From Verrucomicrobiia bacterium (lineage in GTDB: Bacteria > Verrucomicrobiota > Verrucomicrobiia > Limisphaerales > UBA1319): 64,000 bases of DNA. The notes under the pieces were generated by a model, which saw only the letters and a program-made list of their open reading frames with translations, was not told where the DNA came from and did not search any database. This document shows, piece after piece, positions 1 to 64,000 of the stretch. Position numbers and translations under genes: made by a program. The stretch lies in contig OY760937.1 of assembly GCA_963664225.1 (NCBI GenBank), positions 4,544,001 through 4,608,000 on the forward strand. The letters are read 5' to 3'. Each line of letters opens with the position of its first letter. Within the stretch, counting starts at the first letter, position 1.

Positions 1-1407
1 GCCCTGGTTGAAGGCATCCCGGAAACCGTATCCGGTCCAGACGTTTCGCCGGAAGTGGCTGTAAAAGTAACGCAAAGCAGGTATGGAGACTTCCGGCGTG
101 AACACAAGAGAACCCCCGGCGGCCGTGGGGGCAATCGTGCCATCGTCGTTCTGGCTCGGAGGCGCGCCCCGGGCCGCATACCCGTTTGGTCCATCGCAAG
201 CGGTTAATCCCCAGACGTTGCTGGAATAGCCGGCCCGGCTCAGTGGATTGACAATGCAATAAGCCCGTTGGGCGAGGGTGGCGCGCCTTGAATTCACGAA
301 ATAGGTGGTGTTGTGGTTATTCATGTAGGCGTCAGCGATGTGGCGAAAGTCAATCCAGCAATGGGAATACTGGTGCCCAAATAGCGGCGGAAACTCGATA
401 AACGAATAGTTGGCATAATTCGTCCAGGTGTAACCGCTGGTCCATTGATCCCACGCCGAGGCAGGCAGGGAGTTGCCGGCTGACCCCAAGCCCAGGAGAT
501 AAAGAATCATGGCCTCGTTGTAGCCAATCCAGTTGGCCGTGAGAAAACCCGATTCGGGCTTCCACCCCATTGCGATCGCGTTCGTTCCGCGCGCCATCCA
601 GCTCCAATCGACACGGTTGTAAATGGCATCGGCCATGGACCGAATCTCGGTTTCGGTAGAGTTCGTGTTGTCGAAATACTGTTTGGCGTAGAGGACTCCT
701 GCCAGGAGCAAGGCGGTATCAATCGACGAGAGTTCGGAGTTATAGGGAGCATACCGCACTCCGGTGTTCATATCCAGAAAGTGGTAAAACCATCCCTTAT
801 AACCGGTTTTTCCAGAGGCCTCTGGTCCTTGCGGCCCATTAAGTAAACTGCTTAACGTCGTTCGTACCCGCTCCAGACCCTGCGTTCGTGAAATCCATCC
901 ATGGTCGATGCCAATGCCAATGGCTGTGAGTCCGAATCCCACGGCAGCAATGCTGCATGGTGCAGCTGAGGGGAGTCGATCCGGGATCAGCCCGTTTACC
1001 GGGTTGGCGCCATACCAAAAGTAATCGAAACTGGTTTGCTGGACGTATTCCAGGAATTCATCGTCGCCCGTAAAAGCGTGCGGCAGAGCCGCAAGCGTTT
1101 CTGACGCGCTGCTTTCTGCGGCCGCGGTGGTTACCGCCGAGACGCGATAGTAGTTGGTCTGACCATTGACGACATTCAAGTCGCAAAAGCTGGGAGTCGT
1201 CAGCAAACTTGAGTTTTGCAAGTTAAACGGACCATCGCCGGCAGAGGATCGGTAAACACGGTAACCGGCGACGTTGGTTTCAATCGAGGATTCCCAGTGC
1301 AACACAACGCTTTGATCGCCCGTTCGGCTTGTCAAACCGGAAGGGGGTTGAATGGCGAATGCCGTCAACTGATACGCCAACCAAACCAAAGCCAGAGCGT
1401 GTTTCAT
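1..1407 (-). CDS. Secreted GH144-like (glucoamylase-like/DUF3131) endo-beta-1,2-glucanase with N-terminal fibronectin type III domain; runs off the left edge
   Basis: Absent from the ORF track; translated by hand from ATG at 1407 (in-frame stop just upstream). Signal-like MKHALALVWLAYQLTAFA, FN3-like VVLHW..VAGYRVYRS..YYRVSAV, then GH144-type motifs SIAAVGFGL, GWFYHF, ELSSIDTALL, GYNEAMILY, PLFGHQYSH, WGLTACDGP, DDGTIAPTAAGGS, YGFRDAFN. Confidence 0.85.
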   Translation of the reverse strand, partial: MKHALALVWLAYQLTAFAIQPPSGLTSRTGDQSVVLHWESSIETNVAGYRVYRSSAGDGPFNLQNSSLLTTPSFCDLNVVNGQTNYYRVSAVTTAAAESSASETLAALPHAFTGDDEFLEYVQQTSFDYFWYGANPVNGLIPDRLPSAAPCSIAAVGFGLTAIGIGIDHGWISRTQGLERVRTTLSSLLNGPQGPEASGKTGYKGWFYHFLDMNTGVRYAPYNSELSSIDTALLLAGVLYAKQYFDNTNSTETEIRSMADAIYNRVDWSWMARGTNAIAMGWKPESGFLTANWIGYNEAMILYLLGLGSAGNSLPASAWDQWTSGYTWTNYANYSFIEFPPLFGHQYSHCWIDFRHIADAYMNNHNTTYFVNSRRATLAQRAYCIVNPLSRAGYSSNVWGLTACDGPNGYAARGAPPSQNDDGTIAPTAAGGSLVFTPEVSIPALRYFYSHFRRNVWTGYGFRDAFNQG

Positions 1408-1495
1408 ATCGCGTTATTTGACAGTGCGTGATGACATGCGATTATGATAAGGCGGAGTTCGTATTACTTCAACTCTGACATGTCACTTCGTATTT

Positions 1496-4174
1496 ATGAA
1501 AAAAGGCGTAATAATCCAGGCGGCCTGCAATGGCATTCAGATTCTCCTTGGGGCTCGCGTTGTCATATTCCTCTTTTCCGCGTCGATTCTTTTGATGTTT
1601 TCGACAAGCCCTGCCTTGGGCGGCAACCTGCTCGTGAATCCCAGTTTTGAATCGAACGGAGGGCATGTCGTTCCGTTTGGGTGGACCTATTTTTCGCCGC
1701 CGCCGCCCTCAGGTTATTTTGGCAATTATTGGGTGGAGAGCAACGTGCCCGCGCAATCTGGAACGCTCTATTGGAAGCAGTGGGGCGCCCTGTATCTGAC
1801 CGCTCCAACGAATAATGTGGCGGGCATTTATGAGGATTTCAGCAGCGCCCCTGGATCTGTATATACAGCCAACGGATGGTTTTATACCGCAAGCTCGGAC
1901 CTGCTCGGGCCCGATTGCGTCACCTGGATTGAAGTTTCGTTTCTGGGTGCGGGCAGCAACGTTCTGGCGTTGTATAAATCGGATGACTTCTCAGCCGCAG
2001 CGGGAGCTGATGCATGGCATTCATATGACGTGACCCAGGTTTGCGACCTGACCGTCCCCATCGCCACCGGCGACCCATATTACACCAACTATGCGGTGAG
2101 CGGCGTGATAAGCCAGATGGTCGCGCCGGTCGGGACGAAGACGGTCCGTTATCGGTTTGCGTATCTGCAGTCCGGCAAGCAAGGGGGTTCTTGTTATTTT
2201 GACAATTCCGTCCTGAACCAGGTGAGTGGTCCGCTCCCGCCTCTGATTGGCAACGTTTCACCCTTGAACATGATCTTCGTCGATCCGGCTGACGGCATCA
2301 CTTTCAACGCCAGTTCGCCCAGCGGATTCACAATCAACGACATTCGACTGATCGTGAACGGGTTGGATGTATCCACGAATCTTGTTATCAGCGGCTCGAC
2401 ATCAAACAAAAACGTCGCGTATCACGGGCTCAAATCCAACATGACTTACAACGCCTCCATTACAGTGTCCGATGCATTGGGATCCAGTGCCACCACGGAC
2501 ACCTACTTTGAGACCACCTGGGTTGGCGTGCCGCCTGTGGTGTATCTATGGGAAGCGGAGGATTTTGATTTCTCGAGCGGGCAATATTACAACAACCCGG
2601 ACTTGTGCATCGAAATCGGTCATACGAACTGTTACTATGGCACAGTGGGCGTGGAAGGTGTTGACGAGCACAAAACAGGCAGTGCCCCCAACCACATGTA
2701 CCGGCCCGATGACGCGGTTTCAATTGGCGTTTCGGGTGACTTCCAGCGCAAGAACCTGGCGGCTGCTGGCCGGGCCGATTACCGGATCGATCCGTTCATC
2801 AGCGGCGAATGGTTGAATTATACCCGGGATTGGTCGAGCAACACCTATTGGATTTATGCCCGTGCGGCCACTGGGGAAGGTCTTTCCGGGTCGCTGACCT
2901 TGAGCCTGGTCAACGCGGATGCGACCACCACAGACCTGGGAACCTTCTCCGTGGATAACGGACGAGGCTGGACTAGCTACGACAATGTTCCGCTCTTGGA
3001 CACCAACGGCAGTCTGGTAAATGTTCCCCTCAGCGGCAAAGCCACTCTGCGGGTTACGAGCGTCGGCAATCTCCTCCCGAACTTTTTCATGCTCACGCCC
3101 GCACAGATCGACTTGCCGGTGATTAGCAATTTGTATCCCACCGGGAAACATCCGTTTGAGCCAACGAACGCGCTTAGCTTTACAGTCACCACGACGGGAT
3201 CTGCTTTTCCCACCAACGGAATCAAGCTCATTCTGGATGGCGTCGATGTTTCATCCCAACTGCTCTTCACTGGCTCGGAATCGACTCAACAGGTGGTTTA
3301 TCCCACCTTAGCGTCCAACACCACGCACACTGCGACCATTACGGCCACGAATTCCCTGGGCCACGGCATCTTTGTGTCCAATCAATTCGATACCTTCAGC
3401 CAGGACAATTACATGGTGGAAGCGGAGGATTTCGACTACGACAGCGGACAGTTTGTGGCCGATTGGATTCCCGGGTCTTATGCCGCGCTGGGAGCGAATC
3501 CTGAAATTGACTTCCACCACACCACGCTCGACGGGGAACAGTATCCCTACCGCGGCGCCGGCATTCCCGAGGAAATTGCGCGTGACTACATCCGACAGGT
3601 GTTCCTGGATTGGGGCGCAACGGATTACCACCTCGCATATTATGGGGCGTTGGATTGGGCGGATTATACGCGTTTGTATCCCACGAACCAGTTCCACGTT
3701 TACGTCCGATCCGGCGGCTTTGGTGACTTTTCGATGGAACTGGCGAAAGTCGTCAGCGGTGCAGGCACAACCAACCAGGTCACACAATCGCTCGGTGTCT
3801 GGCAGGCGTCCGGGCGTGACAATCAAACCCATGAATGGGTGCTTTTGACCACGGCGGGATCGGCAACACCCGCGTCGGTGAAGTTGGGCGGCCTGGCGAC
3901 TCTACGCCTCTCGACCAGCACGGGAAACTGTCATCCCAGCTATTTCATGTTCGTCCCGGCGGTGGACCTTGTCTTGTCGGCAAAGACTGCGGGAACCAAC
4001 GTGGTCATTTCATTTCCGACGCATCCGGGGGTGCATTACCGATTGCTTTATCGCAACGACCTTTCGACCGGAAGTTGGAACCTGCTGACAAACCTGTTTG
4101 GGGACGGCTCGGTTCAATCTGTAAGTGAACCCGCGATTGAAGCACAACGATTCTACAGGATCGCCACCCCGTGA
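1496..4174 (+). CDS. Secreted multi-domain putative carbohydrate-binding protein (CBM-like N-terminus, two Ig-like + CBM6-like units, C-terminal Verrucomicrobia-type domain)
   Basis: 892 aa; hydrophobic N-terminus; NLLVNPSFE; two EAEDFD..SG motifs followed by GEWLNYT / LDWADYT; C-terminal end ...QRFYRI. Start uncertain. Confidence 0.7.
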   Translation: MKKGVIIQAACNGIQILLGARVVIFLFSASILLMFSTSPALGGNLLVNPSFESNGGHVVPFGWTYFSPPPPSGYFGNYWVESNVPAQSGTLYWKQWGALYLTAPTNNVAGIYEDFSSAPGSVYTANGWFYTASSDLLGPDCVTWIEVSFLGAGSNVLALYKSDDFSAAAGADAWHSYDVTQVCDLTVPIATGDPYYTNYAVSGVISQMVAPVGTKTVRYRFAYLQSGKQGGSCYFDNSVLNQVSGPLPPLIGNVSPLNMIFVDPADGITFNASSPSGFTINDIRLIVNGLDVSTNLVISGSTSNKNVAYHGLKSNMTYNASITVSDALGSSATTDTYFETTWVGVPPVVYLWEAEDFDFSSGQYYNNPDLCIEIGHTNCYYGTVGVEGVDEHKTGSAPNHMYRPDDAVSIGVSGDFQRKNLAAAGRADYRIDPFISGEWLNYTRDWSSNTYWIYARAATGEGLSGSLTLSLVNADATTTDLGTFSVDNGRGWTSYDNVPLLDTNGSLVNVPLSGKATLRVTSVGNLLPNFFMLTPAQIDLPVISNLYPTGKHPFEPTNALSFTVTTTGSAFPTNGIKLILDGVDVSSQLLFTGSESTQQVVYPTLASNTTHTATITATNSLGHGIFVSNQFDTFSQDNYMVEAEDFDYDSGQFVADWIPGSYAALGANPEIDFHHTTLDGEQYPYRGAGIPEEIARDYIRQVFLDWGATDYHLAYYGALDWADYTRLYPTNQFHVYVRSGGFGDFSMELAKVVSGAGTTNQVTQSLGVWQASGRDNQTHEWVLLTTAGSATPASVKLGGLATLRLSTSTGNCHPSYFMFVPAVDLVLSAKTAGTNVVISFPTHPGVHYRLLYRNDLSTGSWNLLTNLFGDGSVQSVSEPAIEAQRFYRIATP

Positions 4175-4509
4175 TGCAGGTTTCAGGGCAGGTTGCAAGG
4201 GCGGGAAGGATTACAAAGAAGCCAGAGCGAAGTCTGTTGCACTTCTTCGTGCCTTGTATGCGCTGTGAGTCAAAAGTAACGGTCAACCGGGATGATCCTC
4301 CGACGCTGCTGATCCACGGCGATAAAGACGAATTGGTAAATTTCAACCAAAGCCAGTATATTTACGATGCGTTTCGGACGAATGACGTGACCTGCCAGTT
4401 GATCGTGATGGAAGGCGCCGGACAAGGTTTCAAGGGCGAGGACGATGCGCGCGCCGCCAAGGCGTTGGTCAACTGGTTCGACCATTACCTCGCAAAGAAA
4501 AAGACGTAA
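4171..4509 (+). pseudogene. C-terminal fragment of an alpha/beta-hydrolase (esterase/S9-like)
   Basis: PPTLLIHGDKDELV...EGAGQGF...WFDHYL matches the C-terminal part of the fold; no GxSxG nucleophile; expected catalytic His (GAGHGF) is Gln. Confidence 0.65.
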
Positions 4510-4528
4510 TCTTTAACCTCTGGAATTT

Positions 4529-5593
4529 ATGCGGACAAAAATCCTGAACATTTCGCCGACAGTTCTAATCCTGGCCATGGGTTTGGCCTGCGGTCCTCTC
4601 GTGATTGGTCAAACCGTGTCGGCGGTCTCGCTAAGCACGAATTCCGGTGAAGTTCCAGTGAAGGCAGCGGGAACCACCCTGAGCTGGAAACCCTTGACCC
4701 CCATGCCAGAAGAGCGTTTCGAGCATGGGTGTGCCGTGGTGGACGGATGTTTTTATGTCTTCGGCGGTTATGGCAATGGTGTCAATGCTAGCAAACATGT
4801 CATGGCCTTCGATTTGGCCAAAGGTCAATGGCGACGGCTCCACGACATGCCAAGCGCCATTACGCACATGAACACCGTCGTTGACGGCAGGTTTGTCTGG
4901 ATCGCTGGCGGTTACAAGGATAGTCATCCGGGTTTTGCAATCGATGAGGTTTGGAAATATGACGTGGATAAGGACCTTTTCATAGCCGCTCCGTCACTGC
5001 CCGGGCTGCGAGCGGGAGGCGGGCTCGCGCTGGTTGGCCGACGGCTCCATTATATCAGCGGATTGATGGATCGGGACAATGACTCGGCAGATCATTGGGT
5101 GCTCAATCTCGAGGCCGCAGACGCGGCTTTCAAGTGGGAGAGTGCCGCACCGATTCCCGCGCCTCGCAATCAATTCAGCACCGTGGTCTTAAAGGGCAAA
5201 ATCTACGTGATTGGCGGCCAGGTTCATCACGACAGCCGGTACGGCAAACCGGCCCTGGACCAGACGCGTGTGGACCTATACGACCCGGTATCCGATTCGT
5301 GGAGCGCCGGACCGGGGATGCCGAAGCCCAATTCACACACCGAGAACAGCACGTTCGCTTACGAGGGACAGGTCTATGTGATCGGGGGGCGGAGCGTGGA
5401 CCATTTTGAAGACGCCATATGGGTGCTTTCTCCCGCAGGTAATTGGAGTCAGTATGGCGTGTTACCCTTTCCGCTTCTTGGACCCGCAGCCAGGATTATA
5501 GACGGCCAGCTTGTCATTGCGGGCGGAGCGCTCAAGGGATTCGAGACGCTGGCGCAGGTCTGGGTGCAGGACTTGACGCCGAAAGCGAGGTAA
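4529..5593 (+). CDS. Secreted Kelch-repeat beta-propeller protein
   Basis: Signal peptide; six GG-containing repeats (FYVFGG, VWIAGG, LHYISG, IYVIGG, VYVIGG, LVIAGG) with W..xxxMP ends. Confidence 0.85.
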   Translation: MRTKILNISPTVLILAMGLACGPLVIGQTVSAVSLSTNSGEVPVKAAGTTLSWKPLTPMPEERFEHGCAVVDGCFYVFGGYGNGVNASKHVMAFDLAKGQWRRLHDMPSAITHMNTVVDGRFVWIAGGYKDSHPGFAIDEVWKYDVDKDLFIAAPSLPGLRAGGGLALVGRRLHYISGLMDRDNDSADHWVLNLEAADAAFKWESAAPIPAPRNQFSTVVLKGKIYVIGGQVHHDSRYGKPALDQTRVDLYDPVSDSWSAGPGMPKPNSHTENSTFAYEGQVYVIGGRSVDHFEDAIWVLSPAGNWSQYGVLPFPLLGPAARIIDGQLVIAGGALKGFETLAQVWVQDLTPKAR

Positions 5594-5752
5594 ACGGTGG
5601 ATTCTGAGTTGCTCCCATGAGGTAGTTACTCTGTGGAAGCCATTTTCGCATACCTATTGAAAAGAAAGAACTTCCTAACTGTTTTGTTACAAACGAGATG
5701 CGTCTTCAATGTGTGAGTGTTTTTAGATCCTAAATGGTAAGCATCCGTCATT

Positions 5753-6181
5753 TCAGGATTGTGTCGCAATGGGTCGGGTTTTTGCCTGCAACCGTTTGGT
5801 GAAAGAGGCCGTGTGAATGATTCGACGCCGATGAAACCCGCGCGCTATAAGTTCCTTTTCATCATGGGCTTCCAATTGGAACGCGATACTTGACCCGTCC
5901 GAGTGAATAACTCTTGCCATACATTTGACCAACCCGGTCAAGGGCGTGGGAGCAAGGTGCTCAAGCTCAATATCGGTCCCAACGCTGGCTTCATCCGCAT
6001 CCAGGAGCGGTTCGAGGACTTTGATGGCGGCGTGTTCCAGAAACCAAATGAGCGAGGGGGTGCTTAGGACGGGCGGCATGTTTTTGCTGGGAAATGCAAT
6101 GGCATGGATTCCCTCGACTGTGAATTGCAATTCGCCCGCAGCTCCAACTTTGGCAGGATTCTTCATATAGAGTGAGGGCAT
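5753..6181 (-). CDS. Hotdog-fold thioesterase, fluoroacetyl-CoA thioesterase (FlK)-like
   Basis: VLSTPSLIWFLE (Thr/Glu), SVGTDIELEHLAPTP (His), IARGFHRR. Confidence 0.85.
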   Translation of the reverse strand: MPSLYMKNPAKVGAAGELQFTVEGIHAIAFPSKNMPPVLSTPSLIWFLEHAAIKVLEPLLDADEASVGTDIELEHLAPTPLTGLVKCMARVIHSDGSSIAFQLEAHDEKELIARGFHRRRIIHTASFTKRLQAKTRPIATQS

Positions 6182-6385
6182 TAAAGCGCGGGAAGGAGGT
6201 CAAGGCAAGCGGGTCGTCTCGCAAACGTGAAAAGAGGGCTGTATTTTCGTTTGCAGGAGATGGAAAAAAATTGGGTTTTGGCTGGACGGAGGATTGACAA
6301 AATTGGGGCTTCCCGGAAAAGTAGGACTCCGTTCATCAGAGTTATTGAATAAACAATATCGTACAACGTCCGTCTTGTAAGACAT

Positions 6386-7597
6386 ATGAAGCAAATTAAA
6401 GTAAGGAACAATCAATCCACGTTCTTTATGGGCGGCCTTTTTGCGGCGCTGTCCGCGGCCATGATTGGCCAGGCAACCGCAGCCGACACCAAGTTCGAAT
6501 CCTACACCGAGAAAATCCCCGGATCCTCCGTCTCTTTTGACATGGTGGCCATTCCGGGTGGTGAAATCACGGTTGGAAGCCCCGAGAATGAGGCCGGACG
6601 CGATAAGAACGATTTAGCCGCCAAAAAGGTCACCGTCAAGCCCTTCTACATGGGCAAAAACGAGGTGAGCTGGCAGGAATACATTCTCTACGTTTTCGGC
6701 GAGAAGGAAGAGATCGAAAAGGAAAAGAAGGATGGGATCACCCGCCCGACCAAGCCCTACGGTTCAGTTTACCGTGATCGCGGCGAAAAGGGATTTCCCG
6801 CCATCGGCATGTCGCAGCACTCGGCGGTCAACTTTGCCAAATGGTTGAGCTGGAAGACCGGCAAACAGTATCGCCTGCCAACCGAAGCGGAATGGGAGTT
6901 TGCGTGTCGCGCGGGCAGCACGACCCCTTATTTCTGGGGTGACGACAAGGCGAAGGCTGCGGATTACGGCTGGTCCAAGGAGAATGCCGGGGATCAAACG
7001 CATCCCATTGGAAAGAAGCAGCCCAATAAATTTGGCCTGTATGACATTGTGGGTAATGTGTCCGAGTGGTGCTCCAAGGATGACACGAACGCCCCCGCTG
7101 TGACTCGCGGCGGCGCGTTTACGGAACCGGTCGAGAAGATGCGCAGTGCTTCCCGCATGATCGACTGCCCCGAATGGAACGAACTCGATCCTCAAAGCCC
7201 GCCGAGCATCTGGTGGCTTTCGGCAGCTGACTTTGTCGGCATCCGCCTGGTTTGCACCGCTGATGGCGCTGAGGCCCCCAAGGCTGACGCCAAGCCCGCC
7301 GCCGCCGCTGCTGCGCCTGCCGCAGTCAACGCCGATGCCGGAGCTGCGAAGTATAAGCAGTTCTGCGCTGGATGCCATGGTCCCGACGGCAAAGGCCAGT
7401 CCAAACTGGGCATCAAGATGGGTGCGCGTGATTACACGGATGCCAAAGTCAAAGCCACTCTGAAAGACGAGGAGATGGTCAAAGCCGTCAAGGAAGGCTT
7501 CTCCAAGGATGGCAAAGTGGTGATGCATCCGATCGGCGAGAAGATGAATGACGCGGAAATCGCTTCCGTGGTGCAGTTCATGAAGACCTTTAAATAA
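6386..7597 (+). CDS. Secreted FGE-sulfatase (SUMF1-like) domain protein fused to a C-terminal monoheme cytochrome c
   Basis: YRLPTEAEWEFACRAG, PNKFGLYDIVGNVSEW, RGG; Ala/Pro linker; CAGCH heme motif with a distal Met (VMHP). Confidence 0.85.
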   Translation: MKQIKVRNNQSTFFMGGLFAALSAAMIGQATAADTKFESYTEKIPGSSVSFDMVAIPGGEITVGSPENEAGRDKNDLAAKKVTVKPFYMGKNEVSWQEYILYVFGEKEEIEKEKKDGITRPTKPYGSVYRDRGEKGFPAIGMSQHSAVNFAKWLSWKTGKQYRLPTEAEWEFACRAGSTTPYFWGDDKAKAADYGWSKENAGDQTHPIGKKQPNKFGLYDIVGNVSEWCSKDDTNAPAVTRGGAFTEPVEKMRSASRMIDCPEWNELDPQSPPSIWWLSAADFVGIRLVCTADGAEAPKADAKPAAAAAAPAAVNADAGAAKYKQFCAGCHGPDGKGQSKLGIKMGARDYTDAKVKATLKDEEMVKAVKEGFSKDGKVVMHPIGEKMNDAEIASVVQFMKTFK

Positions 7598-7628
7598 GGC
7601 TTTCGTTTTTTAACCCGTCCGCCCGCCA

Positions 7629-7653
7629 GCCGCCTCCAGAGTATGGAGGCGGT
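7629..7653 (+). other. Intergenic GC-rich hairpin without U-tract
   Basis: gccgcctcca-gagta-tggaggcggt between two co-oriented genes. Confidence 0.5.
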
Positions 7654-7689
7654 TCGAGTGGATCAGTCAAACAACCCAAACAACTGAAT

Positions 7690-8955
7690 ATGAACAAAAC
7701 TGGTTCCCAGACGGACGTTTCGCGCCGTCATTTCATCAAGAGCACCTCATTGGTGGCTGCTGGAGCGGCGATTGCTCCCTACGTGATCACAGGCCGGGCG
7801 GCGGATGATCTGCCGATCAAGGTCGGTCTGATTGGCTGCGGCGGACGCGGCAAGGGCGCGGCGGAAAACGTAATGGAAGCGGACAAGAACGTCAAAATCA
7901 TCGCGGTGGCCGATGTGTTTGAAGATCGGGCCAAGGGCGCTGCTTCGCAGTTTAAAGTGGATCCCGCGAATTGCTTCTCCGGTTTCGACGCCTACAAGAA
8001 GCTTCTGGCGGTTGGCGATATTAATTACGTGATTCTGGCCACGCCGCCAGGATTCCGTTCTGTGCATTTCCCCGCCGCGATCGAGGCCGGGAAGAATGTG
8101 TTCATGGAAAAACCCGTGGCCGTGGACGGCCCTGGCGTTCGTAATGTCATTGCGGCTGGCGAACTGGCCGACAAGAAGAACCTGAAGGTGGCTGCGGGCA
8201 CGCAGCGCCGCCATCAAGCCAGCTACATCGAAACGATCAAGCGTATTCATGACGGCGAGATCGGTGATATCGTCGCTCTGCGCGGTTATTGGAACCAGGG
8301 CCAGATTTGGTATAATCCGTGGAATGACAAAGTCAGCGACATGGAAAACATGCTTCGCAACTGGTACCACTATCAGTGGCTCTGCGGTGACTGTATTGTG
8401 GAGCAACATCTCCACAACATCGACGTCTGCAACTGGGTCATGAACGATCACCCGATCAAGGCATACGGTCAGGGCGGTCGCCAGATTCCCTACAGCTTCT
8501 ACAATGCGAAGGGTAACATTTGGGATCATTTCGCCGTCGAATTCGAGTACGCGTCCGGCGCGCGTTTCTACAGTCAGTGCCGTCAGATCAGCAACTGCGC
8601 GGACAATGTCAGCGAAGCGGCGGATGGCACCAAGGGCAAGAGTAATCCGGGTGGCAACATCCAGATCAAGGGCGGCTCGAACTGGAATTTCGAAGGCAAG
8701 TCCCGCAATCCGTATGTGCAGGAGCATATCGACCTCATTGCGGCGATCCGCAACGACACGAAGCTCAATGAATCCGTTCAAGTGGCGCACAGCACTATGA
8801 CCGCGATCATGGGCCGTGAATCCGCTTACACCGGCAAGGTCATCACATGGGAGGAAGCTCTCAATTCGAAGATGACTCTCGCACCTGCGAAATACGAGAT
8901 GGGCGACATGCCTGCAGTGGAAATCGCAATGCCTGGCAAACACAAGTTTGAATAA
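7690..8955 (+). CDS. Tat-exported Gfo/Idh/MocA family oxidoreductase
   Basis: SRRHFIK twin-arginine motif; VGLIGCGGRG Rossmann motif; MEKP; EQHLHNID. Confidence 0.9.
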   Translation: MNKTGSQTDVSRRHFIKSTSLVAAGAAIAPYVITGRAADDLPIKVGLIGCGGRGKGAAENVMEADKNVKIIAVADVFEDRAKGAASQFKVDPANCFSGFDAYKKLLAVGDINYVILATPPGFRSVHFPAAIEAGKNVFMEKPVAVDGPGVRNVIAAGELADKKNLKVAAGTQRRHQASYIETIKRIHDGEIGDIVALRGYWNQGQIWYNPWNDKVSDMENMLRNWYHYQWLCGDCIVEQHLHNIDVCNWVMNDHPIKAYGQGGRQIPYSFYNAKGNIWDHFAVEFEYASGARFYSQCRQISNCADNVSEAADGTKGKSNPGGNIQIKGGSNWNFEGKSRNPYVQEHIDLIAAIRNDTKLNESVQVAHSTMTAIMGRESAYTGKVITWEEALNSKMTLAPAKYEMGDMPAVEIAMPGKHKFE

Positions 8956-8986
8956 ATTTCATCCGCTTCAAGCGAATTGAAAACAC

Positions 8987-9016
8987 AAGGCCGACTGGAG
9001 ACAGTCGGCCTTTTTT
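8987..9016 (+). terminator. Rho-independent terminator
   Basis: aaggccgactg-gaga-cagtcggcctt followed by a T run, about 30 nt after the stop codon. Confidence 0.9.
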
Positions 9017-9066
9017 ACGTACGTTGCCCATGACAACGGAACGCCTGATGGGGAAGGGGATTGAAA

Positions 9067-9104
9067 CACTAATTGGCACTAATAACCACTAATATAATAT
9101 TATA
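9067..9104. repeat. Three CACTAAT direct repeats (10-bp period) plus a 12-bp AT palindrome
   Basis: cactaat at 9067, 9077 and 9087; tataatattata at 9093-9104. Confidence 0.7.
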
Positions 9105-9249
9105 ACACTTGAAATAATAATATGTGCATGTAAACAATGATGTGTCCGAGGATTATGCGGACGGAGAAGGGGGTGAAGAAATTCAACACCCCGAGCAATG
9201 CCCAACCACGGCATTCATGAATATTGATAAACGGACTCAAGGGCGCCGT

Positions 9250-11139
9250 TTACTTGGTGATCTGCTCCAGTTCCTGCCAGCGATGATAGAGCTGTGTGAC
9301 CTTTTTGCGGGCTGATTCGAGGTCCGCGATCACTTTGGGCGCCTCGGCGGCGCGCGTTGCGAAAAAGGTTGGATCATTGAGGGTGGCTTCCAGCGTGGAT
9401 ACTTTTTCCTCGGCGGTGAGAATCGCCTGTTCCATTCCCTCCAACTCGCGTTGTTCCTTGAAAGTAAGTTTGCGGGTGCGCTCTTTTTTGGCTGGTTCGG
9501 TTTTCGTCGGGGCGGCCGGGAGCGTTGCTTCGCGTTCGGCACGATCCCGGAGCTTTTTCTTTTCCAGATAATAGGAGTAATTGCCGGGTTGCATGAAGAG
9601 GCCGCCATCCTCAAAGGCGACGATTTGATCGCAGATGCGATCCAGGAAATAGCGGTCATGGCTGACGACGAGGACGGAGCCGCCAAAGTCCACGAGTGCT
9701 TCTTCAAGCATGCGCAGGCTGGGCAGGTCGAGGTCGTTGGTCGGTTCGTCCAGCACCAGAAGGTTTCCGCCTTTGCAAAGGACTTTGGCCAGCATCAGCC
9801 GGGCCCGTTCGCCGCCCGAGAGGCGGGAAACGGTTTCCTTGAGTCGTTCATCCGGGAAGAGAAAACGCCTCAAATAGGCGCGTGCGGTCAGCCGTTGCTC
9901 GCCGAACTGCACCATCTCGCTTTTGTCGGACACCTCGGCCATGAGGGTGTTGGAATCGGTCAATTGCATGCGGGCCTGGTCGATGTAATTGACGACCACC
10001 CGCTTGCCCAGTGTGGAGGTGCCTTCGTCCGGGAGCCGTTGGCCCAGGCAGACGCGCAAGAGGGTGGTTTTGCCCACGCCGTTGCGACCCACGACACCGG
10101 TGCATTGACCGGGTTTCAGGGATAACTCGAGACCGCGAAAGAGCCAGCGTTCCGAGTCGCCTGTTCCCACTTTCACGCCGACCTGTTCAAGATCCACGCC
10201 CACATTGCCCATTTCAGGCGGGGGAGGAATCGGGAGGTCCATTTCGCGCTCCTCGGGCGGGGCCTCAAGCCCGGCTACATTGTAAAACGTGTCCAGACGA
10301 TGCCGGGATTTGGAGCGTTGCGCGCGCACGCCCGCGCGGACCCATTCGAGTTCCACCCGGAGAAAACGCTGGCGTCGGCGTTCTGCTTCTTCGGCGATCA
10401 TTTGTCTTGCGGCCTTGGATTCCAGGTAGGCCGTGTAGTTGCCTGGATGAGAAAAGATGCGCGTTTCGGCCACCTCCAGAATGCGGGTGGCGATGACGTC
10501 CAAAAAGTAACGATCGTGGGTGACGAACATCACTGCGCCCCGGAATTCCCGCAGGAACTCTTCCAGCCAGCGAATGGACTCGGTGTCCAGATGGTTGGTC
10601 GGTTCGTCGAGCAGTAGCAGATCAGGTTGCGAAACCAACGCGCGGCAGAGGGCCACGCGCCGTTTTTCCCCGCCAGAAAGAGGTTCCACGAGCTTATCCA
10701 GATCCGGAGCGCCCAATGCGGCCGCCTCGGCTTTGATGCGCGATTCGAGATTCCATCCATCCGCATGCTCGATTTTGACCAAAAGGTCGGCCAATTCCGC
10801 CTCGCTACCGTCGCCGTATTCGTAGCGTCTTCGCCATTCCATCAGGTCGGCCACACCGGCCTCGATGTTTTCACGAACGGTTTTGGCGCCATCCAGCTCG
10901 AATTCCTGCGGGAGGTAACCGATGCGCAGGCCCCGGCGTTGCGTGATTTCGCCGGAGTCGGGAGGTTCCACACCGGTAAGAATTTTCAACAGGCTGGTCT
11001 TGCCGCAACCATTACGGCCCACAAGACCCACTTTTTCACCCGCGCTGACGGCGAGGCTGACTTGTTGGAGCAGAACCTGATAGCCATAGGCCAGGCTGAT
11101 CTCGTTGGCGATTAATAATGGGGCTTCGGGAGTGCTCAT
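9250..11139 (-). CDS. ABC-F family ATPase (Uup-like)
   Basis: Two NBDs (GRNGCGKT/LSGGE/DEPTNHLD and GRNGVGKT/LSGGE/DEPTNDLD), no TM segments, C-terminal KLTFKEQRELE coiled coil. Start placed at MSTPEAP. Confidence 0.9.
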   Translation of the reverse strand: MSTPEAPLLIANEISLAYGYQVLLQQVSLAVSAGEKVGLVGRNGCGKTSLLKILTGVEPPDSGEITQRRGLRIGYLPQEFELDGAKTVRENIEAGVADLMEWRRRYEYGDGSEAELADLLVKIEHADGWNLESRIKAEAAALGAPDLDKLVEPLSGGEKRRVALCRALVSQPDLLLLDEPTNHLDTESIRWLEEFLREFRGAVMFVTHDRYFLDVIATRILEVAETRIFSHPGNYTAYLESKAARQMIAEEAERRRQRFLRVELEWVRAGVRAQRSKSRHRLDTFYNVAGLEAPPEEREMDLPIPPPPEMGNVGVDLEQVGVKVGTGDSERWLFRGLELSLKPGQCTGVVGRNGVGKTTLLRVCLGQRLPDEGTSTLGKRVVVNYIDQARMQLTDSNTLMAEVSDKSEMVQFGEQRLTARAYLRRFLFPDERLKETVSRLSGGERARLMLAKVLCKGGNLLVLDEPTNDLDLPSLRMLEEALVDFGGSVLVVSHDRYFLDRICDQIVAFEDGGLFMQPGNYSYYLEKKKLRDRAEREATLPAAPTKTEPAKKERTRKLTFKEQRELEGMEQAILTAEEKVSTLEATLNDPTFFATRAAEAPKVIADLESARKKVTQLYHRWQELEQITK

Positions 11140-11528
11140 GAAATGCTGCGAATCATCGGACCCTCTGCATGGCATCGGCCATCGAAGGTGCTCAATCGTC
11201 TGCTTTGTTTTAAAAATGCGGTTTCAATTCCGCCGCCACACGGTGCCATAAAGCCGGACATCATGAAGTATTTTTGACAGGGATGCACGCTTTTCCGGGG
11301 GAACGTTCAGGATTGAAAAACATAATCAGCAGACGGCAGAGGTTTTCTGAAATGAAAACGATAATTAACCAAAAGACCCGAACCTGGTTGCGCCGGTTAT
11401 TCGGACTTCATAGAGTGCCCCATACGTGGGCGGATAACAATCTGTTGCGCCAACCATCGCTGTGAGGCCGCCTCAGTTAATGGTTCTGGTTGAGGTCGAT
11501 AGACTTGGTCGTTAAGCAATTCAAAGTC

Positions 11529-11867
11529 ATGGCTACCGAGCAACACGATAAGGATTACGGAGATCGGACTCTCTATCGAGTCATGATTTTGATCGCAGCG
11601 CTTCTGGGTCTTGGCGTATTCATCATACCCAATGTGGAATACGGGCCAAAGATCACTACGGCGGGCTATGTGATCATCACGTTTTGGACTTTAATTCTTG
11701 TGGTCGGCTGTTTTTGGGTCGGTCAAGTTCAGGCTCGTTATCGTTGTGTAAAATGCGGCGCACATCTCCCCAAACTCCAGCCAGAGGCTTCCACCAAGTA
11801 CCAGCACAGGTTTTATTGCAAGAACTGCGATGTGGTCTGGACCACGGACATTTATGCGGGAGATTAG
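11529..11867 (+). CDS. Small membrane protein (2 TM) with C-terminal Zn-ribbon
   Basis: Two hydrophobic segments followed by CVKC...CKNC. Confidence 0.65.
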   Translation: MATEQHDKDYGDRTLYRVMILIAALLGLGVFIIPNVEYGPKITTAGYVIITFWTLILVVGCFWVGQVQARYRCVKCGAHLPKLQPEASTKYQHRFYCKNCDVVWTTDIYAGD

Positions 11868-11887
11868 TGTCGCCCTGTGATTCGGTT

Positions 11888-13069
11888 TCAGAGGCTAGCG
11901 GCCATGGCGCGACGAAATTGGGCGGGAGTTTTCTTGAGGTGGGTTTTGAAGACGGCGCCCATGTATTCCTGGTGTTTGAAGCCGGTTTTTTCGGCAATAT
12001 CGCCGAGGGACAGATTTGTTTCCGCGAGCAGTTCCCGGGCGCGTTTAAGGCGGGCGTTCAGGATTTCCTGATGCACAGAGCGATGCAGGAGGGCGCGGAA
12101 GCGGCGTTGCAATACGCTGCGGGAGAGGCCGGAGTGACGGGCGATGGCATCCACATGGATCGGGCCGCAGGCGTTCTCGCGAATCCAGCGCAGGGCGATG
12201 GAGATGGGGCGGTCCTCGATGGCATAGACATCGGTGGAGAGGCGGACGGTCACGCTTTTAGGATCGACCAGCCGGGGTTGGGTTGGGGCAGGCTGGTCGG
12301 CCATCATTTGCGCCAATAGCTCAGCGGCGGCATAGCCAACATGATCATGGCCCGGTTGCACGCTGGAGAGGGGCGGATTGCAGACTTCGCACAGTGGTTG
12401 GTCGTCGTCCACGCCGATGACGGCGACTTCGTCTGGAACGGCCACGCCCGCTCTGCGGCAGGCTTCAAGGAATTGGGGTCCGCGCTGGTCGCTGCAAACC
12501 ATGACTCCGGCGGGTTTGGGAAGGCGGGCGACCCAGGCAGCCAGGGCGTCCTGGGTGTTTTCCCAGGAATGCGCGTTTTCGCCGCCACGTGGCGGTTCAT
12601 AGACGCGTAAGACGCCGCCGGAGGAATGGATGGTCTGCTCGAAGGCGTCACGTCTGCGTTCCGACCAGTTTTCGCCGCCGATGCCAAAATAACCGAAATT
12701 TTTGAAGCCGCGTTCGATCAGATGTCCGGAGGCCATGCGCGCGATGAGGGAGTCGTTGACATGCACCAACGGGAAGGTGGCGTTACGCACGACGCCCAAA
12801 ACGTCCACGGTGGGGATGCCTGAGGCAAGAACCTCCTGGGCAATAGATTGGTTCTGGATGCGGGCAATAATGCCATCGCCCTTCCACTTTCGCAGCCATT
12901 TTGGGGGGGATTCCTCCAATCCGCGCGGCTCGTAATAGAGTGACCATGAGGCATTTTCGCGGACGTAACGCGAAATGCCGCGCAGGATGTCGCGACCCGA
13001 GGCCAGCGTGGTTTCCACCAGCAGCGCGACATGGGGTCTGGGACGGGTGTTGAGCTTTTTCATGGTCAT
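11888..13069 (-). CDS. XylR-type regulator (LacI-like sugar-binding domain + AraC HTH)
   Basis: DGIIARI, VPDEVAVIGVDDD..CE...PPLSSV, C-terminal IAEKTGF..QEYM...FK.....TPAQFR. Confidence 0.9.
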   Translation of the reverse strand: MTMKKLNTRPRPHVALLVETTLASGRDILRGISRYVRENASWSLYYEPRGLEESPPKWLRKWKGDGIIARIQNQSIAQEVLASGIPTVDVLGVVRNATFPLVHVNDSLIARMASGHLIERGFKNFGYFGIGGENWSERRRDAFEQTIHSSGGVLRVYEPPRGGENAHSWENTQDALAAWVARLPKPAGVMVCSDQRGPQFLEACRRAGVAVPDEVAVIGVDDDQPLCEVCNPPLSSVQPGHDHVGYAAAELLAQMMADQPAPTQPRLVDPKSVTVRLSTDVYAIEDRPISIALRWIRENACGPIHVDAIARHSGLSRSVLQRRFRALLHRSVHQEILNARLKRARELLAETNLSLGDIAEKTGFKHQEYMGAVFKTHLKKTPAQFRRAMAASL

Positions 13070-13202
13070 CGGCCAGGGTGGCCGGATTTCTTAATTCATT
13101 TAATCACAAGTCATTCGCAAGGGAAAACCACCCATTACAATTCTCACTGTGAACATTATAAAAACCACAAATTCGTGACACAGGCAATGACAACATGCCA
13201 GC

Positions 13203-13265
13203 GACCCGAAATCTACAATTAATGACCCGTTCCCTCCTTGCCCGCAGCGTACGTTTCATTACAAT
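13203..13265 (+). promoter_or_regulatory. Candidate galK promoter with upstream 21-bp-period direct repeat
   Basis: ttgccc (13238) - 16 nt - tacaat (13260); gacccg at 13203 and 13224. Confidence 0.4.
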
Positions 13266-13329
13266 GTAATCACTCTGGAAACCCTTGCGGCCTGCCGGAG
13301 GTTTTATTAACGCTTAAAGAATTGATGTT

Positions 13330-14523
13330 ATGATTGATCAGGCTCCAAACCTGGCGCAACTGGCCAGCGAGACGGCTGAGAAGTTTGCCCAAAAATATGG
13401 TCGGCAACCCCGATGGATCGTGGCGGCGCCGGGCCGGGTCAATATCATCGGCGAGCACACGGATTATAACGACGGCTTTGTCTTTCCAATGGCCATTGAG
13501 CGTTACACGATCATTGCCGCCGACCGGCCCGTAGTAACGCATGAGCCTGCTCAATTCAAATGGACCTGCACCCGCCTGGGAGAGACTGCGGTCATTAACA
13601 CGGCAGAGCCCGCCCAAAAAGGCAAGCCCGCCTGGGCGAATTATATTCGCGGCGTGGTCGCCGGTTTTCAGAAGCTGGGTGTTGAATTGGGGTCGTTGGA
13701 TGTGCTGATGCAATCGACGGTTCCGTTGGGTGGCGGACTTTCCAGCAGCGCGGCATTGGAAGTGGCCACGGCCACTTTGCTGGAGGTTGTGACTGGCACG
13801 AAGATGAGTGCTGTCGATAAGGCGCTGCTTTGCCAGAAGGCGGAGCATGAGTTTGCGGGAGTGCCTTGCGGCATCATGGATCAATTCACCTCCGCGCTGG
13901 GCAAGGAAGGCCACTTGCTGTTGCTCGATTGCCGGACCAGGACTACGGAACTGGTTCCGATGACCGATCCTGATATCGCGGTTTTGATCACCAATACCAA
14001 CGTGCGGCATGAGTTGGGGAATGGGGAATACGCGCAACGGCGCGCCCAATGCGAGACGGCGGCAAAAATTCTTGGGGTTGCGTCACTGCGTGATGCCACA
14101 ATGGCGTCACTGGAAGCGAAGAAGAGCGCGATGGACCCGGTGGTTTTCAAACGCGCCCGCCACGTGATCGGTGAAATCGATCGCACAACCAAAGCGGCCA
14201 GGGCGATTCGCGCCGGGAAATTGGATGAGCTGGGTCAGTTGATGTATGCCAGCCACGATTCGCTGCGAGATGATTACGCGGTGAGTTGCAAGGAGTTGGA
14301 TGAGGTGGTGGAAATTGCCCGTAAAATTGGGACCAAGGGCGGGATGATCGGCTGCCGGATGACGGGTGGCGGTTTCGGTGGGTGCACGGTCAGCCTGGTG
14401 AAAACGAGCGAGGTCAACAAAATCGCCGATACGATTTTCAGAGAGTATCAAGCTGCGACCGGGATCAAACCGGCGTTGTTTGTATCCAGGCCGGCCGCCG
14501 GAGCGACGATCATCAAGGCTTAG
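13330..14523 (+). CDS. galK: Galactokinase
   Basis: [44 protein letters not shown]. Confidence 0.95.
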
Positions 14524-14591
14524 GCCGCGAGAATTTCCGTGTGCATGGGCTGCATCCCAATGATGCAGCCCGTTTTTTCCATTTAACGATC

Positions 14592-15635
14592 ATGAATTTT
14601 AATCCTGAAACGCATCCGCATCGCCGTTTGAACCTGTTGACTGGCGAGTGGATTTTGGTGTCGCCGCATCGGACGCAACGTCCCTGGCAGGGGCAGCAGG
14701 AAAGTGCGGGCGCCGAAACCCGGCCCAGCCATGATCCCAAGTGCTATTTGTGCCCGGGCAATCGCCGCGCAGGGGATCTTACCAATCCGGACTACAAGGA
14801 TACGTTTGTATTCTCCAATGACTTTGCGGCTTTATTACCGGACGCGCCAACGGACGGCGCGGTGGCTGAGGGGATGTTTCGGGCGCAGCCAGTGCAAGGG
14901 CAATGTCGCGTGATCTGTTTTTCGCCGCGGCACGATTTAACGCTTCCGGAGATGACCGTGGGGCAAATTCAGAAAGTGATCGATGTCTGGGCGGCGCAGG
15001 TTCAAGAATTGGGCGCCCGTTTCAAGTGGGTGCAGGTGTTCGAGAACAAAGGGGCGGCGATGGGTTGCTCGAATCCTCATCCGCACGGGCAGATCTGGGC
15101 TGGCAACTGGCTGCCGCGACTGGTGGAGCAGGAGGAGAACAGTCAGCGGGAGTACTTCAAAAAGCAGGGTCATCCCCTGTTGCTGGATTACCTGGCTGCG
15201 GAGTTAAAGGAGCAATCCCGCGTCATCGAATCGAACGAGCACTGGGTGATGACGGTTCCCTATTGGGCCACCTGGCCGTTTGAATTGCTGTTGGTTCCAA
15301 GGCGTTCAGTGAAGCGGTTGCCGGAATTGACGGTTGAGGAACGGGCCGCATTGGCGGAAATTCTCAAGCGGAGTCTGAGCCGCTACGACAATCTTTTTCA
15401 AACCAGTTTTCCTTATTCCATGGGCTGGCACGGTGCGCCCACGGACGGTGGGGATTATGCGCACTGGCAGTTGCACGCTCATTTTTATCCGCCACTGCTG
15501 CGGTCAGCCACGGTAAAGAAATTCATGGTGGGCTACGAGATGCTGGCGGAACCGCAACGCGATTTGACTGCTGAGCAGGCGGCCCGGCGTTTGCGCGAGG
15601 TCTCCTCCCTTCACTATAAAAGCGCGAAGGCCTGA
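14592..15635 (+). CDS. galT: Galactose-1-phosphate uridylyltransferase
   Basis: [56 protein letters not shown]. Start moved to MNFNPETH. Confidence 0.95.
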
Positions 15636-15655
15636 CAGCAAGCCGAGCCGGACCA

Positions 15656-16621
15656 TCAGGGTTGAGGCGGACGATTCTTTTTGTCCACCAGGCCCCGCAT
15701 GGTGGCAGCATCGTGGTGCTCATGCAGGTGACGGTTTTCGGCCTCGTATGGCTCGGTGTGGAGGGTGACTTCAGTGTTTGGAAAACGGGCGCGAATGCGG
15801 TCTTCCATTTCCTCGGTCAAATCATGGGCCTGGGGCAGGGAGAGGGTGTCATCGAGCAGGATATGCGCATCGATATAACGGAAAGAGCCGGATTTTCGGG
15901 TGCGCAGTTTGTGATATCCGAAAACGCGCTGTTCAAGATCGAGAATCTCCTTGATGGCATCGACATCTGAAGAGGGCAGTTGGGTATCCATGAGGGTTTC
16001 AATCGCAGCCATTGTAAGCCGCCAGGCAGCGTGAAAAATCATCATGGCCACCAAGATGGCAACGATGGGATCCAACAGGTAATAACCGGTCAAACGCGCC
16101 AGCGCCAAGCCGATTAAAACTCCGAGAGAAGTATAAACGTCCGTGCGCAGATGCTCGGCATCCGCTTCCAAGGCCAGGGAATCCGTTTTTTTGGCGACTC
16201 GGAAAAGGTAGCGGGCGATGAAAAAATTCATTGTCACTGAAATGGCCATAACCCCGATGCCCAGATCCAGCCGTTGCGGTGTGGTGTGATGAATGATTTT
16301 TTGAATGGCCTCGTAGATGATGTAAATGGCGGCGGCGAAAATCAGAAATGCCTCTGCCATTCCCGAGAGGCTCTCGACCTTTCCGTGGCCGTAGGGATGT
16401 TTGTCGTCGGCGGGCAGGTCGGATTGGCGTACGGAAAAATAAGCGATCCACGAAGCCATCAGATCCGATGCGGAATGAACCGCCTCGGAAAGAACGCTAA
16501 CCGAACCGGTGATCAAGCCGATCCCCAGCTTTAACACGGTTAGCGCCGTATTGGAAAAAATGGAAAATCGGGCGGCCTTGATTTTTTCGCGGCTGGCTGT
16601 GGCGAGGTTTTCTGACACCAT
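15656..16621 (-). CDS. Cation diffusion facilitator (FieF-like) metal exporter
   Basis: SEAVHSASD, HPYGHGKVE, ADAEHLRTD, HKLRTR, HTEP; His-rich tail. Confidence 0.9.
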   Translation of the reverse strand: MVSENLATASREKIKAARFSIFSNTALTVLKLGIGLITGSVSVLSEAVHSASDLMASWIAYFSVRQSDLPADDKHPYGHGKVESLSGMAEAFLIFAAAIYIIYEAIQKIIHHTTPQRLDLGIGVMAISVTMNFFIARYLFRVAKKTDSLALEADAEHLRTDVYTSLGVLIGLALARLTGYYLLDPIVAILVAMMIFHAAWRLTMAAIETLMDTQLPSSDVDAIKEILDLEQRVFGYHKLRTRKSGSFRYIDAHILLDDTLSLPQAHDLTEEMEDRIRARFPNTEVTLHTEPYEAENRHLHEHHDAATMRGLVDKKNRPPQP

Positions 16622-16830
16622 TGTTGTTTTATGTTAGGTCTTCCTGGGAACAAATCCCACAGGGCGTTTTTGCTACAAGTTCCTTGAATCCACATCGTCC
16701 GTTGACCGCATCATTCGACCGTGCGCGAATGAATGAAACCTAGCGTCTGCAAGGGTTCAGGCAAGCACTAAGATCGGTTTGCGGCGGATCTTTTGAAAAT
16801 ACCGCGGGGGAATTATAAAAGCATATTCGA

Positions 16831-16866
16831 CAAAAAATCCCCCGTGCGAATGGCACAGGGGATTTT
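16831..16866 (-). terminator. Rho-independent terminator of the Gfo/Idh/MocA paralog
   Basis: Minus strand: aaaatcccctgtgc-cattc-gcacgggggatttt continuing into a T run. Confidence 0.85.
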
Positions 16867-16892
16867 GTGAAAAGGACTGGGCAATTCGAAGA

Positions 16893-18221
16893 TTACTCGA
16901 ATTTGTAAGTGCCGGGAATGGCGACCGGGGGAACGGGCAAGGGCCCGAACTCGTACTTGGCGGGCGAGAGATCCATCTTGGACTCCATCGCGCTATCCCA
17001 ATCGATGATCTTGCCACTGTAGGCGGATTCGCGACCCATGATGGCGCCGAGATTACTTTCGGCAATCTGCTGCGCTTCATTCAGAGGCTGGCCGGCGCGG
17101 ATGCTTTCGATGAGATCGACGTGTTCCTGCTCATACGGATTGCGGAACTTGCCGGAGAAACGGAAGGGGGTCTTGGCCGTGATCGTGTTCATGCAGTTGC
17201 TCACGCCTTCGGTGCCGACAACCGCTTCGCCGATCTGATCTGAACAATTATCCGTCTGACGGCACATGCTCAGCATGCGAACGCCGCCCGGGTATTCATA
17301 CTCGACGCAGAAGTGGTCGTAAATATGGCCAAACTCCTTGCCGAAGCGCGCGGCCTGGCCACCCATGCCGTAAGCTTTGATGGGGTGCGCCTGCATGGCC
17401 CAATTGATGACATCGAGGTTGTGCAAGTGCTGCTCGACAATGATATCGCCGGAGAGCCAGGTGAAATAGATCCAGTTGCGCAACTGCCACTCCATGTCAG
17501 TCCACTCGGTCTTGCGCGTCTCATGCTGGGTGTGAGAGGCCTGGTTCCAGTAGGCGCGCGCCGAGGTGATCTTGCCGATGGCGCCGTCGTGAATGCGTTT
17601 GATGGTTTCGACGTATTGTTTTTGATGGCGGCGCTGGGTGCCGGCGACGATGCCCAGGTTTTTCTTCTTCGCCATTTCGCCGGATTCAATGATCGAGCGG
17701 CAGCCCGAGCTGTCAACGGCCACCGGCTTTTCGATAAAGCAGTTCTTGCCCGCTTCGACTGCGGCGCGGAGATGCTGGGCGCGGAAGTGGGGTGGCGTGG
17801 TCAGGATGACGTAATTAATGTCAGGGACTGCGAGGAGTTTCTTATAGGAGTCCCAGCCCGAGAAACACATGGAAGGATCGAGCTTGATGCTGACGTCCTG
17901 CATGTCTTTGCTCTCGGTGCCCTGGGCCCAAGCCGCATTGCCCTTGAGTCCGGCCTCGAATTCTTTTTTCGCCGCCTCGACCTTTTCGGGGAACAAGTCG
18001 GCAATGGCGACCAGTTTGACATTCGGCGCCGCTGCCATGGCATTACCCACAGCGCCCTTGCCACGTCCACCGCAGCCAATCAATCCCACGCGAATCGGAT
18101 CGTCCGGCGCGGCATGGCCGGTGATGATGTAGGGAGCGGCGGCGGCACTGGCCATGACCAGCGATGAGGTTTTTATAAACTGACGTCGGGAAACGTCGAT
18201 TTGAGACTTCTGCATACTCAT
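16893..18221 (-). CDS. Tat-exported Gfo/Idh/MocA family oxidoreductase (paralog of 7690..8955)
   Basis: SRRQFIK, VGLIGCGGRG, IEKP, AGTQRRHQ, EQHLHNLD. Confidence 0.9.
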   Translation of the reverse strand: MSMQKSQIDVSRRQFIKTSSLVMASAAAAPYIITGHAAPDDPIRVGLIGCGGRGKGAVGNAMAAAPNVKLVAIADLFPEKVEAAKKEFEAGLKGNAAWAQGTESKDMQDVSIKLDPSMCFSGWDSYKKLLAVPDINYVILTTPPHFRAQHLRAAVEAGKNCFIEKPVAVDSSGCRSIIESGEMAKKKNLGIVAGTQRRHQKQYVETIKRIHDGAIGKITSARAYWNQASHTQHETRKTEWTDMEWQLRNWIYFTWLSGDIIVEQHLHNLDVINWAMQAHPIKAYGMGGQAARFGKEFGHIYDHFCVEYEYPGGVRMLSMCRQTDNCSDQIGEAVVGTEGVSNCMNTITAKTPFRFSGKFRNPYEQEHVDLIESIRAGQPLNEAQQIAESNLGAIMGRESAYSGKIIDWDSAMESKMDLSPAKYEFGPLPVPPVAIPGTYKFE

Positions 18222-18764
18222 GTAATTATTTGGCTTATGGTGTTAATCGTTTCCAGTTTTCGCTTATTGGACGATCAAACGTGGTTAACAAATTCATATT
18301 GGAGATAAATTACGGAAAATGGAAATGAAATAATTCAGGTCGCAACGGTTTTAAAAAATGCGTATCCAATTGCAGCACAATACAGTGTGATAAATTCAAC
18401 AGAGAGCATGCAGCGATCACCAAGCTTTATTTTGATTCTTCCGGCCTGAAACAGGATTCGAGACTGCTTTGTGGTGACGCATTTACAGTGCTGCCATACA
18501 GGGAGCCAATTGGCTGTGTTTGCAAGGTATCCTGCAGAATGATCAAGGGGGGAATTGGCACTTTCTTATCGTCATGGACGGGGTTTGAGGTCATATAAAT
18601 GGGCATGCAGAATTCGGGATTATCCGGTTTGTCCGTGTTTGAAAAAAGTGCCGAGGTGGTCGTGGCCGGGCAGGCTGAAGCTGTTCTGGAATGGCCGGAT
18701 GCGGCGCGCATTCCGATTGTGCCTCTGCCTGATTTCTGACGGCCACTGGCACAGGAGTAATCGC

Positions 18765-19592
18765 ATGTTGCATATCCAAACTCTCGGGACGCTTGATTTG
18801 CCGGAATTAGAGCCGTACCGGACGATGAAGCGGCAGCAGGAACATCGGGACCGCCAAATATTCGTGGCGGAGGGCGAGAAGGTGGTGCGTCGTCTTTTGG
18901 AGAGCCAGTTTTTGGTGGAATCCATCATTCTGCCGCAAAATTGGCTTGAGGCGTTGCGACCATTGTTGGACGCGCGAAAGGAAGAGGTGCGGGTTTATCT
19001 GGCGGATCGGGATTTTTTGGAAAAGCTCGTTGGATTCACCATGTATCAAGGCTTGCTTGCGGTGGGCAAGGTGCCGCGAGCCATTACGCTGGATGGTTTG
19101 CTGGAGGGGAGTCGCCGCCCAATGCTTTTCGCTGCGGCTGAGGGAATTCACGACGCCTTGAACATGGGGGCGCTGGTGCGTAATTGTGCGGCGTTTGGCG
19201 CGCAGGGCCTGATCGTGGGCGAAACCTCGAGCAGCCCGTTTTTGCGACGGGCGGTTCGCAACTCGATGGGCGCGATTTTTACGACGCCCATTCTGGAGGT
19301 TGAGAATTTGGCGCAGACATTGCTGGCCATGCGCAAACGGGGTGTACGGTGTCTGGCGGCCCACCCACATGCGGGTCAGCGCATGTTGCCCCAGGCCGAT
19401 TTCAGCGGCGACTGCTGCGTTGTTTTTGGCAACGAAGGAAATGGATTGACGACGGCGGTGCTGGAGGCCTGCGACGAACCGGTGGCTGTGCCGATGCAGA
19501 ACGGTGTCGATTCCCTGAACGTGGGCAGTGCCGGCGCGGTTTTTTTATATGAAGCGGCACGGCAGCGCGGATTGGCCGGGGCTTTGATATGA
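18765..19592 (+). CDS. TrmH/SpoU family RNA methyltransferase
   Basis: FVAEG, NMGALVRN, VFGNEGNGL, VPMQNGVDSLNV; AGGAG upstream of ATG 18765. Confidence 0.9.
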   Translation: MLHIQTLGTLDLPELEPYRTMKRQQEHRDRQIFVAEGEKVVRRLLESQFLVESIILPQNWLEALRPLLDARKEEVRVYLADRDFLEKLVGFTMYQGLLAVGKVPRAITLDGLLEGSRRPMLFAAAEGIHDALNMGALVRNCAAFGAQGLIVGETSSSPFLRRAVRNSMGAIFTTPILEVENLAQTLLAMRKRGVRCLAAHPHAGQRMLPQADFSGDCCVVFGNEGNGLTTAVLEACDEPVAVPMQNGVDSLNVGSAGAVFLYEAARQRGLAGALI

Positions 19593-19673
19593 AGCGGCGG
19601 AGCCTTATGATTTTTGCAAAAGCGTACAGGCACCCATTTGCCGCGCGCGGAACGAACTTTATTATTTTTTAAC

Positions 19674-20384
19674 ATGCTTTCACTTGTTGCCACGCCGATT
19701 GGAAATCTGGAGGACATCACTCTGCGCGCGCTGCGCATTCTCAAGGAATGTGATGTAGTGGCTGCGGAGGATACGCGCCGCACCGGCCAGTTGCTCCACC
19801 ATTTTGGAATATCCAAACCGATGATCAGCTACTTCCGCTTCAACGAGGCCCGGCGAAGCGAGGAGATACTGGAACGCCTCGGACGGGGTGAAAAGGTGGT
19901 GCTGGTGACGGATGCCGGCACACCGGGCATCAGCGATCCGGGCCAGCGGGTGGTGGAGGCGGCGATTCAACGCGGGTATGCAGTGGAGTCGATTCCAGGG
20001 CCATGCGCCCTAGTTGCGGCATTGACCGCCAGTGGCCTGCCAACCGACGAATTTCATTTCATCGGTTTCTTGCCCCGTAAACCCGGACAGCGGCGCAAAC
20101 GATTGGAAGCGGTATCGAACTCTGGAGGCACGTTGGTGATTTATGAGTCGCCCTGGCGTGTGGGTAAGATTCTGGAGGAAATCAACGCGCTATGGCCGCA
20201 ACGCAAGGTGGTGTTGGCGCGTGAAATCACGAAGAAATTCGAGGAGTACCTGCGCGGCACCGCTGCGGAGTTGCTCCTGCTGCTTCCAACACGAGTCGTG
20301 AAAGGGGAATTTGTCGTTTTGGTGGGGCCGCTTGAGGAGCCTGAAACCAAAGAAGTTGACGAGGAAGATGAAATTCCTCATTAG
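19674..20384 (+). CDS. rsmI: 16S rRNA (cytidine1402-2'-O)-methyltransferase
   Basis: LVATPIGNLEDITLRA, AAEDTR, DAGTPGISDPG, YESP, AREITKKFEE, KGEFV. Confidence 0.95.
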   Translation: MLSLVATPIGNLEDITLRALRILKECDVVAAEDTRRTGQLLHHFGISKPMISYFRFNEARRSEEILERLGRGEKVVLVTDAGTPGISDPGQRVVEAAIQRGYAVESIPGPCALVAALTASGLPTDEFHFIGFLPRKPGQRRKRLEAVSNSGGTLVIYESPWRVGKILEEINALWPQRKVVLAREITKKFEEYLRGTAAELLLLLPTRVVKGEFVVLVGPLEEPETKEVDEEDEIPH

Positions 20385-20393
20385 AATAACACG

Positions 20394-21116
20394 ATGAAAA
20401 GATACTTCGGGTTTCGTGTCAGCGCATGGTTTGCCGTGCTGTTGGCTGCAATACTGCTGGCGGGCAAATGCCAATCAGCCGATCCTCAGACCAGCGGCGC
20501 ACCGACCAATGCTCTCTCCACCAATGCCCTGTCCAAATGGGAGCCAGAGATTCAGACGTTCGAGCAAATGGACAAGACGAATCAGCCGCCCGAGGCCGCA
20601 GTGTTGTTCCTGGGCAGCTCCAGCATTCGGATGTGGAAGACACTGGCGGAGGACATGGAAGGGATCAAGACCGTCCGGCGTGGTTTTGGCGGATCGCGGA
20701 TTGCTGACAGCACCGAATTGGCCGAACGGATTGTATTTCCTTACAAACCGCGGATGATCGTTTTTTACGCCGGGGATAATGACATCGCCGCCAAGGCGAC
20801 CCCGGATCAGGTATTGGCCGATTTTAAGGCTTTTGTGCAAAAGGTTCATAAGCATTTCCCGAATCTTCCGATTGCCTTTGTTTCCATCAAACCGAGCATG
20901 GCCCGTTGGGAGCGAATCGATCAGATTCGGGTTTCGAACGCCCTGGTGCGGCATTACTGCGAATCCGATCACAGCTTGAAATACATCGATGTATTTACGC
21001 TGATGCTTGGATGTGATGGAAAGCCACTCCCGGAGTTGTTTGAGAGCGACTTGTTACATTTGAACCGTGCGGGTTATAAACTCTGGACGCGCATCATCCG
21101 TCCGCAGTTGGAGTAA
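20394..21116 (+). CDS. Secreted SGNH/GDSL hydrolase
   Basis: FLGSSSIRMW, RGFGGS, YAGDND, DLLHLN. Confidence 0.85.
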   Translation: MKRYFGFRVSAWFAVLLAAILLAGKCQSADPQTSGAPTNALSTNALSKWEPEIQTFEQMDKTNQPPEAAVLFLGSSSIRMWKTLAEDMEGIKTVRRGFGGSRIADSTELAERIVFPYKPRMIVFYAGDNDIAAKATPDQVLADFKAFVQKVHKHFPNLPIAFVSIKPSMARWERIDQIRVSNALVRHYCESDHSLKYIDVFTLMLGCDGKPLPELFESDLLHLNRAGYKLWTRIIRPQLE

Positions 21117-21187
21117 ACCCCAATGCCGGTAATGCGATGGGCTTTCCGCAACGCTGACTGTAAGCGTCGCCGGATTTGCCCGTGAAC

Positions 21188-22162
21188 TCAAAAGAGACCG
21201 TTGGCCATCACGCCCATGATGCTCAGAGGACCCTGGTCTTCGAGACCTTCGGTTGCCTTGTCCAGTTTCTGCAGGGTCATGCGGGCGTTTTTATAGAGGG
21301 ACTCGTCGTTAATGAGTTTGCCGACGGAACCTTGCCCTCGATTAACTTTCTCAAAGATTTCCCGCAGATTGGTCATGGCGGTGGTGGTTTCCTTGTAGAG
21401 GGCTTCGTCCTTGGTGAGTTTGCCCAAGGTGCCTTTGCCGGCGTTAATGTCGTTCATGACCACCTTCGCCTCGCTGACGATGCTTTTGATATCAGTGGCG
21501 GTGTCGTTGAAATTGGTGACCGTGCTCAAGGCGGAATTATAGAGTGCGTCGTCATTGATGAGTTTGCCAACAGTGCCTTTGCCTTGGGCAACCTGCGCGG
21601 TAATGGTTTCAATGTTGGTGATGGTGGACGAGAGTTTGTCCTTGTTGTCCTTGATGAAATCGGTGATCGGCCCGAGCATGTTGCCGAGACCATCGCCGCT
21701 GAATTGTTTGGACATGCCTTCAACGCCGGAAGCCACCTTGTCGATTCGAGCCATCAGGGCGCTGAGGTCGGTTTGTTCGATGGTTGACAGTTCCGCGCCG
21801 GTGGAGATGAGGGGTGAATTGGAAGAGCCAAAATCGACGGACACATAATTCTGGCCCATAAGACCGGCAAACTTGATGGTGGCCTTGCTGTCTGTATGGA
21901 TGGCGGCGTCACTTCGATTGATTTTCATGAAAACTTCCACCCTGTCCCCGGCAATGCCGATGCGTTCCACGCGTCCGATTTGCACGCCGGCCATTTTGAC
22001 GGGATCTCCCTGTTTAAGCTCGAGCACGTTATTGAAACGGGCGTGAATGTAGGTGCCGTGTTTTAAGAATTCCAGGCCGCCGATCATTTCAATGATGATT
22101 ATCGCGGCCACAAGGGCCAGAGCAAAGAAAATGCCCAGCCGGGTTTCCAAGGTGTTTTTCAT
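21188..22162 (-). CDS. mlaD: MCE/MlaD family protein with long helical C-terminus
   Basis: N-terminal TM; LKQGDPVKMAGVQIGRV; GLMGQNYV; three G(K/Q)G(T/S)(V/L)GKL..D..LY repeats. Confidence 0.85.
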   Translation of the reverse strand: MKNTLETRLGIFFALALVAAIIIIEMIGGLEFLKHGTYIHARFNNVLELKQGDPVKMAGVQIGRVERIGIAGDRVEVFMKINRSDAAIHTDSKATIKFAGLMGQNYVSVDFGSSNSPLISTGAELSTIEQTDLSALMARIDKVASGVEGMSKQFSGDGLGNMLGPITDFIKDNKDKLSSTITNIETITAQVAQGKGTVGKLINDDALYNSALSTVTNFNDTATDIKSIVSEAKVVMNDINAGKGTLGKLTKDEALYKETTTAMTNLREIFEKVNRGQGSVGKLINDESLYKNARMTLQKLDKATEGLEDQGPLSIMGVMANGLF

Positions 22163-22953
22163 GGCGTTTGCCTTTCGATCTGTGAGTTCAAATTGTGATT
22201 GCTGCTGTATTCGGCTTTTAAGAATTTTTGAATCAAGGGATTAGTGCTGGCTTTGATTTCCTCCGGAGTGCCGATGGCCAGGATTCGACCATCGCTAATC
22301 ATGCCGATCCGGCTGGCGATGCCAAATCCCAGTTCGCGATCATGGGTGACGACGACAGAGGTGACGCCGGTGCGGCGGTTAAGCCGGAGAATTTCCTCGG
22401 CGATGGTGATGGCGATCATCGGGTCGAGTTCGCTTGTGGGCTCATCGTATAAAATGAGTTGGGGGTCGGCGACGAGCGCCCTTGCGATGGCCACGCGTTT
22501 TTTCATGCCTCCTGAGAGTTCCGCCGGAAGTTTATTTTCGACGCCCTGGAGGCCAACGATGGCGAGTTTTTCGGCGACGATGCGGGCGATTTCACCAGCC
22601 GGCTTCAACCGGTGCTCGGTGAGGTAAAGGCTGACGTTCTCACCGACTGTCAGGGAGTTGAAAAGGGCGCCGGATTGAAAAACCATGGCCAGGCGAAAGC
22701 GGTTGGCCACATCCTCGCCGTCGAGAATGGATTTGCCTTCGATGAGGATGTCGCCCGAATCAGGGCGTTCGAGGCCGATCATGTGCTTGAGCAGGACGCT
22801 TTTGCCGCTGCCGCTGGGGCCCATGATGACGAAGATTTCACCGGCCTTGATGTCGAGGTCCACGCCTTTGAGAGCGGCCTGGCCGGCGTAGGATTTATGC
22901 AAGCCGCGCACTTCGACGCGAACGCCGGGTTGAACTGTGGGGTTGGCGCTCAT
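22159..22953 (-). CDS. mlaF: MlaF-like ABC ATP-binding protein
   Basis: GPSGSGKS, VFQSGALF, ELSGGMKKRVAIARA, YDEPT. Confidence 0.88.
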   Translation of the reverse strand: MSANPTVQPGVRVEVRGLHKSYAGQAALKGVDLDIKAGEIFVIMGPSGSGKSVLLKHMIGLERPDSGDILIEGKSILDGEDVANRFRLAMVFQSGALFNSLTVGENVSLYLTEHRLKPAGEIARIVAEKLAIVGLQGVENKLPAELSGGMKKRVAIARALVADPQLILYDEPTSELDPMIAITIAEEILRLNRRTGVTSVVVTHDRELGFGIASRIGMISDGRILAIGTPEEIKASTNPLIQKFLKAEYSSNHNLNSQIERQTP

Positions 22954-23696
22954 TTTTGGAAAAACATAAGGACGCGTGTCAGGAAATAATCGAGAACCAG
23001 AATTAGAACGATGGAGTTAACGACGGCCTTGGTGACGGAGCGTCCGATGCCGCGCGGGCCGCCGATGGTTTGCAGACCCTGGTGGCAGGAGACGGTCCCA
23101 ATGCAAATCGCAAAAACAAAACTCTTAATGAGGCCGTTGAAAATGTCCTTCAATTCCACCACATCGCGCAGGTTGTTAAAATAGCTTTGAACAGAGACGG
23201 CGATGTTCTGGTTGTATGCACAAACCAAGGCCCCGCCAGTCCAGCCGATGAGGATGGCAAACACGACGAGGACGGGCAGGGCAATGCAGATGGCGACCAG
23301 GCGTGGAAGCACCAGATAGTGAACCGGGTTGATATTCATGGTGCGCAGCGCGTCAATTTCCTGATAGACACTCATGGATCCGATTTCCGCCGCCATGGCC
23401 GATCCAATGCGTCCGGCAATCAGAATGGACATCATGACGGGCGCCAATTCCCTGGCCAGCGATAAGCCGACAATGCCGCCCAGCAGGCTGCCCAATCCGC
23501 GTTCCACCAGGACCGGACCGGTTTGCAGGGCGAGAACACCTCCGATGAATACTGACAGGACGCAGGCCATGAGGAGGCTTGCATTGCCGATTTCAAAAAG
23601 CTGCTCAAATACCTTGTGCCGATGCCGCCAGACCAATGGCAGTGATCGCATGGTGCGCCACAATAGTATGAGCATTTCCCCAACGTTTTGAAACAT
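22950..23696 (-). CDS. mlaE: MlaE-like ABC permease
   Basis: RELAPV, AGRIGSAMAAEIGSM, EIDALRTM, LVLPR, AVVNS. Start placed at MFQNVG. Confidence 0.9.
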   Translation of the reverse strand: MFQNVGEMLILLWRTMRSLPLVWRHRHKVFEQLFEIGNASLLMACVLSVFIGGVLALQTGPVLVERGLGSLLGGIVGLSLARELAPVMMSILIAGRIGSAMAAEIGSMSVYQEIDALRTMNINPVHYLVLPRLVAICIALPVLVVFAILIGWTGGALVCAYNQNIAVSVQSYFNNLRDVVELKDIFNGLIKSFVFAICIGTVSCHQGLQTIGGPRGIGRSVTKAVVNSIVLILVLDYFLTRVLMFFQK

Positions 23697-23704
23697 ACAG
23701 GAAA

Positions 23705-25312
23705 TCAGTTTTTTTTCGGAGTTTGCACCGGGCCTTTGCCTTTGATCGGCGGTAAATATAATAGCCGCGTTTTCGATCCTTCTCCAGTGGATTCGTAGCG
23801 AACCAAGCCAAAGAGAAGGGAGAATTTCCTTCCCTCGGGCGCGTTTTGGCTGCGGTAGAGGTTCCACAGGAGCGACTGGCTGGAGACGCTGGTTTTGGCA
23901 TTTTTTTCTGAACGCCAGATCGACCAGACAGGCGAGTAATCGCGCTCGATGCTTTTGTTGTTTGGAATCAGTGGTTCCAGGATGGACAGGAGTTGAAGGC
24001 GTTCATTGCCCTCGCGATCACGGCGCGCGGTGAAAAGCGGCCAGAGATCGGTGCGCCGCAGGGCATTGGTCGCGCCGGGGGCTTTTTCCGTCACATCGGA
24101 GTAGAGGAAAAAGAAGACGCGCGAGCGTTCCCGCACCACGGCTTCGGAGGTGAATTTGTTGTATTTGTAGAGGGGCCAACAATAAAAATCGCTCTGCAGA
24201 TTGGTGTTGTAAACATGGCTGTAGAGCGGCCAGACGCGATTTGCGGTCTTGCCACCGCCGCGCGCAAACACGACCAACGGCCAGGGGGCATCCCATTCCC
24301 GATAATTCCTGGCCCGATCATCGGTGCTTGTAAAGAGCGGCCAGATGACAGTGGTGGAATCCCTTTGAGGGGACCGTTCCATCGAGTAAAGCGGAAGGAT
24401 GGATTGGAACTTTCTGGGGTTTTCGCCGCCAATGCCTGTTTTTTCACTCAGGTAAATGGGCCACAGAACAAAATCTTTTTCATGGCCAGGCACCATGACC
24501 ACGTCGTCGATGTTGTTGGTTTTGGAGGTGATACCCTTGGTTTCATGTCCAATGAATGGCCAAACCTGCCAGCCTTTCAAGGCATTACCATGGCGAACGT
24601 GCACGACCGGAAACAGGTAATTATCGGTGACGACATCCTGTTTCTGGGATTGAACGTAACAGGGGAGCAGGACAAAATGAATACGATCCCGCATGAGGCG
24701 GTGTTTCAGGGTGCCATAAATTGGCAGGACAGCTGTGTAGTTCTGATTGGTGTCTGTCGATCGTTGGGTGAAGACGATCGGGAACAGGGTGAACCGGTCC
24801 GTGGGTACCGCACGTTGATCCTTGCCGCCTGAGAAGCTAAAAAGCTGGAACCACTGGAATCGATATTCCGCCCCGAAGCGGTCATAAGTCAGGATGGGAT
24901 AGGCCACGTCAATCTCTTCCATGTCCAGGGAGGCATCCCGGGTGCGACTAACCAGTGGAGGCAAGGCCCATTGGCGTTGGGATTCTTTTTGTTCGGAATA
25001 GAACAGCGGGCCAAAAGCTTCCTGGCGATGGCCTGAGTCGAGCGTTAGCGAAAATTCCTGTGCAAAAGGTCCTGCTTCCAGTTCGTCGCCTTGGGCTGTC
25101 ATCATTCCTGCGTTTAGAGCAGACAGGAGAAATACGGCCATGACCGATGACTGGGCGGCTCGAAATCGGTAAAGCGCGCTAAGACACCCACTTTGCATGC
25201 GCCTTTCGATGGCGTTCAAAAGCAACATGGAAAACCGTCTCCACGACGTGGATACGCCGCAGCCAAAACCGGAACAAACATCCTGTAAAATGGAATCGAA
25301 GCGCTGCATCAA
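23705..25312 (-). CDS. Uncharacterised aromatic-rich repeat protein, putative outer-membrane/envelope partner of the MCE system
   Basis: Many hh(W/F/L)Ph(F/Y) beta-hairpin-like motifs; signal-like segment before DELEAGPF; stop 8 nt upstream of mlaE. True start uncertain and probably internal. Confidence 0.6.
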   Translation of the reverse strand: MMQRFDSILQDVCSGFGCGVSTSWRRFSMLLLNAIERRMQSGCLSALYRFRAAQSSVMAVFLLSALNAGMMTAQGDELEAGPFAQEFSLTLDSGHRQEAFGPLFYSEQKESQRQWALPPLVSRTRDASLDMEEIDVAYPILTYDRFGAEYRFQWFQLFSFSGGKDQRAVPTDRFTLFPIVFTQRSTDTNQNYTAVLPIYGTLKHRLMRDRIHFVLLPCYVQSQKQDVVTDNYLFPVVHVRHGNALKGWQVWPFIGHETKGITSKTNNIDDVVMVPGHEKDFVLWPIYLSEKTGIGGENPRKFQSILPLYSMERSPQRDSTTVIWPLFTSTDDRARNYREWDAPWPLVVFARGGGKTANRVWPLYSHVYNTNLQSDFYCWPLYKYNKFTSEAVVRERSRVFFFLYSDVTEKAPGATNALRRTDLWPLFTARRDREGNERLQLLSILEPLIPNNKSIERDYSPVWSIWRSEKNAKTSVSSQSLLWNLYRSQNAPEGRKFSLLFGLVRYESTGEGSKTRLLYLPPIKGKGPVQTPKKN

Positions 25313-25578
25313 TTCGGCAATATACTACGGCGTCTCATTTTGAGGCGTCAAGCACGGGAAAATGGCAGCTGATCGGATCGGGTGACACAAAATGCCGAGC
25401 AATACCTGATTTCGCGGCGTGAAACCTGCTCCATGCGTCTTGACATCTGTGATGGCGATAACGATGCTGCGCGCCAGCCTGATGGGAGCCGTTTCCGTGC
25501 GTTCCGGAAAGGCGCGGAATGGGAAGAAATGTTATAAGCAGATGCCTCATTTAATGGTGTGAGGGATAATTACAGGTC

Positions 25579-26424
25579 ATGATTGCGGCGTTTTTACTGT
25601 CAGTTGTCATGGTGGTGCTAGCGGAAATGGGCGATAAAACCCAGCTTCTGGCGATGGCATTTGCTTCACGTTATCGATGGCAGACGGTGATGTGGGGTGT
25701 GCTTGCAGCCACCCTTGCCAATCATCTTCTGGCGGTACTTGCAGGTAATACCCTTGTTTCGATCATTCCTCTGGGGTGGCTAAAAACGCTTGCGGCGGTT
25801 TCGTTCATCTTTTTCGGCCTATGGACGATTCGCGGAGATTCGTTGGACGGTATGGAGAAGACCACAAAAATGACCCCGTTTTGGACGGTTGCCGTGGCTT
25901 TCTTCATAGCGGAAATGGGTGATAAGACGCAGCTCATGACGATGGCAATCGCAGCGGACGAGGCGATCAAAATCGGAGGAGTCGGGCTTGCTGCAAAGGC
26001 CAGCCAGATCCTTCCCGTATGGATGGGATCCACCACCGGGATGGTGATCGCGGATGGCTTGGGGATCGTGGCCGCGATTGTCTTGAAAAGGCACATCCCC
26101 GAAAAAGCCATCAAATGGGTGGCGGCATTGGTATTCATTGGATTCGGGCTCTTTGGCATCGATGAGGGCCTGGATCATTTGTTCAAGACCACATGGCACC
26201 ATCCGGCGCTCGTGATATCCGTGCCAATGCTCGTTGGTTTGATGTGGATGATTTCTCGCGCCAAACCTGTCGAGATGGTGGTTGACGGAGATAACCGCGC
26301 CGATTCAAGCACTTTAAGCGCAAGTTGCGCAGGAGTTGGGGCGATGGATCGGTCGATCGAAAAGGACTGCGCATCGCGAAGATTGAGGGGCGGTAAAGTT
26401 CAAGGGGTGAGCGAGGCTAAATAG
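25579..26424 (+). CDS. TMEM165/GDT1 (UPF0016) Mn2+/Ca2+ transporter
   Basis: Two copies of AEMGDKTQL (ExGDKT motif); multi-TM. Confidence 0.9.
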   Translation: MIAAFLLSVVMVVLAEMGDKTQLLAMAFASRYRWQTVMWGVLAATLANHLLAVLAGNTLVSIIPLGWLKTLAAVSFIFFGLWTIRGDSLDGMEKTTKMTPFWTVAVAFFIAEMGDKTQLMTMAIAADEAIKIGGVGLAAKASQILPVWMGSTTGMVIADGLGIVAAIVLKRHIPEKAIKWVAALVFIGFGLFGIDEGLDHLFKTTWHHPALVISVPMLVGLMWMISRAKPVEMVVDGDNRADSSTLSASCAGVGAMDRSIEKDCASRRLRGGKVQGVSEAK

Positions 26425-26429
26425 GCGGT

Positions 26430-27341
26430 CTACTGCGTTTTTGAAGAGGCGGGGGTTGAATCCTGTCGATACTCAGAAAAGCACTCCAGGAAGTTCAGCA
26501 GCAGAAGCGAGGTATTTTGGCGCCTCCAAGTCAGGGCTGTTCGCACCGGTGGCAATCCTGGCGGCAGCGAACGAAAAACCAATCCCGGACGCTTTATCAG
26601 GGAAAGGGCGGCGGTGGTTGGCGCCACCCCGAATCCGGCCGAGATGAGCCACATTTTAATCTGGATATCCGGGGTGTAGTGCGCGGGATGTACTTTTGCG
26701 CCCGCCCTGGCGCATGCAGCCAGGAACGCATCGTAAAAACCATGCTGCTGGCTGGGCTGGATCATCACGAGCGCTTCGCCGTCGAAGTCCCCCCACTGAA
26801 GCTTGCGTTTGCGCGCGAGTCGATGCAGGGCAGGGGTGGCGAGCACTTGGAAGGTTTCCTCGACAAAACGGGACTCCAAATCGGGAAATTCCACCGGTGG
26901 TCGCAATAAACCGGCGTCCAACTCACCTGACCGGAGTTGTCGGAATTGCTCAGCGCTGGTTTGTTCGGAAATCAGAAGCTGCACGTCTGGAAAACGTTGA
27001 TGGTATTGACGCAGAATCCGGGCCAGCCAGGGGCTTGCCGCAGATGGAATGACTCCCACCCGGAGCAATCCCGCAGTACCCTTTTGCGCACGGCGCGCCA
27101 GGAGTTGAGCCTGTTGCGCAGCGGCTAGAATGGCGCGCGCCTGGTCAAGAAACAAGGAGCCAGCCTCGGTGAGAACGATCGTACGTGTGGTGCGTTCGAA
27201 CAGACGCACGTCCAGATCCTCTTCCAGAGCTTTGATTTGCGCGCTCACGGCTGGTTGGGCGACGCGCAGCCGTTCCGCCGCCCTGTGAAAATTGAGCTCC
27301 TCAGAAGCCACCACAAAGCATTTCAAATGGCGCAGTTCCAT
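26430..27341 (-). CDS. LysR family transcriptional regulator
   Basis: MELRHL..F...SEELNFHRAAERL.VAQPAVSAQIKALEEDL; LTEAG. Confidence 0.95.
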   Translation of the reverse strand: MELRHLKCFVVASEELNFHRAAERLRVAQPAVSAQIKALEEDLDVRLFERTTRTIVLTEAGSLFLDQARAILAAAQQAQLLARRAQKGTAGLLRVGVIPSAASPWLARILRQYHQRFPDVQLLISEQTSAEQFRQLRSGELDAGLLRPPVEFPDLESRFVEETFQVLATPALHRLARKRKLQWGDFDGEALVMIQPSQQHGFYDAFLAACARAGAKVHPAHYTPDIQIKMWLISAGFGVAPTTAALSLIKRPGLVFRSLPPGLPPVRTALTWRRQNTSLLLLNFLECFSEYRQDSTPASSKTQ

Positions 27342-27350
27342 ATTGGGATC

Positions 27351-27373
27351 ATTGATAACGAATAGTTATCAAT
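27351..27373. promoter_or_regulatory. LysR-type operator (T-N11-A, perfect 9-5-9 inverted repeat)
   Basis: attgataac-gaata-gttatcaat, 9 nt upstream of the lysR start in the divergent region. Confidence 0.75.
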
Positions 27374-27515
27374 ATGCTGCTGAATCTCTATTAGGCAATC
27401 CGCCAATTATCGGCGATTTTGCGTCGTGTTGTCAGGCAGACGCAGCGGGCGAAATTTCAAAAACGCCTAAAACCCCTGTATTAAGCGTATCACCTGACGA
27501 TCTTAAAACTGATAT

Positions 27516-30500
27516 ATGTGGATTGTCAGCCTTGCCTTGCGACGGCCCTACACTTTTGTGGTGGCCGCCCTGCTTCTTTTGTTGGTGACGCCCTTTGTTT
27601 TGCTGCGGACCCCGACGGACATCTTTCCGAGCATCAACATTCCGGTGATCAGCATCATCTGGCAATACAACGGTCTGGACGCGCAAGACGTGGAACAGCG
27701 TCTTGTTTACGCGAATGAGAGGGCGCTGAGCATCACGGTCAACGATATCGAGCACGTGGAGTCCACATCCTACAACGGCATTGGCATCATCAAGGTCTTC
27801 CTTCAACCGGGCGCTTCCGTGCCTGCAGCCGTGGCCCAAATCACCGCCATTGCACAGACTGTGTTGCGCCAGATGCCTCCGGGACAAACCCCGCCGCTCA
27901 TTATTCAATACAACGCCTCCACAGTGCCCATTCTCCAATATGGATTCAGCAGTCCCAAAATGGCGGAGCAGGAACTGTTTGATGTCACCGCCAACCAGGT
28001 GCGAATCGGTCTTGCGACAGTTCGTGGCGCGGTCGTTCCCTGGCCGTATGGCGGTAAGATGCGCCTGGTGATGGTGGATTTGAACTTGTCCTCCCTGAAG
28101 GCCAAGAATCTTGCACCGCAGGATGTCGTCACCGCAATGAATGCACAAAACCTCGTTTTGCCGGGAGGCGCAGCCAAGATCGGTTCCACGGAATATGACA
28201 TTGGGGTCAATGGCTCCGTGGTCCGTATCGAGGATTTGAATGACCTCCCCATCAAGGTCGTTGATGGCGCAACGATCCGTCTGCGCGATGTGGCACAAGT
28301 ACATGACGGATTCAATCCCCAGTTGAATGCGGTTCGTCAGGACGGTGTGCGAGGGGCGCTGCTGACGATCATGAAAAGCGGCTCAGCCTCAACGCTCGAT
28401 GTGGTGCGCCAGGCGAAGGCCTCGATGACCAGAATCATGAACACGGTCACCCCGGACTTGCAGGTGAAGGAGTTTGCCGATCAATCCCTGTTTGTGCGTG
28501 CTGCCGTGAATGGAGTGCTTCGCGAAGGGGTGATTGCAGCGGCCCTAACCGCTTTGATGATTCTGCTCTTCCTGGGTTCCTGGCGCAGCACGGTCATCAT
28601 CGCGCTTTCGATCCCACTTTCCGTAATGGCCTCGGTGGCCGTTTTGAGCGCCCTGGGAGAAACCATCAATCTGATGACATTGGGTGGTCTGGCATTGGCA
28701 GTGGGTATCCTGGTGGACGATGCCACGGTAGCGATTGAGAATATTCATCAACACATGGCCACCGGGAAGAAGCTTGAAGAGTCCATTCTCGACGGCGCGC
28801 AGGAAATCGCCCTGCCAGCCTTTGTTTCCACGCTTTGCGTATGCATCGTATTCGTCCCCATGTTTTTCCTGACAGGTGTGGCGCATTATCTGTTTGTGCC
28901 GCTGGCCGAAGCAGTCGTGTTTGCCATGCTGGCCAGCTACATCCTCTCACGAACCCTGGTGCCGACGCTGGTCATGTGGTTTTATCGCAATGTGCGAATG
29001 CATGGTTTTCATGAGGACGATTCGCACGCTTCAGTGTGGATTCGTCCGGCGCTAAGATTGCAACGCGCGTTTGAGACTGGATTCGAACGTTTCCGTCATA
29101 GCTATCGTGCATTACTCGCGGCCTGTCTGGCACGCCGTGTTTTCTTTGCGCTGGGGTTTCTCGGGATTTGCGCTGCTTCCACCCTCTTGATTCCCCTGCT
29201 TGGCGAGGACTTCTTTCCGAGTGTCGATGCGGGTCAACTTCTCCTTCACGTTCGCGCGCGGACCGGAACTAGAATGGAGGAAACCATTCGACTGACGTCG
29301 CAGATTGACGCGGTTATTCGCCAGGAGATCCCTGTCTCCGAGATTCGTGGTATTACTGATAATATCGGAATCCCGAATTCAAGCATTAACCTGAGCTACA
29401 ATACCAGCGGAGTGATTGGACCTGGCGATGCGGACGTGCTGGTCTCGCTCAACAAGGGCCACGCGCCGACGGAGGATCACGTGCGACGACTGCGCAAAGT
29501 CATGAACCGGGAGTTTCCTGGCACCCTTTTTTACTTCCTGCCCGCCGACATTGTCAGCCAGACGCTGAACTTTGGGCTTCCTGCGCCCTTTGACATCCAG
29601 ATTGTCGGACGGGACCAGGTCAATAATCGCCGTGTCGCCGGGCAAATTGTGGACCAGATCCGGCACATACCCGGCGCTGTGGATGTGCATTTGCATCAGC
29701 CTTCGGATCTTCCCCGGCTCAACGTGGCAGTGGATAGGGCCAAGGCTGCGGAACTTGGTTTGACCGAACAAAATGTCGCCAGTTCCATTTTGTTGAGTCT
29801 GAGCGGCAGCGGCCAGGTTTCACCTTCTTACTGGATGGATCAACGTTTCGGAGTCCAATACCTGATCAACACCCGCGTGCCAGATTACGCAATGAATTCG
29901 ATTGAGACTTTCAAATCGACCCCCATTGGTGGTGGGATTTCCGGAGCCTCCAGCGGCCAGATATTGGACAACCTTGCAACCGTTACTCGCGGATCAGGGC
30001 CGCCGGTGTTCAGCCACTACAATGTGGCTCCAGTGATTGACATTTTCGGCGGTGTGGACGGCCGGGATCTTGGGGCGGTGTTGCATGATATCGAACCCAT
30101 AATCAAGAAAGCAACGAACGACCTGTCCCGGGGCAATTCAATCGTATTGCGAGGTCAGGCTGATACCATGCACTCAAGCTACATTGGGCTTGGCGTTGGC
30201 CTTGTCATGGCGATCGCCCTGATTTATTTGCTGCTGGTCGTAAATTTTCAAAGCTGGCTGGATCCATTCATTATCATCACCGCGCTGCCGGGCGCTCTGG
30301 CCGGAGTGTTGTGGGGACTGTTCCTTTCGCAAACCACACTCTGTGTTCCGGCGCTCATGGGGGCGATCATGAGCATGGGGGTGGCAACCGCCAACTCCGT
30401 TCTCGTGGTGAGTTTTGCTCGCGACAATCTTCGGCGTGGAATGAGCCCTGTCGCCGCCGCCTTGGATGCAGGCGCTGGACGCATTCGACCTGTTTTGATG

Positions 30501-30698
30501 ACGGCCGCCGCCATGCTGATCGGCATGCTCCCCATGAGCCTGGGTCTCGGTGAAGGCGGAGAACAAAATGCGCCACTGGGACGCGCGGTCATTGGCGGTC
30601 TCTTTGTGGCCACAATCGCAACACTCCTTTTCGTGCCGGTGGTATTCAGCTTCATGCACCGCCGCAGCACCACTCATAACTCTGAAATTTCTCGATAG
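27516..30698 (+). CDS. RND efflux permease (AcrB/AcrD/AcrF family)
   Basis: 1060 aa; GILVDDATVAIENI; RIRPVLMT; PLGRAVIGGL. Confidence 0.95.
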   Translation: MWIVSLALRRPYTFVVAALLLLLVTPFVLLRTPTDIFPSINIPVISIIWQYNGLDAQDVEQRLVYANERALSITVNDIEHVESTSYNGIGIIKVFLQPGASVPAAVAQITAIAQTVLRQMPPGQTPPLIIQYNASTVPILQYGFSSPKMAEQELFDVTANQVRIGLATVRGAVVPWPYGGKMRLVMVDLNLSSLKAKNLAPQDVVTAMNAQNLVLPGGAAKIGSTEYDIGVNGSVVRIEDLNDLPIKVVDGATIRLRDVAQVHDGFNPQLNAVRQDGVRGALLTIMKSGSASTLDVVRQAKASMTRIMNTVTPDLQVKEFADQSLFVRAAVNGVLREGVIAAALTALMILLFLGSWRSTVIIALSIPLSVMASVAVLSALGETINLMTLGGLALAVGILVDDATVAIENIHQHMATGKKLEESILDGAQEIALPAFVSTLCVCIVFVPMFFLTGVAHYLFVPLAEAVVFAMLASYILSRTLVPTLVMWFYRNVRMHGFHEDDSHASVWIRPALRLQRAFETGFERFRHSYRALLAACLARRVFFALGFLGICAASTLLIPLLGEDFFPSVDAGQLLLHVRARTGTRMEETIRLTSQIDAVIRQEIPVSEIRGITDNIGIPNSSINLSYNTSGVIGPGDADVLVSLNKGHAPTEDHVRRLRKVMNREFPGTLFYFLPADIVSQTLNFGLPAPFDIQIVGRDQVNNRRVAGQIVDQIRHIPGAVDVHLHQPSDLPRLNVAVDRAKAAELGLTEQNVASSILLSLSGSGQVSPSYWMDQRFGVQYLINTRVPDYAMNSIETFKSTPIGGGISGASSGQILDNLATVTRGSGPPVFSHYNVAPVIDIFGGVDGRDLGAVLHDIEPIIKKATNDLSRGNSIVLRGQADTMHSSYIGLGVGLVMAIALIYLLLVVNFQSWLDPFIIITALPGALAGVLWGLFLSQTTLCVPALMGAIMSMGVATANSVLVVSFARDNLRRGMSPVAAALDAGAGRIRPVLMTAAAMLIGMLPMSLGLGEGGEQNAPLGRAVIGGLFVATIATLLFVPVVFSFMHRRSTTHNSEISR

Positions 30699-30703
30699 CA
30701 CCT

Positions 30704-31912
30704 ATGGAAACGAACGAATCAAAATCTTCCCTTCGTAAGTTGAACTCCGACACAGTCGGCGCGCTTCCTGAAACGCCACCCATCCGGCTCAGCCGCTTTG
30801 CGCTGATTGTTGGCATCCTTATTTTAATCGGACTGGTGGTGGGGCTCTGGCCCCGCTTGCTCGCGCGCCGCGCGCTGGCTGCAGAGTCCAGGGATGAGTC
30901 CGGAACCTCGGTGGCGGTGGTTCTGCCTGTTCCGGGCAAGTCCGGTCTCGGGACGCCTCTTTCCGCAGAGGTTAGAGCCTTTGTCGAAGCGCCCATTTAC
31001 GCTCGCGCCAGCGGTTATTTAAAGCGGTGGCTGGTGGATATTGGAGATCAGGTCAAGGCCGGGGACCTGCTGGCGGAAATCGATACGCCAGAAATCGACC
31101 AGCAATTATCGCAAGCTAAAGCCGAGCTGGCGCAGTCTGAAGCGACGTTGGAACTGGCCAAAACCACCGCAGCGCGCTGGACCGAACTGCTCAAAACCTC
31201 AAGCGTCAGCGAACAGGAAGCCGCTGAAAAACAGGCCGATCTGGCATTGAAAATCGCAACTGTGGATGCCGTACGCGCCAATCTTCATCGGCTCGAGGAT
31301 TTGAAGCGTTTTGCCAGTGTCACCGCGCCCTTTGATGGGGCCATCACTGCCCGCCAGACGGATGTTGGCCAGTTGATCACCGCGGGCAGCGGCAAGGAAC
31401 TATTCCACCTGGCGCAAACCAACCCTTTGCGTGTGTATGTGCGTGTGCCCCAAACCTACTCCCATTCCATCAAAACAGGGCAGAAGGGCGAGCTGGTTCT
31501 CGATGAACTGCCTGGTCGTAAATTCGAAGCCCGCGTGGTGCGTTCCGCAGGTGCGATGGAACCCGGGTCACGAACACTGCTGGTCGAATTGCAGGTGGAT
31601 AATTCCAAAGGCGAACTCCTCGCCGGTGGTTACGCTCAGGTTCGGTTCGCAGACGCTAGTGAGGCACCGATACTGACTCTGCCTTCCATCACGCTGCTCT
31701 TTCGCGCCGAAGGAATTCAGGCAGGTGTTGTTGGAAGCGATAACAAAGTCGGCTTACGCACGCTTAAACTCGGGCGGGACTTCGGCCAGACCATCGAAAT
31801 ACTTGGAGGCATCGACCCCGGTGACCGGGTGATTGTAAACCCACCTGATTCGCTGGCCAACGGTCAGGTCGTGCGCGTGGTTGAACCTGTGAAAAGTGTC
31901 GCGGCAAAGTGA
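30704..31912 (+). CDS. RND periplasmic adaptor (membrane fusion protein)
   Basis: N-terminal TM; IYARASGYL, VDIGDQVKAGDLLAEID, TAPFDG. Confidence 0.92.
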   Translation: METNESKSSLRKLNSDTVGALPETPPIRLSRFALIVGILILIGLVVGLWPRLLARRALAAESRDESGTSVAVVLPVPGKSGLGTPLSAEVRAFVEAPIYARASGYLKRWLVDIGDQVKAGDLLAEIDTPEIDQQLSQAKAELAQSEATLELAKTTAARWTELLKTSSVSEQEAAEKQADLALKIATVDAVRANLHRLEDLKRFASVTAPFDGAITARQTDVGQLITAGSGKELFHLAQTNPLRVYVRVPQTYSHSIKTGQKGELVLDELPGRKFEARVVRSAGAMEPGSRTLLVELQVDNSKGELLAGGYAQVRFADASEAPILTLPSITLLFRAEGIQAGVVGSDNKVGLRTLKLGRDFGQTIEILGGIDPGDRVIVNPPDSLANGQVVRVVEPVKSVAAK

Positions 31913-33461
31913 AGTCATGGATGATATGTCGAATCCAGATCTTATTTCCGATGGCGAATCACCTTTGAACACAGGGGGAATCCAATCTTCAAAGGTTTTC
32001 TGCGCGAAGGTTCTCCTGGTCACGCTCGTGTCTCCAGCCCTTCTGGCCGGATGCGCCGTTGGGCCGAATTATTCCCGACCCACTGCATTGGGCACAAACG
32101 CCATGCCGGCGGCATTCACCGGCGCCACCTCGACAAACACCGGGCAATGGAAGCTGGCCCAGCCATCTGCCAATCTGCCGCGCGGATCGTGGTGGGATGT
32201 TTTTGGTGATCCCGATTTAAATCGTCTCGAAAATCAAGCCACAACCAATAACCAGCAACTCGCCGCCGCCCTGGCCAATTTCCAGCAGGCGCGAGCCCTG
32301 GTTAATATTTCAAGCGCGGGCTATTTTCCCCAACTTTCAGCCACGCCAGGCTTCAACCGCCAGCGCACCAGCGCCAACCAGTTTTCACGCGGTACGGGGA
32401 CCGGATCGAGTTCCACCTATAGTACCTTTAGCGTCCCGCTCGATGCGAGTTGGGAACTCGATTTGTGGGGGCGCGTGCGCCGTGCCGTTGAAGGGAGTCG
32501 CGCTCGAATGGCTGCAGTCGAAGATGATTTGGAATCACTAAAGCTTGCGATTCAGGCGGAGGTCGCGATCGATTACTTCACATTGCGGTCCCAGGATGCC
32601 CAGTATCGGTTGCTTAAAGAGACCGCGGTCACCTACAGCAGGTCGCTTGAACTGACTCAAAACCGGCGCGCGGGCGGTATTGCCACCGACCTGGATGTTT
32701 CCCAGGCCGAAACGCAGCTTCGGGCCGCGGAGGCCCAGATTCCCGCTGTGGATCTGCAACGCACTAATCTTCGCCACGCCCTGGCGACTCTCTGTGGCGA
32801 GCCAGCCACACACTTTGAACTTGGCGAAACGACGAATTCGGTCAATGTGCTCAGTTTTCCTGCAGAGCTTCCGAGTGAACTTCTCGAGCATCGACCGGAT
32901 ATTGCGGCTGCTGAACGCAGGATGGCTGCGGCGAACGCGGATGTCGGAGTGGCCTACTCTGCATTCTTTCCAAGTATCACGCTTAGTGGATTGGCCGGCT
33001 TTCAATCGATTAGCGCCAGCAGCCTTTTCAACTGGGACAGCCGCCTTTGGTCTGTCGGACCTTCGTTATCGCTGCCATTGTTTACTGGTGGTCGCAACCG
33101 CGCCCAATTGGCCGTAACCCGGGCGGCTTATGATGCCACCGTGGCGAACTATCGGCAGACCGTGCTGAGCGCCTTCCAGGACGTGGAAGATCAACTAGCG
33201 GCGCAGAGACTTTTGAAGCAGCAATATGATGCCGAAAATGCAGCGCTCAAAGCGGCCAAACGAACGCTGGAGATATCCTTGAGCCGTTACAAAGGCGGTG
33301 TCATCACTTACCTCGAAGTCGCGACCGCCCAGAGCATGGCGCTCGCTCACGAGCAAACCGTGGTCCAATTGAACGCGGCAAGATTCAATGCCAGCGTTTC
33401 CTTAATCAAGGCCTTGGGAGCCGGATGGACTGCCCAATCAGGATCTCACTCCCAGCACTGA
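31896..33461 (+). CDS. Outer-membrane efflux lipoprotein (NodT/OprM family)
   Basis: Lipobox LAGC + AVGPNY; SWELDLWG; LPSELLEHRPDIAAAER; LIKALGAGW. True start probably downstream. Confidence 0.92.
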   Translation: MSRQSEVMDDMSNPDLISDGESPLNTGGIQSSKVFCAKVLLVTLVSPALLAGCAVGPNYSRPTALGTNAMPAAFTGATSTNTGQWKLAQPSANLPRGSWWDVFGDPDLNRLENQATTNNQQLAAALANFQQARALVNISSAGYFPQLSATPGFNRQRTSANQFSRGTGTGSSSTYSTFSVPLDASWELDLWGRVRRAVEGSRARMAAVEDDLESLKLAIQAEVAIDYFTLRSQDAQYRLLKETAVTYSRSLELTQNRRAGGIATDLDVSQAETQLRAAEAQIPAVDLQRTNLRHALATLCGEPATHFELGETTNSVNVLSFPAELPSELLEHRPDIAAAERRMAAANADVGVAYSAFFPSITLSGLAGFQSISASSLFNWDSRLWSVGPSLSLPLFTGGRNRAQLAVTRAAYDATVANYRQTVLSAFQDVEDQLAAQRLLKQQYDAENAALKAAKRTLEISLSRYKGGVITYLEVATAQSMALAHEQTVVQLNAARFNASVSLIKALGAGWTAQSGSHSQH

Positions 33462-33520
33462 AGTTCAGTTCCGCTGATGGACGTCGGTCGTTCGTGGTTC
33501 TCAACTCCTTATTGCAAAAG

Positions 33521-33560
33521 TTGTCAAAGCTCTTGACAATACGTTTTAAGTTTATTAATT
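33521..33560 (+). promoter_or_regulatory. 7-5-7 palindrome overlapping a TTGACA -35 upstream of the GH78 gene
   Basis: ttgtcaa-agctc-ttgacaa (33521-33539), AT-rich -10 region (tattaat), GTG start at 33570. Confidence 0.55.
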
Positions 33561-33569
33561 CCCGGTGCT

Positions 33570-36356
33570 GTGAAGTTCACATCTCTTTCTTTGGCATTGG
33601 CCTGTCTGGTTTCGGTGATGGCGGGAATTGAAGCGCAAGCCGCCATCGTCGTTCAGGACCTGCGCTGCGAGTATCGCGCGAACCCGCTGGGCATTGACAA
33701 TTCCCAACCCCGCCTGGGCTGGGTTTTGGAGGCGGATCGGCGTGGGGAAAACCAGACGGCCTACCAGGTGCTGGTTGCCTCCACTGCCGCAAAGCTCGCC
33801 AGCGGCAATGCCGACCTCTGGGACAGCGGCAAGGTGGTCTCGCCGGAGTCAGTGAAGGTGGTCTATTCCGGGAAGCCGCTCAGTTCCGGGCAGTGCGTCT
33901 GGTGGAAGGTTCGGGTTTGGGGAAACGACGATCACGCGTCCCATTACAGCAAACCGGCTTCGATTGAAACCGGGTTGCTGTCGCCAATCGATTGGCACGC
34001 ACAGTGGATTCAGCGCAAATCCGCCGGTCCGTTGACCGAGGCTCAGATGTTCGCAGACCAACCCGCGCCAATTTTTCGCAAGGATTTCGTCCTCGACAAG
34101 AAAATCAAACGGGCGCGCGCCTACGCGAGCGGCCTGGGTTATTACGAGTTGCGGCTCAACGGCAATCGTGTTGGGGATCATGTGCTCGATCCTGGTTGGA
34201 CGAGTTACTCCAAACGGGTTCTCTATTCGACGTATGACGTGACAGCACAGCTAAAGCGTGGGCGTAATGCGATGGGCTTGATGCTGGGCAATGGCTGGTT
34301 TAATCCGCTGCCGTTGCGCATGTGGGGTCACATCAATCCTCGTGAGGCTTTGACCATCGGTGAACCGCGCGCCATTGTTCAGCTTGTGGTTGAATATGCG
34401 GATGGCACCAAGGCCACCATTGTCACCGATCCAAGCTGGCGCGTGAGCGATGGTCCGATCCTGCGAAACAGCGTCTATCTTGGAGAGGTCTATGACGCCC
34501 GGCGCGAGCAGCCAGGATGGGATGCGGCTGGGTTTGACGATTCACGATGGGAACCTGCTGAGCTTGCCGGTGAACCCACAGTTGGTCCTTTGCGCGCACA
34601 GGACGCACCGCCGATACGTATCACGCGCACCCTCAAGGCCGTGAAGATTGGCGAGCCGAAACCCGGAGTGTATATCTTCGATTTTGGCCAAAACTTTGCC
34701 GGATGGGCGCGATTAAGGGTGAAAGGTCCGGCTGGGACTCATGTGCGCCTCCGCTCAGGCGAACTCATTTATCCCGATGGCACCTTGAATGGAATGACCG
34801 CAGTATGCGGTCAAATCAAGGGCGGTGGCACCAATTACGTCCATGAAGGGGAAGGGGAGCCCAAGACCGCTTTTCAAGTGGATGAATATACTCTGAAGGG
34901 TAAGGGGACTGAAATATTCACGCCTCGATTCACCTTCCACGGATTTCGATATGTCGAGGTCACCGGTTTTCCGGGCAAGCCGGCATTGGATTCGCTCGAA
35001 GGTTTGCGATTGAACACGGACGTCGCCAGCGCCGGGACCTTCGAGTGTTCCAACGAGATGTTCAACCGGATTCAACGCATGGTGCTATGGACTGAATTAA
35101 GCAACCTGTTCAGCGTTCAATCGGATTGTCCCCACCGCGAGAAATATGGTTACGGAGGCGATATTGTGGCCTCCAGCGAGATGGGCATGCTGAACTTCGA
35201 CATGTCGGGCTTTTACTCGAAGGCGGCGCAGGATCTGATGGATGCGGTGCGCCCCAATGGTGGTTTTACAGAGACCTCGCCCTTTGTGGGCATCAGCGAT
35301 GAGGGATTGGGTGATAAATCAGGTCCCATTGGATGGGGCACCGCGCAACCACTCCTTCTGGCCCAGCTCCGCCAATACTATGGGGATGATCGGCCGCTGC
35401 GCGAGCAATACGAAGCCACCAAACGTTGGGTGGCGCTGCTGCGCTCCCTGGCGAAAGACGGCATACTTGACAACGGTATCAGTGATCACGAAAGCCTGGT
35501 TCCGAAACCGCGCGCGCTTTCGGGCACGGCGTTTTATTACTTTAACGTGAAGCTCTTGGCGCAACTGGCCGCCGCACTGGGAAAGGACGCCGACGCCCAG
35601 GAGGCCGCCACGCTTGCTGAAGAAATCAAAACTGCGTTCAACCAGAAATTCCTGGCAAAGGGCACGGGCCGTTATGATGCCGCCACTCAAGCTTGTCAGG
35701 CGTTTGCACTCTACCACGGTCTGGTTCCGGCCAACGAACAATCTCGCGCATTGGACGTGCTCGTCGCTGATATTGCCAGCCATGGGGATCATCTGACCAC
35801 AGGCATCTTTGGCACCAAGTATATGCTCGACGTGCTCACAGACGCGGGACGCGCAGACGTGGCGTATCGCATCGTAAATCAGACTACTTTTCCGGGCTGG
35901 GGCTACATGCTGGAACAGGGTGCCACCACGCTCTGGGAACACTGGGAATTCAGCGACAACACCTTTTCGCACAATCATCCGATGTTTGGTTCCGTGAGCG
36001 AATGGTTTTACAAGGCTCTGGCCGGAATCCTGCATGCCCCCGATGCCGTGGGTTTCGACAAGATACTGATCAAGCCGCAACCGGTGGGCGATCTAAAATG
36101 GGCGCGCGCAAGCCATGACACGGTGCGCGGCAGGGTTTCGAGCGCATGGGATAAGACGAATGGCAAATTCAAATTGAGCATTGCGATCCCAGCCAACACC
36201 CTCGCAGAGGTGCATGTGCCGGCGCGGGACGTTTCACATGTGACCGAAGGTCGCAAAGCTGCCGCCAGCGCGCGCGGGGTCAAGTTCCTGCGAATGGAAG
36301 GAAACGCCGCTGTCTTTGCCGTGGGCTCGGGTCACTACGAATTCGTGGCTGAGTGA
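33570..36356 (+). CDS. GH78 alpha-L-rhamnosidase, secreted
   Basis: LRCEYRANPLGID, DFGQNFAGW, FTFHGFRYVEV, SDCPHREK, GATTLWEHW, SHNHPMFG. Confidence 0.93.
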   Translation: MKFTSLSLALACLVSVMAGIEAQAAIVVQDLRCEYRANPLGIDNSQPRLGWVLEADRRGENQTAYQVLVASTAAKLASGNADLWDSGKVVSPESVKVVYSGKPLSSGQCVWWKVRVWGNDDHASHYSKPASIETGLLSPIDWHAQWIQRKSAGPLTEAQMFADQPAPIFRKDFVLDKKIKRARAYASGLGYYELRLNGNRVGDHVLDPGWTSYSKRVLYSTYDVTAQLKRGRNAMGLMLGNGWFNPLPLRMWGHINPREALTIGEPRAIVQLVVEYADGTKATIVTDPSWRVSDGPILRNSVYLGEVYDARREQPGWDAAGFDDSRWEPAELAGEPTVGPLRAQDAPPIRITRTLKAVKIGEPKPGVYIFDFGQNFAGWARLRVKGPAGTHVRLRSGELIYPDGTLNGMTAVCGQIKGGGTNYVHEGEGEPKTAFQVDEYTLKGKGTEIFTPRFTFHGFRYVEVTGFPGKPALDSLEGLRLNTDVASAGTFECSNEMFNRIQRMVLWTELSNLFSVQSDCPHREKYGYGGDIVASSEMGMLNFDMSGFYSKAAQDLMDAVRPNGGFTETSPFVGISDEGLGDKSGPIGWGTAQPLLLAQLRQYYGDDRPLREQYEATKRWVALLRSLAKDGILDNGISDHESLVPKPRALSGTAFYYFNVKLLAQLAAALGKDADAQEAATLAEEIKTAFNQKFLAKGTGRYDAATQACQAFALYHGLVPANEQSRALDVLVADIASHGDHLTTGIFGTKYMLDVLTDAGRADVAYRIVNQTTFPGWGYMLEQGATTLWEHWEFSDNTFSHNHPMFGSVSEWFYKALAGILHAPDAVGFDKILIKPQPVGDLKWARASHDTVRGRVSSAWDKTNGKFKLSIAIPANTLAEVHVPARDVSHVTEGRKAAASARGVKFLRMEGNAAVFAVGSGHYEFVAE

Positions 36357-36437
36357 GTTGCTTAACGGGACGTGTTGTGAATTCGCATGGGTGAGTTATG
36401 GTCTTGAATACATTCACGATTGTGGTAAAAATCTGCC

Positions 36438-38087
36438 ATGACAATCCCATCGACGCCAGCATCTGAGACTATCTCTGGAGACAGTGGTCAACCACAGCCG
36501 AAGACCCCTCCGGACGGGACCGCCAAACCGCTGCGCGTGGCCATTCTATATAAACGCAACACGGAGCCCGACGAATCCCTGATGCGGTGGCTGGAGGAAA
36601 ATCTGACTCGAAACGGCCAGACGGTGTTTATTGACCGTCAACTCGAAATGGGTGTGGATTGGGCCCGCGAAATCGAAAAACAAATTCGCGAGTCCGACGC
36701 CATCATTCCCTTGCTCTCTGCGGAATCGATTCGCAGTGAAATGATGGGCTTTGAGATTGAACATGCCCATGAGACCGCCCAAAGCCAATACGGCCGTCCG
36801 CGCCTCCTGCCGGTGCGGGTGGATTATACCGGTCCGCTGCCCGAACCGCTCGGCGGCATCCTGGAGCCCATACAATATTATTTATGGCAGGGAAACCAGG
36901 ACCATGAAGGCCTGCTGTCAGAATTATTCGATGCCTTGCGCCACTTGCCGTCGGCTGAACCAGTCACTTTCCCGCTTCCCGAAAAAGGTCATCGCCTGAC
37001 GCCGTTGCCCCCGCCACCGGCCAAAGCCGCCGGGTCCGAGCCGACACCCCATCTCTGGGTGACGCCCCTTGCGCTCGAATCCGTCGGCGGGGCGGTTCCC
37101 TTGGAATCGAAGTATTATGTCAAACGAGCGGTCGATACGGAAATGCAGAACGCCCTGTCCCATCGCGACAGCATCGTTTTAATCAAGGGCGCCCGCCAGA
37201 TGGGCAAGACATCGCTGCTTGCCCGGGGACTGCAATTCGCGCGCGAATCCGGCGCGAGGACGGCGTTCATCGATTGTCAGAAGCTGAGCGCCTTTAATCT
37301 GGATAATATCAATAATTTTTACATGACCCTAGCGGAATCGCTTGCGGATCAATTGGATCTGCCGGTTTTGCCGTCCGAGGCCTGGGATCCCCGGCGGGGA
37401 CCCAACATTAATTTTGAACGGTACGTTCGCCGCGAAGTGCTGGGTCGGCTGCAGGCGCCGCTGGTCTGGGGATTGGACGAAGTGGATCGGTTGTTCCCCT
37501 GTTCGTTTGGCAGCGAGGTCTTTGGCCTTTTTCGGTCCTGGCATAACGAGCGGGCTTTGGACCCGACCGGTCCGTGGGCCGGGCTGACGCTGGCGATCGC
37601 TTACGCCACCGAGGCGCACCTGTTCATCACCGACATGAATCAATCGCCGTTCAACGTGGGCACCCGCCTGGCCTTGGATGATTTTCTGCCTGTGCAAATT
37701 GACGAATTGAATCGCCGATATGGGAATCCGCTCAAGAATTCGGAGGAGTTAAACCGGTTTGCCCGCCTGGTCGGAGGCCATCCCTATCTGGTCCGCCGCG
37801 GTTTGCATGAGTTCGCCTTGAACAAAACAAGCATGGATACCTTCGAAACCATGGCTCCGCGCGACGAAGGGATTTACGGAGATCATCTGCGCCGCATTCT
37901 GGTGTTGCTGGCCAAGGACCCGGTATTGATGGAGGTCGTGCGTGGAATCCTGCACGAAAAACCGTGCCCTACGCCGGAGAGCTTCTATCGGTTGCGCAGC
38001 GCCGGTGTGGTGGCCGGCAATTCGCCTTCGGATGCGCGTCCACGCTGTCGGCTCTACGCCATGTACCTGCGGCGCCACCTCCTATGA
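36438..38087 (+). CDS. TIR domain + AAA_35/STAND-like P-loop NTPase
   Basis: TIR_2-like motifs (VAILYKR, VFID..LEMGVDW..EIE, IIPLLS.ES..SE...FEIEHA, LLPVRV); Pro-rich linker; Walker A GARQMGKT; Walker [22 protein letters not shown]. Confidence 0.85.
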
Positions 38088-38124
38088 TTGAGAACGGCCA
38101 GTTGCCGGTTTCTTTGCTTTGCAC

Positions 38125-40068
38125 ATGAGTGCGGACAATGCCTCGTTTTATGTCATCGGCGGCACCCTTCGTGCCGATGCTGCCTGTTACGTCGAACGCA
38201 AGGCGGATCGCGATCTGCTCGAAAGCCTGCAAGCGGGTGACTGCTGTTATGTGCTGACCTCCCGTCAAATGGGCAAGTCCTCGCTCATGGTGCGGACCGC
38301 CCAGAAACTGCGTGCCCAGGGCAGCGAGGTCGTGGTGCTGGATTTGACCGCCATCGGGCAAAATCTCACTCCCGAACAATGGTATGACGGCCTTAACGTC
38401 CGCATGGGCCGACAACTCCGCCGGGAAGAAGAGTTGGAGGATTATTGGATCAAGAACGAGCGATTGAGTCCCGTGCAACGCTTCTTCAGCGCCATCCGAG
38501 ATCTGGTTCTGCCGAAATTGACCGGCTCCCTGGTCGTGTTTGTGGATGAAATCGATATTGTTCGCTCACTTCCGTTTTCCATCGACGAATTTTTCGCGGC
38601 GATCCGCGAGTGCTACACCCGGAGGACCGTGGATCCGGAGTTCAACCGGCTTGCCTTCTGTCTGATGGGCGTGGCCACCCCTGGAGATCTTATCAAAGAC
38701 GTTCGTATGACGCCGTTCAACATTGCCCGGCGCATCGAATTACGGGATTTCACAGAGGCCGAAGCCCAGCCACTGGCCAACGCCCTGGGGCGGTCCTCCT
38801 ACCTTGCCAAACGCATGTTGCGGCGCATCCTATACTGGACCGGCGGCCATCCCTACCTGACCCAGCGGCTTTGCCAGGCTGTGGCTTCGGATACCGGATT
38901 GTGGCGCCTCAAGCATGTGGATCAGGTATGCCAGGAGATTTTCCTGTCGCATCGGGCACGGGAACGCGACGACAACCTGCTGTTTGTGCGCGAGCGCTTA
39001 TTGCGCAGCGAGGCCGATCGCATCAAACTCCTCCGTCTCTACCGCAAAGTCCATCTGACCACTCATATCACCGGCATCTTCCGTCTCGGCCTGGGTCTCG
39101 AAAAAATTGCGCCCGTGGCGGACGAGGAGACCAATCCCCTGGTAAGCGTCCTGCGACTCTCAGGCATCACCCGCGAGGAAAAGGGTTTTCTCAAAGTGCG
39201 CAACCGAATTTACTATCAAGCCTTTGATCGTAATTGGATTCTGGCGAACATGCCCGAGGTGGAAATCTGGCGGTGGGTGGTTTATTTCCTGACTGGATTA
39301 AAGCGGCTGGCCAGCTTCCTTATTTGGGTGGCGGTTATCCTCACTGTGTTCGGTTATTCCATCTCCATATTCACCAGGACCTTTCGGGACAAGTATTTTA
39401 CAGCCCTGGTCAATCAGCCCATGGCCGTCCACCGTCCGCATCCTATCGTATCTTCGCGCCCTGGGGATGCGTCGGCCCGCCTTCTGGATCTGACCCGGTT
39501 TTACAACGCCTCTCTGCGGGACAACTGGCACGATGGTTTTGCGGGATCTCTTGCCTCCCTGCCCGTCGGGCTTTCGGAGTTTAAAGGCATTCGGTTTGAC
39601 GTACGAGCCATCGTGCAACTCTCAGGTACAGAGTTAATCAGCCGTGGTTATCCGCCCAAAATCGAGGGCCTCCCAGTCCGCCAAAAATGCGCGCGCCTGC
39701 ATTTCCTGGGCGCCACTGGCTGGGATGAAGCCATGGGCCGCCAAGTCGCTAACGTGGTCGTCCATTATGCAAATGGCCAAAAACGATTCATTCCACTTCT
39801 CTACGGACAGGACCTTCTAGACTGGGCTCACGATGCCACCGATGAGCCTCAAAAAGCGGGTGCGCAGGTGGCCTGGGTCGGAGACAGCAGGGATAGTAAT
39901 ATGGATAACCCATTGCGACGCCTGTTCCTGATCACTAAAGACAATCCGCTGCCCGACGAGGAAATCGCCACACTCGATTTGGAATCCACGATGAGTCGCG
40001 CCGCCCCGTTCTTTGTCGCAATCACGGTTGATCCATCCAACAGCCCGGCAGAAGCCGAGGCGCAATAG
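38125..40068 (+). CDS. AAA_35/STAND-like NTPase + transmembrane helix + C-terminal putative extracytoplasmic beta-rich domain
   Basis: FYVIGGTL, YVERKAD, TSRQMGKSS, LVVFVDEID, TPFNIA, WTGGHPYLTQ, LKVRNRIY; TM FLIWVAVILTVFGYSISIF; about 200-aa C-terminal domain. Confidence 0.85.
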   Translation: MSADNASFYVIGGTLRADAACYVERKADRDLLESLQAGDCCYVLTSRQMGKSSLMVRTAQKLRAQGSEVVVLDLTAIGQNLTPEQWYDGLNVRMGRQLRREEELEDYWIKNERLSPVQRFFSAIRDLVLPKLTGSLVVFVDEIDIVRSLPFSIDEFFAAIRECYTRRTVDPEFNRLAFCLMGVATPGDLIKDVRMTPFNIARRIELRDFTEAEAQPLANALGRSSYLAKRMLRRILYWTGGHPYLTQRLCQAVASDTGLWRLKHVDQVCQEIFLSHRARERDDNLLFVRERLLRSEADRIKLLRLYRKVHLTTHITGIFRLGLGLEKIAPVADEETNPLVSVLRLSGITREEKGFLKVRNRIYYQAFDRNWILANMPEVEIWRWVVYFLTGLKRLASFLIWVAVILTVFGYSISIFTRTFRDKYFTALVNQPMAVHRPHPIVSSRPGDASARLLDLTRFYNASLRDNWHDGFAGSLASLPVGLSEFKGIRFDVRAIVQLSGTELISRGYPPKIEGLPVRQKCARLHFLGATGWDEAMGRQVANVVVHYANGQKRFIPLLYGQDLLDWAHDATDEPQKAGAQVAWVGDSRDSNMDNPLRRLFLITKDNPLPDEEIATLDLESTMSRAAPFFVAITVDPSNSPAEAEAQ

Positions 40069-40122
40069 AAAAATCCGAGAGACTAAGCGCTGGCGAGTCT
40101 TCGCTCTATTCTCCATTCTATA

Positions 40123-40150
40123 TTGACGCGGACGGCGCGGCCTTTAGCAT
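40123..40150 (+). promoter_or_regulatory. Candidate sigma70 promoter for the fucosidase gene
   Basis: ttgacg - 16 nt - tagcat. Confidence 0.45.
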
Positions 40151-40235
40151 ATTCAAAATGACTCCCGTAAAAGCTTGTTTGGCGCCACTCGGGCCGCTCA
40201 ATAAAAGCGATTATTCATCGCATTTGCTCGTTGGC

Positions 40236-41882
40236 ATGAAATTCATTCTTTTGACTGTCCTCCTATTGGGGTGCTTGCCGTTGAACGCTGCGGAACCCAA
40301 GGACGGAACTGATTCACAGCGAATTGAATGGTGGCGGGATGCGCGGTTTGGCCTGTTCATTCATTGGGGGCCGGTCAGCCTTCAAGGGACGGAAATTGGC
40401 TGGTCAAGGGGAGGGGAACGTAGGGGCTATGGGAGCACTGGGACCGAGGTGCCGGTGGCGGTTTACGACAATCTCTACAAGAAGTTCAATCCCACGAATT
40501 ATAACGCCGAACAATGGGTGGCGTTGGCGAAAGCGGCGGGGATGAAATATGTGGTCTTTACCAGCCGGCATCATGATGGATTTAGCATGTTCGACACGAA
40601 GGCCAACGATTACAAGATTACTTCGGCAGAAAGTCCGTTCCGGCGCGATGTGGTTCGGGAATTGGCCGACGCCTGCCATAAGGCTGGCATGCCTTTCGGG
40701 CTGTATTATTCGCAGCCCAACTGGCAGCACCCGGATGCCTTCACGAGTGATCGCCATGCCCGGTACCTGGCCTATCTCAAGATCCAGTTGCGGGAGCTTC
40801 TGACGAATTATGGAAAAGTGGATATCCTCTGGTTCGATGGCCTTGGAAAAACCGCCGCTGATTATGATGCTGTGGCTTTGAATAAGATGATTCGCGAACT
40901 CCAACCCGGCATTCTCATCAATAACCGCAATGGCCTGCCGGAGGATTTCGATACTCCGGAGCAGGTGATTGGCAAGTTCCAGAATGATCGTCCGTGGGAG
41001 AGTTGCATCACGATCTGCGAGCAATGGGCGTGGAAGCCCGGCGACAACATGAAATCGCTGCAAAAGTGCCTGGAAACGTTGATTCGGTGCGCGGGCGGCG
41101 ATGGTAATCTGCTGTTCAACGTGGGGCCGATGCCCGATGGGCGCATCGAACCTCGCCAGGAGGCGCGATTGTGTGAAATGGGCGCATGGCTGGCCAAAAA
41201 TGGGCAAACCATTTACGGAACGCGCGGAGGGCCTTGGAAACCCAATGCCTCCGTAGCCAGCACGCGTCGAGGAAATACGATTTTTGTTCATATTCTCAAA
41301 TGGAACGGGGCGACGGTTACGCTGCCAAACATCCCTCGCAAAATCATGGTTGCATCCCTTATAACCGGCGGGAAAGTTGATCTGAAACAAACGGATGAGG
41401 GGATTGTTCTCTCGGTGCCAGTCGGCGATCGGCAGCCAATCGACACCCTTGTGAAACTCGAGTTGGACGGTTCGGCCATGGATCTGGCACCGGTCGGCGT
41501 GGCGTCCGGGATCAAGGCAGCCGCCTCGAATGTCTATCACCACATGGAGGATTATGATGCTGCGAAGGCGTTCGATGGAGATCCTTCCACGCGTTGGGCC
41601 ACAGATGATGGAACCCATCAGGCCTGGATATCCACGGATTTTGGAAAATTGAGAACCTTTCATCATGTGGTGATCCATGAGGATTACGAGGGGCGCGTTC
41701 GGAAATTTGACCTGCAATACAAGGATCCCAATGGAGCGAACGCGTGGCGGACCATCCTGTCGGGCACCACGCTGGGGAAAGATTACTCGAAGGAGTTTCC
41801 TCCAGTTGCAGCGCGTGAGGTGCGGCTCAACATCCTTGAGGCCACCGAGGGTCCCACCATTTCTGAGATTCGCTTCGAATAG
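40236..41882 (+). CDS. GH29 alpha-L-fucosidase with C-terminal F5/8-type (CBM32-like) domain
   Basis: WWRDARFGLFIHWG, RHHDGFSMF, LWFDG, INNR, TPEQ, WESC, NLLFNVGP; AFDGDPSTRW. Start placed at signal peptide MKFILL (ORF opens at 40158). Confidence 0.93.
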   Translation: MKFILLTVLLLGCLPLNAAEPKDGTDSQRIEWWRDARFGLFIHWGPVSLQGTEIGWSRGGERRGYGSTGTEVPVAVYDNLYKKFNPTNYNAEQWVALAKAAGMKYVVFTSRHHDGFSMFDTKANDYKITSAESPFRRDVVRELADACHKAGMPFGLYYSQPNWQHPDAFTSDRHARYLAYLKIQLRELLTNYGKVDILWFDGLGKTAADYDAVALNKMIRELQPGILINNRNGLPEDFDTPEQVIGKFQNDRPWESCITICEQWAWKPGDNMKSLQKCLETLIRCAGGDGNLLFNVGPMPDGRIEPRQEARLCEMGAWLAKNGQTIYGTRGGPWKPNASVASTRRGNTIFVHILKWNGATVTLPNIPRKIMVASLITGGKVDLKQTDEGIVLSVPVGDRQPIDTLVKLELDGSAMDLAPVGVASGIKAAASNVYHHMEDYDAAKAFDGDPSTRWATDDGTHQAWISTDFGKLRTFHHVVIHEDYEGRVRKFDLQYKDPNGANAWRTILSGTTLGKDYSKEFPPVAAREVRLNILEATEGPTISEIRFE

Positions 41883-41971
41883 TGGAACCGAATAAGAGAC
41901 CGTTCGAATGCGTCAGAACTGGACAGCGCAACCCTGAAACCATAAGAATTACCGCGTAAACCTGATTTAAT

Positions 41972-43165
41972 ATGAAAATGACACCAAGCCTCACGACTAT
42001 TGTCACGATGCTGTCGCTCGCCTCGGCGAGTCAGGCGGCCAATGTCGGACCATCATTCTACGGCGATGCTCCCGACGAACATCATCCCTGGGCGATTCAT
42101 GACGGGAATCGGCCGCAGCCTCCTATAATCACCCCCGGCACGCCCAGCACGCAAGAACAGCCGGGCAAACCCCCGTCCGACGCGGTGGTCCTTTTCGATG
42201 GCAGCGATTTGTCCAAGTGGGAAGCCGATAACGACAAGAACGAAGCGACCAAGTGGGTGGTGAAGAACGGGGCCATGGAATGCGTTCCCGGCTCCGGCTA
42301 CATCCGGACAAAGGACAAGTTTGGCGATATCCAATTGCATGTGGAATGGGCGGCGCCGACCAAAGTCGAGGGCGACAGTCAGGGCCGCGGCAACAGCGGT
42401 GTGTTCCTGATGGGCATGCTGGAAATCCAGGTGCTGGATAATTACAACAATCCGACGTATTCCGATGGCACAGCGGGCGCCGCTTACGGCATCATGCCTC
42501 CGTTGGTCAATGCCTTGCGTCCCCCGGGTCAATTCCAGAACTATGACATCATTTTCCGCCGTCCCATATACAAGGATGGTGTGGCGCTGGATCCGGGATA
42601 TGTCACTGTGATCGAAAACGGCGTCGTGGTGCAGGATCACACGATGTTGGAAGGCCCCGGTGGTCACATGGCTCGCAGCAAGATCGGGCCGTTCCCTGAA
42701 GTTGGCCCACTGAAATTCCAGGATCATGGCAATCCGGTTCGCTTCCGCAATGTTTGGATTCGTCCGCTGCCCAAGCGCGCGGTCGAAGGTAATACCGACG
42801 GTTATCTCACCACCCAGGCCACAGACGCCAAGCGCAAGGAAATCGCCGCCATGATTCGTCAGGACGCGGAGAAGCTCAAGAACGACGCCAATACCGTTCC
42901 CTACATGCTGCGTCTGACAGAGTCCTGCGTTTATGAAATGGACGAAGCGACGACGGGTAAAATCAAGGACTTGGCCACCGATTATATTAATAACCTCAAG
43001 CAGTTGCCCGCTGACAAGTTGGCGACCCACAAGGACGAGGTGAGACATCTGCGTGATGTCTGCAACTACATGGTCCGGTTTAAATATGTCGAGCCTGACT
43101 CCCAGATCGAGAAGGACCTCAAACAGATCATTGCCGACAATAATTGGGACAAGAAAAACAGGTAG
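41972..43165 (+). CDS. Secreted DUF1080 (3-keto-disaccharide hydrolase-like) protein with helical C-terminal extension
   Basis: PPSDAVVLFDG, FGDIQLHVEW, RGNSGVF, EIQVLD, FQDHGNPVRFRNVWIR. Confidence 0.88.
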   Translation: MKMTPSLTTIVTMLSLASASQAANVGPSFYGDAPDEHHPWAIHDGNRPQPPIITPGTPSTQEQPGKPPSDAVVLFDGSDLSKWEADNDKNEATKWVVKNGAMECVPGSGYIRTKDKFGDIQLHVEWAAPTKVEGDSQGRGNSGVFLMGMLEIQVLDNYNNPTYSDGTAGAAYGIMPPLVNALRPPGQFQNYDIIFRRPIYKDGVALDPGYVTVIENGVVVQDHTMLEGPGGHMARSKIGPFPEVGPLKFQDHGNPVRFRNVWIRPLPKRAVEGNTDGYLTTQATDAKRKEIAAMIRQDAEKLKNDANTVPYMLRLTESCVYEMDEATTGKIKDLATDYINNLKQLPADKLATHKDEVRHLRDVCNYMVRFKYVEPDSQIEKDLKQIIADNNWDKKNR

Positions 43166-43201
43166 GCAACGGGCCTTTCGGTTTTGATTTAACGATCATT
43201 T

Positions 43202-43230
43202 AAACGCGCGGCGGAAACGTCGCGCGTTTT
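43202..43230 (+). terminator. Rho-independent terminator
   Basis: aaacgcgcggcg-gaaa-cgtcgcgcgttt followed by tctct. Confidence 0.7.
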
Positions 43231-43305
43231 CTCTGTACGGGATAAGCGTTGCGGCCTTAGATGTTTTCCTGGGGAGCACGCCGATTTTGATTTCTGCAGC
43301 GCCAT

Positions 43306-43342
43306 AAAAAAACGGGTTGGAAAGCATGCTCTCCAACCCGTT
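43306..43342 (-). terminator. Rho-independent terminator for ndk
   Basis: aacgggttgga...tccaacccgtt stem with an A7 run on the left (U tract on the minus strand). Confidence 0.85.
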
Positions 43343-43358
43343 ATACAGCCGGGTTAAT

Positions 43359-44534
43359 TTACGCTTTGCCGTAGAAACTCTCAACGACTTCGCGGAAATT
43401 ATTACGTTTGATGCCGATGATGCCCATCTCGCGTCTGGCATTATCCTCGGAATCGCTGGCATGGGCCGCGTTGACCATGATGGTCTGGCCGAATTCGCGG
43501 CGGATCGAGCCGGGAGGCGCCTTCGAAGGATCTGTCGGCCCGAGGACTTCGCGAATCTTCTGCACCGCGTTTTCGCCTTCATAGACGAGGGCGATGCATT
43601 TTTCAGTGCCCGGCACATCGCGCAACTTCGGATCGCAGGTGGTGGGTGTGCAGCCAGCCATGAATTTGATGATGTTTTCGAATTGGTTGTCGCCCATGAG
43701 CGGCCCCAGGAGTCCGCCCAACTTGTCCACAACGGGTTGCGGTAAATCGAATTTGAATTCGTTTTCCAAGGCGGTCTTGGCCTTGATGGCGGCGACACCC
43801 ATTAATTTCTCCCGCAGCACTTCGCGAACAGGCCCGTAGAATTCCATGGCCTCTGTGACGCTCATGCAATGGAGCTTGATGCCCACGATGAACAGGCCGG
43901 TACGCGAAAAGAAATCGATCACGTTGCCGGGGCGGCCGGTGGAGAAACGGAAATTATCCGGCTTGATGAGAACCAGGGTGCGTTGAGGAGTGACATCGGG
44001 AGGATAAGCGATGATGTTGGTCAGTATGCCGCCGTCGGAATCCGAATAGCTGGCCCAGAGCTTGAGCTTGACGCTGGCTTCCTCCACATTCGGCGCCGCC
44101 AGAACGGCCGGCTCGAAATAGCGCACGTTATCGTGTTCGTCGAAGACCAGATCGCCGTAAGTGTCGCGAATTGTTTCGCCACCCACGCGGTTCAAGCTGA
44201 AGTTTCCGACGGCATTCCGTATTTTTTCAACGGCATCTTCCCCGCGAAACAACAGCACCATCACGCGGCGCGGCCGCTGGGTTTTGGGGTCGGGAACGAA
44301 GTATTTCGATACGTAATCCCGGATCAAGGTCTGAACCCTGCGGTCCTGGACATTGTCGGAGGAGACCAGAATGGAGCTGTATTTCTGAATCAGCTCGTTG
44401 CTGGGTGCGAACATGCGCGCGCCAGCCAGTTCCAGGCCGGTGCGGCTGATCAGCCGGGCCAGAATTCCTCCCGTGCGTGATTTGTTCAATGAATACGGAG
44501 TAATAATCGCGTATGCTAACTGTTCAGCGGACAT
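43359..44534 (-). CDS. ndk: Tandem two-domain nucleoside-diphosphate kinase
   Basis: C-domain RTLVLIKPD, LGPTDP.KAPPGSIRREFG, NAAHASDS; N-domain homologous (AIITPY, ETIRDTYG) but lacks the catalytic His. Confidence 0.8.
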   Translation of the reverse strand: MSAEQLAYAIITPYSLNKSRTGGILARLISRTGLELAGARMFAPSNELIQKYSSILVSSDNVQDRRVQTLIRDYVSKYFVPDPKTQRPRRVMVLLFRGEDAVEKIRNAVGNFSLNRVGGETIRDTYGDLVFDEHDNVRYFEPAVLAAPNVEEASVKLKLWASYSDSDGGILTNIIAYPPDVTPQRTLVLIKPDNFRFSTGRPGNVIDFFSRTGLFIVGIKLHCMSVTEAMEFYGPVREVLREKLMGVAAIKAKTALENEFKFDLPQPVVDKLGGLLGPLMGDNQFENIIKFMAGCTPTTCDPKLRDVPGTEKCIALVYEGENAVQKIREVLGPTDPSKAPPGSIRREFGQTIMVNAAHASDSEDNARREMGIIGIKRNNFREVVESFYGKA

Positions 44535-44542
44535 AATAATTT

Positions 44543-44737
44543 TTATTGAACTGCGGGAGTGGCGGCCGGGTTATCGCCTGTTGGCGGAACAGCTTTACCC
44601 CCGATAATTTTAAACATGACGGCACCGCAGGTTGGACACTTGCCCTTAATCGCCTTGCGTCCGTTCTTCATCACTTCTTCAAACGCGTTGGCGATTTCCT
44701 TTTTGGCTTTGCACTTTACACAGTAACCTTCTGCCAT
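44543..44737 (-). CDS. Small Zn-ribbon protein (DUF5679-like)
   Basis: YCVKCK..KEI......MKNGR.AIKGKCPTCG..MFKI. Confidence 0.8.
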   Translation of the reverse strand: MAEGYCVKCKAKKEIANAFEEVMKNGRKAIKGKCPTCGAVMFKIIGGKAVPPTGDNPAATPAVQ

Positions 44738-44839
44738 AAATAATTCCTGGCGAATCCGCCCCATGCTTATTCGCAATGATATTTTTAGTGTACGAGGCGC
44801 AGGATTGCAAGGTCAACAGGGAAATAGCTGAATGAAGCA

Positions 44840-46324
44840 TTATTCATGCCAATGTCTGCGCAGATCGGTTTTCAGCACTTTCCCCGTCGCATTACGGGGC
44901 AATGCCGGTAAAAAATAGAACCGGCGCGGGACTTTGTAGTCCGCCAGATTCTTACGCGCAAAGTGTGCTAAAGCCTTCTCAGTCAATGCCGCTCCGTCGC
45001 GCGCCACCACAAACGCCACCGGTTTTTCCCCCTTTCGTGGATCGGGCTGGCCAACCACGGCAACCTCGGCAACTCCCGGGAAGTTGAGAAGCGCTTCCTC
45101 TATTTCGCGGGGATAAACATTGTTGCCGTTGACCAGAAGCATGTCTTTTTTTCGGTCCGTGATATAAATATGGCCATCGGCATCCATGCGTCCGACATCG
45201 CCCGTCAGCAGCCATCCGTTGCGAAAGGCTTCGGCGGTGGCTTGCGGTTGGTTCCAATAGCCGCGCATGACGTTTCCGCCGCGAACACACAGTTCCCCGG
45301 TTTCGCCATCGGGCAGAATCCGGCCGGTTTCGTCCTGAATGGACACTTGGACATCCGGGATGGCCGGGCCGATCGAACCTTCCTTCCATGGACCTTCGAT
45401 GGGATTAAGAGCGACCACGGGACTGGCCTCACTCAAGCCATAGCCTTCGAGAATGGGCAATTGGTGGTGATGAAGGAAGTCGCGCAAAACCTTGATCGGA
45501 AGAGGTGCTGCGCCACTGACGCAAAGACGCAGCCGCGATCCTTCCGGGAAGGGTGTGTCGGCCAAAGCCCTGAAGAATTGAGGGATCGCCGGGAGGATGG
45601 TGGCCTGGCGAGCGATGATTTCCTGAAGGGCGGCGCGGGCCGGATGCAAGGATTTGACCAGTATGATGGCCGCGCCAACCAGCAGTGGCAGGAACACGCA
45701 AACGCACAACATGAAGCTATGGAACATGGGCAGCATCAATGCAAAACGATCCTGATCGAGGGCGCCGAGCACTTGTTTGCAGCTATTCACATTGTGCAGC
45801 AGGTTTCCATGGGTGAGCATGGCTCCTTTGGCTTTGCCCGTGGTGCCGGACGTGTAAATGATAAGGGCCAGATCGGTTTCCGAAACATAAGGAACCTCCA
45901 TCTTCAATTTTGGGCTGGCCGCTGCCGCCCATTCTTCGATGCGGAAAAACTGTCGATTCACCAGCTCTGGCTCTTGGGAGGAATGGGCTGCAGCCACGAA
46001 ATCCGATTCAGTGATCAAGATATCGATCCCGGCATCGGCAACGATGAATCCCACCTCCACCGGCTTGAGAAAGTTATTGATCGGCACCGCCACGGCGCCC
46101 GCATGCAGAATGCCAAAGAGTGCTGGAATGAATTCGGGACAGTTGCGCAGCCAAATTCCTACGCGGTCGCCGGGTTTTATCGAATAATCGTGGATCAAAC
46201 GCTCCGCTACGCTCAGCGATTGGTCATATAAGGCCTTAATAGAGTATTCCGCGTCACCCCAATAAACGGCGGTTTTCGCGGGGTGTGCATCGACCGCCAA
46301 TTCAAATGCGCGCGTAAGGTTCAT
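44840..46324 (-). CDS. Long-chain fatty acid-CoA ligase (AMP-binding family)
   Basis: YTSGTTGKAKG, EGYGLSEASP, TGD, DRKKDM, YPREIE, LPRNATGKVLK. Confidence 0.9.
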   Translation of the reverse strand: MNLTRAFELAVDAHPAKTAVYWGDAEYSIKALYDQSLSVAERLIHDYSIKPGDRVGIWLRNCPEFIPALFGILHAGAVAVPINNFLKPVEVGFIVADAGIDILITESDFVAAAHSSQEPELVNRQFFRIEEWAAAASPKLKMEVPYVSETDLALIIYTSGTTGKAKGAMLTHGNLLHNVNSCKQVLGALDQDRFALMLPMFHSFMLCVCVFLPLLVGAAIILVKSLHPARAALQEIIARQATILPAIPQFFRALADTPFPEGSRLRLCVSGAAPLPIKVLRDFLHHHQLPILEGYGLSEASPVVALNPIEGPWKEGSIGPAIPDVQVSIQDETGRILPDGETGELCVRGGNVMRGYWNQPQATAEAFRNGWLLTGDVGRMDADGHIYITDRKKDMLLVNGNNVYPREIEEALLNFPGVAEVAVVGQPDPRKGEKPVAFVVARDGAALTEKALAHFARKNLADYKVPRRFYFLPALPRNATGKVLKTDLRRHWHE

Positions 46325-46430
46325 TCAGTTGTCTGTGATTGAACCACATTCATAGCGCGAACGATTAAATCGTCAACCTTTTTAGGGTGCGGTTTCGTCC
46401 CTGCGAGCGTTCGTCGGCAAATCCAGGCGC

Positions 46431-47189
46431 TCAATGCGCCCAAGGCAGGGGTGCGGGTTCGAATCCGAAATTCTGCACAAATGCAGCGTGAGGAGCAGTG
46501 ATGACGATCGCCCGCCGACGAAAGGGATCCTGAAAGGCCATGCGGATGGCCCGCAAACCCATGATTGGGGTTTTGTCCGAACTTTTATAGGGAACGCCGT
46601 AGAGGGGATCGCACAGAATGGGCAGTTTGGAGGCGGTCAGGTGCAGTCGTATCTGGTGGGTTCGGCCGGTAACAGGCTGGGCCAGGATCAGGGAATTGCC
46701 ATTCGCGGTGGCCACGAGCCGAAAGTGCGTCACGGACTCTTTGCCTGTTTCCGCATCGATGCGCATGATGCCTGGCTTGCGAGGTTCCTGACCAAGCGGA
46801 TCTTCGCGGGTCCATTCCTCTTCCTTTGGAATCCCCTTAACGGCTGCGAGATAAAATTTGGCAACCTCATGGGTTGCGAATAATTCGCTGTAAACGCGCA
46901 AGGCGCCGGGGCTCTTTGCCAATAGCAGCAGTCCGCTGGTGTCGGCGTCCAGTCGGTGGATGAATCGGATGTATTTGATGTTACGGGATGTGGCCCAGTA
47001 ATCACCGGCCTCGATGGAGGAACGCAAGGCGGGCAGCAAATTGCGTCCGGTTTCCTTCCAATCGTCAGGGGCCAGCATCCAGCCGGGGGGCTTGTCAATG
47101 GCCATAACCGCCGGATCCTCGAAAAGAATCGTGGCGAACTGGTTGCGACCCAGATCGATCTGGTCGCGGTTTTGTTTCAAGATGCGCAT
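46431..47189 (-). CDS. RluA family pseudouridine synthase
   Basis: IDKPPG, HRLDADTSG, TGRTHQIRLH, PILCDPLY. Confidence 0.92.
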   Translation of the reverse strand: MRILKQNRDQIDLGRNQFATILFEDPAVMAIDKPPGWMLAPDDWKETGRNLLPALRSSIEAGDYWATSRNIKYIRFIHRLDADTSGLLLLAKSPGALRVYSELFATHEVAKFYLAAVKGIPKEEEWTREDPLGQEPRKPGIMRIDAETGKESVTHFRLVATANGNSLILAQPVTGRTHQIRLHLTASKLPILCDPLYGVPYKSSDKTPIMGLRAIRMAFQDPFRRRAIVITAPHAAFVQNFGFEPAPLPWAH

Positions 47190-47361
47190 GACGGGAGCGA
47201 TCCTGACACAAATTTACGAATTCAGAAATAAATTTCGGTTGGAACGGCGTCGAAACCGAAGCGTTAGAACTGTATAGTGTTCTATAAGACTAAATTAATA
47301 AAATCAGATAATTTGAAAATAATTGCCGTATTATGTTGCATTCTGGAATAAAATGCACGAA

Positions 47362-47383
47362 AGTGTATTACAACACTATAACA
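47362..47383 (+). promoter_or_regulatory. Candidate YtrA-type operator directly upstream of the GntR start
   Basis: Imperfect palindrome tgtatta-caacac-tataaca ending 1 nt before the ATG. Confidence 0.45.
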
Positions 47384-47384
47384 G

Positions 47385-47777
47385 ATGGATATCAGACTAT
47401 CAACGAGCGACGGAATCCCTGTTTACAGGCAAATCGCCAATCAGGTGAAATACCTGGTGGCCTCTGGACGGCTTCAACCGGGGCAGGAACTTCCTGCCAT
47501 TCGAACCTTGGCGGAAACGTTGGTGATAAATCCCAATACCGTGATTCATGCCTATGCGGAGTTGGAAAAGGATGGTGTGGTGGTAAGAAGACACGGATCG
47601 GGAACTTATATTGCTGAAACCGCCTTGAGCCAGCCTGCCAAAACGGCTGCAGAAAGCCTGACTCCAAAGATTGATTCTCTTCTGGCCGATTCGATGCACC
47701 TAAACCTGGACCTCAACGACCTCTTGCGAATCCTGCTGGAGCGTCACGCAATCCTCAAAAGTTCAAAAACAGAATAA
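47385..47777 (+). CDS. GntR family (YtrA subfamily) regulator
   Basis: PVYRQIA, LPAIRTLA..L.INPNTV.HAY.ELE..G......GSGTYI; short C-terminus; precedes ABC genes. Confidence 0.92.
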   Translation: MDIRLSTSDGIPVYRQIANQVKYLVASGRLQPGQELPAIRTLAETLVINPNTVIHAYAELEKDGVVVRRHGSGTYIAETALSQPAKTAAESLTPKIDSLLADSMHLNLDLNDLLRILLERHAILKSSKTE

Positions 47778-47782
47778 CCCTT

Positions 47783-48697
47783 ATGAACACAGATGGAATT
47801 ATCATTCGGATACAGGGAGTTACCCGCCGATACGGCAGCAAGCTGGCTTTGGATAACGTGAGTCTGAGCATCCCCCGTGGAATCGTTCTTGGTCTGGTCG
47901 GAGCGAATGGCGCAGGGAAGACGACTTTGATCAAACACATTCTCGGGTTGTTAAGGGCGCAGACGGGCAGTGTGAGAGTTATGGGCGAGGATCCGGTCAG
48001 GAATCCGGTGGCGGTATTGAGTCGGTTGGGCTACCTCTCCGAGGACCGGGATTTACCTCCATGGATGTCCGTATCCGAACTGCTGCGATACAGCAGGGCA
48101 TTTCGCGACCATTGGGATGAGGCATTCGCCGAGGAGTTGAGGCTAAAATTCCAACTTCAGGGAACGTCACTGGTCCGAAATCTATCCAAAGGGGAGCTGG
48201 CGAAGGCAGGCCTCATCGTCGCGCTGGCTCACAAACCGGATTTGCTGGTGCTTGACGAACCCAGTTCGGGCCTGGATCCAATCGTCCGGCGCGAAATGCT
48301 CGAGGCCGTGGTTCGCTCGGTGGCGGAGCAGGGCCGGACCGTTCTCTTTTCCTCGCACCTGCTGGATGAGATTGTGCGCGTTTCCGACCAGGTCGCCATG
48401 ATGGCTCATGGCAGGATATTGGTGCATGGCCCATTGAACGAGGTTCTGGAATCCCACCGGAGAATGGTGATCCGCCTTCAATCCAGGGAAACAAAGCCAT
48501 CGGAATTTCCCGGCGCGGTATCGGTGAGCGGCGGACCGGATGAATGGACGGTGATCTGCAACGGGAATCGCAATGATTTTGTCGCGTGCCTCCAGAAGAT
48601 GGGCGGAGAAGTTCTTGAGGAATCCGAGGCCACGTTTGACGAAATATTTTATGCAAGGGTGAATCAGGCCAGCGGACCTGTTGAACGCAACCGTTAA
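47783..48697 (+). CDS. ABC transporter ATP-binding protein (YtrB-like)
   Basis: GANGAGKTT, LSKGE, LDEPSSGLD, SSHLL. Confidence 0.92.
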   Translation: MNTDGIIIRIQGVTRRYGSKLALDNVSLSIPRGIVLGLVGANGAGKTTLIKHILGLLRAQTGSVRVMGEDPVRNPVAVLSRLGYLSEDRDLPPWMSVSELLRYSRAFRDHWDEAFAEELRLKFQLQGTSLVRNLSKGELAKAGLIVALAHKPDLLVLDEPSSGLDPIVRREMLEAVVRSVAEQGRTVLFSSHLLDEIVRVSDQVAMMAHGRILVHGPLNEVLESHRRMVIRLQSRETKPSEFPGAVSVSGGPDEWTVICNGNRNDFVACLQKMGGEVLEESEATFDEIFYARVNQASGPVERNR

Positions 48698-48715
48698 TCT
48701 CAACACCTTCCAAAT

Positions 48716-50308
48716 ATGTTTCGTTCTGTACGCGCATTGTTTTGGGAAATTCTGTGGAAGAACAGAATTGTGGCTCCTGCGCTTGTGGTTTTGTTCGGGA
48801 TAGGCGCGTGGATGATCTCGGCAGCGATCCGCGCCCATGCGGCAGGCCTGACCGACCAGGCCGATTATTATCCGCGCAGCATCGCCTTTCTGTCATTCCT
48901 GGCGTCCCTGTTCCTGATCTATGCCCCTTTCAATCTCATGGAAAGCCAGAGTGGCTGGCGCATGAATTCGATGATCACGCGGTGGTTTGCGCTGCCGGTG
49001 CGGACCTGGATATTGGTCGCGGTGCCTTTGGTTTTGGGATGTGTCTGCGTGGCGATTGTCGTGGGAGTGTGGTGGCTGCCATTGAAACAATACATTCCGC
49101 TCGATGTTCTTGAGCGAGTGCTGGCGGTGCTGTTTGCCTTAATGGCAGTGGTTCAAGCGGTGGCCTGGGCGACGCCGAGAAAGCCATGGCAGTTTTGGGT
49201 TTGCATGGTTCTCCTGGGGTATTCGGTTCTATGGGTTTTATTACAGCACGCACCCAAATGGGGAAAGGACCTGGAATCAAATCGGGTTCTCGCAGATGCA
49301 GGGATGGTCACACTGGCTGCCAGTTTTGTGGCCTACGGCTTTGCCCTGTTGACCCGGCGGGGAACCTGGCCCGGTTGTTTTCAGGCACCAAAACCCGGCG
49401 GATATTTTCACTGGAAAAGGACATTGCCAAAGCGCCTGGGAAGCGCCGGATCCGCCTTGTATTGGTCGGAATCCGTCCCTGTCTGGCGCTTCTTCGGTCT
49501 GGGTTGGCTGGGGATTGTCCTGTTGGCGGCGGTTGCCATCGGGCTAAAGTTCCACGATGGAAGCATCGCCCTCAGAATGGGGTATAAGTTCATTATCCTG
49601 ATGGTTTGTTACAATACCCTGCCGGTCCTGGCTTTAATCTGGCTTTCGCCAATGGCCATCGCCGCAGGCTGCACCTCGCCCGGGGTGTGCTGGACGCGGA
49701 TGAGTCCCTACCTGACGATGCAACCGATGGCGTCCGGGGCGTTTGTTCAGGCCAGACTCCTGGGTGTGTTCCTGGCGTGGATGATCGTCTGGGTGCCGTT
49801 TTTCATTTTTGGCCCGTTGTATCAAACGGTGCAGGACAATCCGGGGGACATGGTTACCTCCGCAAAGGTGTATTCGATGATTGGCTGGTTCATGGCGATC
49901 AGCGCGCACGCGGCGATTGGATGTCTGCCATTGTTCTTATGGGGCCGATTAGAGGGATTGCCGACATTGATCCTGGGCATGCTGGGTTCGTGTTTTGTCA
50001 CCTGGCAACTCGCAGGCTGGCTGCGAGGGGATGAGGAACACCAGGCGGCCCTGTGGATGGTTGGAAGTCTGCTTGCGGTAAAGATACTACTGTCTCTGGG
50101 GCTCCTGATTTACAGCCATCGGCAGCGACAAATCACCTGGAAGTTCGCGGTCACACTGCCGTTGGTTTGGTTGCTCATTGGCCTTGTCCTGGCCGGACTG
50201 TCCTGGCGTGATTTCGGCGTCGTCCGAGCCCTGGCTGTGCTGATATTGCTGCCTCTGGCCAGACCGGCCCTTTGTCCGCTGGCGGTTGCGCTGAATCGCC
50301 ATCGTTAA
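48716..50308 (+). CDS. Polytopic membrane protein, probable ABC permease (two fused halves)
   Basis: About 12 hydrophobic segments; ALFWE at the N-terminus and ALYWSE mid-protein; WFALPV / YLTMQPM motifs in each half. Confidence 0.65.
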   Translation: MFRSVRALFWEILWKNRIVAPALVVLFGIGAWMISAAIRAHAAGLTDQADYYPRSIAFLSFLASLFLIYAPFNLMESQSGWRMNSMITRWFALPVRTWILVAVPLVLGCVCVAIVVGVWWLPLKQYIPLDVLERVLAVLFALMAVVQAVAWATPRKPWQFWVCMVLLGYSVLWVLLQHAPKWGKDLESNRVLADAGMVTLAASFVAYGFALLTRRGTWPGCFQAPKPGGYFHWKRTLPKRLGSAGSALYWSESVPVWRFFGLGWLGIVLLAAVAIGLKFHDGSIALRMGYKFIILMVCYNTLPVLALIWLSPMAIAAGCTSPGVCWTRMSPYLTMQPMASGAFVQARLLGVFLAWMIVWVPFFIFGPLYQTVQDNPGDMVTSAKVYSMIGWFMAISAHAAIGCLPLFLWGRLEGLPTLILGMLGSCFVTWQLAGWLRGDEEHQAALWMVGSLLAVKILLSLGLLIYSHRQRQITWKFAVTLPLVWLLIGLVLAGLSWRDFGVVRALAVLILLPLARPALCPLAVALNRHR

Positions 50309-50361
50309 TAGCGGAATGCTGAACAAAACCAAATCCCGGATTTTCACATGAAAGGGGAACT

Positions 50362-52227
50362 ATGAACAAACACATCATCATTGCCTATTCATTACTGATA
50401 CTAACAGGAACCGCGATGGCCACCCCCAAAGATGAGGCGGTGTCCATACTGGACAAATACCTGGCACATGCCGGAGGGCGGGCTGCGGTGGAGAAGATCA
50501 AGACGGAGCGCATCAAGACGTCCGTGAAGGAACGGAATCAGGAACTGGAAGTGGAACTACAAATGCAGGTTCCTGACAAGGTTCTCTTTCAATTGACCGC
50601 GCCCAATGGAATGACCATCAGCATGGGGTTTGCGAGCAAGGGCACGGCGTGGCGCGATGAAGGGGATGGTCCAAGAGTCTTTGAAGGAGAGATGGCCGTT
50701 GGCATGTATCGGACCTTTTTCGGTTTGATGCCCGGAGCGCTATTGAGTCTCCAAACCAATGCCTGCCTTGAGAAGGCGGTGGTGGAAACAAACGGTGACG
50801 CATGCGTGATCAAAATCACGCCGGAATCCGGCAAGCTGATGGAACTGCAATTTGACAAGAGCGATGGCCGTTTGCTGGCGGTGGATCAGCATCAGTATGC
50901 GGATTACCGGGAGGTGGAAGGGGTCAAAGTCCCATTCTCCGTCAAAGACCAGAACGGCTTCTCTTTTGTCTTGAAAGAGGTCCGTTTCAATGTCGCTTTG
51001 GCGGAGTCCGAGTTTAAATCCGACATCTGGACTCAAACCGCGCCAGCAGCGGTGGAGCCCTATCAAACCCTGTCATCCGGGGCGGGTAAATTGGAGATTG
51101 TGCGGAAACCAAAACCGATGATCTTCAGGAAGAAACCGCTCACAGCATTGCCCCAGTACGATCCACAGAAACCGGATGCGTTTGCTGTGGATTTGCGGGG
51201 TTCGGATTGCTCCCAACTAAGCCTGGCTCATGAACAGTTGCAAAGCTTGTTGCATTCGACATTCGATAGCAAGACACGGTGGCCGAAAACGATGCCGGAG
51301 GGATTCGATCCAATGGCCGTGATGAAGCTGGGAATCAACCCGGGATTAAAAGTAAGAGAATTGCATCAACAGGGAATTACGGGGCGGGGCATTGGGATTG
51401 GGATCATCGATCAGACGCTCCTGGTGGATCATCAGGAGTACCGGGATCGCTTAAAATTGTATGAGGAAATTCATAATAGCACCCAGCCGGCGTTTGCCAT
51501 GATGCACGGGCCGGCAGTGGCATCGATAGCGGTTGGAAAGACGGTGGGGGTCGCTCCTGAGGCGGATTTGTATTACATCGCCGAGACGCATGGCACCAGC
51601 CCAAAGGAAGGGCGTTTTGAGTGGGACTTCACCTGGGTTGCAAAAAGCATCGATCGTTTGTTGGAGATCAACAAGACGCTGCCCGCCGATAAAAAGATCC
51701 GGGTCATTTCCATATCGGTGGGCTGGTCCAAGGGGCAGACTGGATACGAGGAAGCCAGTGCCGCTGTGAAACGGGCGGAAGCGGAAAATGTTTTTGTGAT
51801 TTCGACCAGTCTGCAGGAAACGCATGGGCTCCATTTCCACGGACTTGGGCGTGATCCCAACAAGAACCCTGATTTGAACGCCTCGTTCACCGCTGGATCC
51901 TGGTGGGCGGATGGCTTTTTCTCCGGCAGGCAATCAATCGATCCTGCCAAATATCTACTGGTTCCCATGGACGCACGGGCGGTTGCGAGCCCAAGTGGAG
52001 CGGAGGATTATGCATTCTACGGGGATGGCGGTTGGAGTTGGTCCGTGCCCTATATTGCAGGATTATATGCGCTGACGTGCCAGGTGGAGCCCACGATGAC
52101 TCCGAAACGGTTTTGGGATGTGGCCGTTAACACCGGCGATACAATTACTGTGGAACGCGATGGCACCAAAATGAAATTGGGATCGATTGTCAACCCGGTC
52201 GCCCTGATCGAGAAAATCAAAAAGTGA
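50362..52227 (+). CDS. Secreted S8 (subtilisin-like) peptidase with N-terminal accessory domain
   Basis: GITGRGIGIGIIDQ (Asp), MHGPAVASIAVG (His), GVAPEADL, GGWSWSVPYIAG (Ser). Confidence 0.82.
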   Translation: MNKHIIIAYSLLILTGTAMATPKDEAVSILDKYLAHAGGRAAVEKIKTERIKTSVKERNQELEVELQMQVPDKVLFQLTAPNGMTISMGFASKGTAWRDEGDGPRVFEGEMAVGMYRTFFGLMPGALLSLQTNACLEKAVVETNGDACVIKITPESGKLMELQFDKSDGRLLAVDQHQYADYREVEGVKVPFSVKDQNGFSFVLKEVRFNVALAESEFKSDIWTQTAPAAVEPYQTLSSGAGKLEIVRKPKPMIFRKKPLTALPQYDPQKPDAFAVDLRGSDCSQLSLAHEQLQSLLHSTFDSKTRWPKTMPEGFDPMAVMKLGINPGLKVRELHQQGITGRGIGIGIIDQTLLVDHQEYRDRLKLYEEIHNSTQPAFAMMHGPAVASIAVGKTVGVAPEADLYYIAETHGTSPKEGRFEWDFTWVAKSIDRLLEINKTLPADKKIRVISISVGWSKGQTGYEEASAAVKRAEAENVFVISTSLQETHGLHFHGLGRDPNKNPDLNASFTAGSWWADGFFSGRQSIDPAKYLLVPMDARAVASPSGAEDYAFYGDGGWSWSVPYIAGLYALTCQVEPTMTPKRFWDVAVNTGDTITVERDGTKMKLGSIVNPVALIEKIKK

Positions 52228-52294
52228 GGGAGGGCGTTACTGATGCGCCTTATTCCGAGTTTGACCCACACCCGTGGAGCCTTAGTCTTGGCGC

Positions 52295-53338
52295 ATGAAT
52301 AAAAACGCCAGTCCGCTCTCATGGGTGGTTCTTGCCGCATTCCTGACTTGTTCCGTGGGAGAGATGCGAGGGGAAGCCAATGCGGTGTCCACGGGTGGAG
52401 CGGATCAGAAGAGTGAGATCGGGGTGTTGGACTTTCTGAAAAGCATCAGCGGGAAACAGATTGTCGCGGGGATTCACAACCGGGAGCCAAACCGGAAACC
52501 GGCTGTGCAAACGGATCATATTTTCAAAGTGGTGGGACGTTATCCGGGACTTTGGAGCGGGGATTTTCTTTTCAAGGCCGAGGATGTGACGAACCGCTGG
52601 ACCATGATCCGGGAGTGCAAGAAGCAGTGGGACGAGGGGGCGATTGTTCAGTTGATGCTGCATGTGGCACCGCCGGATCAACCGGAAGATTGTCAATGGA
52701 AGGGCGGGGTGTTAAGCCATTACAGCGATGCGCAATGGAAGGATCTGGTGACGGATGGGGGCAACCTCAACCAGGCGTGGAAGACCCGGCTCGATGGATA
52801 CGCCGTTTATCTGGATTACCTGAAAACCAATCATGTGCAGGTGTTGTTCCGTCCGCATCATGAGATGAATCAGGGTGGATTTTGGTGGGGCGGACGAAAG
52901 GGTCCTGAAGGGACGGCGAAGTTGTACCGGATCACGCACGATTACCTGGTGAAGGAAAAAGGGCTGACCAATCTGATCTGGGTGTGGGACATGCAGGATA
53001 TGAGCCGGGATTTTGCGGAGTATAATCCGGGCGACCATTACTGGGATATCTTTGCGTTCGATGTTTATGGACCGGGCTATGAGCAGGGCTGGTATGATTA
53101 CATTGTGCCGATTGTGGGCAATAAACCGATGGCCATTGGGGAATGTGAGAAGCTGCCCACGCCCCGGCAATTGAAGGCACAGCCGCGCTGGTGCTTCTTC
53201 ATGAGTTGGGCCGAGCTGACGTTTGGAAAAAATTCGGACCAGCAGATTCTTGATTTGTATCAGGCTCCGAGCGTGATCACGCGAGAACAATTGCCGAAAT
53301 TCAGCCACACACAAGGTCAACCCGATTCAGCCCGTTAA
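52295..53338 (+). CDS. GH26 glycoside hydrolase (mannanase-like)
   Basis: VLFRPHHEMNQGGFWWG, TNLIWVW, YNPGD.YWDI.AFDVY, KPMAIGE, FFMSW. Confidence 0.9.
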   Translation: MNKNASPLSWVVLAAFLTCSVGEMRGEANAVSTGGADQKSEIGVLDFLKSISGKQIVAGIHNREPNRKPAVQTDHIFKVVGRYPGLWSGDFLFKAEDVTNRWTMIRECKKQWDEGAIVQLMLHVAPPDQPEDCQWKGGVLSHYSDAQWKDLVTDGGNLNQAWKTRLDGYAVYLDYLKTNHVQVLFRPHHEMNQGGFWWGGRKGPEGTAKLYRITHDYLVKEKGLTNLIWVWDMQDMSRDFAEYNPGDHYWDIFAFDVYGPGYEQGWYDYIVPIVGNKPMAIGECEKLPTPRQLKAQPRWCFFMSWAELTFGKNSDQQILDLYQAPSVITREQLPKFSHTQGQPDSAR

Positions 53339-53342
53339 ACCA

Positions 53343-55700
53343 ATGAAAACGCGCCTCTTGTTTCTGAGTGGGATGTTCGTGGCCGCCGCCGTAATCGCCA
53401 GTCCAAGGTCCATTCCTCAACCGCTGCCGAATCATCCTGGCAATGTATTTACAGCCGGAGAAACCGTTGTGGTCTCGTTGTCGAATGCCAGTCCGTGGCG
53501 GTTGGTCGATTACGATTCCAAAACGATCGCGGAAGGGGAGGGTGACAAAGCCGGGTTGGGCCGGTTGTCCACAGGGTATTACGAGTTGCGAGGGGTGGTC
53601 GATGGCAAGGCGTCGAAGACGCTCACGACCATTGGAGTGGTGGAGCCGCTTCGCGCTCCCACATCAGTGACCTCCCCCATCGGTATTGACGTGGCGATGG
53701 CATGGTTTTACACCGGGGAACGGATGGAACAATCCGCGAGTCTATGCGCGCTGGCAGGTGTCAACTGGGTGCGCGACCGGCTGCGCTGGGATGAAATGGA
53801 ACCGGAGAAGGGCCGTTTCGCGCCCGCCAACAAATACGACGACACGGCCCGGATACAATCCAACGCGGGCTTGCGCGTTCTGCAAGTTCATCACGGAAGT
53901 CCCACATGGGCCACCAAGACCCCTCAACACCAGCCACCGGATTTGCGGGATGCCTATGATTTCATGCGCGAGATGGCGCTGCGATGGAAGGGGCGGGTGG
54001 TGGCGTTCGAACCATGGAATGAAGGCGATATTGAGATGTTTGGGGGACACATGGGCGTTGAAATGGCCGCGCTTCAAAAAGCTTCCTTTCTCGGCCTAAA
54101 GGCCGGTAACCCGGATGTGATTGTCTGCCAAAACGTCTTTGCCCTGGCCCAGCCCAATATCCTGGCAGATCTGGACGCCAACGTTGCCTGGCCTTACTTT
54201 GACACTTTCAATTTCCACCATTATTGCCTCCCGGATAATTATCCCAACGTTTACGCGGCGTTTCGTCCTTTCACGGCGGGTAAACAGATGTGGGTCACTG
54301 AATTTAACGCCCCTGTTCATTGGGCCGGAGACGCACAGGAACCCAACGATTCCGATTTGCGGGTCCAGGCAGAACGCGTGCCCGAGGTCTTCGCCGCGTC
54401 TCTTCACGAAGGCCCGGCAGCAGCCTTCTATTTCATGCTGCCACATTATTGTGAAGGTGAAACCCAGTTCGGCATCCTGCATAAAGACTTGACCCCGCGG
54501 CCTGCCTACCTGGCCCTGGCCGCTGTGGGTCGTCTTCTGGCCGACGCCCATCCGTTGGGCAAAATGCCGACCGCCGCGAACACGCGCGCCTATGTTTTCC
54601 GCGCCTGCCCGGACGGATGCGAAAGCGATGTCCTGGTGGCCTGGACCACCGAAGGTGAGTCGATTTTGGAAATTCCGACGGATCCATCCGCCCTTTACGA
54701 TCACCTCGGCCGCGCGAAATTCCAGGTGCGGGGAGAACCCAAAACGGCTTTAAAGATCGGCCCCGCCCCTGTGTTTGCTGTGTTCAATAAGAACGCTTTC
54801 TCCAGCGTGGCGCTGCAGAGTGCCCCCCTGCCGTCGGTGCTCAAAACCGAAAAGCCGTCTCCCATCGTTCTGCAAGTGTTGGTTCCGCAGGAAAAGACCT
54901 CCCTGAGCCTCTCCGCCTGTCAGGTTTCCTCCGAAAAACCCGATGCCCTCAGGGTTTTCGCCTATAATTTCGGAGATCGCAAATTTACAGGCCGTTTTTC
55001 AGTGAACGCCCCGGTTGGTTGGACGGTTCAGTTTCCAAGCCGGGTGGAACTGGCGCCCGGAGAACGAAAAGAGCTGCCTTTGACTGTTGATAGTCACTCT
55101 GGCAGCACGGCCCTTGTGGAGACCATTCGAATCCAGGGAAATTTTGGGGATGCCGGAAAGCCTGTCCTTTCGGTGCGCGTGACGCCCACTCCGTTCAAGC
55201 TGCGCGAGGGACAGGCCCTGAACCTGCCTTCCTCTTCGAACCAAAGCCGCTGGCAACCGCTCAATTCCGGCGGCAGCGAGATGGTTCTCACCAACTCGGG
55301 CAACGCCATTCTGGTCAGAGCGAAATTAAACCCCGGCGACCGCTGGGTGTATCCGATACTGACTCTGAACAAGAATGAACGACCCGCGGCGGATTTCGAC
55401 GCCTTTGTCGTCAAGCTCACTGCATTGGAAGGCGAGGGCACGTACCGCGCCATCATGGACGAGGAAAACGGCAGCAGTTACGCGATTGATTTGCTCCCCC
55501 AGCCAAAGCCGGGGGAGACCGTGGAGGCCATTGCTGTGCTATCCACCGGCGTTTATGGCCAGGGCTGGTCCAAGCCTGATGACAATGGAAAACTGGACCC
55601 GGATAAAATCAAGAGCCTTAAAATCGGATGCAGTCTGAAAGGTGAGTTCGTGAAATTTAGTTTCAAAAACCTCCGCTGGGTGAAAACCACATTGCCATAA
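53343..55700 (+). CDS. Secreted clan GH-A-like glycoside hydrolase (GH39/GH5-like) with C-terminal beta domains
   Basis: GVNWVRD..RWDEMEPEKG, FEPWNE (acid/base), NFHHY, MWVTE (nucleophile), FGILHKDLTPRPAY. Confidence 0.65.
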   Translation: MKTRLLFLSGMFVAAAVIASPRSIPQPLPNHPGNVFTAGETVVVSLSNASPWRLVDYDSKTIAEGEGDKAGLGRLSTGYYELRGVVDGKASKTLTTIGVVEPLRAPTSVTSPIGIDVAMAWFYTGERMEQSASLCALAGVNWVRDRLRWDEMEPEKGRFAPANKYDDTARIQSNAGLRVLQVHHGSPTWATKTPQHQPPDLRDAYDFMREMALRWKGRVVAFEPWNEGDIEMFGGHMGVEMAALQKASFLGLKAGNPDVIVCQNVFALAQPNILADLDANVAWPYFDTFNFHHYCLPDNYPNVYAAFRPFTAGKQMWVTEFNAPVHWAGDAQEPNDSDLRVQAERVPEVFAASLHEGPAAAFYFMLPHYCEGETQFGILHKDLTPRPAYLALAAVGRLLADAHPLGKMPTAANTRAYVFRACPDGCESDVLVAWTTEGESILEIPTDPSALYDHLGRAKFQVRGEPKTALKIGPAPVFAVFNKNAFSSVALQSAPLPSVLKTEKPSPIVLQVLVPQEKTSLSLSACQVSSEKPDALRVFAYNFGDRKFTGRFSVNAPVGWTVQFPSRVELAPGERKELPLTVDSHSGSTALVETIRIQGNFGDAGKPVLSVRVTPTPFKLREGQALNLPSSSNQSRWQPLNSGGSEMVLTNSGNAILVRAKLNPGDRWVYPILTLNKNERPAADFDAFVVKLTALEGEGTYRAIMDEENGSSYAIDLLPQPKPGETVEAIAVLSTGVYGQGWSKPDDNGKLDPDKIKSLKIGCSLKGEFVKFSFKNLRWVKTTLP

Positions 55701-55804
55701 AGAAGAACGAGGTGGTTCGAGCTGCACCTTGTCGCCCGGCCAAAAGAGGATTGCCGATATTTTTTGCAAAATGTCCGCTTATGACTACCTTTTGGATGAT
55801 TTAA

Positions 55805-56647
55805 ATGAAAATGATCAATGCAATCGAGGCGGAAAGCGGGCTCAAGGCGATGACTGAGAGGCCCTCCGCAGCGCCCATTATGCAGGACAAGCAAAGCGAG
55901 CGAGATCACCGGCAACTGCGGATCGATCAGGTGGGGGTGCGGGGGTTGCGCTTTCCGATTCAGGTGCTGGACAAGGCGCGGGTATCCCAAAATACGATTG
56001 CGACGATTGGAATGTATGTCGATCTGCCCAAGGAATTTAAGGGGACCCACATGAGCCGGTTTCTGGAGGTTCTCAATGCACACGGCAACGTGATTCATGT
56101 GGATTGCCTGGCGGATATTTTGCACGCGATGCAGGCGCGGCTGAAGTCCGAAACGGCGCGTCTGGAGATGGAATTTCCCTATTTCATGGTAAAGAAGGCG
56201 CCGGTCACCGGTTTGGAAGGGATGATGGATTATACGGCACGGTTTGACGCGACGGCTTGCGGGCATGATATTGATTTCGTTCTTACGGTCATGGCCAATG
56301 TGACGACGTTGTGCCCGTGTTCGAAGGCGATCAGCAAGCACGGGGCGCACAATCAGCGTGGGACGGTCAAAGTGGCGTTGCGTTCGCGCCAGGCGGTCTG
56401 GATAGAGGATGTGATTGCGATGGTGGAGGGATCCGCAAGCAGCGAGCTTTATTCGTTATTGAAGAGGGCGGACGAAAAGGCGGTCACGGAGCGGGCGTAT
56501 GAGAATCCGGTGTTTGTGGAGGATTTGGTTCGCAATGTGGCGTTGCGGCTGAATGCGCATCCGGATGTGACGTGGTACAAGGTGGAGGCGGAAAATCAGG
56601 AGAGCATTCACAATCATAATGCGTATGCGTGCATTGAAAAAGGTTGA
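55805..56647 (+). CDS. folE2: GTP cyclohydrolase IB
   Basis: IDQVGV, KGTHMSRF, TTLCPCSK, AHNQR, LLKRADEK.VTE.AYENP.FVED, ESIHNHNA. Start uncertain. Confidence 0.93.
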   Translation: MKMINAIEAESGLKAMTERPSAAPIMQDKQSERDHRQLRIDQVGVRGLRFPIQVLDKARVSQNTIATIGMYVDLPKEFKGTHMSRFLEVLNAHGNVIHVDCLADILHAMQARLKSETARLEMEFPYFMVKKAPVTGLEGMMDYTARFDATACGHDIDFVLTVMANVTTLCPCSKAISKHGAHNQRGTVKVALRSRQAVWIEDVIAMVEGSASSELYSLLKRADEKAVTERAYENPVFVEDLVRNVALRLNAHPDVTWYKVEAENQESIHNHNAYACIEKG

Positions 56648-56758
56648 AGATTTTTGTGGCGCTTAAGAATGGCTTTGATAGATTCTGCGTTTCACGGACG
56701 GCAAGGCCGTAGGTTGTGGCCAAAAAAAGCAAAAACAGGTAATCGTATTAATTGAGTT

Positions 56759-57352
56759 GTGACAGCGAAAAAAAACATCGTTAAAAAACCGGTTGCGGCG
56801 CCTGAGGCGCGCGGTAAATCGATGGGATCTGCCACATTAGCGTCGATTCTGGGGCGGACGGCACCCAGTCAGGCGCATTGGACTCCATCTGACAACGTGA
56901 AGCCCGAGTGGGAGAAGTTTTACCGTATTTTGCTGGATTTGCGCGAGCGATTGCTTGGGCAGATGAGCGGTCTGGCCAAGGAATCCGCCGAGGAAATCAG
57001 CGGTTACAGCCTGCACATGGCCGATTCTGGAACAGATAATTTCGATCGTGATTTCGCGCTGAGCCTGCTATCGTCGGATCAAGACGCGATTTACGAGATT
57101 GAAGAGGCCCTTAAACGCATCCAGAGGGGGACGTATGGGCTATGCGAATTGTCCGGCAAGCCGATTCCCAAGGCGCGCCTGGAGGCAATTCCCTGGACGC
57201 GGTTCACAGTGGAATCGCAGTCGCAGTTGGAGAAGGAAGGGGCGCTAAAACAGCGTCGCCTGGGAGCCTTGGGGACCGTGGATAACGCCGGAGTGTCTGA
57301 AGTTGAAGAAGAGGACGAGGTGGAGGAGAAGCCATCCAAGGAAAAAGAATAA
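56759..57352 (+). CDS. TraR/DksA family protein with degenerate zinc finger
   Basis: HMADSGTD, EIEEALKRI..GTYGLCELSGKPIPKARLEAIPWTRFT; only one Cys. Confidence 0.88.
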   Translation: MTAKKNIVKKPVAAPEARGKSMGSATLASILGRTAPSQAHWTPSDNVKPEWEKFYRILLDLRERLLGQMSGLAKESAEEISGYSLHMADSGTDNFDRDFALSLLSSDQDAIYEIEEALKRIQRGTYGLCELSGKPIPKARLEAIPWTRFTVESQSQLEKEGALKQRRLGALGTVDNAGVSEVEEEDEVEEKPSKEKE

Positions 57353-57375
57353 CGGTTTTTTAACACTAAACTTTT

Positions 57376-57543
57376 ATGGCCCGAGAAACTGTAACATTGG
57401 AATGCACGGAAGCGCGAAAAGAGGGTAAACCCCCGTCACGCTATTTGACGTCACGCAACAAAAAGTTGAAGACGGAAAAGATCGAGATCAAGAAATATAA
57501 TCCGTTTTTGCGCCGTCACACGGTGCATCGGGAAATCAAGTAA
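57376..57543 (+). CDS. rpmG: 50S ribosomal protein L33 (not in ORF track)
   Basis: Translated by hand: [55 protein letters not shown]. Confidence 0.95.
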
Positions 57544-57546
57544 GTT

Positions 57547-57810
57547 ATGCCACGCAAAACGAACACGGAAAAACGCAAGGATGGGCGCGGTTCACGCCGG
57601 GGTACCATGGAGCATCGCACCCCAAGGCCCAAGCCCAAGGTTGATTTTACCTTCGACACCGTCGATTTCAAGAACGTGAATCTGCTGCGGCAGTATGTGA
57701 CCGACGCGGGTCGGTTGCTGCCCCGCAAGTACACGGGTCTTCCCGCGCATTATCAGCGCCAGCTCGGCCGCTCGATCAAACGGGCGCGCCAGATGCTGCT
57801 GATGAAGTAG
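57547..57810 (+). CDS. rpsR: 30S ribosomal protein S18
   Basis: VDFKNVNLLRQYVT..GRLLPR..TG....YQRQL.RSIKRAR; follows rpmG. Confidence 0.93.
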   Translation: MPRKTNTEKRKDGRGSRRGTMEHRTPRPKPKVDFTFDTVDFKNVNLLRQYVTDAGRLLPRKYTGLPAHYQRQLGRSIKRARQMLLMK

Positions 57811-57850
57811 CAGGACCGCCCTCAGCAGGGGGCGACGCCATTTAGAGAAT

Positions 57851-57892
57851 AGGCCGGTTGTTTCTCGCAACCGGCCTTGTTCTGTTTTTTTT
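57851..57892 (+). terminator. Rho-independent terminator after rpsR
   Basis: aggccggttg...caaccggcct followed by tgttctgtttttttt. Confidence 0.8.
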
Positions 57893-58059
57893 GAACGTTT
57901 TCTAAAAACACGGTCTAAACAATTCGGATACGCACGTGAGACGATTCAGAACGGAACATGAGTTGCGGGGCGGGCGTTTCCGATTGATTATGAGAGCTTG
58001 ACAAATGGTCCCGGCCTGTTGTTAAAGAAGCGGGATTTACGGGACACGGAGAACTGGAA

Positions 58060-59025
58060 ATGATCAAGGTTCAAAATTTAACAAAGACATTCGGCCCGAA
58101 AGTGGCTGTGGACGGAGTTTCCTTCACGGTCGAACGCGGGGAAGTGCTGGGATTTCTGGGGCCCAACGGCGCCGGCAAATCGACCACGATGCGGATGGTG
58201 ACGGGGTTCATTCCGGCCACATCGGGGACGGTGTTTGTGGGCGGGCATGACATGTCCGCGGAGCCGCTCGCCGCCAAGAGAATGATCGGTTATCTGCCCG
58301 AGAACGCGCCGTTGTATGCGGACATGACCGTGTCCGGTTTTCTGGGTTTTGCCGCGGAGCTGCGCGGAATGAGCGGCACGGAAAAAGGCAAGGCGGTCGA
58401 TCGGGCATTGGAGCTTTGCTTTTTGGAGCCGGTGCGGCATCAGAGCATCGATACCTTGTCCAAGGGATACCGGCACCGCACCTGTTTTGCCCAGGCGATC
58501 ATTCACGACCCCGATGTGTTGATCATGGACGAGCCGACCGACGGTCTGGACCCGAATCAGAAACATGAGGTGCGGTCGTTGATTCGCACGATGGGGCAGA
58601 AGAAAGCGATTGTTTTTTCGACGCACATTCTGGAGGAAGTGGAGGCGGTTTGCTCGCGGGTGATCATCATTGACCGGGGCCGGATTGTGGCCAATGGAAC
58701 GCCGCAGGAGCTCAAGCAGCGAAGCGACGTTGCCTCCACGGTGGTGGTCAAGGCGCGGGGCCTGGCCGCCGGGATTCTGGAGCAGAAGCTGGCGAAGGTC
58801 TCCGGGGTGGGCAAGACGGCGATTCTGCAGGATGGAACCGGCGTGGTGGCTGTGCGGGCGTATCCGTCGGCAAAATCGCCCAATGGGGAGTTCGCAAAGA
58901 ATCTGGGTGAAGCGCTTTACAAGGAGGGCGTCCAGATTGAGGAATTGCACACGGATGAAGGAAGGATGGACGAGGTGTTTCGCAGTATTACAATGCCGGA
59001 GACCAGCCGGGGGAACGTGAAATGA
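58060..59025 (+). CDS. GldA-like ABC ATP-binding protein
   Basis: GPNGAGKSTTMR, GYLPENAPLY, LSKGY, DEPTDGLDPNQ, STHILEEV. Confidence 0.9.
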   Translation: MIKVQNLTKTFGPKVAVDGVSFTVERGEVLGFLGPNGAGKSTTMRMVTGFIPATSGTVFVGGHDMSAEPLAAKRMIGYLPENAPLYADMTVSGFLGFAAELRGMSGTEKGKAVDRALELCFLEPVRHQSIDTLSKGYRHRTCFAQAIIHDPDVLIMDEPTDGLDPNQKHEVRSLIRTMGQKKAIVFSTHILEEVEAVCSRVIIIDRGRIVANGTPQELKQRSDVASTVVVKARGLAAGILEQKLAKVSGVGKTAILQDGTGVVAVRAYPSAKSPNGEFAKNLGEALYKEGVQIEELHTDEGRMDEVFRSITMPETSRGNVK

Positions 59026-59765
59026 GCGCGATTGGAACAATAAAAACCATTGGAAAACGTGAGTTGACGGGCTATTTCGCCTCGCCGGTCGCGTATGTGT
59101 TCATCGTCATCTTTTTGTTGTTGGCGGGATTTTTCACCTTCATGGTGGGGCGGTTTTTTGACCGGGGCGAGGCGTCTCTGGCCTCCTTTTTTCTGTGGCA
59201 TCCGTGGTTGTACCTGTTTTTGGTGCCGGCCATCGGAATGCGTCTATGGTCGGAGGAACGGCGTCTGGGGACGATGGAGCTGTTGCTGACAATGCCGGTG
59301 ACGACGTGGCAGGCGATTGTGGGGAAGTTTCTGGCGAGCTGGGTGTTTCTGGCGCTGGCGCTATTCCTGACCTTTCCCGTTGTCATGACGGTGAATTACC
59401 TGGGGCGGCCGGATTCGGGACCGATCATTTGCGGCTATCTGGGGAGTTTCCTGATGGCTGGAGCGTATCTTGCGGTGAGTTGCATGACCTCGGCGATCAC
59501 GCGCAACCAGGTGGTGAGCTTCATCCTGTCCGTGGTGGGGTGCCTGTTTCTGATACTGGCGGGATGGCCGCCGGTGACATCGATGCTGGAGCAATGGGCA
59601 AAACCGTGGATGGTTGAAGGAGTGGCCTCATTCAGTGTGATGACCCATTTCGAGGGCTTCCAACGGGGTGTTCTGGACACACGGGATGTTCTGTTTTACC
59701 TGCTAGTGATTGTCTTCTCACTGTTCACGACGGGCGTGATCATTCGAAGCCACCGTGCGGGTTGA
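59022..59765 (+). CDS. GldF-like ABC permease
   Basis: REL..YF.SP.AY, MRLWSEERRLGTMELLLT.P, GKFLA, TRNQ. Confidence 0.9.
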   Translation: MSAIGTIKTIGKRELTGYFASPVAYVFIVIFLLLAGFFTFMVGRFFDRGEASLASFFLWHPWLYLFLVPAIGMRLWSEERRLGTMELLLTMPVTTWQAIVGKFLASWVFLALALFLTFPVVMTVNYLGRPDSGPIICGYLGSFLMAGAYLAVSCMTSAITRNQVVSFILSVVGCLFLILAGWPPVTSMLEQWAKPWMVEGVASFSVMTHFEGFQRGVLDTRDVLFYLLVIVFSLFTTGVIIRSHRAG

Positions 59766-59804
59766 GGGACGAAGCGAGCGAGAGAAAAAAATTAGCGCGA
59801 ATGT

Positions 59805-61715
59805 ATGGCAATGAACAAGAAATCAAATTTCACGACCTATCTGTTCTCGAGCGCCGGTGTGGTTGTCATGTTTTTGATCCTGGTGGCGGTGTATGTCATC
59901 AGCGGCGCGGTTAAACACCGATTCGACCTGACCTCGGACCGGCTATTCACCCTTTCGGACGGGACACGCAATATTCTCAAGAAGTTGGATACGCCGGTGC
60001 AAATCCGATTTTATTGCACACAGAATGCGAGCACGATGCCCGTGTTTTTGAAGACCTACGCCCAGCAGGTCGAGGATTTGCTCGAGGAATACCGCAAGGC
60101 CGCCAACGGCAATATCGAGATCAAGAAATTGGATCCCCAGCCGGATTCAGACGCGGAGGATTCCGCCAACCTGGACGGAATCGAGGGACAGATGGCTGCC
60201 AACGGCGAGAAGATCTTTTTGGGAATCGCGATCAATTGCCTGGATGAAAAGGTTTCGGTGCCATTCCTGACGCCGGACCGGGAGCGTCAACTCGAGTACG
60301 ATGTGTCGCGCGCCATTTCACAGGTGACGACAACGCAGAAGCCGGTCGTCGGGGTCATGAGTGCGCTGCCGGTCTTTGGGGCGTTCGACCCCATGTCGAT
60401 GCAAATGGGGCGTCCGAATCGCCAGGATCCGTGGGTGTTCGTCGGGGAATTGAAGCGGGATTACACCGTCAAGCAGGTGGAGATGACGGCGGAAAAAATC
60501 GAAGACGACATCAAGGTGCTGGTGGTGGTTTATCCCAAGGATATCACGGACAAGACGCAGTATGCGATCGATCAGTTCGTGTTGCGCGGGGGCAAGCTGG
60601 TGGCGTTCCTGGATCCGCTGTCGCTGGTGGACAGCCGGACGGCGGCGAGCAATCCCATGCAGCGCAATATGGGGAGCGGGGCGACGCTGGACAAGCTGCT
60701 CAAGGCCTGGGGCATCGAAATGGACAAGGGCAAGGTGGTGGCTGATCTGGATTACGCGGCGCGCATCAACCGGGGCGGCAAGCCGGAAGTCGCTCCCGCC
60801 GTGCTGGCCTTGACGCAGGAAGCGATGGATACCAATGACGTGGTCACCAGCCAGATCGATAATCTGGTGATGCCGTTCCCGGGCGGTTTCACGGGAACGC
60901 CCGCCGAGGGATTGAAAAAGACGGTTTTGATTCAAACCACCACCTCAGGTCAATTGGTCGATAAGATGATGGCCGAATTCTCCGGCGAACAGTTGAGCAA
61001 GGAATTCTCCGCCACTGGCAAACAATACGCGCTGGCACTGCGCCTGACAGGCAAATTCAAGACGGCGTTTCCCGAGGGCCAGCCCAAGGATGTAACGGAC
61101 GCCAAGGCGGCGGCGGACAAAAAGGAAGCGCCTGCCGAACCGTCGCTGAAAGAATCCAAGAGCGAGGGCGCGGTGGTGTTGGTGGCGGATGCGGACATGC
61201 TTTACGACCAGTTCTGCGTGCAGGTGCAGAACTTTCTCGGGCAGAAGATTGTGACCCCGATCAACGCGAATCTGAATTTGATGCAAAATGTGGTGGACCA
61301 GATGGGGGGCGATCAGAATCTGATCGGCGTCCGAAGCCGGGCCACGATGACGCGTCCATTTACGGTGGTCAAACGCATGCAGACCGAGGCGGATGAAAAG
61401 TATCGCAACCGGATCAAGGACCTGGAGAAGAGCCTGGCCGACACGCAGCAGAAGCTCAACGAAATGCAGACCAAGAAGGAAGGCGGCCAGCGGTTCATTC
61501 TCTCGCCTGAACAACAGAATGCGATTCAACAATTCCGGCAGGATGAAGCGAAGGTGAAAAAGGAACTCAAGGACGTGCGCAAGAGTCTGCGCCGTGACAT
61601 CGAATCGCTGGAAACCCGTCTGGAATGGATCAATATTGCCGGCATGCCGTTCCTTGTGACGATGTCCGGGATCGCGCTGGCGCTGTTTAAACGCAAAAAG
61701 ACCGCGGCAAAATGA
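59805..61715 (+). CDS. GldG-like ABC auxiliary component
   Basis: RFDLT...LFTLS.GT..IL, LEYDVSRAI, IDQFVLRGG, VADADML; N- and C-terminal TM. Confidence 0.88.
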   Translation: MAMNKKSNFTTYLFSSAGVVVMFLILVAVYVISGAVKHRFDLTSDRLFTLSDGTRNILKKLDTPVQIRFYCTQNASTMPVFLKTYAQQVEDLLEEYRKAANGNIEIKKLDPQPDSDAEDSANLDGIEGQMAANGEKIFLGIAINCLDEKVSVPFLTPDRERQLEYDVSRAISQVTTTQKPVVGVMSALPVFGAFDPMSMQMGRPNRQDPWVFVGELKRDYTVKQVEMTAEKIEDDIKVLVVVYPKDITDKTQYAIDQFVLRGGKLVAFLDPLSLVDSRTAASNPMQRNMGSGATLDKLLKAWGIEMDKGKVVADLDYAARINRGGKPEVAPAVLALTQEAMDTNDVVTSQIDNLVMPFPGGFTGTPAEGLKKTVLIQTTTSGQLVDKMMAEFSGEQLSKEFSATGKQYALALRLTGKFKTAFPEGQPKDVTDAKAAADKKEAPAEPSLKESKSEGAVVLVADADMLYDQFCVQVQNFLGQKIVTPINANLNLMQNVVDQMGGDQNLIGVRSRATMTRPFTVVKRMQTEADEKYRNRIKDLEKSLADTQQKLNEMQTKKEGGQRFILSPEQQNAIQQFRQDEAKVKKELKDVRKSLRRDIESLETRLEWINIAGMPFLVTMSGIALALFKRKKTAAK

Positions 61716-62989
61716 ACCTCAAACAACTCTCGATTCTCATCGTTTTGGTGATCGTGCTGGGCGGGGCGGGCTTGTTCCTGCACCAGCGTAACACGGCCTC
61801 CTGGCAGGCATCCGACCGGGTCGGCGACGAAAAACTACTGGGTCAATTTCCGTTGAACGAAGTGGCCCAAATTACCATCAAACAAGCCAGTGGCGAACTT
61901 AACCTCGTCAAGGGCGACGATGTGTGGAAAGTGCGGGACCGGGCGAATTACCCCGCGAGTTTTTCCGAAATCCAGGAGCTGCTCCGCAAAATGTGGGAGT
62001 TGAAAGGGGTGCAGCGGGTCAAGGTCGGGCCATCGCAATTTGCGCGGCTTGACCTGGTGGCTCCCGCCCCGGGCAAGGGAACGAATACAGGCACGCTGGT
62101 GGAATTCAAGGACAAGGGAGGCAAGGTGGTCAAATCCCTGTTGCTTGGAAAGAAGCACATGCGCCAGGGGGCGGCGCCCAATCCGATGGGAATGGACGAA
62201 GGCGGCTTTCCCGATGGCCGCTATGTGATGGTGACGGACGCTGGAGCGGCTCAGAACGTGTGGGTCATTGGGGATGCGCTGGCCAATGTGGAGGCCAAGC
62301 CGGAGCAGTGGCTGCAAAAGGACTTTGTCAAAGTGGAGAAGATTCAGTCCGTGAACGTCGAGTTTCCCGAGGGCACCAACAGTTGGAAGCTGACCCGTGA
62401 CACGGAAGGCGGCGAATTGAAGCTGGCCGATAAAAAGGCCGGTGAGGAGCTGGATGCGAGCAAGGCGGCAGGCGCGGGCAATGCCCTGGGGTTTGCGAAT
62501 TTTAGCGATGTCGTGGCCCCGGATGCCAAACCGGAAAGTCTGGGTCTGGACAAGCCGATCACGGCCACGCTGACAACGTTCGATCATTTCACGTATGTGG
62601 TTCAAATTGGGAAGGGAACCAATGACGAGAGTTATCCGATCCGGATTTCGGTCAATGCCGATCTGGCCAAGGAGCGCGTGGCTGGAAAGGATGAAAAGAA
62701 AGAGGACAAGGACAAGCTCGACAAGGCGTTCAAGGATTCCCAGGAGAAGCTTCAGGAAAAGTTGAAGCAGGAAAAAGCCTTTGAAAAATGGACCTACGTG
62801 GTTTCAAAGTGGACCGTGGATCCATTGTTGAAGACCCGGGCTGAACTGATGGCCGCACCCAAGAAACCGGACGCGGCGCCCAATACCACGAATGCGACGA
62901 ATGCCATCCCCCCGGCGGCTGCGGGAATGGATCCCGACACCCTGCCTGATGTGCTCAAAGCACCGGCTGGAGAGGCTCCGGCGCAATAG
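61712..62989 (+). CDS. DUF4340-like membrane-anchored periplasmic protein
   Basis: N-terminal TM; usual fourth gene of GldAFG-like operons; two similar beta-rich halves. Confidence 0.75.
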   Translation: MNLKQLSILIVLVIVLGGAGLFLHQRNTASWQASDRVGDEKLLGQFPLNEVAQITIKQASGELNLVKGDDVWKVRDRANYPASFSEIQELLRKMWELKGVQRVKVGPSQFARLDLVAPAPGKGTNTGTLVEFKDKGGKVVKSLLLGKKHMRQGAAPNPMGMDEGGFPDGRYVMVTDAGAAQNVWVIGDALANVEAKPEQWLQKDFVKVEKIQSVNVEFPEGTNSWKLTRDTEGGELKLADKKAGEELDASKAAGAGNALGFANFSDVVAPDAKPESLGLDKPITATLTTFDHFTYVVQIGKGTNDESYPIRISVNADLAKERVAGKDEKKEDKDKLDKAFKDSQEKLQEKLKQEKAFEKWTYVVSKWTVDPLLKTRAELMAAPKKPDAAPNTTNATNAIPPAAAGMDPDTLPDVLKAPAGEAPAQ

Positions 62990-63030
62990 AATTCAGGCTC
63001 GATTACGCTTTTCGATCGCGCTTTTCGACC

Positions 63031-63074
63031 GGCCGTTGCGGGGGAAATTCCACCGCAACGGTCTTTTCATTTTT
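63031..63074 (+). terminator. Rho-independent terminator of the Gld-like operon
   Basis: ggccgttgcgg...ccgcaacggtc followed by ttttcattttt. Confidence 0.85.
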
Positions 63075-63132
63075 CCTTTTCCTTCTTTTGCGGTTTGCAT
63101 CCGGGGGTTGGATGACGTAAATGTTTTTTTCT

Positions 63133-64000
63133 ATGGGCACAGATGTAACGAAACCCAAAGTCGAGATATACGACACCACCTTGCGCGATGGCAGCCAGGG
63201 TGAAGGAATCAATTATTCGGTGGCGGACAAACTCCGTATCGCCGAACGAATTGACGGCTTTGGCATTCAATACATTGAGGGGGGCTGGCCTGGGTCCAAT
63301 CCGAAGGACATCGAGTTCTTCGAGCAGGCGCGAAAGAAGAAATTCAAGAACGCGCGGCTGGCGGCTTTTGGATCGACGCGACGCAAGGGTGTCAGCGCCG
63401 CTGACGACGAGCAGGTGCGCATGCTGCTGGAGGCGGAAACGCCCGTTGTCACCATTTTTGGCAAGACCTGGCTGTTGCATGTGAAGGAAGTATTGCGAAC
63501 GACGCCTGAGGAGAATCTGGCGATGATCGGTGAAACGATCCGCTTCCTCAAGGACAAGGGCCGGATGGTCATCTATGACGCGGAGCACGCCTTTGACGGT
63601 TACAAGGATAATCCCGAGTATGCAATGGCCACCTGGATCGCCGCAGAAAAGGCGGGCGCGGATTCCATAGCGCTGTGCGACACCAACGGCGGGAGTCTTC
63701 CCAGCGAGATCGCACGCATTGTGGAGGCCTACAAGCTCAAGGTGAAGACTCCACTGGGCATCCACTCGCACAACGACATCGGCCTTGGAGTCGCCAATGC
63801 CATTTGCGCCGTGGAGTTGGGCGCAACCATGGTGCAGGGGACGCTCAACGGCTATGGCGAGCGCACGGGCAATTGCAATCTGACGACTGTGATTCCCAAT
63901 CTTGCGTTCAAAATGAAACGCGCGTGCGTGCCCGAGTCGTCATTGGGCAAATTGAAATTGCTTTCCCAATACGTGGATGAGATTGCCAATATCCGGCATG
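63133..64000 (+). CDS. cimA: Citramalate synthase (LeuA/CimA family); runs off the right edge
   Basis: Translated by hand: EIYDTTLRDGSQGEG, YIEGGWPGSNPKD, FGKTW..HV, YDAEH.FDGYK, LCDTNGG, GIHSHND, QGTLNGYGERTGN. Confidence 0.9.
   Translation, partial: MGTDVTKPKVEIYDTTLRDGSQGEGINYSVADKLRIAERIDGFGIQYIEGGWPGSNPKDIEFFEQARKKKFKNARLAAFGSTRRKGVSAADDEQVRMLLEAETPVVTIFGKTWLLHVKEVLRTTPEENLAMIGETIRFLKDKGRMVIYDAEHAFDGYKDNPEYAMATWIAAEKAGADSIALCDTNGGSLPSEIARIVEAYKLKVKTPLGIHSHNDIGLGVANAICAVELGATMVQGTLNGYGERTGNCNLTTVIPNLAFKMKRACVPESSLGKLKLLSQYVDEIANIRH

Follow-up and report, generated by a model that had tools for sequence, protein, structure and literature searches.

A pair of AAA_35 NTPases, one with a TIR domain and one membrane-spanning, that probably passes signals across the bacterial membrane

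In the window, the 64,000-nucleotide stretch of DNA that was analysed, two adjacent genes encode AAA_35 NTPases that probably pass signals across the bacterial membrane. With moderate confidence, the pair is read as a conserved two-protein transmembrane signalling module of anciently diverged, STAND-like paralogues, in which an outside cue would lead to co-assembly of the NTPases and activation of a TIR domain. The gene 2 product would be the sensor, with a cytoplasmic NTPase, one membrane-crossing helix and a periplasm-facing beta-sandwich. The gene 1 product, a soluble NTPase of the sister type, would be the output; its N-terminal TIR domain retains a glutamate at the catalytic position. When the ectodomain meets a ligand or an envelope cue, the sensor NTPase would shift its conformation or nucleotide state. 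The sensor would then pair with the output NTPase through a face over the sensor's nucleotide site, probably nucleating oligomerisation of the output. Clustered in this way, the TIR domains would be switched on to cleave NAD+ or make a signalling nucleotide. The domains, the fold, the paralogy, the conserved pairing and the exchange of domains are shown computationally, and the heterodimer and the topology are predicted; we infer that a ligand is sensed, that co-assembly activates the pair and that the TIR domain is enzymatic.

Both open reading frames lie on the + strand, as do all features given here. Gene 1 (36438..38087) encodes 549 aa from an ATG, and the reading frame of gene 2 (38119..40068) encodes 649 aa from a TTG. 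An alternative in-frame ATG at 38125, two codons past the TTG, is the likely start of gene 2 because its closest homologues are 647 aa long. From this start, gene 2 (38125..40068) encodes 647 aa and the intergenic spacer (38088..38124) is 37 bp; from the TTG at 38119 the spacer is 31 bp. Residue numbers of gene 2 are counted from the TTG. In a promoter and terminator scan of 36200-40300, sites are at chance level and none between the two genes is above chance, so the scan neither supports nor opposes an operon. Gene 1 and gene 2 are the only AAA_35 genes in the 5.78-Mb genome.

Judged by sequence, the two NTPase cores are paralogous (BLASTP, 29% identity over 255 residues, E 7e-20). Both proteins contain the motifs RQMGKT/RQMGKS, LDEVD/VDEID, PFN and GGHPYL. 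These results agree with an earlier note on this DNA, which had described two co-oriented genes 37 bp apart that share a homologous NTPase core with these four motifs. The note had also assigned gene 1 an N-terminal TIR domain and no sensor, and gene 2 a transmembrane helix and C-terminal domain and no effector. This description holds. The gene 1 protein stops where AAA_35 stops, and in gene 2 the NTPase begins the chain and a hydrophobic stretch at ~397-418 is followed by ~230 residues. The profile check suggested there, run against Pfam, returns TIR_2 and AAA_35 in gene 1 and AAA_35 in gene 2.

Gene 1 consists of a TIR domain, a linker and an AAA_35 module. The TIR domain (residues 35-158; 36540..36911) matches TIR_2 (E 1e-19; 71.7 bits, cut-off 28) and TIR (29.3 bits, cut-off 21.3) in Pfam. 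The stretch that joins TIR to NTPase (residues 159-217; 36912..37088) is a proline-rich linker without a Pfam match and is poorly conserved among homologues. The AAA_35 module (residues 218-545; 37089..38072) contains Walker A (GARQMGKT), Walker B (LDEVD), GGHPYL and a C-terminal helical/winged-helix part. It covers profile positions 4-330 of 331 in PF14516 (E 4e-76; 256.4 bits, gathering threshold 27 bits). Among 8000 sequences scored, 6480 are homologues of gene 1 at E<=1e-3, and the best 120 of these 6480 all have the TIR_2+AAA_35 architecture at 60-92% identity. K257, T258, D347 and E348 are invariant in the alignment, as are G447 and P449 of GGHPYL.

In the TIR protein Cat1, the glutamate of the WCWDEL stretch is presumably the catalytic residue, as in other TIRs. 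F105-E106-I107 of gene 1 falls on the D-E-L of SDWCWDELEQA in the CRISPR-associated Cat1 (9mud; profile match), and E106 is retained in 118 of 119 aligned TIRs. E106 is therefore a candidate catalytic glutamate of the kind found in enzymatic TIRs, and the TIR domain may cleave NAD+ or catalyse a cyclisation.

The model of the gene 1 NTPase (residues 205-549) has a pLDDT of 85.9. Its best Foldseek matches are 2qen (E 8e-10) and 2fna (E 2e-8), with TM scores of 0.62-0.64, followed by CED-4 (0.60), Apaf-1 (0.57), Avs3 (0.54), ORC/Cdc6 and MalT. The model aligns over ~375 columns with CED-4, Apaf-1, Avs3 and MalT and equally well with ORC/Cdc6; the predicted fold is that of a STAND/Cdc6-type switch, and fold alone does not separate STAND from Cdc6-like AAA+ proteins. 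A PDB sequence search with the single proteins returns nothing significant, and the gene 1 profile returns one TIR match only.

Gene 2 begins with the AAA_35 core (residues 15-257; 38161..38889), which contains Walker A (SRQMGKS), Walker B (VDEID) and GGHPYL. This is the sole Pfam match in the protein (E 3e-30; 105.4 bits, cut-off 27; profile positions 4-245). G52, K53, S54, D143 and E144 are invariant in the gene 2 alignment, as are G243 and P245 of GGHPYL. More than 3405 homologues at E<=1e-3 are present among 8000 sequences scored. A highly conserved cytoplasmic stretch with dense invariant alignment columns (residues 258-385; 38890..39273) connects the core to a single transmembrane helix (residues ~397-418; 39307..39372), which is assigned by hydropathy (Kyte-Doolittle 19-residue maximum 2.29). 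The helix is followed by an all-beta sandwich module of ~195 residues (444-639; 39448..40035), predicted to be extracytoplasmic and without a Pfam family.

A hydrophobic segment is found in 115 of 120 gene 2 homologues. It lies at ~360-495 in 114 of them and at 769-793 in one (P0035). Across the 114, lysine plus arginine averages 5.34 in the N-terminal flank of the transmembrane helix versus 3.67 in the C-terminal flank, and the N-terminal flank is the richer in 98. The single uncharged span, this bias and the extracytoplasmic domains of relatives indicate that the C-terminal domain of gene 2 is most likely outside the cytoplasm, where the earlier note had placed it. A two-helix hairpin with the C-terminus inside is rejected because the uncharged span is 15-29 residues long in 114 of 114 homologues measured.

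The beta-sandwich module is present in 3284 representative proteins at E<=1e-3. Its model has a pLDDT of 90.3 and is closest to AziU3/AziU2 (Foldseek E 1.6e-6, TM 0.55-0.61), followed, with weak E-values, by CBM-like and Eph ligand-binding folds. Twelve of 52 scanned proteins that bear the module contain Pkinase. A hydrophobic segment precedes the module in only 49 of 94 assessable module-bearing proteins, which counts against the transmembrane reading.

The pairing of the two gene types is conserved. In 50 of 71 assessable gene-1-type loci, a gene-2-type gene is directly downstream, and six more have one elsewhere in the locus (56/71). In 62 of 71 assessable gene-2-type loci, a gene-1-type gene is directly upstream, and two more have one elsewhere in the locus (64/71). 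Verrucomicrobiota, Acidobacteriota and Armatimonadota are among the groups represented in these loci. The partner is absent within the flank in 15 of the 71 gene-1 loci and 7 of the 71 gene-2 loci. Five of these partnerless loci (L109-L111, L128 and L174) belong to the closest sensor relatives of the DUF2092 type. In one genome, the second AAA_35 gene is on another contig. Pairing is thus usual, whereas mostly unpaired homologues would have refuted the earlier note, but with this partnerless minority adjacency is not obligatory. Fusions are rare, with one of 120 listed long relatives a likely fusion of both genes.

In a tree of 47 pairs, the output-side cores are all split from the sensor-side cores with a support of 1.0 and a branch length of 2.2. 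The pairwise distances of output and sensor cores in these pairs correlate (r 0.76, reached by 0 of 999 permutations), a mirror-tree correlation that is confounded by common species history. Within the window's phylum, AAA_35 is over the cut-off in only 8 of 401 sampled genomes. Five other genomes have two to three copies each. No close pair beyond the window's own is found in the 401 genomes. Because AAA_35 is patchy in the phylum, relatives were taken from species-wide and metagenome collections. The family is large and comprises thousands of clusters, from soil and freshwater Verrucomicrobiota, Acidobacteriota and Armatimonadota.

Both ends of the pair vary among relatives, which bears out the predicted exchange of sensors and effectors. 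Thirty gene-1-type proteins have a non-TIR N-terminus: 15 have Pkinase, eight have BTAD (four with Trans_reg_C), six have Trans_reg_C alone and one has no match. In a second locus set, the outputs are kinase+TIR (28), kinase (11), TIR (9), winged-helix (6) and BTAD (1). SARP-TIR-AAA_35 and kinase-TIR-AAA_35 proteins of ~1000 aa are also found. The kinase and SARP/winged-helix outputs of relatives therefore mark the AAA_35 chassis as a general signal transducer. A DNA-binding output is hard to square with a stable membrane assembly, and this counts against the main reading.

On the sensor side, the closest gene 2 relatives carry DUF2092 and the beta-sandwich. Among 48 ectodomains, 31 are WD40, five PEGA/CarboxypepD_reg, four TPR and one BamB-like, and seven have no Pfam match; LolA-like domains are also present across relatives. 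WD40 and TPR are also classic sensors of cytoplasmic STAND proteins, which counts against the main reading. The family of AAA_35 pairs, whose sensor and output modules can be exchanged, is wholly uncharacterised.

The hetero-complex proposed in the earlier note is also predicted here, by computation only. The predicted gene 1-gene 2 heterodimer scores 0.73 versus 0.00 for the best control, and this score may partly be model memory of generic AAA+/STAND packing between paralogues. Of 157 solved complexes, 116 reach the 0.73 mark, against 2 of 215 mismatched pairs. Unpaired alignments were the input. At least 93% of contacts recur between runs, with a partner pLDDT of 81 or more. In the predicted interface, which includes gene 2 residues 285-296, gene 1 covers the sensor's nucleotide site. 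Conserved residues are enriched at this interface (25/34 versus 135/311 and 28/38 versus 178/347).

Neither protein matches an already described system in the searches made. Such a match was the last of four findings that the earlier note had named as refuting its interpretation; none of the four is seen, and the interpretation is supported by computation. PADLOC gives no system match; gene 1 has partial matches only (Aga TIR part, E 3e-10; PDC-S01 P-loop, E 3.5e-5) and gene 2 has none. NCBIfam gives no system match for either protein, with DS8_antiphage at 15 bits (cut-off 790). ThsB_TIR of Thoeris scores 17.8 bits in gene 1 (cut-off 21.2), and PADLOC finds no Thoeris match for the two proteins. 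A literature search on PF14516, AAA-like domain with TIR, STAND, transmembrane and paired NLR returns no bacterial membrane-spanning STAND pair. A term search of the texts of PMC7159879 and PMC8195603 finds no description of the pair; their supplementary tables could list the architecture. The iSTAND (inactive STAND) systems, as the text of PMC7159879 presents them, are rejected as a match because the Walker motifs are intact in both proteins.

An anti-phage or anti-invader role by abortive infection is possible, and judged rather unlikely. The membrane sensor would detect adsorption, injection or envelope damage, and the TIR partner would deplete NAD+ and kill or arrest the cell. The catalytic-position glutamate of the TIR domain is congruent with this role, as is the resemblance of the NTPase fold to Avs3/Avs4, CED-4 and Apaf-1. 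The genomic context is not: in the window the pair lies beside glycoside hydrolases and an RND efflux operon, and 95 flanking ORFs at 21 related loci show no consistent defence-island context. Only four of the 95 match a defence model (E<=1e-12), and of these one is a generic kinase. The patchy distribution, the low copy number and the highly variable sensors fit defence, but the PADLOC matches that point the same way (TIR and PDC-S01 P-loop) are weak, and neither PADLOC nor NCBIfam gives a system-level match. The SARP/OmpR-type DNA-binding and kinase outputs on the same AAA_35 chassis fit regulation, not suicide. Because such outputs occur and the loci lie outside defence islands, the pair is no less likely to serve general signalling than defence.

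The predicted position of gene 1 over the sensor's nucleotide site would also suit sequestration, in which the membrane protein keeps the output NTPase inactive and an outside signal frees the gene 1 product to self-oligomerise, as with MalT and the idle maltose transporter or anti-sigma and sigma factors. The DNA-binding outputs of relatives could act only once freed from the membrane, some output-type genes have no linked sensor, and transporter-bound MalT (8bob) is among the structural matches. However, Walker A and Walker B are intact in both NTPases, which suggests that both cycle nucleotide and that neither is a passive anchor, and sequestration is considered improbable. It is more improbable still that these are two independent STAND-like proteins left as neighbours by tandem duplication, with a hydrophobic segment that is a mere anchor or a C-terminal domain that is cytoplasmic. 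The genes are paralogous and a minority of loci are unpaired, yet the types are deeply split and a member of each stays beside the other in several phyla. A sensor is missing from gene 1 and an output from gene 2, a complex is predicted where controls score zero, and the positive-inside bias and the extracytoplasmic domain types of relatives also argue against independence.

If the co-assembly reading is correct, its implications extend beyond this locus. STAND/NLR-type switches are known as cytoplasmic receptors; bacterial STAND switches would also read outside signals, with receptor and executor split over two paralogues. We suggest tentatively, and with some doubt, that the AAA_35 pair is an unrecognised class of prokaryotic transmembrane signal transduction, in which a membrane STAND-like NTPase reads an extracytoplasmic ligand and nucleates a soluble paralogue with an exchangeable N-terminal module (TIR, kinase-TIR or SARP). 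Such a class would stand beside two-component, ECF sigma/anti-sigma, receptor kinase and chemoreceptor systems. In the kinase-TIR forms, TIR domains that cluster a kinase below a surface receptor would give bacteria an equivalent of TLR-MyD88-IRAK logic. The pair would offer a tractable system for NLR-like sensor/helper communication, for surface-signal switching of TIR enzymes and for the ligand of a widespread ~195-residue beta-sandwich ectodomain without a Pfam family.

The GxP motif of the helical domain defines STAND, and GGHPYL is present in both proteins. Both also have Walker A (GxxxxGK[ST]) and Walker B (hhhhDE) with invariant key residues, and the gene 1 model has the nucleotide-binding, helical and winged-helix domains of the STAND NOD architecture. 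A C-terminal sensor in the same chain is absent from gene 1, which ends with AAA_35, and the gene 2 sensor lies beyond the membrane helix.

Paired and helper NLRs (RRS1/RPS4, CHS3/CSA1, NAIP/NLRC4, sensor NLR/NRC), in the accounts drawn on here, are also adjacent paralogous STAND-type NTPases, one sensing and one executing. In RPS4-type pairs the executing N-terminal domain is a TIR, and these pairs act through hetero-complexes or sensor-nucleated oligomers, as proposed here. Unlike the AAA_35 pair, with its membrane-crossing sensor and outside domain, they are described as having cytoplasmic NB-ARC or NACHT cores and LRR sensors. The AAA_35 genes are co-oriented and apparently operonic, and there is no evidence that their pairing shares descent with that of NLRs.

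In Avs proteins, a single chain holds the effector, the NTPase and a cytoplasmic repeat sensor, and phage proteins are bound within the cell. Gene 1 shares an N-terminal effector and a STAND NTPase with Avs1-5, bNACHT and TIR-STAND proteins (Avs3/Avs4, TM 0.46-0.55), but here effector and sensor are split over two proteins, the sensor domain is outside and no PADLOC Avs/NLR model matches. Toll-like receptors have an outside sensor, one membrane helix and cytoplasmic TIR clustering, the output proposed here. A Toll-like receptor consists of a single polypeptide, has an LRR ectodomain and lacks an NTPase, whereas the AAA_35 pair has no LRR, carries TIR and transmembrane helix on separate proteins coupled via NTPases, and has a beta-sandwich ectodomain. 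"TLR-like" would thus be an analogy of layout, not receptor homology.

AfsR and MalT have C-terminal repeat sensors of their own and NB-ARC or MalT-type NTPases. Gene 1 relatives resemble the SARP/AfsR type in having Trans_reg_C and BTAD before the NTPase, and MalT matches in fold and is controlled by a membrane complex; in the AAA_35 pair the sensor is instead a separate membrane-spanning paralogue. In structure, the gene 1 NTPase is best matched by the archaeal Walker-type ATPases PABY2304 (2qen) and SSO1545 (2fna). Both are cytoplasmic proteins of unknown function that stand alone, are 13-16% identical to it and lack a TIR and a membrane partner. The Ser/Thr receptor kinases of Verrucomicrobiota, Planctomycetota and Acidobacteriota also have C-terminal beta-sandwich, WD40 or TPR ectodomains after a membrane helix. 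In these the kinase is fused directly to the sensor, whereas here an NTPase pair stands between sensor and output.

Gene 1, the output-side protein (36438..38087, plus strand), is a 549-aa ORF with a TIR_2 domain at residues 35–158 (Pfam, E 1e-19) and an AAA_35 NTPase at residues 218–545 (E 4e-76). The co-oriented ORF of gene 2, the sensor-side protein (38119..40068, plus strand), encodes 649 aa from a TTG codon. An in-frame ATG lies two codons inside this ORF at 38125 and the closest homologues are 647 aa long, so the start is most likely 38125, 37 bp past the gene 1 stop. The sole Pfam domain of gene 2 is AAA_35 (residues 15–257, numbered from the TTG; E 3e-30). The two proteins have homologous NTPase cores, which share 29% identity across 255 residues (E 7e-20). 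Gene 2 contains a single strongly hydrophobic stretch at approximately residues 397–418, and the approximately 230 residues past it have no Pfam match. These features bear out the earlier note, which had described two co-oriented genes 37 bp apart, a TIR domain on gene 1, homologous NTPase cores and a transmembrane helix with a C-terminal domain on gene 2; the NTPase motifs that it listed are common to both proteins.

Gene 1 and gene 2 are the only AAA_35 genes in the 5.78-Mb genome, and GC content does not change across them. The pair is flanked by an RND efflux operon, an alpha-L-rhamnosidase, an alpha-L-fucosidase and a 3-keto-disaccharide hydrolase-like protein. The operon was recognized from translations alone as three consecutive ORFs (27516–33461, plus strand) resembling a 1060-aa inner-membrane pump, a 402-aa periplasmic adaptor and a 521-aa outer-membrane factor, and it is directly upstream of the flanking glycoside hydrolase genes. 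A 391-aa ORF on the minus strand (43359–44534) looks by eye like tandem nucleoside-diphosphate-kinase-like halves.

Both genes are members of large, uncharacterized families. With 8000 candidates scored, 6480 proteins match gene 1 at E ≤ 1e-3. The best 120 of these all contain TIR and AAA_35, are 507–602 aa long and share 60–92% identity with gene 1; where named, they carry only the label "AAA-like domain-containing protein". More than 3405 homologues of gene 2 were found. Its full-length look-alikes are 638–715 aa long, and many proteins of 870–1040 aa match it over the first ~380 residues (51–64% identity) and then diverge.

The pairing of gene-1-type with gene-2-type genes is conserved, though not absolute. 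A search of one genome per species with the gene 1 family alignment confirmed at least 318 relatives, of which 79 loci were kept, and HMMs built here for the TIR domain, both NTPase types and the C-terminal module were run on stop-to-stop ORFs. Eight of these loci are too short downstream to judge. In 50, a gene-2-type gene is directly downstream on the same strand, in six it is elsewhere in the locus, and in 15 there is none within ~6 kb (a second gene-1-type gene is present in three of them), so that 56 of 71 assessable loci are paired. One genome with a locally unpaired gene 1 has a second AAA_35 gene on another contig. In the reverse test, metagenomes were searched with the gene 2 family alignment; 552 relatives were confirmed and 80 loci kept, nine of them not assessable. 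A gene-1-type gene is directly upstream in 62, elsewhere in two and absent in seven (64 of 71 assessable loci paired). Five of the seven partnerless loci (L109–L111, L128, L174) hold the closest DUF2092-type relatives. These have DUF2092 plus the module, share ~63% identity with gene 2 in the NTPase and have no neighbour of the gene 1 type within 4 kb; other DUF2092-type relatives are paired (for example, locus L168).

In the tree of 47 clean pairs, all output-side cores form a group apart from all sensor-side cores (support 1.0, branch 2.2). The mean p-distance is ~0.4 among cores of one type and 0.72 between cores of opposite types. The within-type distances of output and sensor cores correlate (r 0.76, 0 of 999 permutations), and shared species history contributes to this correlation. 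Copy number is low, with two to three AAA_35 genes apiece in five other genomes. The distribution is patchy: of 401 genomes sampled from the phylum, eight, among them the genome studied here, have any AAA_35 over the cut-off. In two loci (L063, 4885–13771; L069, 4750–13455) a single output gene precedes a tandem pair of sensor genes with WD40 ectodomains, and in a third (L100, 4621–12343) two kinase-type output genes precede one sensor. These arrangements suggest small sensor/output networks.

The output end and the sensor end of the pair are both exchangeable, as the earlier note had proposed looking for. Among 30 output-side N-termini without TIR, a Pfam scan identified Pkinase in 15, BTAD in eight (four with Trans_reg_C too), Trans_reg_C alone in six and no match in one. 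In the second locus set (gene-2-type loci), outputs read from upstream ORFs are kinase plus TIR (28), kinase (11), TIR (9), winged-helix (6), BTAD (1) and none or other (1); in six more the N-terminus is cut by a contig end. A search for longer proteins returned 167 relatives. Nearly all of the 120 listed are kinase-TIR-AAA_35 proteins of ~1000 aa, many from Acidobacteriota (L036, L040, L112–L116 and others; P0387–P0505) and some carrying a class 3 cyclase-like domain as well; SARP/BTAD-TIR-AAA_35 proteins account for about nine, one of which has receiver and PAS domains too. Kinase and TIR on a single NTPase switch are an unusual combination. Only one of these 120 (P0462; 1896 aa; Pkinase, AAA_35, WD40) appears to fuse both genes, which may reflect either a genuine fusion or read-through in gene calling; the two-gene split is therefore the rule.

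On the sensor side, a Pfam scan of 48 C-terminal regions identified WD40 propellers in 31 (one with FGE-sulfatase), PEGA/CarboxypepD_reg in five, TPR in four, a BamB-like domain in one and no match in seven. Gene 2 itself ends in a unit of ~195 residues (residues 444–639; 39448–40035), referred to here as the module. It is found in 3284 representative proteins (clusters) at E ≤ 1e-3, in 1963 at ≤ 1e-10 and in 256 at ≤ 1e-30, sometimes in two to three tandem copies. Long DUF2092-containing sensor relatives also terminate in the module, and it is often C-terminal in receptor Ser/Thr kinases and in WD40 and TPR proteins; module-bearing proteins include P0242–P0385. In the Pfam scan of module-bearing proteins (52 of 150 listed), partner domains are Pkinase (12), WD40 without kinase (12), TPR only (5), AAA_35 (2), and Redoxin, DUF2092 and Endonuclease/exonuclease/phosphatase (1 each); 18 have no match. 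No Pfam model covers the module itself in these 52 proteins. Its AlphaFold model is all-beta and confident (pLDDT 90.3, pTM 0.86). In Foldseek, AziU3/AziU2 alone pass E ≤ 0.001 (E 1.6e-6 to 8.5e-6, TM 0.51–0.61, 18–19% identity); the AlgX carbohydrate-binding module, Eph receptor ligand-binding domains and CBM16/22/28 match weakly. The model is that of a jelly-roll-like putative binding module; the module is very widespread and mobile, has no Pfam model and is a candidate new domain family.

The NTPase of gene 2 carries no signal peptide and has to lie in the cytoplasm. A hydrophobic segment is present in 115 of 120 gene-2 homologues (at approximately residues 360–495 in 114 and at 769–793 in P0035) and absent from 118 of 120 gene-1 homologues. 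In all 114 gene-2 homologues measured, the hydrophobic run devoid of charged and strongly polar residues spans 15–29 residues, too short for a hairpin in the membrane, a topology rejected on this ground. Within 15 flanking residues, K+R averages 5.34 on the N-side versus 3.67 on the C-side; the N-side is higher in 98 homologues, equal in 12 and lower in four. Relatives of gene 2 carry envelope-typical ectodomains (PEGA, CarboxypepD_reg, LolA-like DUF2092, FGE-sulfatase, BamB-like). Module-bearing proteins give weaker evidence: excluding 37 without a Met start and 13 without room for a segment, a hydrophobic segment precedes the module in 49 of 94 assessable proteins and is absent in 45, many of them perhaps fragments. 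The predicted location of the gene 2 C-terminal domain is likely outside the cytoplasm.

The model of gene 1 residues 205–549 (pLDDT 85.9) best matches the archaeal Walker ATPases 2qen and 2fna (TM 0.62–0.64), followed by ORC/Cdc6, Avs3, MalT, CED-4 (0.60), Apaf-1 (0.57), a wheat resistosome, NRC1 and NOD2. Both proteins have invariant Walker A and Walker B residues, and both contain GGHPYL, the STAND GxP signature. The label "STAND-like" is justified for both NTPases; the fold alone is also compatible with a Cdc6-like placement.

In a PDB profile search, the sole match is the CRISPR-associated TIR Cat1 (E 0.0025). F105-E106-I107 of gene 1 align on D-E-L of Cat1 SDWCWDELEQA, which puts E106 at the position that the catalytic glutamate occupies in enzymatic TIRs. 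This residue is retained in 118 of 119 aligned TIRs, kinase-TIR and SARP-TIR forms included, so the TIR is probably an enzyme throughout the family and not just an adaptor. The nearby E108 is mostly Gln among aligned TIRs.

The predicted complex of gene 1 residues 205–549 with gene 2 residues 1–385 scores 0.73 (runs 0.74, 0.73 and 0.71), versus 0.00 for the best of three controls; 116 of the 157 solved complexes reach the score mark, against 2 of the 215 mismatched pairs. Contact agreement between runs is at least 93% and partner pLDDT is at least 81. The predicted interface comprises gene 1 segments 319–328, 356–376 and 394–408 and, in gene 2, the N-terminal strand 14–19, Walker A 49–55, 73–99, Walker B 143–150 and 285–296. 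Interface residues are more often conserved at ≥90% than other residues in gene 1 (25/34 versus 135/311, p 0.001) and in gene 2 (28/38 versus 178/347, p 0.01). Packing of a subunit over the nucleotide site of its neighbour is a general trait of this NTPase fold, so the score may partly reflect solved oligomers that the prediction model has memorized. The prediction supports binding of gene 1 to gene 2.

The TIR version of the pair may or may not act in immunity. A TIR domain with a residue at the catalytic position, an NLR-like switch, a patchy distribution and variable sensors are consistent with defence. However, no system in PADLOC or NCBIfam matches the pair, in 21 related loci only 4 of the 95 ORFs flanking the pair match a defence model at E ≤ 1e-12 (one a generic kinase), the neighbours in the window are metabolic genes, and the same chassis also serves DNA-binding and kinase outputs. 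On these grounds a general transmembrane signalling chassis is favoured.

The interpretation in the earlier note survives every refutation test proposed with it: homologues are usually paired, a hetero-complex is predicted, the C-terminal domain is likely outside the cytoplasm, and the pair matches no described system in PADLOC, NCBIfam or the literature searched. Literature searches on AAA_35/PF14516, STAND, TIR, BTAD-kinase and prokaryotic paired NLRs yielded no description of this pair, and the passages retrieved by text search from PMC7159879 and PMC8195603 contain no mention of AAA_35 or of a paired membrane-spanning STAND. The AAA_35 pair, which is uncharacterized, occurs widely among soil and freshwater phyla. 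We infer that it senses a ligand, co-assembles and carries out TIR catalysis. The pair is best read as a novel form of NLR/STAND-type signalling, in which a membrane-spanning sensor and its executor are split over two proteins and carry exchangeable modules. The paired NLRs of plants and animals resemble the gene 1/gene 2 pair.
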